A DNA stretch of 64,000 nt, from NCBI RefSeq assembly GCF_009834535.1, contig NC_045704.1:17112001-17176000 (forward strand), given 5' to 3'. Both the position numbers and the translations under genes were made by a program. Origin of the DNA: Camelus ferus (lineage: Eukaryota). A model generated the notes under the pieces. It searched no databases. It had not been told where the DNA came from and saw only the letters and a list, made by a program, of their open reading frames with translations. The stretch's first letter is position 1. Every line of letters starts with the position of its first letter. Positions 1 through 64,000 of this stretch are shown here, in pieces.

Positions 1-1084
1 TGTGGCCTCCTCCGAACAGGTCTCCCTGGGAGGTTGAACTTTTCTCGAACCACTCAGACATTTTGGCAACAGCCTTCAAGGCCAGTTTAGCTTACAGATT
101 CCATCAACAAAACATCTCTAGTGTATAACTGTTTATCAAAACACCAACAAGTAGCTCCAGTATTATCCATTGTCAATATTATCATTGCTAAATTTATCAG
201 AAGTGGCTCCAAATAGGACTTCAGATGTTTCCCTCCCCTACAAACCCCACAAGTCAAATTCACTACCAAAGCACAAAGACTGGCCACCCTGAGGAGATAT
301 CAAACCTAGGGTGGGTTTTGGCGAAATGGAAGAATGAGAGCTTGAAGTTCAGACAGACTTGAGTCCAAAATTCTGACTCTACTACTTAAGACTACCATGG
401 AAACTTTAGGTAACCTTAGGTCAGTTGCCTCCCTTGTCTGTGTCTCAATTTCCTTTTCTCATAACAGGTGACTCACATCCAGTTCACAGAGTTGCAATGA
501 GTGCCCAGGACAATCCCTGGCATAGAGGTGGTCCTTAATATATAGCAGTTTCCTCATGAGGATATAAGAGTTCTCGCATGTGTTACTAAATCTGTCCAAT
601 ATGTCCATGAAACCTTGGATACTTAACAAACATCTATTTGAACACAAAGAGCTCAAATCACAGACCTGATTGTAACCTCCACCAACTCTGACACGTAATT
701 CCTTTTAAATGCCTCTGTAACTTGAGCCCAACTTTCAGGCATTCCTCAAAGCCAGCCTCTTGCCCCCAAATAAATTCTGCAGACTGGAAGCTCCCTGACC
801 TTCTTTTCAACGTCAAGAACATCAGAGGACAAGAGGGTTCCTGGGAAAGCTGTACTTCTGGTTCCCTGGAGAAAGCACACATCTTGTAGTTCAGACTCCT
901 GTGTTTCTTACCGGCTAGAACAGGGTCCATGGATGAACTATAGGGGGCCTGTGAAGAGCCCTGAGGTTGGAGCACAATTAGGTAGACATAGGGATGCACT
1001 TTCCTGGGAGAAAGTCTATACTAAATGTTGTAAAACTAGAAATCTATGGGCCAAAGGTTGCCTGAAACATGTGGTTGGGACCAC

Positions 1085-1185
1085 AAGGGGATTTTTGAAA
1101 TTTTGCATTTGTTGCCAACATTTAAAAATTGGGAAAGTTCACATAAAATTCAGGACTTCTGGCTTCTCCTGAGGAATCAGAAAAG
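1085..1185 (+). mobile_element. MER-type (hAT-Charlie-like) non-autonomous DNA transposon remnant
   Basis: acatttaaaaattgggaaagttcacataaaattcaggacttctggcttctcctgaggaatcag. Recognisably related diverged copies occur at ~57690-57750 (reverse) and ~62750-62850. The family name is from recall. Confidence 0.55.
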
Positions 1186-2701
1186 CTGGCTGGGGGTGGG
1201 GGGGCATCTCTGCCAGGCGACAGTCGGTTGCGCTGAAAAGCAGCTTCCCCACCACCAATGACTTTTCCAGTCTACCACCTTCCTTACCACATCAGATTGC
1301 AAACCCTAAGCTACAGTTTTCATCTGCTTCTTAAAGTAAGGCTGTGGCCCCCATAGCAACAAGTCTACCAGAGCAACCAGAGGCCCCCCTAAGGTCCTGA
1401 GGCCTGTGGGTTAAGCTGCTCTGGTTGGAATACAGGTGGCAGCACCAGAAGTGGGGGTCCCCAGAGGCCCTGTCCCTACCCCTCCTCAGATGCTCACTGC
1501 CTGGGCGTCACCAAGTTGAGTGGAGCAAACTCCAGAGCAAACGCCCAGAGCCTCTGCTTCCTGCAGAGCTGAGCACCAGAGAACTCCTGCTTCCGTCCAG
1601 GAGTCTCAGTGAATTCCAAGGAGGGGGCCTTACAAATCCTCACTTGCTCAGGAGAGCTTCCAGCTGTATTTCGAGTTCCTGCTTCCTGAGGCTCCCTGCT
1701 TCTGAAGAGTAACTTCTTTCACCCTCACATCCTGTTGGGGATGCTGTTATTACCTTCCTTTGACAGATGGGGAAACTGAGGATCACACAGCTGGCACCAG
1801 CAGAGCCAGTGCTGTCCAGCTCCAGAGCTAGAATCCAAAAGGCCCCACTAGGCTTCCATCCTCAGGAAAGCACTTAAGGTGGATTCTGTTATTATTCCCT
1901 TATGTAGACAAGGAAATAGAGCTCTGATTGTCCCAAGTCACCGGCAGTTAGGAAGGGACAGAAAAGAGATTCAGACACAGGTATGCCTGACCCTCAGCTG
2001 TGATCTGAGCCATCAAGTTACCCCCATCTCTCTCTCCTACTGAGCCCCAACACTCAACAGCAGAAATCGCACAGTCACCAACAACCAGAATCCATTTGGC
2101 CAGACAGCTGCTGGACACACGGAGGATGAAAACACAAATCAGTCAGACTAACCTCTGGGAGGACAGAGGCAGAATGAGGCAGGGCAGCACCCCTGGGGTG
2201 GGGCCAGGGACCGGGATAGGAAGCGGGGACTTCCAAGAGGAAGCTGGGCCCAGAGCACAGCAATAAGCAAAGCTTTGGGGGCCGTGGCCCTTACCTCTTG
2301 GGCAGAAGCAGCAAAGCTAATACATTCAGGCCACCAACCCGGTCCAGCAGAGAACCTGGAGAGAGAGGAGAACAGAGTCAGCATCCTGGGGAACCCGTGA
2401 AGCATCTCTACCTCATGCAGGATGAGGCACTCCTGGAACAAAGGGACTCTGCTCCTGTCACACCATCAGGAGTCACAAGTTGGTGAATGTGGACTCAGGT
2501 CCTGCCAGACACTGGTTGCCTTCATTTACCGGCTCTAAGCCTCAGTGTTCCCATCTCATGAGTGGGTATACTGATGCTTGCCCTTGTTGAACATCTGTTT
2601 TTTCCCATCAGACTGGAAGCTCATTAAAGGCTAGGGGCTGTGTCTTACATCTTTAGCCTTTGGCAGATGGCCTGGCAAATGCAGGGTGCTCAATAAGTAC
2701 A

Positions 2702-2745
2702 TGATGGATGACTGAGTGGATGGATGGATGGATGAGTGGATGGAG
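2702..2745 (+). repeat. (GGAT)n-like tetranucleotide repeat at an L2-type tail
   Basis: tgatggatgactgagtggatggatggatggatgagtggatgg follows a tgctcaataagtac L2/MIR-like 3' end. Confidence 0.8.
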
Positions 2746-4372
2746 GAATTAATTAATTAACAAACTATACATCTCCAAGGACTGCTAGGAGGGTCAAATG
2801 AGAAAGATGTGGAAGAATTATTCATTATTAGGTGCCTGTGTGCCTTGGGGAGATGAAAATAAAAGTCATAACAATGTTTCTGACTTGTATATTTGTTTAT
2901 TCATTTACTCATTTGGTTAATCAGCAAATACTGAGGCTTGTCTGGGCTGGGCTCTTGACCAAGTGTGGGAGGTGCAGAGATGGATTAGGCAAGGCCTCTG
3001 CCCTGCGAAGGCAAGCTGGGGTGACCGAATAAAGAGCTAATGCCCACATGCTGGGGTAAGCAGAGGGTGCAGTGGGACTCCCAGGGGAGGTCAGGAAAGA
3101 ACTAGGGAGGATGTGATCCCTAAGCCAAGCCTGGCAGACAAAGCAACTTTGGTCAGATGGAGCACCGGGTGGGATGCAAGAGAATGTCAGGCCTTTGGCT
3201 GCCCAGGGTTCAGTGAGAGAAATGGGAAAGATGAGTATACAAAGATAGCAGGGCTGTACCTGGCAGAGCCTGGTCCAAGCAGCTGGAGGGAGGGAGATGA
3301 TGCAGTTTCTCTTTAGAAAGGTCCTACTGCGTGCTTTGTAGAAGACGGGGAGGACAGAGAGGTAGACAGGAAATGGGGAGACCCTCTCCAAAGAGTGTTT
3401 GCTGAGCCTCTCCACAGCCCTGAAGTAAGGCAGAGTGTCATCCCCACTTTACAGATGCAGGAGACGAGGTTATGAGGAGACTGACTTCCCTAGAATCCTG
3501 TACAACTCAGTGAGGGGTGGAGCCAGTTAGAGAGCTCAGACTTGCATGTTTCCTATTGAAACCTGATTCCCTGTCTTCTGGGAATGTAGTCTTCTTGGAA
3601 AAGCTGCTTGAAACTGCACAAAGACCACCCTTGCCCCTGCTTGTCATGAGCACTCAGAGAAGGGGTAGGGACTTTAGGATAGGGAGAGACTTCCCAAAGG
3701 AGACAGGATTTCAGGGAGACCTTCCCACCAGGCAGGTCCTGATGAATGGACAGTGAGCAACACCGGAAGCTGTGGGTCAGAGAGGGAGAGCCCTGTAGGT
3801 GGGGTGACAAAGCCAGGAAGGCCACATCTGTCTGACATCTGTGTGTCCCTGTGGGTGCACTCTCCAGAGAGAAGGCTTTAGTGGGACAGGCAGGGCCATG
3901 GATCTTGACGTTTGGCAGGCTACCTTCCTATCTCATGGCAAATCTGGCAGCACAGATGGGAAAACTGAGGCCCAGGACCAGCCAAGGACACAAAGAATTG
4001 GTAGAGACAGGACTGGAGTTCAGGAGGGAAGAAGAGGAACAGAAAAAGATGGACTGAGACAGCAGGGAGAGCAAGAATAGACAGACAGACAGACAGAGAA
4101 AATGGATGGGGAGACAGATGGACACAGATGAGGAATAGAGGGAGCCACAGGTAGAGAGCCCAGAGAGAAACCCAAATGGGAAAGAAAAAAAGGGGAGTAA
4201 AAGGAACAAGGGGTTCGCCCAACTCCTCCCACTTCCCCCCTCTCGACCTGGGCCTCCATTTTCAGGGGTGGAGGGGACCAGAACCCCTGGTCCCTGGGGG
4301 GAGGGAGGAGCTGGGGTTTCTTCCCCCTCAGGAACTCCCCTCAACCCCCCTGCCCCCGGAGCTAATCAGCGG

Positions 4373-4584
4373 NNNNNNNNNNNNNNNNNNNNNNNNNNNN
4401 NNNNNNNNNNNNNNNNNNNNNNNNNNNNNNNNNNNNNNNNNNNNNNNNNNNNNNNNNNNNNNNNNNNNNNNNNNNNNNNNNNNNNNNNNNNNNNNNNNNN
4501 NNNNNNNNNNNNNNNNNNNNNNNNNNNNNNNNNNNNNNNNNNNNNNNNNNNNNNNNNNNNNNNNNNNNNNNNNNNNNNNNNNNN
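4373..4584. other. Assembly gap (212 N) in GC-rich sequence
   Basis: Run of N seen directly. Confidence 1.
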
Positions 4585-5504
4585 GGGAATCCCCAGGCCT
4601 CTCAGGGCCCCGGAACCAGATAGTGCCTTCGGGCTGAGGTCTTCCCTGGAGGTAGCGCCTCTCCTTGGGGCTTCCCTCCAGCAGCGGCCCCCTACTTGTC
4701 TCTGCCCTCTGCCTCCCTCAGCTATGATGCCCATGGGCAGGACCACCCCAGGCCCATCTGCCTCCAATTCTCCACCTCATGCCATCTCCTAGGGCCCTGC
4801 ACCTCCATATGCCCTTGGACAGACCCCTTTCCCAAGTAGATAACATCTCCCCATGGGAGAGACCGCCCTGTGGGAGGTATTCCCAGCAGGGCCTTGAGAC
4901 TGGAAGATAGCAGTAGGAGCCATTTAAAGATGACTTCTCCCCATTTCACAGATGGAGACTCTGAGGAACAGAGGGGGAAGCAGGTGACCCATAGTGGCCT
5001 GGCGCAGGAAGTGGAGGAGGCAGGACTTGAACCCTGATTTCTCTGACTCCAAAGTCTATGTTCCTTGTAGCTGTGCCACAGAGAAGAGGAAGATGCCAAC
5101 ATTCACTGGAGAAGGAAAGGAAGCTCAGCTTTTGGTCCTCAGACTCCTGGAAGCCAATGTAATGGTTCGCTGTGTCCTGGAGTCAGTCTGCTACTTGCTT
5201 GCCAGATTTGCGGGCTCCTGGAGGGTAGACTGGGGCCTGGCTCCTTTAGGGGTCTCGAGCACTGCCCAGTACAGCCCTGAGCTGGAGCTTGGGACAGGCT
5301 GAGGATGACAGTGCCCATCGGCCCCACACATAGGCTCCCACACGCACTTTCACTGAGAAACAGACAGACAGAGAAACTGGCCCCCACAAACACATCAGCT
5401 CGGATAAGTTGAGCAGAGTAGCCCTTAGTAAGAGCAGCGGAGTTTCCTGAGGTCTAGCTATGCGCCAGGCGTGGTTAGTTTCTCTGCGGCTGTGATCTCG
5501 AAGA

Positions 5505-5625
5505 CTCCTCACAACCATTTGGTAAGTATCATTCCCACGGCAGATGAGGAAATGGAGGCTCAGAGAGGTGAAATCACTTACCCAAGGTCATACAGCCAAG
5601 AGAGGGCAGTTCAGTCTGACTGGAC
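5505..5625 (-). mobile_element. MIR SINE fragment
   Basis: gatgaggaaatggaggctcagagaggtgaaatcacttacccaaggtcatacagc is the reverse complement of the MIR core. Confidence 0.85.
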
Positions 5626-6544
5626 TCTGAGGGGAACAGGACACAGAGCAAACAAGATCCAGTGACTGCAAGCAAGAGAGTGGGTACAAAGATGGGGTGC
5701 AGGAACCCAGAGCCTAGACAGAGGACCAGGAGGGCCCACACGGGGCAGGGAGGCAGGAGGCATGGCAAGCAAGGCAGGAAAACTGGAGACAGGATGACAC
5801 TCTAAGCTCCTGACCTGGCAGGACTAGGACAGGAGATGGTGAGGCCGAGGCTGGCTCTCACCTGCTCTGAACTTGCCAAAGGGCTCAGGGTTCTGGGGTG
5901 CTGCATGAGGAGAGTGAAGTTTCCACAGCCACCTGCTCCCTGGCGCAGAACAGGGCGGGGGTGCGGGCAGTGGAGGAGGCCCGTGAGATGAGCCAGGGAT
6001 TGATCTGACAAGGTCCTAATCAAATGGTCAATATCGCTGACCTGACCACTTAACCTATTGATAAGCTGGCAAGGGTGGAGGAGGCGGCGAGTGGGCTTAG
6101 GGAGGGAGGAAGCTAGAGGGCTGGGGGGAGCCCAGTGGGCAGTGCTTAGGCCTGCAGGGTGCCTGGGTCTGGGGGCCTGGAAGAGGGCGGTCTCCTCCTC
6201 AAGCATCCCCCTCCACACACTGCCTTCCTTCTGGGAGGTCACGTGCCTTCTGTCTGAAGACTTCTACCCAAGCCTGTCTCTCCACTCAGAGCCCCTCAGC
6301 CCCATCCTGAGTGAGGTTGGGAACCGTCACTGGCACCTAAGCCACCCCTAGGTCCCCTTGGATCGTGCTTTAACTTTTCACACATGTGAGGGACTTCTCC
6401 TCTGAGCCTCAATGGCCTTATCTAGAAACTGGGGGTAATTATAATAGGGACCACCAGGAAACAATCTAGAGGTCCTATGACTAGGGGCTGGTACAATAAA
6501 TGATGATACAGCAGGCACATAAAGGAGGGCTGTGGAGTCATTGA

Positions 6545-6940
6545 AAATATGTCTGAAATAAATTCATTGACAAGGAAGCGATTTTCATAATCCATTGTTA
6601 GGAAGGAAAAAAAGGCAGGTTATAAACTGGTATGTAGCTTGTGATTCCATTTTTATGAAATAAATACACACATTTTTTTTTACTATAAAAAAGAATAGAG
6701 CAGAAGTCAGAATTCTGAGTTTGGCCCCAGTATCTGAATTTTAATATGTTCTTTGGGTAAACTTGTAGGCATACTCCTGTTTGGAAAAAAGCTATCTAGA
6801 AGGATAGGCATCAAGAAGTTAATTTCTTTTTTCATTTAACTAGATTATTATGGTGGGTTTTTTCCAGTATCTTTGAATAGTTGCATTTTCTACTTTTTCT
6901 ACAATGAACCTGTATCACATGACAATATTTGTTTGTAATT
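6545..6940 (+). mobile_element. Old L1M (L1ME-type) 3' fragment
   Basis: AT-rich segment with the typical L1ME 3' UTR phrases (cattgttaggaagg..aaaggcaggttataaac..tgattccatttttatg; aagaagttaat..gtggt; tttttctacaatgaacctgtatcac). Confidence 0.6.
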
Positions 6941-7424
6941 GAAAAAGTGGGGCTGATAAATCCTGCATGGGCAGGATTGTGGCTGGGTGCTCGGAAGACA
7001 CACAATGAGTGGTCTTTCTGTCCCAGCCAGGCTTGTCTTATTTTCCCTCTGTGTCAAAGCCCAGCAGAGCCCAGTGCCTCCAGGAACGTGAATGAATCTG
7101 AAATCTGCTGAGTGGAGAAAGGTTTGCTCCTCTGGTTTCTCCTCTATTAGTGAGGGCAGGGTAGGACCAAGTTGAATTTTGTGCCCTCTCTCCTCTTCAG
7201 GAAACTGGATGAGGGCTTACAGGCAGGAGAAACAGCAAAAGGGGAAGTTGAGGTCCAGAGGGAGGGAAAGAATTTTCCCAACATCACACAGCTAGTTGTA
7301 ACAGAGCTAGGACCAAAGCTGGCTCCTGGGTCGTGGGGAGGAGAAAAGCTGCCAGATCAAGTGTGCATGCAGGCCAGAGGACTGGTGAGACAGCATGCAC
7401 TTCTATAGGCCAGAAGCTGTATCA

Positions 7425-7545
7425 CCAAAAAGCTGTGTGACCCTGGGTAAGTCACTTCACCTCTCTGAGCCTCATTTTGCTCAAACATAAAATGGGGATA
7501 ATAATAATACCTGCCTCACAGTGCTGGTGTGAGCAGTCAACAAGA
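7425..7545 (+). mobile_element. MIR SINE fragment
   Basis: gctgtgtgaccctgggtaagtcacttcacctctctgagcctcatttt...aaaatggggataataataatacctgcctcacag matches the MIR core. Confidence 0.9.
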
Positions 7546-8744
7546 CCATGCTTATGACCAACTGAGGAGAGGGCCTGACACAGAAAGGGGCAAGTGAGTG
7601 GTGGAAATGACATTAGGATTATCAGCCACAAATGATGTTTGGGAGTAGGATGTGAAGGATGCGGGAGGGAATGCATTAGAAGTGCAGGGAGAAGGTGTGT
7701 CCTAGTACATGTCTTGGGGTGAACAAATACAATGAAGACACCTGGCTAAATATGTTCCTTTGTTCATTCATTCATTCAACAAGCGTTTTCTAAGGGCAGT
7801 TCTAGGTCAGACCCTGTGCCAGGCCCCACAACCCAGATTTGAACAATGGAAGTTTCCACTGGGTTAGTAAAGGGGAATTAGGGATGGCTGGTGCTGCTCT
7901 CCCCTCTGTAAGAGTTGCTTGCCTCAGTGGCCTCCAGACTATCCCTTGGGGCTCTACGGAAGGGGGCTGAGCAGGAGCACAAGCCCCCACCGCCTGCCCA
8001 GTGTGCTACTTCAGGAGTGTGTGTGCAAGCGCACGCTGGAGTACAGCAGGCTCTGTGTGGACAGACCGTGTCCACTTTGTGGTTCACAGCACCACGGATC
8101 AGGTCTGGCGCTCTGGGGGCATGCCATGCCTGAGTTTTTTCCTCCTTTTTTTTTCAATGAAAAAAAAAATGTTCAAAGCGCCTAGCACAATGCCTAACAC
8201 CTGGCAGGTACTCAATAAATAGCAGCTATTATTAGTATCATCATCACACACCAGATCACTCTTGATCCCCACAAAAACCTTATTTCGCCGACGAGGAAAG
8301 TTGAGGTTTAAAAAGAGTGATGTGATTTGCCCACGGCCGTGGCTGGGGCTCAAAGCAGAATGTGTGCAACCCCACAGTCTGGGGTCTGCCTTTCCTGGTG
8401 GCGGGTGGCGGGGGGTGTCCGGGTCAGGGGGTGGGGGAAGGGCAGCAGTGTGAGGGGTAAGCAGACGTGATGCTGAGAGGCAAGGATGAGCTGGCTGGGG
8501 TGAGGGGAATATTCTCAGGAAGATGCAGTGGAGTGTACAGGCCCAGAATGATGGGTTTGGAGTCCACCTGCTTCATGGCTCAGGCCGGAGGTGGCCTAAA
8601 TTGCCAACGGTCCCTACAGCACTGGTAGGTGCAGCCCTCCTCCCTCAGAAGGTGAGCTCCTCCACCCATGTTCAGCGCCACTGACATTCAGCTCCACCAT
8701 TATACTGGGCAACTAGCATGACAAAGAACCTGGTTCCTGTTCAT

Positions 8745-9290
8745 CTGACAAACATCCACTTAGCAATTACTGTGTGCTGAGCACTGTTCCAGGCACTGGG
8801 GATACAGTCATGAACAAGACAAAGTCCCTGCCCTCACAGTGTTGACCTTCTAGTGGAGGAAGAGATACAATAGACAAGAATATGTACTTAAGAGCTAAGA
8901 AGGAAAATAAAGCAAGTGCAGGGGTAGATTACAAGATGTTACTTTAGACTGAGAGGTCAGGAAAGGCCTGTTGGGGGAGGTAGGTTTTGAGTAGAGCCCA
9001 AATGAAGTGTTGAGGGTAAGAGCTTTCCTGACAAAAGTAACCGCAGGTGCAAAGGCCCTGAGGCAGGAACAAGGTTGATGTGTTTGAGGAACAGCAAGAA
9101 GGCCAGTACTGAGCTTCTGGAGGCAGGAGGAAAGGAGTAGAAGTTGAACAGGCAGGTGGGTACCAGTTCATACAGGGCTTCCAGACTAAAGAAGATGTTC
9201 TAAGTGTGATGGGGGAATGACAGGCTTTCTCACTGAGGCAGATGAAAATTAATCTCACCGTCAAAAACCAGGTTCCATCCTCACCACTTC
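8745..9290 (-). mobile_element. L2 LINE 3' fragment
   Basis: ctgagcactgttccaggcactggggatacagtcatgaacaagacaaagtccctgccctcacag and the following sequence match the reverse complement of the L2a/b 3' end. Confidence 0.85.
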
Positions 9291-10274
9291 CCCATACAAC
9301 ACACGGGGTCTTCTGCCCCATTCATTCTCTAAGAATAAGCTCTGGACACTTTCAACAAACCCTTGGATTTCCTGACAAGGTTTTTTCAGGGTCGACCTCC
9401 CCAAACTGAGGACTCCTCTGGGATACGGAAGGATCTGGCTCATCCAGGTACCCCAGTACCCAGCTCAGTTCTGGCCTCAGGAAGCCTCAGAAAACATCAG
9501 TGTTGAAGGTCACGAAGGGGGACTGCAAACCTTGACCTCCACCCCCTCAGCAAATTCCCACATGGGAGCAAGTTGTAGCTTGTTCAGCTCTGCCCAGTTG
9601 GCCAACAGATGGGGCTGGAGCAAGGGGAAGGCATTCTGTGTCACCTCCCTGGCCAGGCCTTGTCCAAGGTTCCCAGAGTGGATGGCCAGGGCAGAAGGCC
9701 CCTCCCTCCGGAGTCTCCCCATCCTCCTCCAGTCCGTCCTCCGCACCAGACTCTGAGATCCCTGACTTAGCACCCGGCTTACATCCCATCAAGTCCCTCC
9801 TCAAAACCCTTCTGGGCTATGTGGTGCACTTGAAATAAATCTGAACCTCGTGGTCCTTCCCAGTGATGTCAAGCCTCATCTCACCATGCACACACCTGCC
9901 AGCCCAGTGATGTCCAAAACCACTCACACCTCCATGCCAGTGCACAGTGTGTGCCTCCAACTGGAAAGCCCTCTGCCTCCCCTATCCCTCTGGACCTTGT
10001 CCACCATTCTCCATATCACCTCCTCAGTGAAGCCCCCGGACTCACCCTCCCACTCAGCACAGCCTTGGCACGCTCTGTGCATCTCTGTCAGAGCCCAGAC
10101 ATCAGGGCCCCAGCCAAGAGGACCGCATTTGCCATCAGAGGAGTTTTCTAGAGGGTCACTGAGGCACAGGGGAGTGGAGTGGGTGCATCTGTGCCCTACA
10201 TAATCTATGCCTGTGTGGCCTCAGTGAGTTTCAGGAAGGATGTGTGTGCACAGTTAGAATCTGTGTGTTGTGTC

Positions 10275-10560
10275 TAATGCTCAGTTTAAATGTCACTTCC
10301 ACAGAGGTGTTAGACTTGACCCAGCAATCTAAACCAGGTTTTCCCATGATCCCTTCCCCCAGCACCTTGTTTCTTTCCTTCCCAGATGTTATAACCATTC
10401 ATAACTAACTACACACTGAGGTCCGATCAGTGCCCGTCCTGTTGGCCGGGAGATCTTGGAGAGCAAGGCCCAGGTCTGTCTTGTAAATCACTGTTTCCCA
10501 GCTTCTAAGACAGGGTTTGGTGCACATATGGCCCAGTTCCCATGAGATGAATGAATTCAT
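10275..10560 (+). mobile_element. L2 LINE 3' end
   Basis: ctcagtttaaatgtcacttcc...gagagcaaggcccaggtctgtcttg...gggtttggtgcacata...atgaatgaattcattc. Confidence 0.75.
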
Positions 10561-10639
10561 TCCATGAGCATTTTCATCTGAGCATCTACCCATTTTCATT
10601 TTGTTCTCAGGGGACAAGTCTAAAGCGGGAAATGTTTGT

Positions 10640-13330
10640 TTGCTATAACTCAGGACACATCCCTGTCCCTTCTGGTCACTGTGTGTGGCTTCCCTGTGGG
10701 ACCTCTGAAAGTGGCCTTGTGCACCCATGGGCATGTGGGCTGGTATGCTGCCATGTTTAGTATCTGTGTTTGTACCTTTTCTGTTGAAAAAAAATCCCGT
10801 GATGTTTTAGTACTTGTTTTGCCCTGTGCTGTCTCAGTACCTACGTACATGCATGGATGTCTGGGCTTTCATACCTGTGTGTGTGCTCATCCTTGCTTTT
10901 GTATCTGGTGTGTCCATTTCAACATCTCTGGAGACATGTGCACAAATGTGTGGATCTGTAGGCTTTAGTATCTATGCATTTTCTAAGAGAATCTTTGACC
11001 AGGGGTATGTCTACCTGGCTCTCAGGACCCATGGGTACATGCGTCTATCAAGTGTTTGAGAATCTGTGTGTGTGTCTATTTCAGAACCACTGCATGTGTC
11101 TGCATGTATATCTATTTTAAAATTTCAAAATCTCCATCTATACTCTGTAGTTTGAAGAGTGTGTATGTATGTGTGTGTCTGTGTGTGTGTGTGTGTGTCA
11201 GGAGTGACATGGATATGTGTACACCTGTGTGTCTCTCTTCCCCTGGCTGCTGAAGCCTTTCCAGTCTGGACGAGTACCTATTCTCTCTCTCACACACACC
11301 CACCCGTGCTCATATGTGCTNNNNNNNNNNNNNNNNNNNNNNNNNNNNNNNNNNNNNNNNNNNNNNNNNNNNNNNNNNNNNNNNNNNNNNNNNNNNNNNN
11401 NNNNNNNNNNNNNNNNNNNNNNNNNNNNNNNNNNNNNNNNNNNNNNNNNNNNNNNNNNNNNNNNNNNNNNNNNNNNNNNNNNNNNNNNNNNNAGGAGGGG
11501 GGTGGTCTGCACAGTGCTGTGCTGCTGGGTCCCAGCCAGGCCTAGCATGAGTTGTGTGACCCCCTCCAGAGGGATGATGAGATTCAGGGAGATGTCCCCC
11601 GCATCTGGTCTGGCCCACCCCACCCACAGCATGCTCCAAGGGAGATGCTGTTGTGGACACACAGATATTCAAACTCTGGAGCAGGCAAGCACACGAGCCC
11701 GCACACGAGCCCACACCCGCCGATGCCCAGACAGACGCGTTAATGGATGCACAAAGACGGTCTTGTGGGCCACGAGATGCATAGATAGCTGGAGTCCAGG
11801 GCCATCCCTTCTCCCTCGCCCCAACCTTCACCCAATACCAAAAAAAAAAAAAAACAAAAAGAAAAAAACCAAGCACAAGAGTGTACATCATCTCACAATA
11901 AGAAAGATCCCTACGTATTCGATATACACATGCACATGTGAGCACAAAGGTACACTGGGTACAACAAGAAGGGTCCCTGAACACTTTGTGGGTGGGTATG
12001 TAAACACACACACACAGGCAAATGCACACACAAAGGCACACACAGATGCACCACAAGAGTCCCCAAGACACAAAGTTCTATGGAGGCAGGTGCACACTGA
12101 CATATGCACACACACGTATGCATGCACACACTCACACATACAAAGACCCCAAGACACATATGCTAGGCATGATGCCGGCCGAGCCAGGCTGGGAAACCCA
12201 CCCCTCTGCCACACAGCCGGCTCTGGCCCTCTCCCCACTGAGGCGACAAGGGCCGCCCAGTCTCTGGTCTGTGGCCCCCAGCCATCTCCAGCCATATGCG
12301 CCATCATTTGTCCAGCCCCGAGTCACATCAATTGTCGAGCCTCCCTCCTCACTGACCAGCCATCTCGTCCATCAGCGGCCTCGGCCATTAGCTGGCTCCC
12401 GCCTCTGGCCTGCATTTGTTGAGCCTCCCTTACCTGGCAGAACCAACGGAGCCCTTTCAGGGTCTGCCTGACCCTTTCTTCAAGGGAGTCTGAGGTCCCC
12501 TGTTGTATGACCCTCGGCTCATGCTTCAGGGCGACCCCCTCCCCTCAGCACACCGCTCAGGCGGTCATTCTTCAATGACCGCTGGCCACGGTGGTTCTGG
12601 TGGATCTTGAGGCTGTGTGTTGGAGTGTGTGTGTGTGAGCCTGCTTGTAGGCATGTGTGTATGGCTGGTGGGATGGCTACAGCTGTGCTTTAAGTCAAAA
12701 GGAGTGTGTGTGCGTGAATAAGGGGTTAGGATGTCAGCAGCTGCGCTTAAAGTCAAGGAGTATCTGAGTATGTGGTTGTGCATATGGGGAGTTAGGATGT
12801 CAGGGGTGCTTTTAACATGCGTGTGTGTGTGCATATGCAAGTGTGTGAGTGCTTGTATGCGGGAAGTGACTTGGTGTATAGGTCTGGCCTTAGTGCAGGG
12901 GGCCATGAGGGGCTGATCTTGTCTTGGACACAGGGGGTCAGCGCGGTACAGGCGTCTGCTTCTCAAGCGGTTGTGAGCAAGTGGAGTGTGTCTCTCCCAG
13001 ACCCCGTTGCCTGTGTTTGTGAAAGTGACAGATGCTGCCTCCCTGGCCTCACTGCAGCGGATTAAGTCTGTGAATGCCACATGAGTCTGAACCCCGGTGG
13101 GGGAGGGTCCCAAGCCTGCTCTTATCCTCGCGTGGGTGGGCCACAGCCCAGAATGGTATAGGATCCTGGGGATGACAGCTAAAGCACCCCCTTGCTGGTT
13201 TCTTCGAAGGAGAATATGTCTGAACAGATGCCAGGGTGAAGGACTCTGCGTACACACTCACTCACGCTCACATACTAGCCCATGTTGTCCAAGGCAAGGT
13301 GCAATGTGTGTTTGAGATTACACACATAAT
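10640..13330. repeat. Alternating TG-rich and CA-rich low-complexity blocks, including a (TG)n microsatellite at ~11172-11198
   Basis: Plus strand is TG-rich at 10640-11320, CA-rich at 11640-12170 and TG-rich at 12610-13060. Confidence 0.8.
11321..11492. other. Assembly gap (172 N)
   Basis: Run of N seen directly. Confidence 1.
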
Positions 13331-14908
13331 AGCTGGACACCCCAAGTCTAAACTTCTCAGAACCTCCACAGATGGGCCCTGCAACACTGTGCCAACCCCT
13401 GCTCTTAGGACCACGCCCCCAACCTCGGCTGCTTCCTCCCTGCTTCCTGCTTCTCACTTCCCTTGGCATTCTTTCCACTCTCCCACCTCACTCCCTTCCT
13501 CAATGCCTGAGCATCCTCAAAGACCCACTTCCCTGTTTAAATTCACACCTCTCTCCTTCTCCAGATTCCCAATGACCCAGAAGCTCCTTTTGTGCTCCAA
13601 GCGCCCAGAATCATGTCTAAGGCTGGGCCCACTTCAGAGCCCATGGCTGGTGCTTAACAATCGTTTTTAGGTAAGGAGTGATCATGCTACCATCGCCTGA
13701 TTATGTCAGAGGACTAACTGTACTTCATTTGCTGGGTGACTCATACCAGTCAATAAATATCTATTGAATTTGGGGACCTAGGATGTGAGGCCACCACCTC
13801 CAGCCTCCTTCTGAATGTGTCAGAGCTGGGAAAGCTGCCTGTCCTGAGGATCTAATGAACATGGGGCTGTGGGTGAGTGAGGGAAGGGGCACCTGCTTCT
13901 TAAGGCCACCACCTGCATCTGGGAAGGTGGCTGTGCAGCACGGGGTTCACCAGCAGGGGTTGGGGGGACTCAAGCTCATCAGTAATCCTGTCTTTGAAGA
14001 AGCCCAGCCCCAAACTGTCACCTACAGAGTGGGCTCTTGACTTTGCTCATTTCCTGGCTTTCCCTTTAGGATACAAAGCGAAACCCAGGTCCTCAAAGCC
14101 CTTGCTGAGCCATGTAAGGCATCCATCCACCTGACAGGTCCTAGGAGACAGGCCTGTGGATAGACGTCTCAGGGGGCAGGGAGGAAGGGGGAAGGGGCCG
14201 AGCCAAGGAAAGGAAATGGTGCTAGGACAGCTAAGGGGGAGAGGGACAGACCTCCAAAGACAAGCCAGGCTTGGTACCAAGAGTCCAAAGACCTCGGTCC
14301 TCGCACTGGTTGGTTGCTCACAGGCTAAGAGAATCACATGGACCTCAAACACTCATCTGTGAAAGGGGCACCATCAGGGCTGCTGTAAGAGCTAGGTGGA
14401 TTTAAGGGATGTCGTCATTGTCATTATTATTATTATTAGATCAGGAGGTGTTGGGCCCAAAGGAAAAATAGTAAGTGATGTATATTTAGAAGAAAGAACA
14501 GATCCCAGTCTAAGAAGACCCCACACTCACTCTCTCCTCTAACAATCCTCTACACCCAAGTTTCTCAGTCATTTCAATCCTGAAAAAAATACTAGAAATT
14601 AACCAGCACATGCCAGACAGGGAAACTGTTCCCTTGCCCCCGGGTGAGGCCATCTGTCCCTCGTCCCAGGTCATGCCATCACACACTAAGATTATGTACT
14701 AGGCTCTGACAAGCTCTATCCAGGGGGATGCTGAGGTTGGGGCCCCAAGCCTGGCTGTCACATTGGTGAGGTAAGCCAATGTGGCTCCTGTATGCAAGGA
14801 GCCAGTGTGTATGAACTAGAATGCAGGTGGCCTGGAGTGGCCAGTGGTGAACCCACTGGAAAAAAATCTGGCTGGGAAGCTGTTTAGGACGTATGGACTA
14901 ACCCTCAT

Positions 14909-14910
<2 letters not shown>

Positions 14911-14939
<29 letters not shown>
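14911..14939 (+). repeat. (CA)n microsatellite
   Basis: Uninterrupted cacacaca run. Confidence 0.97.
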
Positions 14940-14941
<2 letters not shown>

Positions 14942-15489
14942 TGGCTGAGTTCTTTCCCTACCATGGTCCCTGCAACAGACACTCTCCATTTTCCCTACAA
15001 AGACTGAAAGAAGGAAGTGAGGGTAACCAAGGCCCCCAAGGATAGCATTGTAACTGGCCAGAGGGTTGGCCAGCAGCCTAAAGGAAATGGGGGTCTGGAC
15101 CTTTCCAATGGACACGGATGGGCTTCTGTCCAGCATTACCCAGAAATCAGGAAGTGGACGTGGGATCACATTACCAGCAATTGGAGATGCTGTCTGTGGC
15201 CTTGATCCACTTCCCTCCTGGTCCACCTGCCACCCTGACATGGGATGCTTTGTTACTACGAAAGAGCCAAGGAAGGTTTCTGCGGACTGGCAGACTTCAG
15301 GGAGGGGGGGGTCTTTTCTTGTTTTGTTTTCTTGAACCCAGCTTCAAGGTTGCTGTGCAAGCATCCTGTCAAACCCACCATACGCCCGCGACCTCTGAGC
15401 ACATTTCTCATCAATGCACTTGGACCCTGTTTCACAAACCCACCCTCCCTCTGACCCAGAACACACAAGAGACCCAGAAACACCTAACA

Positions 15490-15520
15490 AGAATAACAAC
15501 AACAACAACAACAACAATAA
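15490..15520 (+). repeat. (AAC)n trinucleotide repeat
   Basis: aataacaacaacaacaacaacaacaataatag. Confidence 0.9.
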
Positions 15521-17269
15521 TAGCTCTATGTCAAAATGGTTATTTTCATGTATGTGACTTTATTTCATGTGTCCTCTAGTGGCACACACCACGGTCAGAC
15601 CTAGTACTTGCACGCAAAGCCTCTACGCCAACCACACTGTATGTACAGGTTGACGTACCCACCACCAATGCCAGACTTGGCACACAGACATGCACACGCA
15701 TGGAAGGCCACCGCACACAGAGCCAGAGAGTGCCTCCCGAGCACACACGCAGCGAGGGCTCCATGATCATCGAGACAAGGGAAGGACCTTACAGGATAAA
15801 TACATGCGCCCACTCCCTCCTGCACACATGTCACCCACAGTGGGAACCCCCAATACCAGCCCCCAGCTGGACACACATGTCATGATTCCACACCTTTGGC
15901 TCTTCACTCTGCCAAGGCTCCCAAGCCTGGCACACAGTCAGTCTTTCCTGAACGCCCCTTGCAACGTATGCAGGCCGTGTACACATGCACTCGGCCGCCA
16001 TGGTCTGACTGTACTCGCCAGCCCCCCACTGACGCCATGCTCTCCCTTCATGCCCTGGGGGAGGGGGCAAATTCACCTAACAGGATGGTAAGAGACTAAA
16101 AGCTACTGAGTTAAGCATCTCTTTGGATATTTCTCTAAATCCAGGGCCTGCTCCCCAACTCTGCAGGCCCCAGGATGGAGGGAGAAAGCAGGGAGTGGTC
16201 AGCGGGCCATAGGCTTTCTCTTCAGATCTTTACCAGGGGTGCAAAAGCTCTGAGGACCCTCTCAGTTGGACCTCCACCCCAACCGCCTCCCCTTTTCACT
16301 TTCCACTAGCAATCCATGTCATTTTCTTCTCCGTCCACACCCTTCTCTCAGTGGAGCTGAGTCCATAGTCATGAGCCCTCACTTAAAGTCTTCCCCTCCC
16401 CCTCCCATGGCCCCAGTGAGCATCCAGCAGGACTTCTCCAGGAGGCCAGAGGAAATACGGTGTGGTGCTAGAACCCCCTGGGCAGATCCAAGCCCCCAGT
16501 AGGGATAAAAGAGGGTAGAAATACATAATGGTGCAGAACAGGGGTTAGGCTCTGGGGAAACTTGGGGGAGTCCTGTCTCTGCACAGAGCCCCTCTCCCTG
16601 GCACACTGTTCAAGGCCAATGCTACAAAAGTGATGAATAAATGAAACTAAGGGAGGGGGTGGAAAGGAAGAGGGGCAGAAGAAATGACTGGCAGGGAGAA
16701 AGAATGAGAGAAAAGGAGAAAGGAGAAGGGAAAAAAGAGAGAAAAAGAAAGGGAGGGGTGGAGAAAAGGAAGATGGAAAAGAAAGAAAAGAAAACCTGAG
16801 GAGTCGGGGAGAGAAAGCTTTTATTAAGAGGAGGAAGAGACAGAGAAACTGGAAAACAGGGAGAAAGAGAAACCTGCAAAGGAGATGGAGAAAAAGGAGC
16901 CAGGGAAGGATGAGAGGAAGAAAAGAGAAGGGAGCAAAGAGGCAGGAGTAGGCAGCCAAAGGGGTTCCCCAAGTTATAGACTTTGCCCAGAGAGCTGAGG
17001 GGCGCACCTTGGCTCCCCAACATCACTCCCAGGCCCTGGAGCTCCACTGCCTGCCTCTCCTGCTGAATACACCGCTGCCTCGGAGCCCCATCCCAGCTAC
17101 TCCCTCTCCCAGCTTCCACCCTTCCAGCAGTCCGAGGCACCCCGTTTCTTTCCCTTGCCCCTCATCCCCACCCCCAGCCCTATCTCATTCCCCATGCCCT
17201 CTTACCTCTCCCCCCATGCACCCTGCTTCCTTCCGAGCTTCAGACAGCATCACCAACCAATATCCTCAC

Positions 17270-18048
17270 CATGATCACCCTACACCGGCCCCCACACCCC
17301 CAGGAAAGGAAAAAACAAAAAGGCGGCACCGCCACCAGCCCTGACCCCCTCTCGCCTCGTTTTCTCCACAGTCGCCCCTTCCCCAAATGCAGGGTCCACA
17401 ATGGGGATCCCGCCCAGCCCAGTGAGCCTCTCCAAAGCGCCGAAGCCAGCCGGGCGCGGATGCCACCTCCTCTCTCCTCTCTGCGTTGGCTCCTTTTTGT
17501 ATATGATGGCCCCGGCTGCGATGTTTTATTTTCGCCTTTTTATTGGTATTATTTTCCCCCCTTTTCTTTATTTTTTGGCCTGGGGGCGGCAGCGACGAAG
17601 CGCCTACCGCCGGGTCTCCGCCAGCTCCCCGGCCGTCCGCTCTTTCTCTAGTCTGCGCTCCTCTCGCCTCCCTCCTTTCTCTTCTCTGCCTCCGCTCTGC
17701 TCCGTCCTTTCAGCTCCGTCCTCAGTCAACTGCTCTCTCCTCTCTCTGGTGCCTCCTCCTCCACGCCTCTCCTTTCCCCTTTCTTCTTGCCCCTTCTCCC
17801 CTTTTTCTCTCCCTCTTCACCTCCTCTACGTCCTCATTTCTTCCCATCCTTCCCCACCCCCCCATCACCACGCACATCTCTCCTTTCGTTTCCTCATTAC
17901 CACCGACAGCAAGCCGACCCCCTCCCTCACCCCCCAATAATAAAAATACCCAGCCAGGGGGCAAAGCCCCGACTGGGCGCCGAAAGGGAGGCGAAAGGGC
18001 CGGGGCTGCAGCGGCGGCGGGCAGCCGGAGCGCGGTGCGGAGCGAGCG
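17270..18048. promoter_or_regulatory. CpG island, probable alternative POU2F2 promoter (continues into the gap)
   Basis: Dense CpG (cggcggcgggcagccggagcgcggtgcggagcgagcg) running into the N gap. Minus-strand donor GGG|GTGAGG with exon end at 17931. Confidence 0.75.
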
Positions 18049-18731
18049 NNNNNNNNNNNNNNNNNNNNNNNNNNNNNNNNNNNNNNNNNNNNNNNNNNNN
18101 NNNNNNNNNNNNNNNNNNNNNNNNNNNNNNNNNNNNNNNNNNNNNNNNNNNNNNNNNNNNNNNNNNNNNNNNNNNNNNNNNNNNNNNNNNNNNNNNNNNN
18201 NNNNNNNNNNNNNNNNNNNNNNNNNNNNNNNNNNNNNNNNNNNNNNNNNNNNNNNNNNNNNNNNNNNNNNNNNNNNNNNNNNNNNNNNNNNNNNNNNNNN
18301 NNNNNNNNNNNNNNNNNNNNNNNNNNNNNNNNNNNNNNNNNNNNNNNNNNNNNNNNNNNNNNNNNNNNNNNNNNNNNNNNNNNNNNNNNNNNNNNNNNNN
18401 NNNNNNNNNNNNNNNNNNNNNNNNNNNNNNNNNNNNNNNNNNNNNNNNNNNNNNNNNNNNNNNNNNNNNNNNNNNNNNNNNNNNNNNNNNNNNNNNNNNN
18501 NNNNNNNNNNNNNNNNNNNNNNNNNNNNNNNNNNNNNNNNNNNNNNNNNNNNNNNNNNNNNNNNNNNNNNNNNNNNNNNNNNNNNNNNNNNNNNNNNNNN
18601 NNNNNNNNNNNNNNNNNNNNNNNNNNNNNNNNNNNNNNNNNNNNNNNNNNNNNNNNNNNNNNNNNNNNNNNNNNNNNNNNNNNNNNNNNNNNNNNNNNNN
18701 NNNNNNNNNNNNNNNNNNNNNNNNNNNNNNN
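18049..18731. other. Assembly gap (683 N) covering the core of the CpG island
   Basis: Run of N seen directly. Confidence 1.
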
Positions 18732-20270
18732 NGCTGAAAGAGATAGGGATGCAGTGACAGAGAGAGGGGAGAGGGACAGGGAGTAGAGGGGGACAACGAG
18801 ACAAGGAGAAGCACAGAGACATACAGAGATAGACAGAGACACACAGAAAGAGATAGAAGGGAAAGAGAGAGGAGGAGCAGAGGGGGACTCAAAAGCATGG
18901 AGCCACCCTGAGGCCCAGAGACTCACAGAGACACCCAGAGACACAGAGACATCCAGAGACAGAGACAGGGGGAAAAGGGAGCAGAAAGACGGCAGGGAGC
19001 ACAGAAGAATGAGGGGCATGGAAAGACTCACAGAGACAAAGAGATGCCTAAAGACAGAGACACACAGAGACACACAGAGACAAGAAATACAGGGACAGAG
19101 AGAGAGTGGTGGGGAGCAGAGGGGAACCCAAAGGCAGGGAGAGGCCCTATGACCAGAGACTCAAAGAGACAACAGAGACACAGAATACAGGAAGGAAAGG
19201 GAGCAGGGAGAGGGGTGGGAATACAGGGGATATGGAGGCAGGAAGAGACTTAAGAGAGACAGAGAGATGCCAGAGACACACAGAAACATATTGGCATGTG
19301 GGGGTATGAGTGAGTAAGACAGGTGGGGAGAGCAGTTGGGGACATGAAAGCAGAGAGAGGCATTAAGAACCACAGAGACACCCAGAGACAAAGAGATAAG
19401 GAGAAGAGATCTATGCAGAGAGATGAAGAGCCAGAAAGACGGCCACAAAGAAGCAGACACACAGACAACAGATATGAATAGTCACATATATACATATAGA
19501 GAGAGAGACAGAGACAAAGACACAGACACACACACACAGAGACAGAGATAAGACAGATAGACATGTAAGAATCAGAGACAGGAGAAGGAGCCATACTCAG
19601 AGAAGTAGGGAGGCAGAGGCAAGACAGAATTGGAGATATACAGACAGAGGAAGACACAGAGACAGAGACAGAGACAGAGACAGGCACAGAGAGTTAGACA
19701 CAGAGATAAGAAAGATGTGCAAAGTCAGAGAGATATGAAGAAAGAGGCAGAGAGAGAGAGAGGCAAAGCCAGAAAGACACTGACAGAGACCAAGATGCAG
19801 AGACTGAGACAGAGACAGAGAAAGAGGCACAGAGAGAGGGGTAGAGGCAGACAAGGAGACAGATGACTAGTGAGATGTAGACAGAAACATAGAGAATTAG
19901 ACATAGGGATTCTGAGAGAGAACTTAAGAAACAGACAGAAAGAAGGAAATGTGCAAGAGAGCCACAGACACCAAGACAGAAAAAGAGACAAGGAGAAATA
20001 CAGAGACAGTGAGAGACAGAGAGCAGAGAAAGAGACTTAGAGAGTCAAGTGATGACACAGAGAAACACAGAGATACAGAGATACAGAGAGAGACATGGAT
20101 AGAGACTGTAAGAGACAGGAAAGGAGACACTGAAGGAGACAGAGAGATTTGGTGAGATGGAGACAGACACTGGAAGAGGCATCCTGGTGGACAGAGATCC
20201 GTAGGGAGATACAAGACAGAGGTAGCAAGAGATAAATGGAGACTCGGAAATAAAGGGTCAAATTTGGAAA
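18732..20270 (+). repeat. ~1.5-kb purine-rich (GAGACA/CAGA)n-like low-complexity block
   Basis: Continuous degenerate gagacagagacacagaga sequence with very few T on the plus strand. Confidence 0.9.
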
Positions 20271-20591
20271 AGGTGCGGGGGTGGGGGAAGGGAACAAAGA
20301 GACAGAGCCTACAGAAAGCAGAAAGATGCAGGCTGGGGTGAGAGCAGAGACCTGGAGAGTGAAAAGCAGGTCTAGGGGAGCACCAAGCAGGGAAGAGCAG
20401 GTGAGAGCAGGTGGGGAGAGACAAGAATTGCAGGGAGGGGAGGGGAGCAAGGAGGGCAGGACCCAGTCACTGAACACCTCCCCTGTGCCTGGCACCTTAA
20501 GGCTGGGGAGGGAGAGGAAGGAAAGGGGGCTGAGGAGGAAGGGACCCTGGGCCAGGGGTAGGTCTGCGCTGGGTCTGAGGAGGACACATGG

Positions 20592-20610
20592 CTGCCGCCC
20601 CCTGCTGGTA
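20592..20610 (-). promoter_or_regulatory. CTCF motif
   Basis: Reverse complement TACCAGCAGGGGGCGGCAG matches the CTCF core CC(A/G)(C/G)CAGGGGGCG. Confidence 0.65.
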
Positions 20611-20859
20611 GGGGTGCTGCGGTGCAGGGAGGATGGGGCTGCGAGTGGTACCCAGAACGGGATGGGGTTTCAGGGGAGGAGGGAGGAGGAAGAAGAGGAG
20701 GGAACCGGCACGCGCCGCGAGGTCTCGGCTCCGCAGCCGCCCGTCGCTTTGTTACCTGCCCAGCTGCCCTGCGTGGACTGAGTGGGCACACGGGACCCTT
20801 GCGTAGGGTGCACGAGAGAAACATGAGAATAACCAGCCACCCACGTGTGCAGAGAAGGC

Positions 20860-21610
20860 TCCTGCGATCTACACTGCAAGTACGTAACAGAAATAAATAC
20901 AGAAAACACCTACCCCGCGGGCGTACAAAGTAAGTACACGGGACCTGTGCAGCGTGCTTAACGGACATGGAACTACCTGCTAAACCCTTGTAGGCAGCAG
21001 CCTCTTGGGACCCACACTGTATGCACAACACAAATAAATGCAAAAAATATCTTCCTAGTGTGAATACAAAGTAGGTACAGGGACTTATGCAGTGAGTCCA
21101 TAAGAGACATGGAACTATTTAATAACCCCTACACAGGCCCCACACTGTGTGTGCACAACACAAATAAATACAGGAAATAACTGCCCCACCTGCACACAAG
21201 TTAGGCACACAAGACCTACAGGGCATGAATGTCAGGGACACAGAGCCACATTCCAAACAGCCTGCCAGGATCCTCACTATGTGTGCACAACACAAAAGAA
21301 TGCAGGAAGCACAGTATGGCCCATGCCTGTAACACAGGCACATGACGGAATGGGCCTCCCTGGCGTGAACCAGATAGACGCCCATGAGCCAGTTCTCAGT
21401 GTGCGTATAACACAAGTCAATATAAAAAGCTCCCACCCTGCTTGCATACAAAGGCACATGGGTCCCACTGGTAAGAAGGGAACCCCCAAAAGGGTGTGTG
21501 TATAACAACACAGGAACAGCCCACCCTGGAAGGAGCAAGAAGGAATACGGACCCTGCAAGGAATGTACCTGACAGTCCCCGGTGTGTGTGTGCACAACAG
21601 ACAGAGAAAG
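20860..21610 (+). repeat. Degenerate tandem repeat, ~90-145-bp unit, about 6-7 copies
   Basis: Anchor cacactgtgtgtgcacaacacaaataaat(a/g)cag recurs. tacaaagta(a/g)gtaca occurs at 20924 and 21065, and gacatggaacta at 20964 and 21106 (period ~141). Confidence 0.75.
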
Positions 21611-22434
21611 CCTGCTAGAAGGGAGGCTCCAGGCCGAGGCTGTGGCCAAAGGCAAGGATGGCCTGTGCTCTGCCTCACCCCTAGCATCTAAAGTGACAGC
21701 ATGTGGTGGGGACTCATCCTTTCTAAGAATGACCGAGTATGTGATAATTATGTGTATGATGAGTACACACTAAGCACACGTGTACCAATGTTACGGATCC
21801 AAAAACGTTGATTTGATACATGGGAAGTCCATCTCAGGATGCTTCCTGGACAGTATGTTGAGAGGTGGTGGACCCTTGCCCACGTATGACAGGTATCTCT
21901 TAATTATGCAGAATATCCGTATTAGGAAGAAGCTGACATCCCTCATGGACCAACCAGAAGCAGATCCAGGAGGAGACTCAAGAAAGCCCTGGGTGCAGTT
22001 TGTCCTAAATGCTCTCGAGGGCTCCACTCAGCCCTGAATCATAACCCCAACCACCAGGCACACGCAAAGATGTACGTGGGACACAGCACACAACATGGGG
22101 AAAACGTGCGTGCTCTCCTCACTTCTGAAAGAGCCCCGGTGCCAGAAGTACTGGGCTTCTCTGAGGAGCGTGTTTGCATGTGGGTCTGAGTGAGGGTATA
22201 GGTGTGCACACACATGGTTCTTCCTGTGTGATTGAACTTGTGTGCTTAGCTCTCACACTTCCTCATTCTGCCTGTTCACATTTCAGAAACTTATGTAAAA
22301 ATACGGTACCTGACATACACTACATGCAATACACTGTAAGCTCTGGATACTTGTAATTGTGTGTGCGTATCTGAACGGACCTCTAGATAGAGGCATGTGC
22401 TCCCTAACACAGTGTCTGTTCACACATCTGTGGC

Positions 22435-22438
<4 letters not shown>

Positions 22439-22474
<36 letters not shown>
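22439..22474 (+). repeat. (TG)n microsatellite
   Basis: Uninterrupted tgtgtg run. Confidence 0.97.
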
Positions 22475-22477
<3 letters not shown>

Positions 22478-23569
22478 CTGTGTCTGAGTAACAAGTCTTG
22501 GGTCTCCCTTTCACCCCTGAGGATAAAGAGGGTAAGATAAGGGAAATGGAGGCACGGAGGGGCAGGGAAGAAACTGGGAGAAGGAGGAGGATAGTGATGC
22601 AGGAAGAAGAAGGGAAAGAAAGAGAAGTGGAAGTGGAATGGGACCTAGGGAAGGAAGGAAGGAGGCCCCGAGGACAGAAGGAGATGGGAGAGGGTGGGAG
22701 AGGAAGAGGGAACACAAATGGTGGTAAATGGGTGGAGAGAATTAAGGGGAGGCTGGAGGAGAAAGGAGGTGATTGGAACAGACTGGAGAATGAAGAGAAG
22801 AGAGCAGACTGAGGGTGTCAAGAAGAGGGACTCGGACTGGGGAAAAGAGAAAGAGGATGGGAGATGGAGGGAGGGAGGTGAGGGAAAGAAATCAGAGAGA
22901 CAGAGGTTGTTCTGGCTTTTATAAAATTTAGAGATTCCCACAGGGCTTCCCATGGGAAGGTGTTTGAATGGGGATGAAGGGGAATGGCAGGAAGCAGAAG
23001 AGAAGAGGTAAGAGAAATCATAACATAGCTCCCCAGGATGGGACAGCCAGCTGCCTCCAGCATCCTAAAAGGAGCTCAGAGAGAAGGGCTCCTGGGGCTC
23101 AGAGAGAGGTACCCAGAGCCAGGCTGAGGTGTGGAGACAGCCACAGTGGGGAGGGTCCTGGAGGAGGTGGGAGGAGGAGCTGGCAGACTCCTCAATGGTA
23201 TGGAGACTTTCTAAGGCCAGAAAGGTGGGAAGGAGTGGGGAATCAAGGACCAGGTAGAGGGAAGAGGCTTAGAAAGGGGCAGAGGAGGAAGGGCCTGCTA
23301 ACTGGAAATGGCCAGAGCAAATGGAGGAACAGCTGGAGGGCTATGTGAAGGTCACAGGCATCTTGCAGATGGGCCCTCCCTGCATTATGCACATCCAAAG
23401 TTCAGAAGCTGTCTTAGGCTGGCTCTCCCAGAGCATACGATTCAGTTCTTTTAAGAAACATTCACTGAGTGCTACTGTGTGCTCGTACTGTGCTGTGAGC
23501 TGAAGGCACAAAGGTGACCCTCACAGAGACTCTCATCTCGGGGAGGAGGGGGAGGGAAATACAATGAAC

Positions 23570-23920
23570 ACACAGTTACTGATATACACAGCAACACAGA
23601 TGAACCCCAAAAGTAAAGTGAACGAAGCTTGTCACAGGAGACTACTACTGTAGGATTCCATTTATATGAAATTCTAGACAGAGCCAACTTATAGTGACAG
23701 AAAAGCAGAACAGTGGTTGAAAGCAGCTGAGATTGGGAGGAGGGACTGTAGCAAAGGGGTAGAAGGGAACTTTGGAGGGTAATGGAAATGTTCTGCATCA
23801 TGACTGTGGTGGTACTTACATGACCGTGTGTGTGTGACGACCCATTAAACTGTACACTTAAAACTGGTCAGTGTTATTGTATTTAAGTTGTACTGCAATA
23901 AAGCTGACCAAAATAAATAA
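23570..23920 (+). mobile_element. L1MB/MC-type LINE 3' end with polyA signal and A-rich tail
   Basis: ggattccatttatatgaaattctag...ggaactttggagggtaatggaaatgttctgcatcatgactgtggtggt...aaactgtacacttaaaa...ttgtactgcaataaagctg + aaataaataaataaa. Confidence 0.9.
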
Positions 23921-24500
23921 ATAAACAAGCAATTATAAGCCAGAATGTTAAGGCTCAAGATAGGGAAAACTGTGCTCTGTAGAAGTCAAGACGAGGTGGA
24001 TGAGGCAGTGAAGGAGGACATCCAGGAGGAAGTGATGCCTGAGATGAGACCTTAAGGATGGGAGGTGGGGGGGGGGGGTTAAAGCATTTCCACCGAAGGA
24101 CGTCCACATGGAAGCAGGTGAGAACTGAAAAAAGTTCTCCACACAATGCAAAGTAAGACTATCAAGAAATGAGAGTAGAGAAAATCTAGGTCCAAAATAC
24201 AAACGCCATGACCACTGGGAGCACCATGTTGAATAAACCCCACCTGCACTCCCAAGGGCTCACAAGAGGGAAATTGCAAGACAGGACTGAGAATTGCTAA
24301 CCTGCCCGCAGCCGCCCCAGGGAAAGGGATTCCCTCCCCTGCACTTTCAAAACTTCTTTCCTGCTCCCTTCACTGTTGGGATGCTTCTCCCCACTAGGCA
24401 GCAGCCTCTGCAGCCAACCGCCCAATCCCTGCCCACAGCCCACATCTTTCCGAAAGCTTGTTGGCCCCAGCAGATCCCTCCGACCTGGATTCCATGTAGC

Positions 24501-24519
24501 TACTGCCCCCTGGTGGCTG
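24501..24519 (-). promoter_or_regulatory. CTCF motif
   Basis: Reverse complement CAGCCACCAGGGGGCAGTA, a near-consensus CTCF core. Confidence 0.7.
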
Positions 24520-24599
24520 GAGCCATGCATTAGTGAGGATGAAGGGCCAGTCCAGAGGTGAGGCCTAGTCTGCCCCTCCAGAGCCCAGCCCAGGACACT

Positions 24600-25350
24600 T
24601 CCATCAATGTTCCCCCGTCACTGAGGGCCTCCTCCTTGCTAAATCCAACAGGTACTTTTCAATTCTATTGAACTTGCTTTATCTGCAGCACATGGCCACA
24701 ACCATCTTTTGAAAGTCCTCTGCACATCTTAGGAATCTCACTCCGTTGGTTCTACTATCTCGGCTGCTCTCCCAGAGAGAATCATCCCTCCCACAACTAT
24801 CTTTTCTCTGCTGATAACTCCCAACTTTGTCTCTAGCTATCCCTCTCTCCTGAGCTTCAGATCAGATATTCAGCTACCTCCTGGAGGTCCCAAAGGCACC
24901 TTGGAATCAACAAGTCCAACCTGAACATGCCTCTTCCCCATCATGCCTCCCCAACACACACACCTGGGTTTCCTCTCCCCAAAGTAGCATCTGCATCCGA
25001 TTGGCAATCAAGTCGAGAAGAATGGCCCCCAGCCTGACAGCCTCTTCCTCACGTTCACATCCAAGTCAGATTCAAAATCCCATCCAGTTCATTGACCCTT
25101 TCTTCATTTACCTTTTTAACACTAAGATGAACCATAGGAGAACTGCCAATCGTCAACTGGCTTTTTCTTACAAGAGAGCAATTTCACAGAATTCAACCTG
25201 ATATTTTTCAAACCCATTTCCTCTTTTATCCCCTGCCCCCACGGTCCTGGTTCAGGCCTCCACATCTCCTGCTCTGCCCAATGCACCTGCTTCCTACCTG
25301 GCCTCCCAGTTTCCAGTCTGGCCACTGGGGTGGTCCTTCTACAATATGGC
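24600..25350 (+). mobile_element. L2 LINE internal fragment
   Basis: ttgctaaatccaac...ctgcagca..; ctctcctgagcttcagatcagatattcagctacctcctgg..; aagtccaacctgaac; all typical L2 ORF2/3' phrases. Confidence 0.7.
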
Positions 25351-25363
25351 TCTTATGATTGGT

Positions 25364-25469
25364 GGGGAGGGTACAGTTCACAGTAGGGTGCATGTTTAGC
25401 ATGTACAAGGTCCTGGGTTCAATCCCCAGTTACCTCCACTTAAAAAAAAATATTATTAAAAAAAAAAAA
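25364..25469 (+). mobile_element. tRNA(Ala)-derived short SINE, camelid Vic-1-like
   Basis: ggggagggtacagttcacagtagggtgcatgtttagcatgtacaaggtcctgggttcaatccccagttacctccac plus an A tail. B-box GGTTCAATCCC is present. Confidence 0.85.
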
Positions 25470-25779
25470 GAAAGACCAACATGAGTCTGATGAAATCACT
25501 CCCTGCTTCAAATTCCCCATTGCTAACAAGACAAAAGCCAAATCTCTTAGCCAGCTTCTCATGCCCTTTGCAATATCTAGCTCCCCTCCCCATCCAGTCC
25601 CTGCCCACTATGCACCCTATACTCAGACCACCATACTTCTTTCAATCTGCCATCTCTTACCTCCTGGCCTTGGCACATGCAGTTCCCCATAACTAGAGTG
25701 TCCTTCCCACCCTTCTCCCCCTGGCTAACCTATTGGACTTCAAGAACCAGTTCCCATATCCAGTGCTACTATAAATCTC

Positions 25780-26560
25780 CAGTTTATACATTCATTCATT
25801 CAATACACAAGCTGGGGTACCTATATAAGTACGACTTCCATGGAAGGTGCTGGGGATGCAAAGCAGGAGAGGATACAATTCCTGCTCTCAAGAACCAATG
25901 GTATGCCAGGACACAAAACCAGCCAGGAGAAATTCTCTTACATCTTAGAGAAGTCATTCTCCTGAAATTGGAAGGGGCAGTAAATTCAGAGAGAACAGGA
26001 TGAACAAAAGCAGGCGTATGAGGAAGAGCAGGCTGTGTGCAGGCAGGCAGTGGGGTTGCTCAAGCACAAGCTGTGAGAGAAAGATGCTGGAGAGGCCGGA
26101 TGGGGCCCGGTCATTAAGCATCCTTTGATCTCAGAGGCCATGGGAGTTCCATCAAGGGCAGCTTTGCATCTTTGAAAGGAGGCAAGAATAGAAACAAGAA
26201 AAATCAAGAAGTTGTTGCAATAGCTTAGGCAAGAGGTGCTAAAAGCTGGTATTACAACATTGGTATCAGGGACACAGAGGAGGCCACAGGTTTGAAAAAC
26301 CTTGAGGTAAATCGAATCAGCAAGGCTTTATATTTGGATATGAGGGTGAGGGAGAGAGTGGTGTCAAAGACGATGGCCATATTTCTCACTTGGATGCCTG
26401 AGTGGATGGAGGTCCCACTCACCAAGCTGGGGAAAAACAGGAGGCGGCACAGAACTTATTCAATTAAGTTCTTTTTCGAACTTCTTAAGTATGCAGCACC
26501 AGTGAGACATGCCCTGGGTCCAAGAGTCTATATTGGTTCTGCAGTCAATATTAGGATATT
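25780..26560 (-). mobile_element. L2 LINE fragment
   Basis: cattcattcattcaat... tail, gtgctggggatgcaaagc, gttgcaatagcttaggcaagagg, ttggatatgagggtgaggg...tcaaagacgatggcc; the copy continues rightwards after the SINE. Confidence 0.75.
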
Positions 26561-26589
26561 ATTTTTTTGTTTGTTTTGGGAGGGAGGCA

Positions 26590-26700
26590 GTTAGGTTTGT
26601 TTATTTACTTATTTATTTCTTTAATGGAGGGACTGGGGATTGAACCTAGAACCTAGTGCATGCTAAGCACCAGCTCTACCACTGAGCTATACCCTCCCTC
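26590..26700 (-). mobile_element. tRNA(Ala)-derived short SINE, camelid Vic-1-like
   Basis: Reverse complement gggagggtatagctcagtggtagagctggtgcttagcatgcactaggttctaggttcaatccccagtccctccattaaagaaataaataagtaaataaac. A-box and B-box are recognisable. Confidence 0.9.
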
Positions 26701-26999
26701 CCAATATTAGGTATATTTATGTGCAGTATCATGGATACAGGTATGCACTGAAGATTTGGGCATCATCAGCATACAGGTGATAGCTGTAGTCATGAAGGTG
26801 GATGACATCTCTCAGGAAGAACACCTAGAATGAGGAGAGCTGTGGGCCAAGGAAGGAGCCCAGGGGAAGAGCCATATTTCAAAGGTGGGCAGAGGAAGAG
26901 GAGTCCCTACATGGACCAGAGAAGCTGTCAAGGAGGAAGGAGGACCATGAGCGTGCTATGTCATGGAAGCTGTGGCAGGCATCCTCTAAGAGGCCCCCA

Positions 27000-27410
27000 G
27001 TAACCCCCGGCTTCTAGTAGACATGAGCTTGTGTGATCCCCTCCCCATGAGCATGAGCTGGACCTAGTGACTCACTTTTAATAAACAGAACATGGCAGAA
27101 TGATGCAATGTCACTTCTGATACTAAGTTATAAAAAAAGACCACAGCTTCCATGCATGCGTGCATGTTTCTCTTTTCCCCTCCTCTCCTCTCTGTCCTTC
27201 CCTTCTTCTCTGTCTCTCTCTGTTGGATCACTCACCCTGGGGGAAACTAGGTCATGCTATCTGCCCACCCCCATACAACCCAAGCCTTCAGGAGAGACCA
27301 CAACTCCTCAGCTAGGCCGTTCACGGATTTCTGACCTGCAGAAACTGAAATAATAAATGTTTGTTATTTTGAGATGCTAAGTCTTGGGTTGATTTGTTAT
27401 GCAGAAGCCA
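27000..27410 (+). mobile_element. MLT1-type MaLR solo LTR
   Basis: gtgactcacttttaataaacagaacatggcagaa..gtcacttctga..taagttataaaa..; ends ttctgacctgcagaaactgaaataataaatgtttgttatttt..gctaagt..gatttgttatgcag. Confidence 0.85.
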
Positions 27411-27644
27411 AGGGAGGGAAGATTTTCAAAAGAGAGGCACTGGTCAGTGGAATTAAAAACTGCAGATACAGACTGAAACATGTCCTTGGATTTAGCAAGA
27501 GAAGGTCATTAACAAGCTCTGTGCAAATGGTTTCAGTGAGTTGAGACTCAAATTAGAAATGAAGGCTGGGGCTGGTGAGGAGGAGTGCTCTGTGTCCTGG
27601 ACATCTGTTATTTCTGCCTGCCCAGCATCCATTTCCCCATCGTC

Positions 27645-28030
27645 TGTGACAGCTCCTGATTTTTCTCTGAGTAACCACCCATGGCCTACTGCATACGAGT
27701 CCATGAGACTGTCCACAGGCCAAGGGGAGGCCACATGACAAACTGCACCAATCAGAAGCTCTCCCTGAAATTTAAATTGTGAGCTTACGTGACAGGACGC
27801 CTGAACCTGGTTGGAGCTGATTCCTGCAGCCACCAGGGCCCCAAGGAAACTGCCATTCCTTCCTACTATCTCCATCCCTGACACTGCCCTGGTTCCAGTC
27901 CTTTCCAAAGACTGGTTCTTCAGTCTTTCCTTCTACCGTGTATGTCACCTTCATTTCCTTCTAATAAATTCCTTGCTTGCTTAAGTTAGCAAGTCAGTCT
28001 CTGTTGCTTGCAGCCAAACAACCCTGATAC
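27645..28030 (+). mobile_element. MLT1H/J-type MaLR LTR relic
   Basis: 3' end aataaattccttgcttgcttaagttagcaagtcagtctctgttgcttgcagccaaacaaccctgatac is typical of old MLT1 LTRs. Confidence 0.7.
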
Positions 28031-29191
28031 TTGTTCCTTCAAGAATTTTGGCCCTGACCATATCACCTTGTGATTCCCCAGCCTCTGGGCAGCTAGAGGC
28101 TGGGAGGTCAGGAGTATGCCTGGCTTCCAAGGCATGGAGACGCTGGTGCCCCTGGCTCTCCTCTCTAAAAAGTAAATTCTCAATTAAAAAAAAAAAAAAA
28201 ACCTAGGGGAAAAAAAAAAAGAATTTTGGATGGGATGAGGAGGAAAACAAAGGACAGGCAGTAGAGGGAGCAGAGTAAAGGGAGGTAGAAGGTTTTCATT
28301 GGTTTTTAAGGTGGTAGAAATTTGCATGTATTTATAGACTAAGAAGAAGGAGAGAGAAGGAAGGACTGTTGAAAGAGAAGGGAAGAATGATGGAGTAATA
28401 TTGTGGGAGTCATAATAGGATGGATGATGCCTGGGTAGAGAGGTTGGACTAGAACAGAGCCTGGAGAAGTGAAGTAGATCTGGGTGTGAATACCTGTAGG
28501 TCTGAATAGGAAGCTAAAGGAAATCATGACTGATCAGCCTTAATTTTATTTGTTGAGAATGAAAGGTTAGGATTGGAGGATACTCACAGGAGAGTGGTGA
28601 CTGAGAGAAGAGGCTAAGAAGTTGGAGTTGTGCCTATATGCACCACTTCCCCACCATTCTTCTCTGAGTCAATCTTAACCATGCGAACCAAGGTAGATAG
28701 ATGGGGCAGAGGTCAGGGTGTATGGCAATCAAGAGTGTGCTGGTCATTTTCCCTTTGCCCTTCCAGGTCCACCTCCACTCTTCTCTGCCCATACAGACAG
28801 CATCGGTCTGGGCTCCCTTGCCCTCTGACTTTTAACTGGGTCCTCCATGGGAAGCACCAGCAGGACCTTAGAGAGTAGGGGAAGAAAGTGTCTCCTGCTC
28901 CAGCTGTGCATCAGTACTGTGGTTCTGACGGTGGTCATACCCTCCACGATACCAACACCTCTCAGGTATGTTCCGTGGTCTCACAAGGCTCCAGTAATAC
29001 CATTTCCTTTCCCGACCCCAGTAGACCTGTAGTCACAACTTCCTGCTGCCTTCACCTCCCTTGTTCGTTCCCTCAACCTGACCCACACCCTCTGCAAATA
29101 CTGCCTTCATTAAGTTCTCTTCAAAATCACAGCTGTGGTGCCTCTGTTTCCTGCTGGGACTCTGACTATTAGAGAGCTGGCCAGAGAGATC

Positions 29192-29447
29192 AGATGGCTC
29201 AATATGAGGCTCTGGATGGGCAGGGAAGGGAGAGGAGCCAGGAGGGGTCTGGCCAACTGGCAGAAAACAGAGATCAAGGGAGTGGAGCTGTGTCTATGAG
29301 TTGATGTTACAGGTGTGATGGCAGGGGAGGCCTGCCAGGCCTGGAAGGCAGGTGCTGGGATCAGAGCAGGATACGGATTTCAAATATGGAAGACAGTACT
29401 GGGTTGTAGTTAAAATCAGGATTTTTAATTTGGGACCTAGAGAGTCC
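29192..29447 (+). repeat. Left arm of a ~250-bp near-perfect inverted repeat
   Basis: 29200-29447 is the reverse complement of 30208-30455 with only 1 substitution and two 1-nt indels (aligned by eye). Confidence 0.97.
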
Positions 29448-30007
29448 TGTGTTAAGAATCCTGCTCTGCCCCTTTACTAAATGTTACCCATGACTTTTCT
29501 CCCTCCCTCATCCCCCCAAATCATTCAACAATCACTTACCAATGCATACTTCTAGCTACTAGAGGATGGGTCAGATCCAGTCCCTCTCTTAACATGCTCT
29601 GGCTTAGTGAGGGATGTGATCACTGGGGACATCTCAAAGGAACATACAAGGGGCAGTGGGAACTCAGATGAGGCAGACACCGACTCTAGTCTGGCTTCAC
29701 AGAACTGGGCTCCCTAGAGTCTTAGGTCCTCATGTTCTGCCACCCTCTCTTCCACCTCTTCATTGATATCTGTTGACTCCTTGGTCACTTCCCCTCATTC
29801 CTGAAGATTCTAACACATCCCCACGGACTTCCTCTCCACCCTAGTCCCTGCTGTCCTGCTGGGATACTTAACCTCCATGATGATCCATCCTTCCAATTAT
29901 CTAGCCTCTTGGTCTCTTTCCACCTCATCCTTGGTGACCTTCATCCCACTCTAGCCACCCACTCCCATGACCACACCTTGGACTTAGTCATTACCCGGAA
30001 GTGCAGT

Positions 30008-30272
30008 TCACATAGTGAATACTTACTGAGCACTTGTATCACATGCCAGACACTGTGCCAGATGGCTTACATATTTACCCCTCACAAAAACCTGCAGAGT
30101 TGGTATTAGTATCCTCATTTCAAAGATGAGGATACACACTCAGGAAGGTGAAGTCACTTCCCTGAGTGACACATTTAATGAAGTGGCAGAGCCAGGACTG
30201 TAACATGGGACTCTCTGGTCCCAAATTAAAAATCCTGATTTTAACTACAACCCAGTACTGTCTTCCATATTT
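30008..30272 (-). mobile_element. Near full-length MIR inserted in an L2 ORF2 relic
   Basis: tactgagcacttg..ccagacactgtgccag..aagatgagg..gaagtggcagagccagga..aactacaacccagtactgt. L2 endonuclease-like sequence (ccacaccttggacttagtcattacc) lies to the left and resumes to the right. Confidence 0.8.
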
Positions 30273-30463
30273 GAAATCCAGTATCCTGCTCTGATCCCAG
30301 CACCTGCCTTCCAGGCCTGGCAGGCCTCCCCTGCCATCACACCTGTAACATCAACTCATAGACACAGCTCCACTCCCTTGATCTCTGTTTTCTGCCAATT
30401 GGCCAGACCCCTCCTGGCTCCTCTCCCTTCCCTGCCCATCCAGAGCCTCATATTGGACCATCT
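30208..30463 (-). repeat. Right arm of the ~250-bp inverted repeat
   Basis: See left arm; it spans the MIR head plus the flanking L2-like sequence. Confidence 0.97.
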
Positions 30464-30689
30464 TATTTACCCTTGACTTGTTCCATTTATCTCTCTGTAT
30501 ACTCTTTACATTTAATAACTTAATGCTTAAAAAAAAAAACCCAAACAACAACAACAAAAACCTCTTACTCAGTTTAAACAAGTGTTTCCTAACGCCTTCA
30601 TACGTGCTATTCCACCTGTCTGGAATACCCTTGACCATTCTATCCAGCCAAAGACTTCCCACTCTTCCTTCAAGAATGAGCAGAAATTA

Positions 30690-31960
30690 ATCACCAGGGA
30701 GAAGAAAGATAAACCACAATGATATACTACCACATGTCTGTCAGCTTGGCAAAATTAAAAGCATCTGACAATACCAGATACTGGCAAGGACGTGAGGCAA
30801 AGAAAATGCTCATTCAGTGCGAGTGGGAGAATAAACTCGTATAAACACCTTAGAAAAGTGGTTTGTCAGTGTAGTAGGCTGAAAAATGTCCCCCAAAAGA
30901 TGTCCATGGCCTAATCCCTGGAATCTGTGAACGCTATTTTATGTGGCAAAAGGACTTTGCAGATGTGATTAAAGTAAAGATTTTGAGATGAGGAGACTAT
31001 CCTGGATTATCTAGGTGACCCCTAAATGCAATCACATGATTCCTTGTAAGAGAGAGGCAAAGGGATATTTGATACTGACAGAAGAGAAGGCAATGTGAAC
31101 CACAGAGGTAGAAACTGGAGTGATGTAGCCACAAACCAAGGGATGCTAGCAGCCACCAGAAGCTGGAAGAAGCAAGGAACAGATTTTCGCCTAGAGTGGG
31201 GCTGCCAAAAACCTAGACTTGGGCCCAGTGAAACTAATTTTAGATTTCTGGCCCCCAGAACTGTGAGAGAATACATTTCTGTTGTGTTAATCCACCAGGT
31301 TTATGATAATTTGTTACAGCAGCCTTAGGAAACTAATTAGGCAGTATCCCAAACCTGAACATTCTAGCCCATGTCCAGCAATTCTCCTTCTGGGTATATC
31401 CCAACAGAAATGCAAGCATTTGTTTTTTTTTTTAAAAATGCTTAGGAGTGTTCACAACAACATTATTTATTACAACTCCATGCTGCTAACAACCCAATGT
31501 CCATCAACAGTGTAATGCATGAGCTATCTATGAGGTATTCAAACAATGAATACTATACAGCAATAAAAATGAGTCAACTACAAATAAACACAATGTGGAA
31601 GAATCTCACAAACACAATGCTGAACAAAAGAAAACAGACGCAACAGAAAACATATTGTATGATTCCATTTGTATCAAGTTCAAAAAGAGATAAAATCACT
31701 GAGTGACATAAAACTAGAAAAAGCAGAAGAAAAGCAAGGAACTATTACTGTAAAAGCCAGGACAGTGTTCCTAGCTAGGGGGAGAGAGGGCTTGCTTATG
31801 ATCAGGAGGGAGTGCATGACAGAGGGAGTGGGGAGACTTCTGGGGTGCTGGTAATGTATGTCTCATTATGGAACACACAAGTGTTTTACAACAGCTTATT
31901 AACTACATTTGTGTTTTATGCACTTTTCTGAATGTTAATAGTTCACAATTAAAAAGTATC
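30690..31960 (+). mobile_element. L1ME-type LINE 3' fragment interrupted by an MLT1 LTR
   Basis: gatatactaccacatg..ggcaaaattaaaagcatctgacaataccag..ggcaaggacgtg.. then, after the LTR, ccagcaattctccttctgggtatatcccaacagaaatg..gaatactatacagcaataaaaatg..tgtatgattccatttgtat. Confidence 0.85.
30870..31339 (+). mobile_element. MLT1C-like MaLR solo LTR (470 bp) with 5-bp target-site duplication
   Basis: Starts tgtagtaggctgaaaaatgtcccccaaaagatgtcc and ends ttgttacagcagccttaggaaactaatta. Flanked by gtcag (30865-30869) and ggcag (31340-31344). Confidence 0.9.
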
Positions 31961-32699
31961 TTGGTGGTGGTGGCGGTAATTTTTAATAAAATGAACAGGG
32001 AGTTTCCCAATCCATGAAGCCTTCCTGGGCCTCTTCACCCAGGGTCATCTGGGCTCCTCCAGCCTCTGATGCTTTTTCAGTCAATGACCACTCTGGACTG
32101 TGACCTACAGTGTCCCAGTCTGGCTCCCTCACCAGAACAGGAGCTGTCCAGTGCAAGCACCCAGGCTAGCATCCTCTTATGGTCCCCAGTAAAGGCCAGC
32201 CAGCCCAGGGTCTGGCACCTGGGAGGGCTCGTGGAACGTGTCCTGCTGTGTCCCAGGCATACTGGGCTTGCCTCACATTACCACCTTATATTGTCATTGT
32301 CAGGGCCCTGTGTGTCGGTCACTGTGGTAGCAGAGGACTGCTGACTGAATGAGGGTGTGGCTGATTCTACATTGCCACTTACCTTTATCTCTGTCCATCT
32401 GTCTCTCTACATCCTGTTCAGGAATGTTCCCTAAGGCCTCCTCGAGGGCGGTTCTCTGACAAAAATGGCCTCTCTCTGTCATTCTGTTGAACTCCCATCC
32501 ATCCTTCAGGAGCCAGCTCCAGGCTCCTCTTCTCTGTGAAACCATTTCCCGCCTTTCTCTGAGCTCCCACAGGCCCCTATTTCCCTTGGCTGCAGCCTGT
32601 CCCTGTCCCGCCCCATAGAATATTTCTCCACTTCTGAAGCTCTTTGATCTCCCTGGGTTGTCCTCGTGGCCTGGGTCTGACCCACTTCTGGGCCTCAGC

Positions 32700-33230
32700 A
32701 CTCTGTCAGACACCCAGCGCGGGCTCTGGCAAGCCCAGGTGAGCTCCACAGCGCAGGCGCTTAGGAACGCTCTGGAAAGCGCGAGACATCGCCTCAAGGT
32801 TCCCGCCAACATCAACTCCTGGCATATACTGCGCCTGCGCGGACTCCGGCGGCCTCCAGATTAGGCTTCCTTATTTCCGGCAGGCACTGGCTATGAAGGA
32901 CGCACCCCCGCGCCCCGGGCCGCCAACCGCGCCCCCAGCTTAAAATACGGCGCGCGAAGGGCCTGAAGAATGAGGTGGGGCCCGCGGGTGGGATGGCCTA
33001 CTCGGGCGGGGCTGAAGTAGGGGGCGGGGCTTCAGCAAGGAACAGAATGGAGGTGGGGGAAGGGCCAGGTTCCGAAATGTTGTCCACTAAAGGGGCGGGG
33101 CCCACCATTCGTAAATTGGGGGTGAGGGGGACAGGCAAGCCCAGGGCCAGCGGCAGAGGCGGATGCCGGAATTCAGCCCAGGGGAGGAGGGGACAAGCAG
33201 CAGCTCCCAGCCCCAAGCGCGGGAAGCCCC
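32700..33230. promoter_or_regulatory. Small CpG island / promoter (candidate distal POU2F2 promoter)
   Basis: CpG-rich, with two NRF1-type motifs (gcgcaggcgc 32751-32760, tgcgcctgcgc 32830-32840), an ETS-like ttccgg and GC boxes ggggcgggg at ~33021 and ~33093. Confidence 0.75.
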
Positions 33231-34303
33231 AAGCATAGGAGGGCCTCCAATCTTGGAAGGTAGTGAAAAGAAAGCCTACTCTCGCCCAAGCCAAGGAGAG
33301 TTCCCCTAACAGGAGGTAAGTTGAAAGGTAGTGGAAGCCATCACCTCTCCTCAACCTGACAGCCTCCACTAGGGGAAAGCTGCTCTCCATCTCAGTGCTG
33401 CTCTATTCCTCAGGCAACTCATTTCCCCTCTGAGCCCATTTAAATAGATCTTGTCTAGGTGCCCTGCAGACCTTAGCTTCCTCCCAGAAATGGTAAGTGG
33501 AAACAGTCTTAAGATCACACAGCAACTAACTGGACCAGGTCTTGACTCCTGGGCAGGACTCAGCTCCTAGACTTAACCACTATATCCCTTTTTATCCACA
33601 CAGATCAGAGGTGCACAATCGGTTCCCAGGTGTGTGATTCTCTCCCCCAGGAAACGCTAGTGGTTGGGAATCCCTGCCCACTCCACCCCCACCCTGGGTC
33701 CCCTTCTCCCCCAGGAAGGAACACCCCAGGTATTGTGTAAGAAACTTGAGTTCCTAAGCCCTTAAACAAGCTGTGGGGAAAGAGCAAGAAGCCACAACCT
33801 CAGCTGTAGCCACAGGGCAGCAGGAAGCATTCGGCCTCGGGAGGGACAAGAGTGCCAGATTTAAGACAAGGTGACTGCCTAAGTGTCAGGGGAGGGAAGC
33901 CATCTGGAGAGGGGTCCTAGGCAGAGAGCACTGCCTGCTGATCCATTTGGTTTCCAAACCTTTGTGTTCTATCAGCCTGAGAGAGAGCTGGCCCACCTTA
34001 CTGAACTAGTTTAAAATACCAGCACTCCCAAGGACATACAGGAGCAAAGCATGTGCAAATGAAGGTGGGAGAGTTTATGACTCCAAGTCATTGTTTCCTC
34101 CTTAGACAGATGAGGAAACAGGCCAAGAGAAGGGAAAGGCTGTGGCAGTAGGCAGCAGATGATCCAGCATCCTGCCCACCTTCCAGCCCAATACTGGGCC
34201 AGAACTCCAGGATTGGTAGTGCTCTCATCAACTCCTCCCTCCAGCCCATAAAGAAAGAGTCCTAGGGAGCCCTGATGCCCACCTATGCCCCATCCAGGGC
34301 AGT

Positions 34304-34309
34304 TTTATT
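34304..34309 (-). terminator. DEDD2: DEDD2 polyadenylation signal AATAAA
   Basis: tttatt on the plus strand ~770 nt downstream of the DEDD2 stop codon. Confidence 0.75.
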
Positions 34310-35081
34310 GGAGCCATTTGTAAAAGGCCTTTCCCATCAGCCCCATGCCTCTGCCTTCCCTTTCTAAGAAGAAAGTTGGTGTCTGGTCCTGGCCCCTGGG
34401 ACACAGCTCATTTGGTCTGCTGCTGCCGCAACACATGTGTGACATTCTGGGTGCAGATCTGTGTACAAGTCTGTCCAGCCTCCAGGAGAAGGTGGAGAGC
34501 CAGGTCTGTGTGTGGAAGCTGGGCAGAGCCCTGGCTGGCTGTAGAGATGTGTGGGCAAGGTGAGCATGCCCCGGGTGCACCCCAGCTCCGTGCCCACTGC
34601 TGCGGCTGAAGCCCAGGGTTGGGGGCAGTATAATCAGAGATCCTGAGAGAAAAGCCCTTAGGCCAAAGTGGAGCGGGCCAGGGCAGGAGCCCAGGGGACG
34701 TTTCAGAGGGGGCCAGTGTGTGTGCACACACAGCCCTGGGTCAGGGAAACATGTGCAAGGGGCCTTTGGTGAATGTGTGGCTATGCTTCTCTTCCTTTTG
34801 GATCAGCATGCCTGAGCCCCCAGCTTCCTGAAGCTGAGGGAACACACCTGGGGGTGGGGGGGGAGAGTTGGGAAGGAAACTCAGCTGGAAGTGGTTTAGG
34901 CCTCAGCACCCACATCCTGTGGGAGGGCCTGTCAAGGGGCCAGGATGTCAAGGGGCCTGGCTGTCGCAGTCCTCAGAGCTGCTGGAGTGACAGTCATTTA
35001 GGGGTAGAGATGGTCATCATCCTCCAGAGGAGAAGGTAGCCCAGAAGCTAGGAGGTGGGGTCAGTCCTGCCAGATCCAGGA

Positions 35082-35473
35082 TCAGGAGGCCTCAGTTGGG
35101 CGCCGTCCCCCCTCCTCCTCCATCAGCAGCAGGCGGCGCCGGCCAGCCTCGTAGTCGGCCTCGTCCACACTGACCAGCAGTCGGACAGCCTCCCGGCCCA
35201 CGGCCTCACGCAGAGCCTCAGTCAGGAACACGCCCCGCAGGGCCTGCAGCAGGGCACCACTCAGGTAGTCACCCCAGAAGGCGTCCAGATAGGAGAGCTC
35301 CGAGAACTTGATGTCACAGACCACAGAGCCCAGGTCCCGTGAGCGCAGGACCGCAGTGGCCTGCCCAAACACGTCCAGCTGCCGTGCCAGTGCCTGGGGC
35401 CGCCGGGATGCCACACCCTGCTCCAAGGCTGGCCCATGTTCGCAGTACTCCGCTCGCACCCTCAGCCGGATGT
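35082..35473 (-). CDS. DEDD2: DEDD2 last coding exon (392 nt; D-IRLRVRAEYCEHG...EEEGGRRPTEAS*)
   Basis: Translation matches the DEDD2 C-terminus; acceptor ctgcag|AC. Joined CDS 47926-47599, 46048-45929, 43271-43131, 35473-35082 = 981 nt = 326 aa + stop. Confidence 0.98.
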
Positions 35474-35799
35474 CTGCAGAGAAGGACGGACTGGTCAGGG
35501 AGGGGCTGACACCCAAAACACTGCACAGGGGGAAGAGGGGGACTGGAGGAGGGAAAGGGGGACTGCCACCCTTCCTCCTTCCCTCAGGCCTCCTCCTGCT
35601 GCCCCCCACCGTGGGTTGTACTGCACCAGCCCCACATCCTTCCCCCTTCCGGTAACCACACCCAAGTACGGATGACACCCGCACTCGGTTTCCCTCCTGT
35701 GGTCTGGCCTGTTACCTCCTAACCTAGTGACCTTCTCTTCCCCTTACATGGCCCACTCCAGCCTCACCACTCCTTGCTGCTCGGTCCCCTCATCACCAG

Positions 35800-36135
35800 G
35801 CAGGTTCCACCCGGCCCTACCTACCCTTCAGCCAGGAATGTTCTGTCCCCAGTCTCCTCTCTCACTTCCTTCAGGTCTTTGCTCAAATGCCACCTTCCCA
35901 ATGAGACTATCCCACCCAGTGCCCAGAATTTCCAGTTCCCCATACTTTGCTCCATTTCTTCCCAAGGACCTTATTACCTAATCTACTCTAAGCTTTCCTT
36001 TACTGTCAGGCTTATCATCTGTCTCCTCCCAGTGTGAGCTCCCTGAAGAAAGAAATTTTCGTCTGTTTTGTTCACTTGTATAGCCCCATGGTACAAAGGA
36101 GGTACTTGATAGACATTTGTGAAAGAACCAATGCA
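35800..36135 (+). mobile_element. L2 LINE 3' end
   Basis: tcacttccttcaggtctttgctcaaatgccaccttccc..tgtgagctccctgaagaaagaaattttcgtctgttttgttcacttgtatagcccc..tacttgatagacatttgtgaaagaa. Confidence 0.85.
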
Positions 36136-37679
36136 TGAGAGATGGGACTTGCTTTTAGGTAACCAGCCTCACTCACCCATCTCCCACCCTCAAACAGTGA
36201 CATTCATGTAGGGCCAACCACCTCCCCAGCCCCCCACCCATCAAGCAAGCACCAGGCCCAGGAGATTCAAGACTGGAACTGGGCTGGCTCTACCAGAAGC
36301 AGGAGCTCTCTTTCCACAGGGGCTGCCAAAAAGGTGGGCTGTAAGCCCAGAGCTGCTGGGGGCCATTTTGCCACCAGGAGGTGAGAGAATGAAACCTACA
36401 CAAGGCTAAGGTTAGAGACAAAAAGACCCTTGAGTTCACTGCATATGCCTGAAGCAGCTGGATTTTCAGCTATAATCAACTTCCTTCTTGCTTAAGCCAG
36501 TCTGAGTTTCTGTCACAACCCTGCCCACATCCACCCAAATGAGGCGGCAGCTGTGTGCAGGGGATAGGACTTGGAACTTCCAAGGCATCCATGTAAATGT
36601 GACCTCAGGCATATTACCTCCCTGTGGGATTACTGAATTCCCACCTGTGAACCGGGCTAACAGAACCTCCTCTCCACTCACAACACAGGCTGTCCTGAGG
36701 ATCAGCTATAAGCTAGAAATGACTATAAGCAGTAGATTGACATGAACTCATTTAATCCACAAACAACCCTGCGAGGCAGTCCCTATTATCACCCCAATTT
36801 AGAGATGAAAAAATGGAGGCAAAGAGAAGTGAAGTGATTTGCCTAAGTTCGCATGGCCAGGCAGTGGCAGTGTCTGCCAAAGGTCAGTGATTCTCCCATG
36901 ACCCAGAGAGCAGCTTTAGGTCTATGGAGCCGATTCCAACCCAGGACCCTTCAGGCACTGGCTGTGTGACCTGGGACAAGCCACCGCTTCTCTGAGCCCA
37001 GGTTCCTGTCTAAACCAGGGGACAATCCCTACTGGGAACAGCTGTTCAGATGATTAAAGAGAGAACAATAGATAGAAAGGAACTGGCTAGCACTACAAAT
37101 GGTGACCAATGGGTACTCCATGAACAGTAGCCAACAGCTCTGATGTGCCAAAAGCTTTACCCTTGGAGATTCAGCAGGATCAGCTCTATGGGGCTGGGGC
37201 CACATTCAACCCACTTGACAGATGAAGTAACTGAAGCTTTGGAAGGGGAAGTATCATGCCCTGGACTCCCTTCACCTTTCACAGACCGTGTCAGCAGCAG
37301 AGCAGAAAGTGTAAGGCAGGTCTCTGCTTCCCCAGGCGACTTCTCAGCATCGACCACTTCCTCCTCCCACCCCAAACCCCAAACCCTTCCTCTTTCTGCC
37401 TTTAGCAGAACCTCACCCTCTCTGCTTAACTCCCAGGGAAACCTGCCTGGCCTCGGCCCCAGGACTTCCCACAGCACTCAGGCCTGGCTCCCTCCATCCT
37501 AAGGACTATGTAAGACCTCTGGGTTCATATCCTTGACTCCTATGAGTGTCTAACCATATCCTCAACAGGCATGGGCCAGGGAGCAGGGGACTGGGAGAAG
37601 CAGCACCTGTCCAAGGCCACACGGGGCTGCTCAGTGGCAGAGGCACAGAGCCAGGTGGCGGAGTCCGACAGACCTTGAG

Positions 37680-37855
37680 GCGAGTCCCAGCTCTGCCACT
37701 CTCTAGCTGTGGGGCCTTGGGCATGTGACCTCACCTCTCTGAGCCTCAGTTTCCCCATCTGAAAAACATAAACAGACAAACAAGAGGTCCCTGCTGCACG
37801 ATGGGGTCATGAGGATTAGACAACTTGTGAAGTACTTGACACAGGGTCTAGACAC
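37680..37855 (+). mobile_element. MIR SINE
   Basis: gtcccagctctgccactctctagctgtggggccttgggcatgtgacctcacctctctgagcctcagtttccccatctgaaaa. Confidence 0.9.
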
Positions 37856-40800
37856 AGAAGGCACCCAGAAATAGGAACTGATTTCAACACTCACCACTCT
37901 ACCCCCACGGCCCCTGCCTAGGCCTTGCCCTCTCTCATCTGGGTCCCGAGCCAACCTCCTCCCTCATCTCCTCCTTCAATCCCAGCTACATACCCTGCCC
38001 TCCGGCCACAAGGGAAATGCTCCCAGTATAAGCCTTACTTACTCACAAAACCACCTGTCCACCTCCTCTGCCCAGAATGCCCACTCACCCACCAAGGCCC
38101 AGCTCACGGCACTTCCAGCCCACCCAGGTGAGTCCCCTCCCAGACTGCCTTCCTCCTCAGCACAGACTGCTACCAGACCTGCAGTGGAGACTGTATATTC
38201 ACCCGGAGCCCACCAGCCATGGTGGGGGTGGAAGGACAGGGCCAGGGTGGATTCATGCGTGTCCCATTCATTCTTCATTCACCCGATATTTACTAAGTGC
38301 CAGGAATGCTGGGGAGACATGAGCGCCCTGCTGCAAGCCGGACTGGGAGACATGTAAGCCCAGTCAAGGGAAACTTCGTGTGGGCCACACCCCACCCAGG
38401 TGCTTTCCCTATCTTAACCCCCGAGTCCTCACAGCACTTTCATTATTCCATTTACAGCTGAGGAAATGGTCCAACTCTGGTCTGGAACACAAAACAGCAC
38501 GCAAAAGGGGAGGACAGGGAAGCACCACTTAGGAAAAGGGAAGATGTGCATTATCCAAGCCACTGCTCCATCCCTGGATCTGAATCACGGACATCATGCA
38601 CCATCTCTCCTCACTATTCGCCAAAATAACTTAATGACAGGCAACACTTGTACAGTACTTACTGCACTACCTATGCACATTTCACATCTACTGACCTTTT
38701 TGATTATACCTGCAACCTTATGAGGCAGTGCTATTATCCCCTTTTTGCAGATGTGGAAACTAAGGCACAAGAGATGAGTTACCTGTCCACAGGCAGGAAA
38801 TCACAGAGCTGGAATTCCAACTGAGATGCCTGGCCCCTGAGCCCAAGCTCTTAACTACCCTTATCCTGTTTGCTGCTTCTCATACAACCACACACAAAAG
38901 TCTGTAATTAGAAGACATCCCAAGGGTCAGGCGAGAAAATAATAAAGAGTGAATTGTAATTTAGATCTAAACGATCAGAGAGGATCTCTCCAGGAAATGA
39001 CATTGGAAGCGAAGTGTGAAGGAGGACAAGTCAGTCAAGATAGGACAACAGTGAGAAGAGTAGCATTCCCAGAAGAGTGTGGAGTGTGTGCAAGTCCAGA
39101 GGCAGAAAATGAACTTGAGGTGTTCACAAGCTGGGGGCCAGACCATGGTGGAGAAGGGCACAAGGACACAACTGGAAGGGTGGGGTTGACCACACCCTGG
39201 CAGGCCAGAGCAGGGAGTCTGGGCCTTCCGAGCAGACCACACCTCTCTGCGCCTCAGTGGCCTCCTCCATAAAATAACCTCACCCCAATCAACTGCTCTC
39301 AGGCAGTCACTGTTAGGATTACACGGCTGGATGCAGGTAAAGGGCTGCGGCCAGTGCCTGGCCCGTAATGAGCCTCTGAGTGCAGCAGGAAGGAAGTGGC
39401 CTCATGACACCAAGACAACTCCAGTTGCTCTATAGAAGCAGCAGGGTGGTCAGCAACAGAGCCAGGGTAGCAGACAGGACAGGCTGAAGGCGGCTGGTTC
39501 AGGATGGAAGCAGTAGACATGGAGAGAAGTCAATGGACTGGCCCAGGCATGATAGTGAGGGTCGCAGTTCCCAGCACCCATATGACCTGGGCTGAGGCCC
39601 AGCCAAATGGATTCCTCCATCCAGGAACACCAAGCGTTTGTCAACAGTCCCTCTCCACTTGTGGGGAAATGTTCCTTGCCCCCATGGCAGAGGGTGGAGC
39701 CATGCCTTCCTAGAGAGCAGAGCTGCTCCTGTTTCCTGCACTCAGGTGGACCCCAGAACCCTCTTGTCCCTCTACCCCATGCCTCATCAGTCTCTTCTGG
39801 GACACAGCGGGCTGCAGAGGGAAATGGGAGGACACGCCTATGAGGGACAGACCCAGGTGAGCAGATGAGCAGCCTTATGTGCCAGACCTGGCGCTGGGAG
39901 TGGCTGGAGGTCAGGGATGAATCTCTCTCAGGTCTCCCCTCTGGGAGTTATTAGTAGGAAGGGCTGGGGATATAGAGGACCTGTGCTCCCATGCCAGGCA
40001 AAGAGAAAACAGCCAGCGAGCTCTAAAGGAAAGACTGCCACACCAGGCTGCATCACCTTCCTCTGGACAACAGCCAAACCCCTCCCCTGCTCCAGTCTCT
40101 TTCCCAAGGCCCAGCCAGAGTCATGATGTCAATGTAAAGTTTTCAACCTCTACTGAACTAAGGGATGGAGGCAAGGAGAAGAGGCTGCTGCTTCTGCCTG
40201 TTTACTGAAGGAAGAGCACAATACTACCTAGGAAGTTAGCTTGAAAAAAACAAAGTATCATACCAGAATCTGACCAAGCCTCTCCAGGCCCAACTACTGA
40301 TTTTCAGGAAATACAGACGACAGGGGAACACGTTCAGTCAACCCTACCACAGAATGCATTCGGCAAAATCCGGTTTTTGGGAAATACTACAGGACAACTA
40401 CTCTCAAAAAAAGAAGTGCAAAGGGAGTGGGGGAGAGAAATCAGAGGTTGTGGGGGAATCCTACAGGAGAGACTCAGAGAACCAATATTTATTACTTTAG
40501 AATGGGAAATTTAAGCACTGAGCAGAATGTTGAAAGTAAGAAGCTTTTCTTAATTTTTTGGGTGTAATTTTTTTTTTAAAGAATTCTTATCTTCTAAAGA
40601 TACACAGTGAAAAATCTACAGATGAAATAATAGGACACCTGGAACTGACTCCAAAACATATGGCTGATGAAATGAGATCAGCCACAACTTTACAACCGTT
40701 GAAGTTGGGTGACAGGGAGCTAGGGATCATTATGGTAGTCTGTCTGCTTCTGTTTCTTCTCCATAGAAAACATCAAGGCGAAAAAAGCTCAGCCTGTCAT

Positions 40801-43130
40801 CCAAATCCTCCAACTGATTTCCATCATTTAAAAAATCCAAAGCCCTGACCCGTGGCTCACAGGCTTTGCAGGATGGGCCCCTGGTCATCTCTCCTGGCCT
40901 CTCCTCCTGACAGCCTCCCCCAATGCCACCACTCCAGCCCTGCCAGCTTCCTTGCAATCCTATCACCAACAATTGGCATGTTCCCACTCAGGCCTTCATT
41001 CCTGCTGTCCCCTCTATCTGAACCACTCCTCCCCAGCCATCCACAGACTCCTCCCTCTCCTCCTCTCTTCTGAGAGGGCTTCCTAGACCAATCTGTCTTG
41101 AAAATACACCTGGAACTGCATTTTCCATCATTCTCTACCCCTCGTCCTGTCTCTTCACTGCTGACATTTGAAGTTTCTCTTTCTCTTAACTTTCTCCTCC
41201 AACACAAGCTCCCTGAGGACAAGGGCCTCCAATCCCTGCTGTGGGAGGTCAGCACTTAGTAAGCTCTATAAATATATATAGAATAACCAAGTGAACAAAC
41301 CCGAGTTTCAGCCCAGTCCCGCCACTCTTCACAATGGGGGACATCATCCCTATCTCAAGGGTGGTCTTGAGAATCTAAGGTCAGGTGAGAAGCACACCCA
41401 GCACAGTGCTCAGTGGATGGCCCTGAGAGGGACATGGAAACTCAGAGGTCCTGTGTCTGAGCCCAGGATCCCCCATGGCCCCTTCTTCACACTCTTGGGT
41501 CCTCAGAGGAGTTTAGTCTGGTTCTATCCAGTGGTGGGCATCTGACTGGGGTCAACCCCCAGAACTGTTACAGGTGAGGAGGAGCAACAATGGCAGGCCC
41601 CTTCCTTACTCAGGTCTGGAAGGGCCTCCTTCCACCCCTGGGACTAAGCCATATCCACTTACAAGGGGAAAAGCAGGGCTCTACTGGGGAGAGCCTCACT
41701 CTAGCCCCACCCTGCCTAGTGAGTCAGCAGTCAGACCTGCTCACCCATCCTGCATCAAGAGCCAGCCACACCCAGGTTAACAACCTCCCCACCCTCCAAG
41801 AAGAGACCTAAAGCTTCCACTAGCAAGACCTCTCTCCAGCCTCAGCTTGGTCTGCTCCCCAGGGAAGGACTGACTCCCTGAGCCACCTAGCCAGTGGGCG
41901 GCTCTGTTAATTATAGTCTGACTCGGGGGAGAATCATGACCAGACAGCCACCCCCTCAAGTAGGGGCTGTCTGAGCACACAGGCTGGCTCTATTGGTCTG
42001 TTCCTCCTGACAGCACCCAGCACAGGTATCTGCATCCTCATCTATGGAGTGGATGTGAGGATCAGAGCCTGGGGATGGGGGCATAATGGGCACTGGGAAG
42101 GGGCAGGCATGCTCGCTTTGTGGGCTGAAGGCTCTGTAGATGGTAGAGGAAGCACCCCTAGGCTGAGGTCTCCTGGGGAGCAGAGCTGCCGCTGCTGCCG
42201 CCGCCGCCATGTCCATCTTCCCATCTGTAATTCTACCCCCACCCCACCCCAGCCTGAGCATCTCACCAGTTGATAGTTTCTGTGAAACTGCGGCTTGCCT
42301 ATCTCAGAGAAGAGGGTACCAGAGGGGTGTGGGGAGGTGTATGTGTATGACAGAGCCCACCTATGCCTGTGTCCTCCCCTCAGGACCACGGGGAATTTCT
42401 CAAAGGCAAGGTCTGCATGAGTCTGCACTGCAGAGTCCCCCAGCCTGCCCAAATCAACTTATCTGCAGGTCAAGTCACCTATATCCAAAATGTTTCCTTA
42501 TTCCCTTAGTCCACCTCCTTCTTACCCTCTCTCCAATGCCACTACCCCAGGCCAGACCTCTGCTTCCTCTTTGTTGGACTTAGCAGCCTCTTCACTCATT
42601 TCCCTGCTTCCAATTTGTTGAATTTCCTTCAAGTGCACCTGTTCTACATGCCTGGCACCATTCTAAGCACTCTGCAAACTGTAACTCATTTATTAACTGA
42701 TTTACGAGATGGAGTCAGAGATCCCTTAAAAACAGGTGTCAGATCACCTCACTCCCCTGCCTGAAACCCTTGCACAGTAATTGACATACAGAATAAAATC
42801 CAACTCCTATCTGCTCCAAGGCATGCCATGCCCAGCTGCTCAGCCCTTGACTGGTTCTTCTACCCATAAATGAAACTGAGGGCAGGGGGTTGTCAAGAAA
42901 GGCTTCCTGGAGGATGTGGCACACAACATAATACTTCAACTACAGGCAGGATGTGAACAAAATGACAATAGAAAGAACACGGATTCCACTGTGCTTAACA
43001 GATACACAGAGTCACTGCCCACCCATTAGGTGTCACACCCCAGACAGGGGCCTGGTTCTCCCACCCTCTGGCTCTACAGCCTGCCATGGGCATTGCCCAT
43101 GCATTTCCCAGGGCACACAGAGACACCTAC

Positions 43131-43271
43131 CACAAGTCACTTTGCCTTCTGAGGTGGGCCTGGCTGACTCCTGCTGCTGCTGGGGGTTGACTGGACCCCC
43201 TCTCCGCCGCCGTCTGGCACCACTACTGGGACGGCCTCGACTCCGCCGCTGCCGCTTAGTTGGGGGAGAAC
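43131..43271 (-). CDS. DEDD2: DEDD2 coding exon 3 (141 nt; GSPPTKRQRRSRGRPSSGARRRRRGG...GKVTC), containing the basic NLS-type clusters
   Basis: Acceptor ctcctcag|GT, donor TGTG|gtaggt; translation matches DEDD2 and phase is consistent. Confidence 0.98.
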
Positions 43272-43559
43272 CTGAGGAGAAAAAGGTGGGATGGGTTGAG
43301 GACCAGGATGACAGGTGGAGCACCAACATGGATGCCCAAGGAAGAGCTCAAGGCTGGACTCCATGCTGTGAGACCGTGGGTGAGCCTCTATGCTTCCTGG
43401 GCCTTGATCGCCCTGTCCATAAGATGAGAAGTAAGTACATCCACCTAGTAGCATCATTTAGAAGCGCAGATGAGCACAACCCCCGACCTGGCAGTCCCTC
43501 TCCCAGGTGTGACCCTAGAGAAACCCTGAACACTCATACCAGGAAACAGGCAGGACAAC

Positions 43560-45780
43560 AGTCACTGGAGCGTCCTTTATAGTTTATAACCATGTAAACT
43601 CAAAAACAAAGTAAATGTCTGACAAAAAGGATACACAGTAATTTCTAGGATAGATTGCTTAGTGAAATAAAGCAAGGTGCAAAGCAAGTACCTACTGTTT
43701 GCTATGTTTTGTATTAAAAAAGGAGGGGAAACAAAAATATACACATATTTGCTTTTTGTGCAAGATGAAACACAGTAAGGATTTATTAGAAATGAACGAA
43801 ACTGATTACCTATTGTAGGGGAGGGAGACAAAACTGGAAATGATACTTTTAAGAAAATCTTTTTTACATACTTTAGTTTTGATTTCAGGATCATGTAACT
43901 GTTTTGCATACTCAGAACACGACACAAAAAAACCGTAAAATTGAACACAAATAGAAACAAATTAATCTGTTTATATAATTGGTAACGAGGAGAAAAGAAA
44001 AGATTTCAAGTAACTAGGAAAAACATTCTGATGGTAAATTCTCAAAAGGATATACTCTGAATTAGAACCACCAAAGAACCTTATGTTTCATTCAGTAGAT
44101 ACAGTCAGCAGTGGTACCGACATTGTAATTTTGAAGCTGTTTTATTACTTTTGTGAAATAAAACAAGTAAGTCCATATCCCAATGTCAAGAACTAAGATT
44201 TTCAGTGTAAGACTAAAAAAAGTCTCTGTAAAATTAATTTTGAATTGCAAATACTAATATGAACTTTTTTTAAAAAGCAGTTTCTACCTCTGCTCACTAA
44301 AAGCATCTAGAAACAATGTGCATGCTCAGCACCTAGATCTCAGTCTCCAAATACCACTGGTTCTAAAAGAAACCAGGCTTCTGGAAACAGTTGATTCCAG
44401 GGCTGGGGAAGGGACAGGACATTTTGTACTCCTACAAAGCAGGAAGCACCCAAAGAATGATGGAGACACATCAAAAAGACAGAGAAGCTAACCAACTTGA
44501 GTATCAGAAAGAATGATTAATTGATTATAACACAGTAAATAAAAAAGAATACATGAGTCCACAGTGATACCCCTCTCTCCACTAAATAAAAAGAGAGAGG
44601 GAGGGAAGGAGAGAGAGAGAAGAGTAAAACTCCTCTTGAAAGAATGCCAACTAACAGACATAGAAAAAAATTAGAAAAAAATGAATTAGAAAAATCACCA
44701 TTTTGCAAATACCAATGTAATAACTGGTTCAGGCAGGATCACCAATGGATGCTAAACCCACTGGGAATGCTGCTGGGGAACAGAACGTGCCAACATGTCA
44801 TCCTATAGATCATTTACTAACTGCAGAGGGGAAACTGGCTCTATACAAAGGTTAAATATGGCAGACACCACCATAACCAAGTGACCAAACTTGCTCACAA
44901 CAGGAAAATCATTCCTTACGTGCCTCCTGACGTGCTCCAATGTGAAGCCCATGGCATCAACCAAGGAGCACACCTGCCAAAAACATGTAACCTGAATCTA
45001 ACCAACTCTTCAAACCCAATTGATTCAAAACATACGGGACAGGAGGAGAAGTTAAATGACACCATCAGGAAATTTTCAGACATATCTGGAAATAATCAGG
45101 ACGTTGTACAAAACAAGTGGCCTGGTAGGATCAACAGATCAATGTCATGGGGAAAAAAAGAAAAAGGTACTGGAGGTGGGGGAGTCAGTTCTATGATAAG
45201 AGGTTAAGGAGACTACTAACTGAATGCACAGCAATACAACTATGAGTGGATCCTGAAAGAGCAGACAATTTCGAGGAGATCTGAAAATGGACCATTAAGA
45301 TATCAAAGAATTAGCATTTATATCCTTTCTTAGGTATGACAATGGTCTTGAAGTAAATTCAGACAATCTCCTTATTCTCAGGAGATGCTTGGTAATTTAG
45401 GGGTAAAGTGTTCTGATGCCTGTAATTTACTTTCAAACAGTTCAACAAAAAACCCAGAATTACACAGATACACATAAAGCAAAACTATCAAAATGTTAAC
45501 ATGACTGAATTTGATGGAAGATACGAGCATATTCACTATTCTAATATTTCAACTTCTCTCTATGTTTGAAATTATATTTGAATGATTAAAAAACTAGGGG
45601 AGAGGAGACTGGATAAATTAATTGGCATGGCAATTAGACGAAACTAATTAGAGGTACTGAACGTGAATAAATCTCAGAAACATGTCCGACAAAGCCACGT
45701 GAAGAATGATACCCATTATATAACGCCATTTAGATGAAATATAAAACGGTGAGAAACAAGTCTATATGTCGTTTCTGGAC
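43560..45780 (+). mobile_element. Cluster of old L1M (L1MC/L1ME-type) 3' fragments in a DEDD2 intron
   Basis: AT-rich 2.2 kb with L1M 3' UTR phrases (ttgcttagtgaaataaagcaaggtgcaaag; aaaatcaccattttgcaaataccaatgtaataactggttcaggcagg; ggtatgacaatggt..; gcatattcactattctaatatttcaacttctc). Confidence 0.7.
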
Positions 45781-45928
45781 ACGTGCTTTTGCAGGAATAA
45801 TAAACACACACACACACACAAAACAAAACTGAGACAAAATCCCCCAACAGGCCCCTTCCTTGATGGGCCAGGATGGGGTTCAGAGGAAGAGAGGGACACT
45901 GCTGTCATGTGTACAGGGCTGGGCTCAC

Positions 45929-46048
45929 CTGTCTCCCACTGACCCTGCCGGGCATTTGAAGAACTGCTTGATCGCCGACGGCGGCGGCAGCTGCCCTCCG
46001 TCCTCTTTGAAGAGCTGGATGTGCCATAGTTGTAGCGTTCTGGAGACA
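45929..46048 (-). CDS. DEDD2: DEDD2 coding exon 2 (120 nt; VSPERYNYGTSSSSKRTEGSCRRRRRSSSSSNARQGQWETG)
   Basis: Acceptor cccccag|TG, donor ACAG|gtgagc; translation matches DEDD2. Confidence 0.98.
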
Positions 46049-47598
46049 CTGGGGGAAAGAAAGCAAAGAAGTATTCACAGCCTCCAGGCTCTAATTCCCA
46101 CCCTCTGAGAGGAGCACCTGCCCCCACAGGGTACCTGAGTTCCCTAGAAGTCAAAGCCCAGACACCCACTCCCTCTTAAACACCTCACGCCCAGTAGCTG
46201 CTCAGTACTTCCCAGGATAAGACTCATCACCTCCTGGGGCCACCCAATCCATGTCTACAGCAGCTCAAACTGTCAGGGTTACATTGTAAGCTGAGTTAAT
46301 GTCAGGATCCCTGCAATGCTGCCCACTGCCCTCCGGTCAACTGTCCTTGGCTCTCCCTGAGACCCCAACGAGTAAGTAGGCCTCTGCAGGCTCCCCAAAT
46401 CTCCTTCAGAGCCTGACCTCCAGACTATTTTTCCAAAAATTTTGTCAGTTCTGCCCTAGGACTGCCCTCCTCCTGTTATCCAAACCCCATGCGCTTACCC
46501 TCTGCAGGTAAGCTCACAAACCTTTTCACCCAACCAGCCACAGCACTTCCAGTAACCCAGCCAAGGGCTCAATAGCTTAAGGCCTGTGCACACATGGGGC
46601 TCCTGTGTCTTAAACCCTCCCAGCTCCTCACCTCAGGACTGCTGTCCTCTAGGAGTACTTCCCTCACAAGGATTAAGGGCATCAATTCTGGACACAAACC
46701 AGCAAGGTGTGAATCCTAGCTACCACTTTCTAGCTGTATTATCTGTAAGCCCCTGTGTGACAGGGCTTCTCACCTACCTCTTTGCACTTATTTCGATCTC
46801 TGCTCCTGCCACACTTGTCTCTGATACTGCCAAACTCCTTCCTGCCTCTGGGTTTGAAAGCTTGCCCTTCCCTCTGCCTGGAATTTTCTCCTCTGAGATC
46901 TATGCACTGCAGAGGCAGTGCAGTCTCAGTTCAAATGTCACCTTCTTGGAAAGGTCTTAACTGGTTATCAAGTCTTAAGGCGGCCTCCCTTCACTCTGAA
47001 GCACTCCACTCCCTACTCTCTCTGACTTTGCTCCATGACTTTATTTCAGTTTTTCTATAACCACACCTAAAAGCAAATCTTTCACCTGTCTCGATGTCTG
47101 ATTCCCCCACTAAATGTAAGCCTCACAGAAAAAACTTTGTCAGTCCAGTCCCTTTGTATCTCCTTTTCCCTGTTCCCCATTCCTCTACACATAGGATTCA
47201 GTCCTTATATGCAGGCAAGCTGCTTAACTTCTCTGAACCTGCTGTGTTTCCTTGTACAGTGGGGACAATGACTGGACTTCCTCTTAGGATTACCAAGAGA
47301 ATATAAGGTGACAGTATATATGAAGAAGGACTCAACACTGTGCCCGGCATGAAATAAGCCCTCCATAAAGAGTAGCCACAAACATCACTATTCATGTGGC
47401 CAAACTCCCCAAGCTCACCCCTCCCAATGCCATGTCACCTCCCTCTTATGTTTCTCATTGATACCCTAATGGGAGAGAAGAGTGAGATGGGACATACACA
47501 GTCTGATAATGGCACTCTCCATAGAGGCACCATGCGGGACCAGTGAAAGTAAGGCCCTCTCCCCACCAAAAGTCTTGCACCCTCCCATTCAACCATAC

Positions 47599-47926
47599 CT
47601 GGCCGACGCCGCTTACGCGCCAGGTGTGGCAGCAAGTCATGACGAGCCAGCACTCGCAGGAGTTGCCCCAGCAGTCGCAGGTTGCTCTCGTCGCACTGCC
47701 CGCGGCGCTCCAGCTCCATCAGCAGCTCCAGGCCGCTGCGGGCACGCGCCAGGCCGCCGGCGGCGCCGGGGACCTCGTCCAGCAGGAAGGCCAGCAGCTC
47801 CAGCTCGCACTCGGTCAGCTGCCCGCCCACCACCTCGAACATACGGTGAAGCGACAGCATTCCATAGTAGTCCAAGCACTCATCCTCCTCCCAGCTCGGG
47901 GCTGGGGTCGGCCCGGACAGCGCCAT
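47599..47926 (-). CDS. DEDD2: DEDD2 first coding exon (328 nt coding; MALSGPTPAPSWEEDECLDYYGMLSLHRMFEVVGG...RHDLLPHLARKRRRP), death effector domain
   Basis: ATG at 47926 in gatATGg context. DED with RxDL motif (RHDLL). Donor CCAG|gtatgg; likely acceptor ttctag|G at 47967. Confidence 0.98.
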
Positions 47927-48850
47927 ATCCAGGGGAGGGGCGTGCGGAACAAAATCAGAACCAGGGCCTAGAACCCACACAGCAGGGAGGAGGCATTGGT
48001 CAGTGACACCGGGGCCCAAACCTCATCCCCGCCAGTGAGTCTCTTCTGCCGCGTCCCGCGGTGCAGGGCCAACCTCACGTTCCAGCCGCTTTAGCCCCCC
48101 CTTTCTCCCACAAACAAATGGTATCGCCCAAGGTCCCCTAGTAACAGGTCGAGACGCCCGACCCCGCTCCGGCTGCCCGAGTCCGAACGCCCCTCCCCAG
48201 GTGGTATGTTCCGAACAACCTTCCGGATCCGACGAATTAATTCGGTACGAAACAGCCTAGGGGCCCAACGCGGGGCACCCCCGCAACTGCCCTTTGGTTC
48301 TGGGTAGCGCTGTCCGAACATGCCCCTGGGCTCCGTCCAGTGGTACTGTCAGATCAGCCTCACTGCTCCACCCAAGGGATGTGGTCCGAAAGTGACCCTC
48401 TGCCCCTACAGTGGGACCGACCAAAGCAGCCCTCTGCTCCACACAGGTGGTGCTGTCCAAACCCGAGCCCCGAGCCCTGTGAGGGAGGTACCGCCCTTTC
48501 CCCAGCACCTAGGTGGTCCAGTTTACCTGCCGCCAATCACCCTTAAGCCTCTCTAGATCCTCACCGAATTCCGGCGTCTAACGACTCCTGGGCGACGGCC
48601 GCAGGCACTTGTTTTGAATCTTTCTGGCACCTTCTCTATTATTACGCCTGCGTCACCTCGCCCCTCCTCCTTCCCCCTACTCGCGCAGGTGCGACCTCGC
48701 CACGCCCCTTAAGCGCAAGCGCAGAGTGAGGCTCCCAAGCCCCTCCTTCCGGGCCCGCCCCCAACCGTAGCGTCTGGCTGGCCTGTGCTGAGCCTGCGCT
48801 GAGCCTGCGCAGAGCCTGCGCAGAGCGAGAGCGGATCCTCGTCTGGGCTG
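47600..48850. promoter_or_regulatory. DEDD2: CpG island, DEDD2 proximal promoter with candidate non-coding exon 1a (donor at 48565)
   Basis: CpG-dense; minus-strand donor TCG|gtgagg at 48565/48564; GC box cccgcccc at ~48753; gcgcaagcgca NRF1-like motif. Confidence 0.75.
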
Positions 48851-49270
48851 GATATTGTACCACTTTGCGAGATTGCTTCTGTCCACAGACTTCTTGTTGC
48901 CCCATGTCACGATCTGTTGAAACTACTCATGTCATGGACTACAGTCCCCTCCCAGTCACGACCTAGACTCCCACATTACCACTGTTCCCACTTGCCTACG
49001 GCAAAGGACCACAATCATGACTTTCCTGGCTCCCAGAAGCGCCCTGGCCCCTTATGATCGGGATTTGGACTCTACTCCAGTAGACTGCCCTTTTATTCCT
49101 ATTGGCTACATCCCAGCTGTGCCATTTCATGATCCTGACTGGAATACCGCCATATCCAGCAGAAATCCTCCATCTATAAATTCCTTCCCCTATCAAGACC
49201 AGGATTCCCCCATTTCATATTATGAACTAATATATGCTTCTTGATTGCAGTAGACCCCTCCATCTCGACT

Positions 49271-49289
49271 GTGCACCCCCTGATGGCGT
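49271..49289 (-). promoter_or_regulatory. CTCF-like motif
   Basis: Reverse complement ACGCCATCAGGGGGTGCAC (core CCATCAGGGGGTGC, two tolerated mismatches). Confidence 0.45.
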
Positions 49290-50094
49290 CCATCACGACT
49301 CCCCCATTACAGTGAGACAACCCCCCAGGAACTCCAACGCCCTCGCCTCCATAACCTCTTCCAGTCGCTGCCCTCCAAGGTCACAGGGACTCCCAATACC
49401 CTCTTTCTAATCTGCAACTACGAGTTTCTCTCTGGTAAGAGTGGGTCTCTCTCAAGAGAGTTGGCGTGGAGGGTGCATGTCCGAGCGTCCCCCACCCTCC
49501 TCCTACCCCGTGGCGGGGGCCCTGGGCGTGGCGGCTAGCCCTCCTCCGACTTAGGTGACTCAAGGTCAGAGCCTGCACGTGCCTTGAGACAGGTTCCCAT
49601 GGACCCGTTCCCACCCTCAGAATTACCCCTTGGGAGGTTGGCACTGACTCAACACTAGCTCTGCTTGGGCTGCAGCAGTGACCTCGAAAGAGTCCTTTCC
49701 TCTCTCCCTGATGGCAATTGTCACCTACTGAAACCCAGTCCTGGGCCGGAAACACAGCAGGTGGCCAATAAATGAATATCATTAAGTCAACTGAAGAGTG
49801 GGAGGGAAGGGAAAGCAATTTTACAAACTGTTAAGGACTATGTCCATATTAGATGGGTTATGGTGAGCATCCACGGTGTAACAGGCTTTGTGCTAAGTGC
49901 TTTTATGTGTTTGATTTCATCCAATCCCTTCAACAGCCTTTGAGGTGGATGTGATTCAAGCCCATGTTACATAGGAGTAAAAGTGAAGCCCAGAGAGGGG
50001 AAGCACCCAAGTGTGTTTGACTCCAGGCTGTGCTCTCGGAGATGCTCAGTCTCTTCAGTTATGAAATGACACCTCTGTCAAGGTCTCCCGTCAC

Positions 50095-50560
50095 CTGGGC
50101 CACTCCATGGCCCCTCGCTTTCCAATGATGCTCTGCACTTGCAGACTTTCGGCAGAGCAGCCCGAGAGAACTGCGCAGGCGCTTCTCCGAGCCCCGAGCC
50201 CCGCCCACAGGGCACGATTGCGTGCGTGGAGAAACTCGCCGAGCCCCGCCTGAGCGTCCACACGCAGGCGCAAGAGCGCGTGCCCTCTGCTTTCGGCTCT
50301 GATTGGCCGTCACGGGTAAGGGCACCGCCCAATGGGAGGAGTGGATAGTGAGGGGTCCCGCACGCCTGGAGCAAGAGGGTCTGTGTCAGGAGCGGCGGGG
50401 GCTGCAGGAGACGAGAGAGACGGGTGAGGGCGCCGCGGGGCTGGCCGGTGAAGAGAGTGCTGGGCGTATGGAGAGGGCGGAATGAGAAGGAAGGGGACAT
50501 CGGGGGTCGAGGAGCTTTGGGGCCTGCGCGAGGGAGGGAGCGGCGCGGAGTGGAAGGGGA
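50095..50560. promoter_or_regulatory. Bidirectional DEDD2/ZNF526 CpG-island promoter
   Basis: NRF1-type tgcgcaggcgc 50172-50182 and cacgcaggcgca ~50260. Two CCAAT boxes in opposite orientation (attgg 50302-50306, ccaat 50329-50333) flank a CRE half-site cgtca. Divergent donors: minus CAG|gtgacg at 50095 (DEDD2 exon 1b) and plus CGG|gtgagg at 50423 (ZNF526 exon 1). Confidence 0.85.
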
Positions 50561-52255
50561 ACGCTCCTTCCTATGTGCCCTGGAGCGTTGATTGAGCCCC
50601 TGTGGTGTGCAGGAGCCTACGCTTGAGCTCCTTGGCCCTCCACCTCTTTCAGAGAGCTTTCAGGCTGAGGAGTTGTTGATGAGTCTGGTCAGAGAAAAGG
50701 GATGTGTCTCGGGAAAGCTGAACTTCCAGGCCCCTGGTGGGCTCTTTCCTGGAAGGACTTATTAATCTACTGTATAAGAAAAACCCACCCAAGCAGTTCA
50801 TAATCCAAGATTGGGAAGGGGGGAATGTAGACTAGGAAAGTCCAAATTTCAGGTCTCTCAGGCCACCTTCTAGACATTCACTGGGTATCTACTATGTATA
50901 AGTCATGCACCAGGCACTGGGCCTCTCAGGAAGGGAATTCTCTGGAGTGGGGCTGTACACAATGAAAAGTTGAACTCTCAGGCCCCTGATTGACTGCTTC
51001 CAAGAAGGTCCGTTGTTGAATGGTGGTTGTGTGCCAGGGCCCTGGCAACTAAAAAATTAGTGAGGGAGTTGGAAAGTTTAGCTCTTGGGCTTTTAGGGAA
51101 TCGTTTACTCAAGGAGCAGTTATTAGACACCAGCTGATAACAGGACCCCTTGCTGGGCCTTGTTACTGTGGGAATTCACAGTCTAATAGGAGGGCTGCTC
51201 TGGTGGGAGAAGTGATAAGGGACAGTTAAACTCTGGGGGCCACACTTCCTGGAGGGAGCATTATTCATTCACTATCTACTGAGTGCCATTTGTGGTGAAC
51301 AGACTAAAATCCCTGCCCTCTGGGACCTTAACACAAGCAACTTTTGTGTGCAGGGCTGTAAGCTGAACTCCACCTGCCCTCTAACACTAACAGATGAGTT
51401 GAAGAGATGGAGATGGTAGAGGTTTTATTTGGAAAGTTACTTCTAGGCCTGAATGGGGGACATTTGCTGTAGGGACTCTGAGCCTCTGCTATGTGAAGGG
51501 GCCTGGGGTGGGTTGAGCTCACACATGTAGAGGGGGAGATGGGGCACACAGAGGAAGTTCAAAGGTTAAAATCCTTCTCCTTGGTCAGTGGTTTTATTGC
51601 TGACAACAGCCCCTACAACAAATCAGACCTGCCCTGCCTGCAGGCTGAATCTGGTGGGGAGCACAGAGACTCTATCCCATGTTCATGATATTTGCTATGA
51701 TAGAGGTGGCACAGGATACCATAGGAACCCCAAGGAGGAGGGAGTGATCACCACCCTGTGGGTGTAATTATGTTATTTTAAAAGGTTTCACAAAGGAAAT
51801 ACTGGATAGGAGTTTGCTAGACCAGAAGAGGGAACTTTCTTGGCAGATGGAATCACAGCATCAAAGCCTTGGGGTCCAAAGGCAACATTTCTGCAGAATT
51901 AGAAGTAATGATTCTACCTAATGTTTATCAGGTACCAGGGACTTTGCAGTTATTACTACTTTTAGCTCCCTTTCACAGATGAGAAAACAGTCTCAGAGAG
52001 GTGAAGTAAATGGTGGAACTCAAAGTCAAGCGAAGGGCAGTCTGGTTCCAGAGCCTGTGCTCTGAAACACTTTGTTTTGCTGCATCTCTTTGTATATGTT
52101 GATGAAGGAAAGCTGCTGCACGGAGAGGAAACTGCACAGGCAAAGGCCAAGAGGCCCACAAAGACACATTATGTTCTTGGAAAGGGTGTACCTGGCCCTC
52201 TGGGTAAGGAAGGTGGCATCAGAGGCCAGACTGAGGAGGACTGTCTCTCCTGCAG

Positions 52256-52315
52256 ATGCCTGGCCACCATGGGATGCAGGTCAACTACAGAGTCACAGGC
52301 TCATTGAAGACCGAG
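52256..52315 (+). other. ZNF526: Candidate 60-nt non-coding exon 2 of ZNF526
   Basis: Acceptor ctgtctctcctgcag|A and donor GAG|gtataa. A small untranslated middle exon is expected from the human gene structure (recall). Confidence 0.6.
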
Positions 52316-52463
52316 GTATAAACACTGGCTCCAGACTTTCTGGTTGGTAGAGGCTGGTGAGTGACTTGATGGGCAAGAGGACTCCTGAGACATCCCCTCT
52401 CCCCTTGAGTTCCTAGTGTCTCACTAGGTCTCCCTTCTTTCTCCAGGCACTGCCTTCCACACA

Positions 52464-54488
52464 ATGGCAGAAGTGGTGGCTGAGGTGGCTGAGGTGGCTG
52501 AGATGCCAACACAGATGACACCAGGGGCAATGGAGATGTCAACACCGATGTTAGGGGAGAAGACAGAGATGTCAACAGAGGTGACCGAGATGACACCTGG
52601 AGAGGCCCTTGCCTCATCCCTCTTCTTCCAGTTCATGTGCTCTGAGTGTGGCAGCCTCTACAACACACTGGAGGAAGTCCTCTCACACCAGGAGCAGCAT
52701 GTGCCCACTGTCACAGAGGAGGAGGAGGCGCTGACCACCCTGGACACTGGCCTGGAGCCAGAGCTAGTGCCAGGCACTGAGGATGGGCCTTTCCAGTGCG
52801 GTGAGTGCAGCCAGCTCATCCTCTCCCCCAGTGAACTCCTGGCCCACCAGGACGCCCACCTCCGGGAGTCTGCAAGCCAGATCCAGTACCAGTGTGGAGA
52901 CTGCCAGGAGCTGTTCCCCTCACCTGAGCTGTGGGTGGCTCATCGCAAGGCCCAGCACCTTTCTGCTACAGCAGTTAAACCTCCAGTGCCACCTCCTCTG
53001 CCTCCCCTGACACCACCACCTCCACCCCCTGCTCCACCCGAAATCAAGATGGAGCCCTATGAGTGTCCCGAGTGCTCTACCCTCTGTACCACCCCTGAGG
53101 AGTTCTTGGAGCATCAAGGCACCCACTTTGACTCCCTAGAGAAAGAAGAGCGCAACGGGCTAGAGGAGGAGGAGGAGGAAGATGAGGATGAAGAAGATGA
53201 GGATGAAGAGACAGAAGATGAGGAAGAGGCAGCAGCAGAGGTTGGTGATGATGCTGTGGGAAGTGAGAAGTCCACAGCCAGCCAGGTCCAGGCTTGTGGG
53301 GATTGTCCACAACACTGGACTTCACCAGCAGCACGCAGGCGACACCAGCGGGCATCCCATGGCCCAGCATCGGTGGCTCACCCCTTCCACTGCAGCCAGT
53401 GCCAGCGCAGCTTCAGCTCAGCAAACCGGCTGCTGGCTCACGGGCGGGCCCATGTCGGTGGCACACATGAATGTACAGCCTGTTCCAAGGTCTTCAAGAA
53501 AGCAGCCTCACTGGAGCAGCACCTGCGGCTGCACCGCGGCGAAGCCCGCTACCTCTGTGTTGACTGTGGCCGTGGCTTCGGCACAGAACTCACATTGGTG
53601 GCCCACCGGCGGGCCCACACCGCCAACCCATTGCATCGCTGCCGCTGTGGCAAAACTTTCAGCAACATGACCAAGTTCCTTTATCACCGGCGTACTCATG
53701 CTGGCAAGAGTGGGGCACCCCCCACAGCGGTGGTGGCAGCCTCCCCGGCTCCAGCAGAGCCCACGCCCCCACCACCACCCCCAACCCCACCTGCCCAGCT
53801 GCCCTGCCCACAGTGCTCCAAGTCATTTGCCTCAGCCTCCCGGCTCTCCCGTCACCGGCGCGCAGTCCACGGGCCTCCTGAGCGGCGGCACCGCTGTGGT
53901 GTTTGCGGCAAGGGCTTCAAGAAGCTAGTCCACGTGCGTAACCACCTGCGGACGCACACAGGCGAGAGGCCCTTCCAGTGCCACTCCTGTGGCAAGACTT
54001 TTGCTTCTCTGGCCAACCTCAGCCGGCACCAACTGACCCACACGGGCGTGCGTCCTTACCAATGCCTGGACTGCGGCAAGCGCTTTACACAAAGCTCTAA
54101 CCTGCAGCAGCACCGGAGGCTGCACCTGCGGCCAGTCGCCTTTGCCCGTGCACCCCGCCTCCCCATCACTGGTCTCTACAACAAGAGCCCCTACTACTGC
54201 GGGACCTGCGGCCGCTGGTTCCGTGCCATGGCGGGCCTGCGACTGCATCAGCGGGTCCATGCCCAAGCACGGACAGTGACGCTGCAGCCTCCCAGATCAC
54301 CTCCTACCGCCCAGCCCCCGCCCCCCGAGCCTCAGCAGACGATCATGTGCACAGAGCTCGGAGAGACCATTGCCATCATTGAGACGTCCCAGCCACTGGC
54401 ACTTGTGGACACACTGCAGCTGTGCCAGGCGGCACTGGGGGCTAGTGAAGCAAGCGGACTGTTGCAATTGGACACGGCCTTTGTGTGA
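52464..54488 (+). CDS. ZNF526: Zinc finger protein 526 (674 aa; about 14 C2H2/C2H2-like fingers, acidic tract, poly-Pro linkers), single coding exon
   Basis: Intact ORF MAEVVAEVAEVAEMPTQM...LLQLDTAFV matches ZNF526. Acceptor ttctttctccag| at 52447, 17 nt upstream of the ATG. TGERP-type linkers are present. Confidence 0.98.
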   Translation: MAEVVAEVAEVAEMPTQMTPGAMEMSTPMLGEKTEMSTEVTEMTPGEALASSLFFQFMCSECGSLYNTLEEVLSHQEQHVPTVTEEEEALTTLDTGLEPELVPGTEDGPFQCGECSQLILSPSELLAHQDAHLRESASQIQYQCGDCQELFPSPELWVAHRKAQHLSATAVKPPVPPPLPPLTPPPPPPAPPEIKMEPYECPECSTLCTTPEEFLEHQGTHFDSLEKEERNGLEEEEEEDEDEEDEDEETEDEEEAAAEVGDDAVGSEKSTASQVQACGDCPQHWTSPAARRRHQRASHGPASVAHPFHCSQCQRSFSSANRLLAHGRAHVGGTHECTACSKVFKKAASLEQHLRLHRGEARYLCVDCGRGFGTELTLVAHRRAHTANPLHRCRCGKTFSNMTKFLYHRRTHAGKSGAPPTAVVAASPAPAEPTPPPPPPTPPAQLPCPQCSKSFASASRLSRHRRAVHGPPERRHRCGVCGKGFKKLVHVRNHLRTHTGERPFQCHSCGKTFASLANLSRHQLTHTGVRPYQCLDCGKRFTQSSNLQQHRRLHLRPVAFARAPRLPITGLYNKSPYYCGTCGRWFRAMAGLRLHQRVHAQARTVTLQPPRSPPTAQPPPPEPQQTIMCTELGETIAIIETSQPLALVDTLQLCQAALGASEASGLLQLDTAFV

Positions 54489-56709
54489 CAGAGCTGAAGA
54501 GCAACAGTAAAAGAGTTTGGTTGCAAAAGCAAGTGTGGGCACTCCTGGGGAGAAAGGGGACCACCCTCTGGCAAGCCCCTCTGGTGCCCATCAGGTGCCA
54601 GCATCCGCCCTGGCCTCTTACTCCCTGACTCCTCAGAACGACCCCATCAGTTGTCATCTTCCTCTGCCTGAGGGGACATTGGAGCTCTGAGACATGATAT
54701 GATCTATCCCAGGTCACCCCACTGCATTGCAAATCGGGGTTCTCCGAGGCTCTTTGCTCTGCATCACCCTGGTGCCCAGCAACATCAGGTAACCTTTCCT
54801 GAGCCCCAACCATGTGCCAGGTCTATGCTGGGTACTGTCACATACCTCTGCGGGTCCTCTGCTTATCCCCCCAGCCCTAGCCTTCCCTGGACTCAGGGCT
54901 CCAAGGACTTGGCTCTGCCTGATGGAAGAAGGCACTTGACTTCTCTGGGCTTCCTGAATCTCACTTTTGACAGCATGGAGGGAAATCTGTAGGTACCCTG
55001 GTACTCAACTGCAGACTGGGTGATACTGGAGACCCAGGAATGAGTCAGACATGGGCTCCCCCAAGAGCCACCCAGTGTGGTCAGAGGAGCATACACAAGT
55101 ACAGATGGCCTTGCTCTTTGAGTGTCTTGTTGATTTATTCAGCCTGGGTGTCCTAAGGCCACCTTCCCATGTGCTGGGTAACACTGCGGGCCAGAGGTGA
55201 ATCAGGCCTCTGCCCTCCCCCTGGTCAGGGCAGACAGATCTCAGCCCCAAAGATCCTCAGGGCTGCATTGGGGATGTCCAGGGACAGTAGGATCCCACAG
55301 CAGAGACCAAACCTCTGTGGTAGATCAGGAGTCAGACTTCCTAGAGGCGGTAATCCTTGAAGAAAAAGTAGAAATCTGCTAGTGGAAGAGGAAGAAAATA
55401 TTCCAGGCAGGCAGCACTGCAAAGAGGGGAGTTCTTGGTATACTTGGAGATAGTCCAGTTATTGACAGCCACAATAACAGCAAACATTTGACTGCCTAGC
55501 CGTGGCAGGCACCGCAGTTAGCACTACTATACATGTATTATGATCCCAGCAGGCCTGTGAGGTGATCTCAGTGTCACCCCAAATAAGAAAATAGGGACAG
55601 AAACTTGCCCAAGTTCTCATAGCTAGGCGGAGGCGTCAGCGGAGATTGGCATCCAGGTGGTCTTTTCAGCCCGTATCTGTAATCAGTGCTGTTGAGTGAT
55701 TGTGACCTGAAACGAGTGCAGGAGTCGGGCTCAGAGGAGTCACTGTGACTGGAAGAAAAGCGAATCACTTGTCACAGAGCAGCTGGGGTTTAATGGGGCC
55801 TGGAAAGATCAAAGTTCTTGGGAGCAAGAGGGAATCCCCAACCTTTTCAAAGGTTACTCGGGGTAACAATCTTTCCCTCTCTAACTAGAAGCAGATGATT
55901 TATGGCAGGTCCGTCAGACAGGCTCCTCCCAGGGTTCTGCAGACCAAGGTGCTCAGACAGGTGCAGCAGAACATGGCTGCAGCTGGGCTGCCTAGGAGGG
56001 AAGCTGGGCAGAGAGGCGATGAGGCAGGGAAGGAGGGAGACCTAGACCTGGGAAGGCCTTGAAAGCTCGCCTAAGAAGCTGGGGCAGTGACGGGAGAGGC
56101 TCACAAGTGGGGATTAGGGCTCCCTGGCATTGGGGTGGGACAAGGGGGAAGCTGGAGTTGGTCCAGGAGGGAGAGGATAGAGCCAGACCTGGCAGAAGTC
56201 ATGGCGGTGGGACAACCTGTTAGGGTTTGGGGACAGCAACTCTGCCCCATCCATGTCCACCAAGAGTCTACACCCAGATTGTTCCGGCCTGAGTGCCCCC
56301 CCCATCATCCTGTGTCCCCCTAAAGCGGCCAATAGCTCAGGCTGAGACAGGGACCCTCTTGTTCAAACCTTGACTTTACACTCTGTGGCCTTGACCTATC
56401 TAATGGCCAATTCTCACCAGTCACCAAGGAACGACAGTGCTTCCCTCCCTAAGTGGAAGCAGATGATCTGTGCTGGGTCTGGGGGGGCAGGGTCCTCCCA
56501 GGCCCTTGAGTGGATAAGCCAGACCCAGCTCATCGTGACACATGAGGAGCTGAAATGCAGGAAGCTTGAGCACCTGAGCCAGGGTCACTCTACCCTGCTC
56601 CCTTATCAGGAGATCAGCCCACTCCTGTCCCAGGACAGGCCCCTCAGGCACATCCCTCACCTCTCTGAAAACAGGTGGCCAGACAGGAAGCAGGTTTTCA
56701 TGCCAATAA

Positions 56710-56715
56710 TTTATT
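56710..56715 (-). terminator. GSK3A: GSK3A polyadenylation signal AATAAA
   Basis: tttatt on the plus strand ~590 nt downstream of the GSK3A stop codon. Confidence 0.85.
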
Positions 56716-57078
56716 GAACGGAGGTCTGTACACAGGCAAACCTTACTGTGAAAACTAAGACATCAGGAGCTCCCCCACTGCCCCTGCCCTCCAGGGTTGG
56801 GTGAGGAGGGAGGAGGCCTTAGGGGCAGAGGACAGGAGAGGGGGGACACAGCTGTAGGAGGGGAAGGGACCAGGTTGGACGGTGTGAATCGACATTTTCT
56901 TTAAGAAAAAAATTATAACAATCTATTTACACCCGGGGGCCAGGGAAGGGAAGAGGAGAAGAGGGGCTGGTCTGGTTCTATTTACAAGGGACACAAGAGG
57001 GGAGGGGGGTTGGAGAAGGTGGAGGTGTGGGGGGGGAGGCGAGGGGGTAGGAGGTCCTCATGCCCCCAACCCCTTGTC

Positions 57079-57226
57079 NNNNNNNNNNNNNNNNNNNNNN
57101 NNNNNNNNNNNNNNNNNNNNNNNNNNNNNNNNNNNNNNNNNNNNNNNNNNNNNNNNNNNNNNNNNNNNNNNNNNNNNNNNNNNNNNNNNNNNNNNNNNNN
57201 NNNNNNNNNNNNNNNNNNNNNNNNNN
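57079..57226. other. Assembly gap (148 N) in the G/C-rich GSK3A 3' UTR
   Basis: Run of N seen directly. Confidence 1.
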
Positions 57227-57307
57227 AGCTTGTTGGGCTATGGCCCCCCTACCCCGTTCCCAGCCCCTACTTGGGGCTCCCAGATGGAAGGGTAGTCGGT
57301 GGGGCCT

Positions 57308-57381
57308 TCAGGAAGAGTTAGTGAGGGGAGCTGTGGCATCAGTCGACTGCCAGTCCGGGCCGGTCTGAGCCTCACTTAAAG
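57308..57381 (-). CDS. GSK3A: GSK3A exon 11 coding part (74 nt; ALSEAQTGPDWQSTDATAPLTNSS*)
   Basis: Acceptor cacctcag|CT; TGA at 57310-57308; matches the GSK3A C-terminus. Confidence 0.96.
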
Positions 57382-57951
57382 CTGAGGTGGGGAAGAAGGA
57401 GCAGACAGTTATCCTTTGCCTTTTAGTCCCCTCACCCCCAAGAGTAGGAAGTTGGTGTGAGATGCTACATTAGAAACTGAACACTGTCACTTTAGGTCTA
57501 GGGTTGCAAACTCAAGTGCCAAAGGCAGGTTGGTCATTGAGGGACTCACCAGAGAGCCAGGCCCCACAGAACAGGGGGCAGCTGGAACTCAGCTCCAGCT
57601 AACAGTACTGCCCTGAGGAGAGGCAGGCCCACTGCTGCCCAGTCTGATTTTCTTCAAGCGAAACAGGAAATCTGGATTTGTACATAAAATGGCCCCAATT
57701 TTTAAATGTGAGCAACATATTTAACTTTGTTTGTGTAAGCCAAACATACGTCTTTCGTTTTCCAGTTTGCATTTAAACACAAATAGAGGCCAATAATGCC
57801 TTATAAAGGTGGCCATTCACATGTAAAATAACGCTTTCTGTCAGAATGTCAACAATTTTCGAATACCTGCAGGAAACTGAGGGGCTTTGAGAACAGGCCT
57901 GCCCCACCCCCCGCCCCCACACTGAGAAATGGCAGATGGTCCGAGACTTAC

Positions 57952-58044
57952 CTTGTGAGGATGGAGTGAGGGAGGCAGTGCCCGCTGGGGACCTCAAGTG
58001 AGGAGGGATGAGAATGGCGTTGAGAGATGGTTGGATGGTGAGTT
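57952..58044 (-). CDS. GSK3A: GSK3A exon 10 (93 nt; ELTIQPSLNAILIPPHLRSPAGTASLTPSSQ)
   Basis: ctctag|AA ... CAAG|gtaagt. Confidence 0.98.
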
Positions 58045-58380
58045 CTAGAGACAGGAATGGACATGCCCAGTCAGGGGGCAGGGCTTCTGGAGGCCCAGAT
58101 GAGGTTAGAAAGGGACACCAAATAGGGACCCAGCTCTGGGCAAGGCCAGTTGTTTGTGGACACATGTAGCCACTGAATGCTTTAAATGAAAACCTACAAA
58201 GAGCCTAGCACAGATCGCAGAGCGAAGCAGGTTCGGGTCTCCCTGAATCAGGAGGCCTTTCCTGAGTCCCAGGCCTGCTTTGTAGCCCACCCTCAGCTCC
58301 CCACTCCTGTCTTCAACACCAAGCTTTTCACAATCTTTGGCTGCCCCTCCAACTCCCAGGATCCCAGGCTGTGCCCTCAC

Positions 58381-58567
58381 CGCCAGGACTGAAATTGAAG
58401 AGAGGAGGAAGCGGGCGGTTGTTGGGGAGCTGGGTTCCGGGACTTCGCAGTTCATCAAAGAAGCTGTGGGCGCAGGCTTCCAGCGGGGAGAGCCTTGAGG
58501 ACGGTGTGTACTCCAGCAGGCTAGAGCAGAGCGCAATGGCCTCGGGTGGCGTTCGGGATTTGAAAAC
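58381..58567 (-). CDS. GSK3A: GSK3A exon 9 (187 nt; [22 protein letters not shown]...PLFNFSPG)
   Basis: ccccaag|GT ... GGCG|gtgagg. Confidence 0.98.
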
Positions 58568-58987
58568 CTTGGGGTGTGGGGGGACAGAGGTCACGAGGGT
58601 GAGACGTCCTGTGCAGTGGTGTACCTGTACCTTTCTTCTGCAGTGCCTGCAGCAAACGTGACTGCCCGCCTCCCACAAACCCACTTCCCCTATGAGGAAA
58701 CTGAGGCACAACCACTCAAGGGAGGTCAGTTTGTGTCAGTGAGCAACTCGCTCACTCATAGGGCTCAGGCCCTATGACTGGGCCCTGCTGTGAGCCTGTT
58801 TCCCCACCAGAAAAATGAGACTCTTGAATCTACTGTGGGTCCTCAATTTTTAGAGTATGGGAAATTCCATGAACTTTGAAAGGTACCGACCCGCTACTGA
58901 GCCATGACTCTGTAGCCAGGTCCTGAGACCAGTTGGCCTCCAATAGGGACCTCAGTCATGCTGCCTGAGCCCCTACCCCTGCCCCAC

Positions 58988-59083
58988 CTTTGTCCAGGGG
59001 TGAGCTTTAATCTGGGGGAACTTGAACTCCGTGTAATTGGGGTTCATTTCTCGGATCTGTTCTCGGGTTGGTGTTCCCAGCAC
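58988..59083 (-). CDS. GSK3A: GSK3A exon 8 (96 nt; [32 protein letters not shown])
   Basis: ttacag|GT ... AAAG|gtgggg. Confidence 0.98.
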
Positions 59084-59161
59084 CTGTAATGAAAGGGAGG
59101 GGTCTGAGCCAAGGCCCTTAGCCCTTAGCCACGTCCCTGACCACCCTGGCCCTGCCCTCAC

Positions 59162-59259
59162 CTTGATGATCTCCACCAGCTGGTCTACTCCACTATCCCC
59201 AGGGAAGATGGGCTGGCCCAGGAGGAGCTCGGCCAGTACACAGCCAGCTGACCACACAT
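59162..59259 (-). CDS. GSK3A: GSK3A exon 7 (98 nt; [33 protein letters not shown])
   Basis: cttcag|AT ... CAAG|gtgagg. Confidence 0.98.
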
Positions 59260-60205
59260 CTGAAGAGGAATGGAGGAGAGTCAGAGTTACCATGCCTATC
59301 TGCTTACAGACGTTTCTATCCTTCATGGTCATCCTGAGGTGCCAGGGAGCCCCATTTTCTCCGCTCAGAGAGGACATGCCTTGCTCAAGGTCACATATAG
59401 CTTAGGAACATAGGACCTGACCTGGAACCTGGAGGTCTGCCTGACTGTGCTGCACTCTCCAATCTAGATGATTCCATTGTCTCTGTCCACTCTGTGACCC
59501 CAATAAGCCTTTTCTCTGCTTCTAACCTCAGAGGACAGATCCACAGGCCTAGAACAGGTGCCTGTGTTCCTTGGGACCTAGGAAGGTAAAGCATTAAGAC
59601 CTGGGCTGCCTTACTCATTTCTGGCCTCTATCCCACCCTCAGAAACAGCTGCAGCCCAGTAGTCACCCCTCCCTGGTCTGTACCTTGACCCCACAGCACA
59701 AGTTCACACCTAGGGAGTGAGGTTTCCTTGAAGTACCGATGAATGTTCTTTTCCAAACCCTTTCACACCCTCTCTTCAGGCCTGGAAGTTGGCACTGTCA
59801 TCCCCAGCAACAGGGAAGGGCACAGGCCCTGTGAGCAGGTCACACCCCTCATGGTGGCAAAGCCTCACCTCCCGATTCCCTGAAGGTCACTGGCAGCCCC
59901 TCCTCCTGACTGAGAAGAGAGTGCTGACTGGGAGGTTCCAGAGCTGGTATGGACTCTGGAGTCAGGTCAGCTTTCAGAGCCCAGCCCTGCCCAGTCCCAG
60001 CAGTTTAATTGTGGGCAGGTGGCCTCACCACTCTAAGCCTTAGACTGCTCAACTGTAAAACGCATGTACAACAGCATCACCTTCCTAAATATGTGAGGAC
60101 TGGATAAAAGAACAGATGTGGAGCTTTTATCCCAGACCCTGGCAGACATACACAGAAAGAACTCAAAAACTGCCATGACTCCCATTCCCACCCCAACCTC
60201 CCTCA

Positions 60206-60373
<168 letters not shown>

Positions 60374-60414
60374 TCACCCCCTCGGCCACCCAGCACACCC
60401 CAGGTCAGGCCTAC

Positions 60415-60545
60415 CTGCCAAAATCGCAGAGCTTGAGGACAGCTGTGTCGGGGTCCACCAGCAGGTTCTGGGGCTTGATGTCGCGGTGACACACACCCTG
60501 GGAGTGGATGTAGGCCAAGCTCCGGAAGAGCTGGTACATGTACAC
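60415..60545 (-). CDS. GSK3A: GSK3A exon 5 (131 nt; [43 protein letters not shown])
   Basis: ctccag|GT ... GCAG|gtaggc; catalytic HRD and DFG motifs. Confidence 0.99.
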
Positions 60546-60669
60546 CTGGAGCAGGCAGGGGACAGCACAACTCCAGCCCAGCTCTCCCACACAGCATGCC
60601 ACCGCTCCACCATCTCAGCCTGAAGAGCCCTTCCAGGCCCACTCTCCCTGAATGGAAAACGCTTCTGCT

Positions 60670-60832
60670 GCCTCTTGGTTCTCACTTTAGTGAGCACCAG
60701 AATCACTGGGAGGCCTTGTCAAAACAGGGGCTGCTGGGCCCCACTCCCAGAGTTTCTGATCAGTGGTTCTCAAGGCATTTGCGACAAGCTTCCTAGTGCT
60801 GGTGCTGTTCCATACTTGGGAAACCACTGCTT
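60670..60832 (+). mobile_element. MER5A-type hAT DNA transposon (MITE)
   Basis: gtgagcaccagaatcactgggaggccttgtcaaaacag..gctgggccccactcccagagtttctgat..acaagcttcctagtgctg..gggaaaccactgc. Confidence 0.85.
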
Positions 60833-62148
60833 CAATCACACATTTCAGCAGAGGCCTGATGAATAAGACAAATACTTCAGGGAGGCCATTTTAAAGCAGG
60901 CTAGGGAGCCAGGCACTCAGCTTCCCCCTCACCAAAACCACTGGCTACAGGAAGGGCTCAGCCTCTTTCATCCGTCAGTCAAAACCATTCACGCGCCAGC
61001 CCTCCTCCGGCTGGGTTTTCCTGCCACTCTCCTTCCTACTGACTAGGATGGAAGTGCCAAAAGAGCAGGGATCTTTGTGTTTCCATCGCTGGCGCATCCC
61101 CCAGGGCCTTGACCAGTAGCTGGCACATAATAACTGCTCAGGCCTGCTTCCTGGGCCCCCTCTTCCTCTGTTCTCACTGCCCTTGGCAAGAGAATTCACT
61201 TTCTTGCCCTGTGCCTGGTCTCCTTCCAGAAGCATTCCTGGATCCTTCTCACCCACAAAGCAGGCAGGGCTGGGGGCCACCTCTGTTTCCAGAATTCCCT
61301 GTGATCCTTCTAGTATGGCAGTACTTTTATAGTTCTTGTGATACCTGTCTATCCTGCTAAACTGAGAACTCTTTAGGAGCAAGACCTGGGTCTCAGTCAA
61401 CTGGGCCTCTGGAACTGCTCAGTGTTGGGCCTGATACCCAGACAGCCACAGGACATATTCAACAAACCAGACAAGACCCTCCCAGGAGGTAAGGTCCCAC
61501 AGCACCAACTACTGGGAGAGTCCCATGGCTCACCTAGGCCTGGGATGCTTAAAGCCAGCAGGAGGAAGAACCGGGCACAGGCAACCTCCAGCAATGCACC
61601 CTCCTTCTCCCAGTGCAGCTGGCAGCTCCAGCCTCTGTTCTCCACAGCATCCCTAGGCTCATTCACTCATTAGTTTACTTAAACACTTCCGTAGGGGTAG
61701 TAATATACAGGGCACAGCACCAGGCACTGGGGAATGAGCCTGCACAGGTGACAAATGAAGACTCATGCTTTCCTGGCTATGTGGACACTAACTTCCCTCC
61801 AATCCTGCCTCCTTCCCACCCTCCTCAGCCAAGGCTCCAGAGGCCGGGACTAACCTCAGCATCGCCACCCACCCCCCACCCCGCATTCTCAGTCCCTATC
61901 TCAATTCTGAGCTAACTCCATCAGCACCACTGGTGCCACTGGGCTTTCAGGTACCTTGCAGCCTCCCCAGTCCCTGGTTGAGCCCCTGGCCTCTAGTTGG
62001 GCTGCCTTGCGTTTCGCGAGCTTCATCTCTGGGGTATAGAGACAAGGGCAGGGACCATGAGGCCTCCAGAGACCAACGTAAACTTGGAGATGAGGGTACC
62101 CACAGAGGCAGTAGGGCCTGGACTCCAGCAGCCTGCCTGCCTGCCTAC

Positions 62149-62259
62149 CTTGACGTAGATGATAGGGATGGTCAGCTTGGCCTTGGTAAAATGACGGGCC
62201 ACCCGGTACACTGTCTCAGGCACATATTCCAGCACCAGATTTAGATAAAGCTCATCTTT
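62149..62259 (-). CDS. GSK3A: GSK3A exon 4 (111 nt; [37 protein letters not shown])
   Basis: ttgcag|AA ... CAAG|gtaggc. Confidence 0.99.
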
Positions 62260-62415
62260 CTGCAAAGGAGGGGTGTGAGGTATTGTGAGAAAAGAGCAAG
62301 CAAGGAGGGAGAGGTTTGTGGGGAAAAATAGGGGAAGGGACTGAGTCATGAGAAAGGCAGGCAGGCAAACAAATGGAGTCAAGGTGGAGGACTTCCCTAC
62401 ACACCGAGCTCTCAC

Positions 62416-62499
62416 CTTCTCCCCACTGGAGTAGAAAAAGTATCTCAGCCTCACGATATTGCAGTGGTCCAGCTTACGCATAATCTGCAGCTCTCGGTT
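62416..62499 (-). CDS. GSK3A: GSK3A exon 3 (84 nt; [28 protein letters not shown])
   Basis: ccccaag|AA ... GAAG|gtgaga. Confidence 0.99.
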
Positions 62500-63519
62500 C
62501 TTGGGGGCAAAGGGAAAGAGCTTCAGAAAACAACCAACTCTCCCTGCCTCCCCCCCCAGCACCCCTCACCACAGCCCTGCTCACTGTTCCTGCCAACAGA
62601 GCCAAGCAGCCACTCCCTGTGTCCCAGATCCAAGGCCCCCTGGGGCAGCCCCCAATTCCTCACCCCCAACCCACTCCCCTCACACAGAAGCTGGAGGCCT
62701 CTGGGCTAACCTAGACCACTTGTATGTGCTTTCTTCAGCCTACTTTTAAAAAGTGTTTGATTTTTTGCTGACATTTGGAAATCAAATGACTTCACGTGTA
62801 AATCTAAGCTTTCCAGCTTCTCTTGAAAAATTAGATGATGTGGCCACATGAGGCCCATCTCCCTGCATGGCACATGCAACAGCAGACAGATAGTGGCCAT
62901 CCAGTTTACACTGGTCCCCACACCTCCCTATTGCTTTCACTGGAGGCATCTGGACCCTTGGACTCTGGCTTGAATCCTGAGTCCCAGTCTCCAGGCTTCT
63001 AATCCTCATCTTCCCAAAGGGGATCAGCCTCAACCTCTTCCAGAAGACCTAGCCTCAGCATTCTACCCTATGCTCTGTTCCCCTCAGGGGCCTCAGAATT
63101 CCCTATAGTTAGATCCCACTCACTTCTGGGACTTAACTATATTCAAATTCTGACCAGCATCCTGGAGCTTCTCCTGCCCCTGAGAGTTCTCACTGCTGAG
63201 CCCCAGGCTCTGACCTAGATCCCTTCAGCCCAGTTCTCCTACATCCAGACTAGCCTAGGATGCAGACTTCCAGTCCTTCAAACACCGATTATCCATCAGC
63301 TTCCACCTCTGCTATCTTCTTCCATTTCCCTGGGCCTCTGCTAGTTCACAGGGCACCTCTATATGAATGAGGAAAGGGGGACAGAGCCCCATACCAAAGC
63401 ACATGCAGCATAGTCAGGATTTCACCCTGCCCTTGCCAAACCCCTGGGGCAGAGCTTGACCTTCGAAAATACTCATCAGGCCCATCAGCCTCCTTTCTCC
63501 TCTGGGCAGGGTGTAACTT

Positions 63520-63685
63520 AGTGATTAAGATGAAGGGCCTGGGAATCAGATTCTCGTCTTGACCTTGGGCAATTCTTTTATCTGAGTCTCAGTTTCCAGT
63601 TTCTGCTTACTTAGAATGGGAATGACTACAGTACCTATCCTCAGAGAATCTTTGTGTAAGTTAAACTTGCCTATAAAGCAGTTAC
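63520..63685 (+). mobile_element. MIR SINE
   Basis: gaccttgggcaattcttttatctgagtctcagtttccagtttctgcttacttagaatgggaatgactacagtacctatcctcagag. Confidence 0.75.
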
Positions 63686-63880
63686 AAAGAACAAAAGTGC
63701 AATAAAAGTCAGCTTTGGGCTCTCCTGGAATACACATTCCCATCTTTCACACAACTCACTCCCTTCTTCTCTGGCCCATGTTCAGATCCCCTGTAGAAGC
63801 CCAAGTCCAGCACTCCTGCTGGAGTTCTCTCACCAGTTATGTGCAGTCAAACCTCCTTGTACCTGTTCCCCACAAGCTAC

Positions 63881-64000
63881 CTTGAACCTCTTGTCCTGGA
63901 GAACCTTCTTGATGGCCACCAATTCCCTGGTGTCTGCCAGTCGTGCCTGGTACACGACCCCAAATGAGCCATTGCCAATCACTTTGATGTCTGTGTAAGC
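63881..64000 (-). CDS. GSK3A: GSK3A exon 2, 3' part ([40 protein letters not shown]); truncated by the window edge, exon 1 lies outside
   Basis: Gly-rich loop GNGSFG and the VAIK lysine; donor CAAG|gtagct. Confidence 0.99.

What the first reader, a model, noticed from the sequence alone, without database searches (positions are those of the whole stretch)
29192..30463. Recent ~250-bp inverted duplication seeded in two ancient, oppositely oriented MIRs
Seen: 29200-29447 and 30208-30455 are reverse complements with only 3 differences (1 substitution, two 1-nt indels, ~99% identity) around a ~760-nt spacer. The inner boundary falls inside two MIRs, one at ~29393-29495 (+) and one at ~30008-30272 (-). 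Further inward the two stay only loosely similar, as expected for independent MIR copies over 100 My old. The outer boundary has microhomology (agatgg, then a 2-nt mismatch, then caatatg). The right arm is the natural continuation of an L2 relic interrupted by the MIR, so the left arm looks like the copy. Inference: a fold-back template switch or gene conversion started in MIR homology and overwrote ~250 bp of flank. If this region is transcribed as POU2F2 intron, the pre-mRNA would form a near-perfect ~250-bp dsRNA stem. That would be a potential ADAR, PKR/MDA5 or endo-siRNA substrate created de novo in an immune transcription-factor locus.
Basis: partly seen in the sequence, partly recalled or inferred. 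Interest (0 to 1): 0.72.

Follow-up and report, generated by a model that had tools for sequence, protein, structure and literature searches.

The report
Ancient flip-flop inverted repeat, re-homogenised in camels
The near-perfect 250-bp inverted repeat is real, but it is an inverted duplication that arose before the living laurasiatherian orders split (tens of millions of years ago by published dates), whose arms were recently copy-corrected in camels and whose 0.8-kb middle has flipped several times in mammals; this is a tidy small example of a known process.

Summary
Window 29189-29437 and 30217-30466 are reverse complements (about 249 nt, 99%), and short-read contigs from two camel labels show the same hairpin topology.

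The reading "recent duplication seeded in two independent MIRs" does not hold.
- Both arms, with the same outer edge, are present in dromedary, pig, water buffalo, minke whale, zebra, cat and a bat. A remnant is present in a mole.
- Elephant and hare carry one arm and an empty target site. So a roughly 296-nt segment, flank plus the first ~110 nt of one MIR, was copied in inverted orientation before the living laurasiatherian orders diverged.
- The left "MIR" is part of that copy.

Two things happened afterwards.
- The spacer changed orientation. Camel, zebra and bat have one orientation; pig, buffalo, whale, cat, mole and the single-copy outgroups have the other. That needs 3 changes on the usual species tree and at least 2 on any tree.
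- The arms were homogenised independently in camel, cat and bat. The camel tract predates the split between the two camels compared.

The locus lies 4.6-5.9 kb downstream of the DEDD2 stop codon. No POU2F2 coding exon is in the window. A dsRNA role is untested: RNA-library contigs are sparse and show one T>C.

The scan noted similar conversion-maintained inverted repeats elsewhere in this genome (FLNA, SPRR2), but not this locus.

The parts
29189..29437 (+). Left arm (adjacent to the ancestral left flank), the part that is 99% identical to the right arm in camels
   Evidence: It is contiguous with the left flank in elephant and hare. The marker at 29191 (C) is C in this arm in every species compared.
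29438..29500 (+). Inner, unconverted part of the left arm: truncated MIR-like fragment ending at the old duplication junction (..CCCATGAC|TTTTCT..)
   Evidence: 71-81% identical to 30155-30216. The same junction signature sits on the flank-distal arm in pig, buffalo, whale and mole, and on this arm in zebra and bat. It is absent from elephant and hare.
29501..30007 (.). Unique spacer, whose orientation relative to the flanks differs among mammals
   Evidence: BLAST orientation tables. One 839-nt contig covers it in two DNA runs.
30008..30272 (-). Full-length MIR-like SINE. Its head (30217-30272) lies inside the right arm and its body lies in the spacer side.
   Evidence: The resemblance to the MIR consensus is from memory only. 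Its core, 30104-30199, has three weaker copies elsewhere in the window. It forms one continuous alignment block with the arm in elephant and hare.
30217..30466 (-). Right arm (the arm next to the novel junction 30466/30467)
   Evidence: The arm contig has about twice the spacer depth. The marker at 30464 (complement A) is shared by this arm in all species compared. The target site is empty in elephant and hare.
29411..29431 (.). A/T-rich site inside the arm (mirror copy at 30223-30243) that took independent retroelement insertions in other lineages. It lies just outward of the inner edge of the camel identity tract.
32500..33250 (.). CpG island between the DEDD2 3' end and the repeat. It may be an alternative promoter that would put the repeat inside a transcript.
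   Evidence: GC 0.62-0.65, CpG observed/expected 0.66-0.70. Its function was not tested.
35085..35475 (-). Last coding exon of DEDD2 (stop near 35085-35100), with AATAAA on the minus strand at 34304. This fixes the gene context.
   Evidence: One search gave 100% identity to DEDD2 of many mammals, with Pfam PF20694.

Best explanation
**Origin (shown for the order of events; mechanism inferred).** The structure is an old inverted duplication in non-coding DNA downstream of DEDD2. A roughly 296-nt segment, made of about 195 nt of flank plus the first ~110 nt of a MIR-like SINE, was copied in inverted orientation. This happened before the living laurasiatherian orders diverged and after their split from the hare and elephant lineages. 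The copy was inserted about 0.66 kb away at a site with short microhomology, most likely by a replication template switch.

**Later history (shown).** Two recombination outcomes then recurred.
1. Exchange between the arms flipped the enclosed ~0.8-kb spacer at least twice, and three times on the usual tree.
2. Non-reciprocal copying between the arms (gene conversion) homogenised them independently in the camel, cat and bat lineages.

**Camel state (tract and relative timing shown).** In Camelus one conversion tract of at least 238 nt (about 29200-29437) made the arms 99% alike shortly before the split between the window's camel and the dromedary. The inner ~60 nt stayed at 71-81%.

**Function (inferred).** The near-perfect hairpin is therefore a by-product of inverted-repeat dynamics. 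Nothing shows that it is used.
For: - **Arms in other species.** Both arms are present with the same outer edge in pig, buffalo, minke whale, zebra, cat and bat. The mole keeps the inner part of the second arm with the same truncated-MIR/spacer junction.
- **Pre-duplication state.** Elephant and hare have a single arm contiguous with the left flank. The target site is empty..GGGTAAATCAAAATAGAC.. in elephant and ..ATAAATAAGACGCAGAGTTAGACTTTTCT.. in hare. No hidden second arm scores above shuffled controls.
- **Spacer orientation.** It is colinear with camel in zebra and bat, and inverted in pig, buffalo, whale, cat and mole. These are long alignments, for example 1067 nt at 87% in whale and 2068 nt at 76% in zebra.
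- **Independent junction signature.** The 29191 C / 30464 A marker stays with its flank in every species, while the truncated-MIR end switches arm with orientation.
- **Concerted evolution.** Outer-arm identity within species is camel 99.6/98.7, whale 91.2, cat 91.0, pig 90.4, bat 88.4, buffalo 82.4, zebra 79.8. In the ML tree the two arms pair by species for camel (100/99), cat (100/99) and bat (100/98). Arm-shared private substitutions number camel 5, cat 9, bat 7, and 0 in pig, buffalo, whale and zebra.
- **Timing in camels.** The right arms of the two camels group together (93/88), and both camels share the 29257/30398 difference. The window is 99.43% identical to dromedary over 10 kb.
- **Reality in reads.**
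Against: - No camelid outside Camelus could be fetched, so the age of the camel conversion and of the camel inversion is only bounded.
- Spacer orientation rests on one assembly per species (two for camels). With 99% identical 249-nt arms, the camel orientation could be polymorphic or mis-set in assembly. The contigs I could lay do not resolve it.
- The count of three inversions depends on the accepted laurasiatherian tree. Incomplete sorting of an old polymorphism could lower it.
- Absence in hare and elephant could in principle be two precise losses.
- Arms and spacer are somewhat better conserved than the surrounding DNA. Purifying selection may therefore add to arm similarity, and a function is not excluded.
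Confidence: 0.85

Rival explanations
1. One reading: two independent, oppositely oriented MIR insertions provided homology. In the recent camel lineage a fold-back template switch or conversion starting in the MIRs overwrote about 250 bp of unrelated flank, creating a new inverted duplication.
For: The high-identity tract ends inside MIR-like sequence, and identity drops to 71-81% inward. The arms differ at only about 0.4-1.3% of sites.
Against: The non-MIR part of both arms is already present, with the same outer edge, in pig, buffalo, whale, zebra, cat and bat. Elephant and hare lack the second MIR fragment as well as the second arm. The inner MIR parts are 85-90% alike in pig, whale, buffalo, zebra and bat, which is higher than I would expect for two independent MIR copies; that expectation comes from general knowledge and was not tested here.
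Confidence: 0.03
2. Assembly artefact: only one arm exists and the second is a collapsed or duplicated short-read error.
For: Near-identical inverted repeats are a known source of assembly error.
Against: In two independent DNA runs the spacer contig ends 30 nt inside an arm on both sides, and the arm contig has 1.6-2.4x the spacer depth. Both states of the 30398 site were seen: G in the DNA arm contigs and A in the RNA-library contig of X24. An independent dromedary assembly and seven other species show two arms.
Confidence: 0.02
3. The inverted repeat, or the block it lies in, is kept by selection. It could act as a transcribed hairpin (a substrate for ADAR, dsRNA sensors or small-RNA pathways), or as a duplicated cis-regulatory element near DEDD2/POU2F2. 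Arm similarity would then partly reflect constraint.
For: - The 29025-30500 block is better conserved than its surroundings. 50-nt tiles reach 84-92% identity even in elephant and hare, which have one arm.
- An invariant CAGGTG-containing stretch lies in the arm.
- RNA-library contigs cover 29552-30441 at low depth in X24 and X25.
- One T>C at 30206 would read as A>G on the minus strand, the strand of DEDD2.
- If transcribed, the region folds into a ~250-bp stem, -810 kcal/mol.
- A CpG island lies 2-3 kb away at 32500-33250.
Against: - The second arm is decaying in several lineages: 123-nt and 133-nt deletions in pig and zebra, loss of the outer part in mole, and retroelement insertions inside arms in pig, buffalo/whale, cat and bat.
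- Arm complementarity is down to 80-82% in zebra and buffalo. Hare and elephant manage with one arm.
- RNA contigs in an RNA library do not prove transcription, and their strand is unknown.
- The single T>C comes from a different individual and could be a SNP.
- Rfam finds nothing.
Confidence: 0.08
4. Parallel origin: the inverted duplication arose several times independently in different laurasiatherian lineages, because the site is prone to template switching.
For: The bat carries a third partial copy of the same segment about 2 kb away (L009:33019-33233), so the segment can be re-copied.
Against: The outer edge, the AT[A]AGA flank marker and the truncated-MIR/spacer junction are the same in all carriers. 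Independent events would not reproduce both junctions.
Confidence: 0.02

Closest known systems
Recurrent inversion between ancient inverted repeats around FLNA-EMD on the eutherian X. This is Caceres et al. 2007, known to me here only as cited in PMC8327919 and PMC3961182; I did not read the primary paper.
   Same: Old inverted repeats flank a segment found in both orientations in different mammalian lineages. [quoted passage not shown] PMC3961182 cites recurrence across mammalian lineages.
   Different: - The scale here is far smaller: about 0.3-kb arms and a 0.8-kb spacer, against repeats of many kilobases around genes (the size of the FLNA repeats is from memory).
- This locus is autosomal and non-coding, with no gene in the spacer.
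- The pre-duplication state is preserved in outgroups, so origin and target site can be read.
[quoted passage not shown] 2014, PMC3961182; Porubsky et al., bioRxiv 10.1101/2021.12.20.472354)
   Same: The mechanism class is the same: homologous exchange between inverted repeats, re-inversion of the same segment within and between species, and gene conversion between the copies.
   Different: Those cases were detected as polymorphisms within populations and mostly with larger repeats. Here the recurrence is inferred between orders of mammals, and polymorphism within camels is untested.
Arm-to-arm gene conversion in sex-chromosome palindromes (Jackson et al. 2021, PMC8327919)
   Same: The arms stay more alike within a species than orthologous arms are between species. 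Structural changes (inversions, insertions, deletions) concentrate around the spacer and inner arms.
   Different: Those palindromes are at least 8 kb, carry testis-expressed gene families and are argued to be preserved by selection. This one is about 300 nt, non-coding, and its second arm is decaying in several lineages.
Template-switch / microhomology-mediated break-induced replication models for inverted-repeat-associated rearrangements (discussed in PMC8755829)
   Same: An inverted copy is placed close to its source, with short microhomology at the junctions and a few bases lost at the target. That paper also notes that template switching can turn imperfect inverted repeats into perfect ones.
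   Different: The paper deals with 17-33-nt microinversions flanked by 3-75-nt repeats. Here the copied segment is about 296 nt, and the later inversions span about 0.8 kb, long enough for ordinary homologous exchange.

Membership tests
Inverted-repeat-mediated recurrent inversion (flip-flop locus) | The segment is flanked by inverted repeats in the lineages that differ in orientation | tested here: met
   Two arms are present in camel (x2), pig, buffalo, whale, zebra, cat and bat.
Inverted-repeat-mediated recurrent inversion (flip-flop locus) | Both orientations of the enclosed segment occur while the outer flanks stay colinear | tested here: met
   The spacer is colinear in zebra and bat and inverted in pig, buffalo, whale, cat and mole, relative to camel.
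Inverted-repeat-mediated recurrent inversion (flip-flop locus) | Breakpoints lie inside the repeats | tested here: met
   The outermost marker (29191 C / 30464 A) stays with its flank, while the truncated-MIR junction at the inner end switches arm with orientation.
Inverted-repeat-mediated recurrent inversion (flip-flop locus) | More than one independent inversion event | tested here: met
   The states camel C, zebra C, bat C; pig, buffalo, whale, cat, mole I; outgroups I need 3 changes on (mole,(bat,(cat,(zebra,(camel,(pig,(buffalo,whale))))))) and at least 2 on any tree with monophyletic Artiodactyla. The species tree is taken from established knowledge and was not inferred here.
Inverted-repeat-mediated recurrent inversion (flip-flop locus) | Orientation polymorphism within a species | not tested
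Concerted evolution of repeat arms by gene conversion | Paralogous arms within a species are closer than orthologous arms between species | tested here: met
   Met for camel, cat and bat. Not met for pig, buffalo, whale and zebra, where arms group weakly by position.
Concerted evolution of repeat arms by gene conversion | Lineage-specific substitutions shared by both arms | tested here: met
   Camel 5, cat 9, bat 7, and 0 in the other four species.
   The second copy is present across Laurasiatheria.
Replicative template-switch inverted duplication (FoSTeS/MMBIR type) | Inverted copy close to its source, microhomology at both junctions, no target-site duplication | tested here: inconclusive
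   The copy lies about 0.66 kb from its source. The outer junction shares AT.AGA with the empty site in hare, and the inner junction shares 1-3 nt. About 8-10 nt of the target is replaced. The junctions are too old and too diverged for a firm call.
MIR SINE | Match to the MIR consensus (tRNA-like head, conserved core, L2-like tail) | not testable with these tools
   No repeat library is available, and the resemblance to the consensus is from memory. The core (30104-30199) has three 70-81% copies elsewhere in the window, as a dispersed repeat should.
ADAR-edited intronic hairpin dsRNA | Both arms transcribed on one RNA, with clustered A-to-G changes absent from the same individual's DNA | tested here: inconclusive
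   RNA-library contigs cover 29552-30441 at depth 2-6. One T>C at 30206 appears in one contig, with no matched DNA and no strand information.

The most novel reading that the evidence does not exclude
The conserved 1.4-kb block (about 29025-30500) may be a cis-regulatory or transcribed element near DEDD2/POU2F2, with the inverted repeat acting as a germline flip-flop whose orientation still toggles in camels. Alternatively, the camel-specific near-perfect 249-bp hairpin may be transcribed from the nearby CpG island or by DEDD2 read-through. In that case it would be a lineage-specific endogenous dsRNA that is edited or sensed.
Probability: 0.07. Interest if true: 0.6.

Novelty: new member of a known kind. 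Interest (0 to 1): 0.35.

Why it matters
This case shows how a structure that looks like a fresh fold-back duplication can be an old inverted repeat that was recently copy-corrected. Only orthologous loci tell the two apart.

As an example it is unusually complete for its small size.
- The empty target site survives in outgroups.
- Both junctions can be read.
- The spacer has flipped in several orders of mammals.
- Conversion has struck three lineages independently.
- One 20-nt site inside the arms has attracted retroelements again and again.

It suggests that arms of only about 300 nt can drive repeated inversion over evolutionary time. That is relevant to anyone using small inversions as homoplasy-free phylogenetic characters. 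It has no demonstrated consequence for DEDD2 or POU2F2.

Tried and rejected
- **First read-laying run.** I therefore could not lay the outer flanks, a silent control stretch, or raw RNA reads.
- **POU2F2.** Recalled POU-domain and N-terminal motifs have no match in any frame of the window. The window holds DEDD2, ZNF526 and part of GSK3A. No POU gene is among the genes called in the 10-kb flanks of any fetched locus. From memory, human annotation has long POU2F2 isoforms that start near the DEDD2 3' end, so an intronic context is possible. I could not test this.
- **Other species.** The alpaca DEDD2 protein has no contig on record. The sloth and mouse-lemur proteins were not on record. So there is no non-Camelus camelid, xenarthran or primate locus.
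- **Rfam.** The 28-32 kb region gives only two sub-threshold chance hits.
- **DNA transposon with terminal inverted repeats.** Rejected, because elephant and hare keep arm, MIR and spacer as ordinary contiguous sequence and lack only the second arm.
- **One PRE-1 insertion copied between the pig arms by conversion.** Rejected, because the two inserts are different elements.
- **Direction of the camel conversion.** Only one informative site exists (position 16 of the arm, where both camel arms carry the state of the right-hand arm), which is too little to call.
Full report
**1. The observation**

The repeat finder reports complementary arms at 29189-29374/30281-30466 (186 nt, 98%) and 29375-29437/30217-30279 (63 nt, 100%). 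A weaker 62-nt extension at 71% follows inward. A gapped alignment joins these into one arm of about 249 nt. Its differences are:
- one substitution, 29257 C against 30398 A;
- one extra base in the right arm at 30280;
- one extra T at 29438, which marks the inner edge;
- three mismatches in the last 12 nt at the outer end (29191, 29198, 29199).

Inward, 29438-29484 and 30171-30216 remain about 81% alike.

**2. It is not an assembly artefact**

Twenty DNA or unclassified runs under two organism labels hold 94-95% of the sampled 31-mers of 28900-30800.
- In runs X1 and X10 the region is represented by an 839-nt contig covering exactly 29408-30246. That is the spacer plus 30 nt into each arm, the expected unitig break for k=31.
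- Each run also has a 239-nt arm contig at 1.6x and 2.4x the spacer depth.
- The DNA arm contigs carry G at 30398 (the left-arm state), and an RNA-library contig carries A. Both arm variants therefore exist.
- The dromedary assembly GCA_000803125.3 (L001) is 99.43% identical to the window over 10 kb. It has the same repeat with the same inner edge.
- The first read-laying run failed on a filter, so the outer junctions and the spacer orientation were not checked in reads.

**3. Gene context**

| Feature | Window position |
|---|---|
| ZNF526, single coding exon | 52428-54485 (+) |
| GSK3A exons | about 59-62.6 kb (-) |
| DEDD2, start-codon exon | 47.4-48.0 kb (-) |
| DEDD2, last coding exon | 35085-35475 (-) |
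| DEDD2, AATAAA | 34304 (-) |

The repeat lies 4.6-5.9 kb beyond the DEDD2 stop codon.

No recalled POU2F2 motif occurs in any frame of the window. No POU gene is called in the flanks of the fetched loci. A CpG island sits at 32500-33250. From memory, human annotation includes long POU2F2 isoforms that begin close to the DEDD2 3' end.

The 0.57% divergence from dromedary fits that.

**4. Orthologous loci**

I searched with the last DEDD2 exon. I then looked up the encoding contigs with 10-kb flanks. This gave the following loci:
- dromedary (L001), pig (L002), water buffalo (L003), minke whale (L004), plains zebra (L005);
- Iriomote cat (L006), African elephant (L007), European hare (L008);
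- Kuhl's pipistrelle (L009) and star-nosed mole (L010).

BLAST of the camel region against them gave three results.

*(a) Both arms are old.* Both arms, with the same outer edge, are present in pig, buffalo, whale, zebra, cat and bat. The mole keeps the inner part of the second arm fused to the spacer end.

*(b) Elephant and hare show the pre-duplication state.* Each has one arm only, contiguous with the left flank: window 29484-28859 aligns to L007 35102-35714 and to L008 35745-36354.
- In both, that arm and the MIR-like element fall in one continuous alignment with the spacer, which then meets the right flank.
- Where laurasiatherians carry the second arm, elephant has 12 nt. Hare has a short unrelated string plus two lagomorph SINEs.
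- A permissive search for a hidden second arm scores no better than shuffles.
- The duplicated unit is therefore about 296 nt. It runs from about 29192 to about 29487-29490 in left-arm coordinates and includes the first ~110 nt of the MIR-like element. The left "MIR" is part of the copy and not an independent insertion.
- The first bases of the right-hand arm (AT-A-AGA) are also at the empty site in hare (ATAAGA). The outer junction therefore formed at microhomology.
- The novel junctions are 30466/30467 and about 29500/29501.

*(c) The spacer has two orientations.*

| Orientation relative to flanks | Species | Example alignment |
|---|---|---|
| As in camel | zebra, bat | zebra: window 30235-28219, one colinear 2068-nt alignment |
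| Opposite to camel | pig, buffalo, whale, cat, mole | whale: window 29411-30466, 87% over 1067 nt, between colinear flanks |
| Opposite to camel (single arm) | elephant, hare | the ancestral order |

A second, independent signature agrees. The outermost arm marker (C at 29191, A at the mirror 30464) stays with its flank in every species. The truncated-MIR/spacer junction (..CACCCA[T/G]G.CTTTTCT..) sits on the left-flank arm in camel, zebra and bat, and on the other arm in pig, buffalo, whale and mole.

On the usual tree (mole,(bat,(cat,(zebra,(camel,(pig,(buffalo,whale))))))) this needs three changes. On any tree with monophyletic Artiodactyla it needs at least two.

**5. Concerted evolution**

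I removed lineage-specific insertions and aligned 20 arm copies.

| Species | Identity between the two arms, outer 238 columns | Arm-shared private substitutions |
|---|---|---|
| camel (window) | 99.6% | 5 (shared by all four camel arms) |
| dromedary | 98.7% | counted with the window camel |
| minke whale | 91.2% | 0 |
| cat | 91.0% | 9 |
| pig | 90.4% | 0 |
| bat | 88.4% | 7 |
| buffalo | 82.4% | 0 |
| zebra | 79.8% | 0 |

- For cat, bat and camel, within-species identity exceeds every between-species value.
- A maximum-likelihood tree pairs the two arms by species for camel (100/99), cat (100/99) and bat (100/98). The pig, buffalo and whale arms group weakly by position.
- At least three independent homogenisations have therefore occurred.
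- In camels the inner 48 columns are only 71-73% alike, so the tract stops at 29437/29438.
- The two camels share the 29257/30398 difference, and their right-hand arms group together (93/88). The conversion therefore predates their split by about the time needed for one substitution and one indel in 2 x 238 nt.
- With the published dromedary-Bactrian split of a few million years (from memory), the tract is several million years old. The error on this is wide.

**6. Mechanism**

*Shown:*
- the order of events (single copy, then inverted duplicate, then repeated flips and conversions);
- the junction positions;
- the lineage distribution.

*Inferred:*
- The original copy arose by a replicative template switch. 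It is an inverted copy 0.66 kb from its source, with short microhomology and a few bases lost at the target.
- The flips arose by homologous exchange within the arms.
- The homogenisation is gene conversion. A paper on microinversions notes that template switching can also perfect imperfect inverted repeats (PMC8755829). This is a variant of the same copying step that I cannot separate here.

**7. Function**

If transcribed, the region folds into a ~250-bp stem (-810 kcal/mol).
- Fourteen RNA-labelled runs hold 6-36% of the sampled words.
- Contigs of two of them cover 29552-29768, 29908-30237 and 30053-30441 at depth 2-6.
- One T>C at 30206 would be A>G on the DEDD2 strand.
- This evidence is too thin. 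There is no strand information, no matched DNA and no control stretch.

Evidence against a conserved hairpin role:
- The second arm carries large deletions in pig and zebra and has lost its outer part in mole.
- Retroelements have inserted inside arms in four lineages.
- Complementarity is down to about 80% in zebra and buffalo.
- Hare and elephant have a single arm.

The whole 29025-30500 block is nevertheless better conserved than its surroundings. Tiles reach 84-92% identity even in hare and elephant. An ordinary regulatory role for the sequence, independent of the repeat, remains possible.

**8. Comparison with what is known**

This is the same kind of process as three described cases:
- the recurrent FLNA-EMD inversion between old inverted repeats in eutherians (cited in PMC8327919 and PMC3961182);
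- recurrent human inversions mediated by inverted repeats (PMC3961182);
- arm-to-arm conversion in palindromes (PMC8327919).

It differs mainly in scale (0.3-kb arms, 0.8-kb spacer). It also lies in non-coding autosomal DNA and has a readable pre-duplication state. I class it as a new member of a known kind.

Earlier notes of this scan describe conversion-maintained inverted repeats at FLNA and SPRR2 in the same genome. I did not test those.

**9. Verdict**

- The functional speculation is untested and, on the comparative evidence, unlikely to reflect a conserved role.
- Interest is modest.

Noticed in passing
window 29411-29431 and mirror 30223-30243; L002:30900-31013 and 31763-32004; L003:29988-30235; L004:29855-30153; L006:31856-32352; L009:35339-35509: The same A/T-rich ~20-nt site inside the arm (AAAACCAGGGATTTTTAATTT) received what look like five independent retroelement insertions, each with a 17-21-nt target-site duplication. 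These are two different PRE-1-like SINEs in the two pig arms, one insert shared by buffalo and whale, a carnivore SINE cluster in cat, and a bat SINE. Camels have none. The inner edge of the camel identity tract lies 6 nt beyond this site.
   Followed up: partly
L009:33019-33233 (Pipistrellus kuhlii): The bat has a third, partial copy (about 213 nt) of the arm plus MIR head. It is inserted about 2 kb away, between the equivalents of window 31488 and 31424, and is closest to the bat's own left-flank arm. The segment has therefore been re-copied at least once more.
   Followed up: partly
window 30441 (RNA-library run X24): A 442-nt contig matches 30053-30441 exactly and then continues for 53 nt (CCCATATAAGAAAGCGGGCC...). 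The continuation matches neither the right flank nor the mirror of the left flank, and no canonical splice signal lies at the break. It may be a chimeric contig.
   Followed up: no
window 30206: T>C in one RNA-seq contig of run X25 (depth 2.5), in the imperfect part of the stem next to the perfect arm. The two DNA runs and RNA run X24 show T. On the minus strand this would be A>G. It could be a SNP or an editing site.
   Followed up: no
window 32500-33250: A CpG island (GC 0.62-0.65, CpG observed/expected 0.66-0.70) lies 1.1-1.8 kb beyond the DEDD2 poly(A) signal. It may be an alternative upstream promoter on the minus strand.
   Followed up: no
window 29025-30500, peaks at 29200-29250, 29350-29385, 29900-29975, 30275-30300, 30375-30425: This block is clearly better conserved across ten mammals than the DNA on either side. 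It includes a near-invariant stretch, GGAAGGCAGGTGCTGGGATCAGAGCAGGATACGGATTT, which contains an E-box. It is a possible conserved non-coding element.
   Followed up: partly
window ~16500-20500 (assembly gap 18049-18732): Long purine/pyrimidine-rich low-complexity sequence surrounds an N gap. I saw it only through repetitive Arg/Asp/Glu/Thr-rich and Ser/Leu/Cys-rich ORF translations.
   Followed up: no
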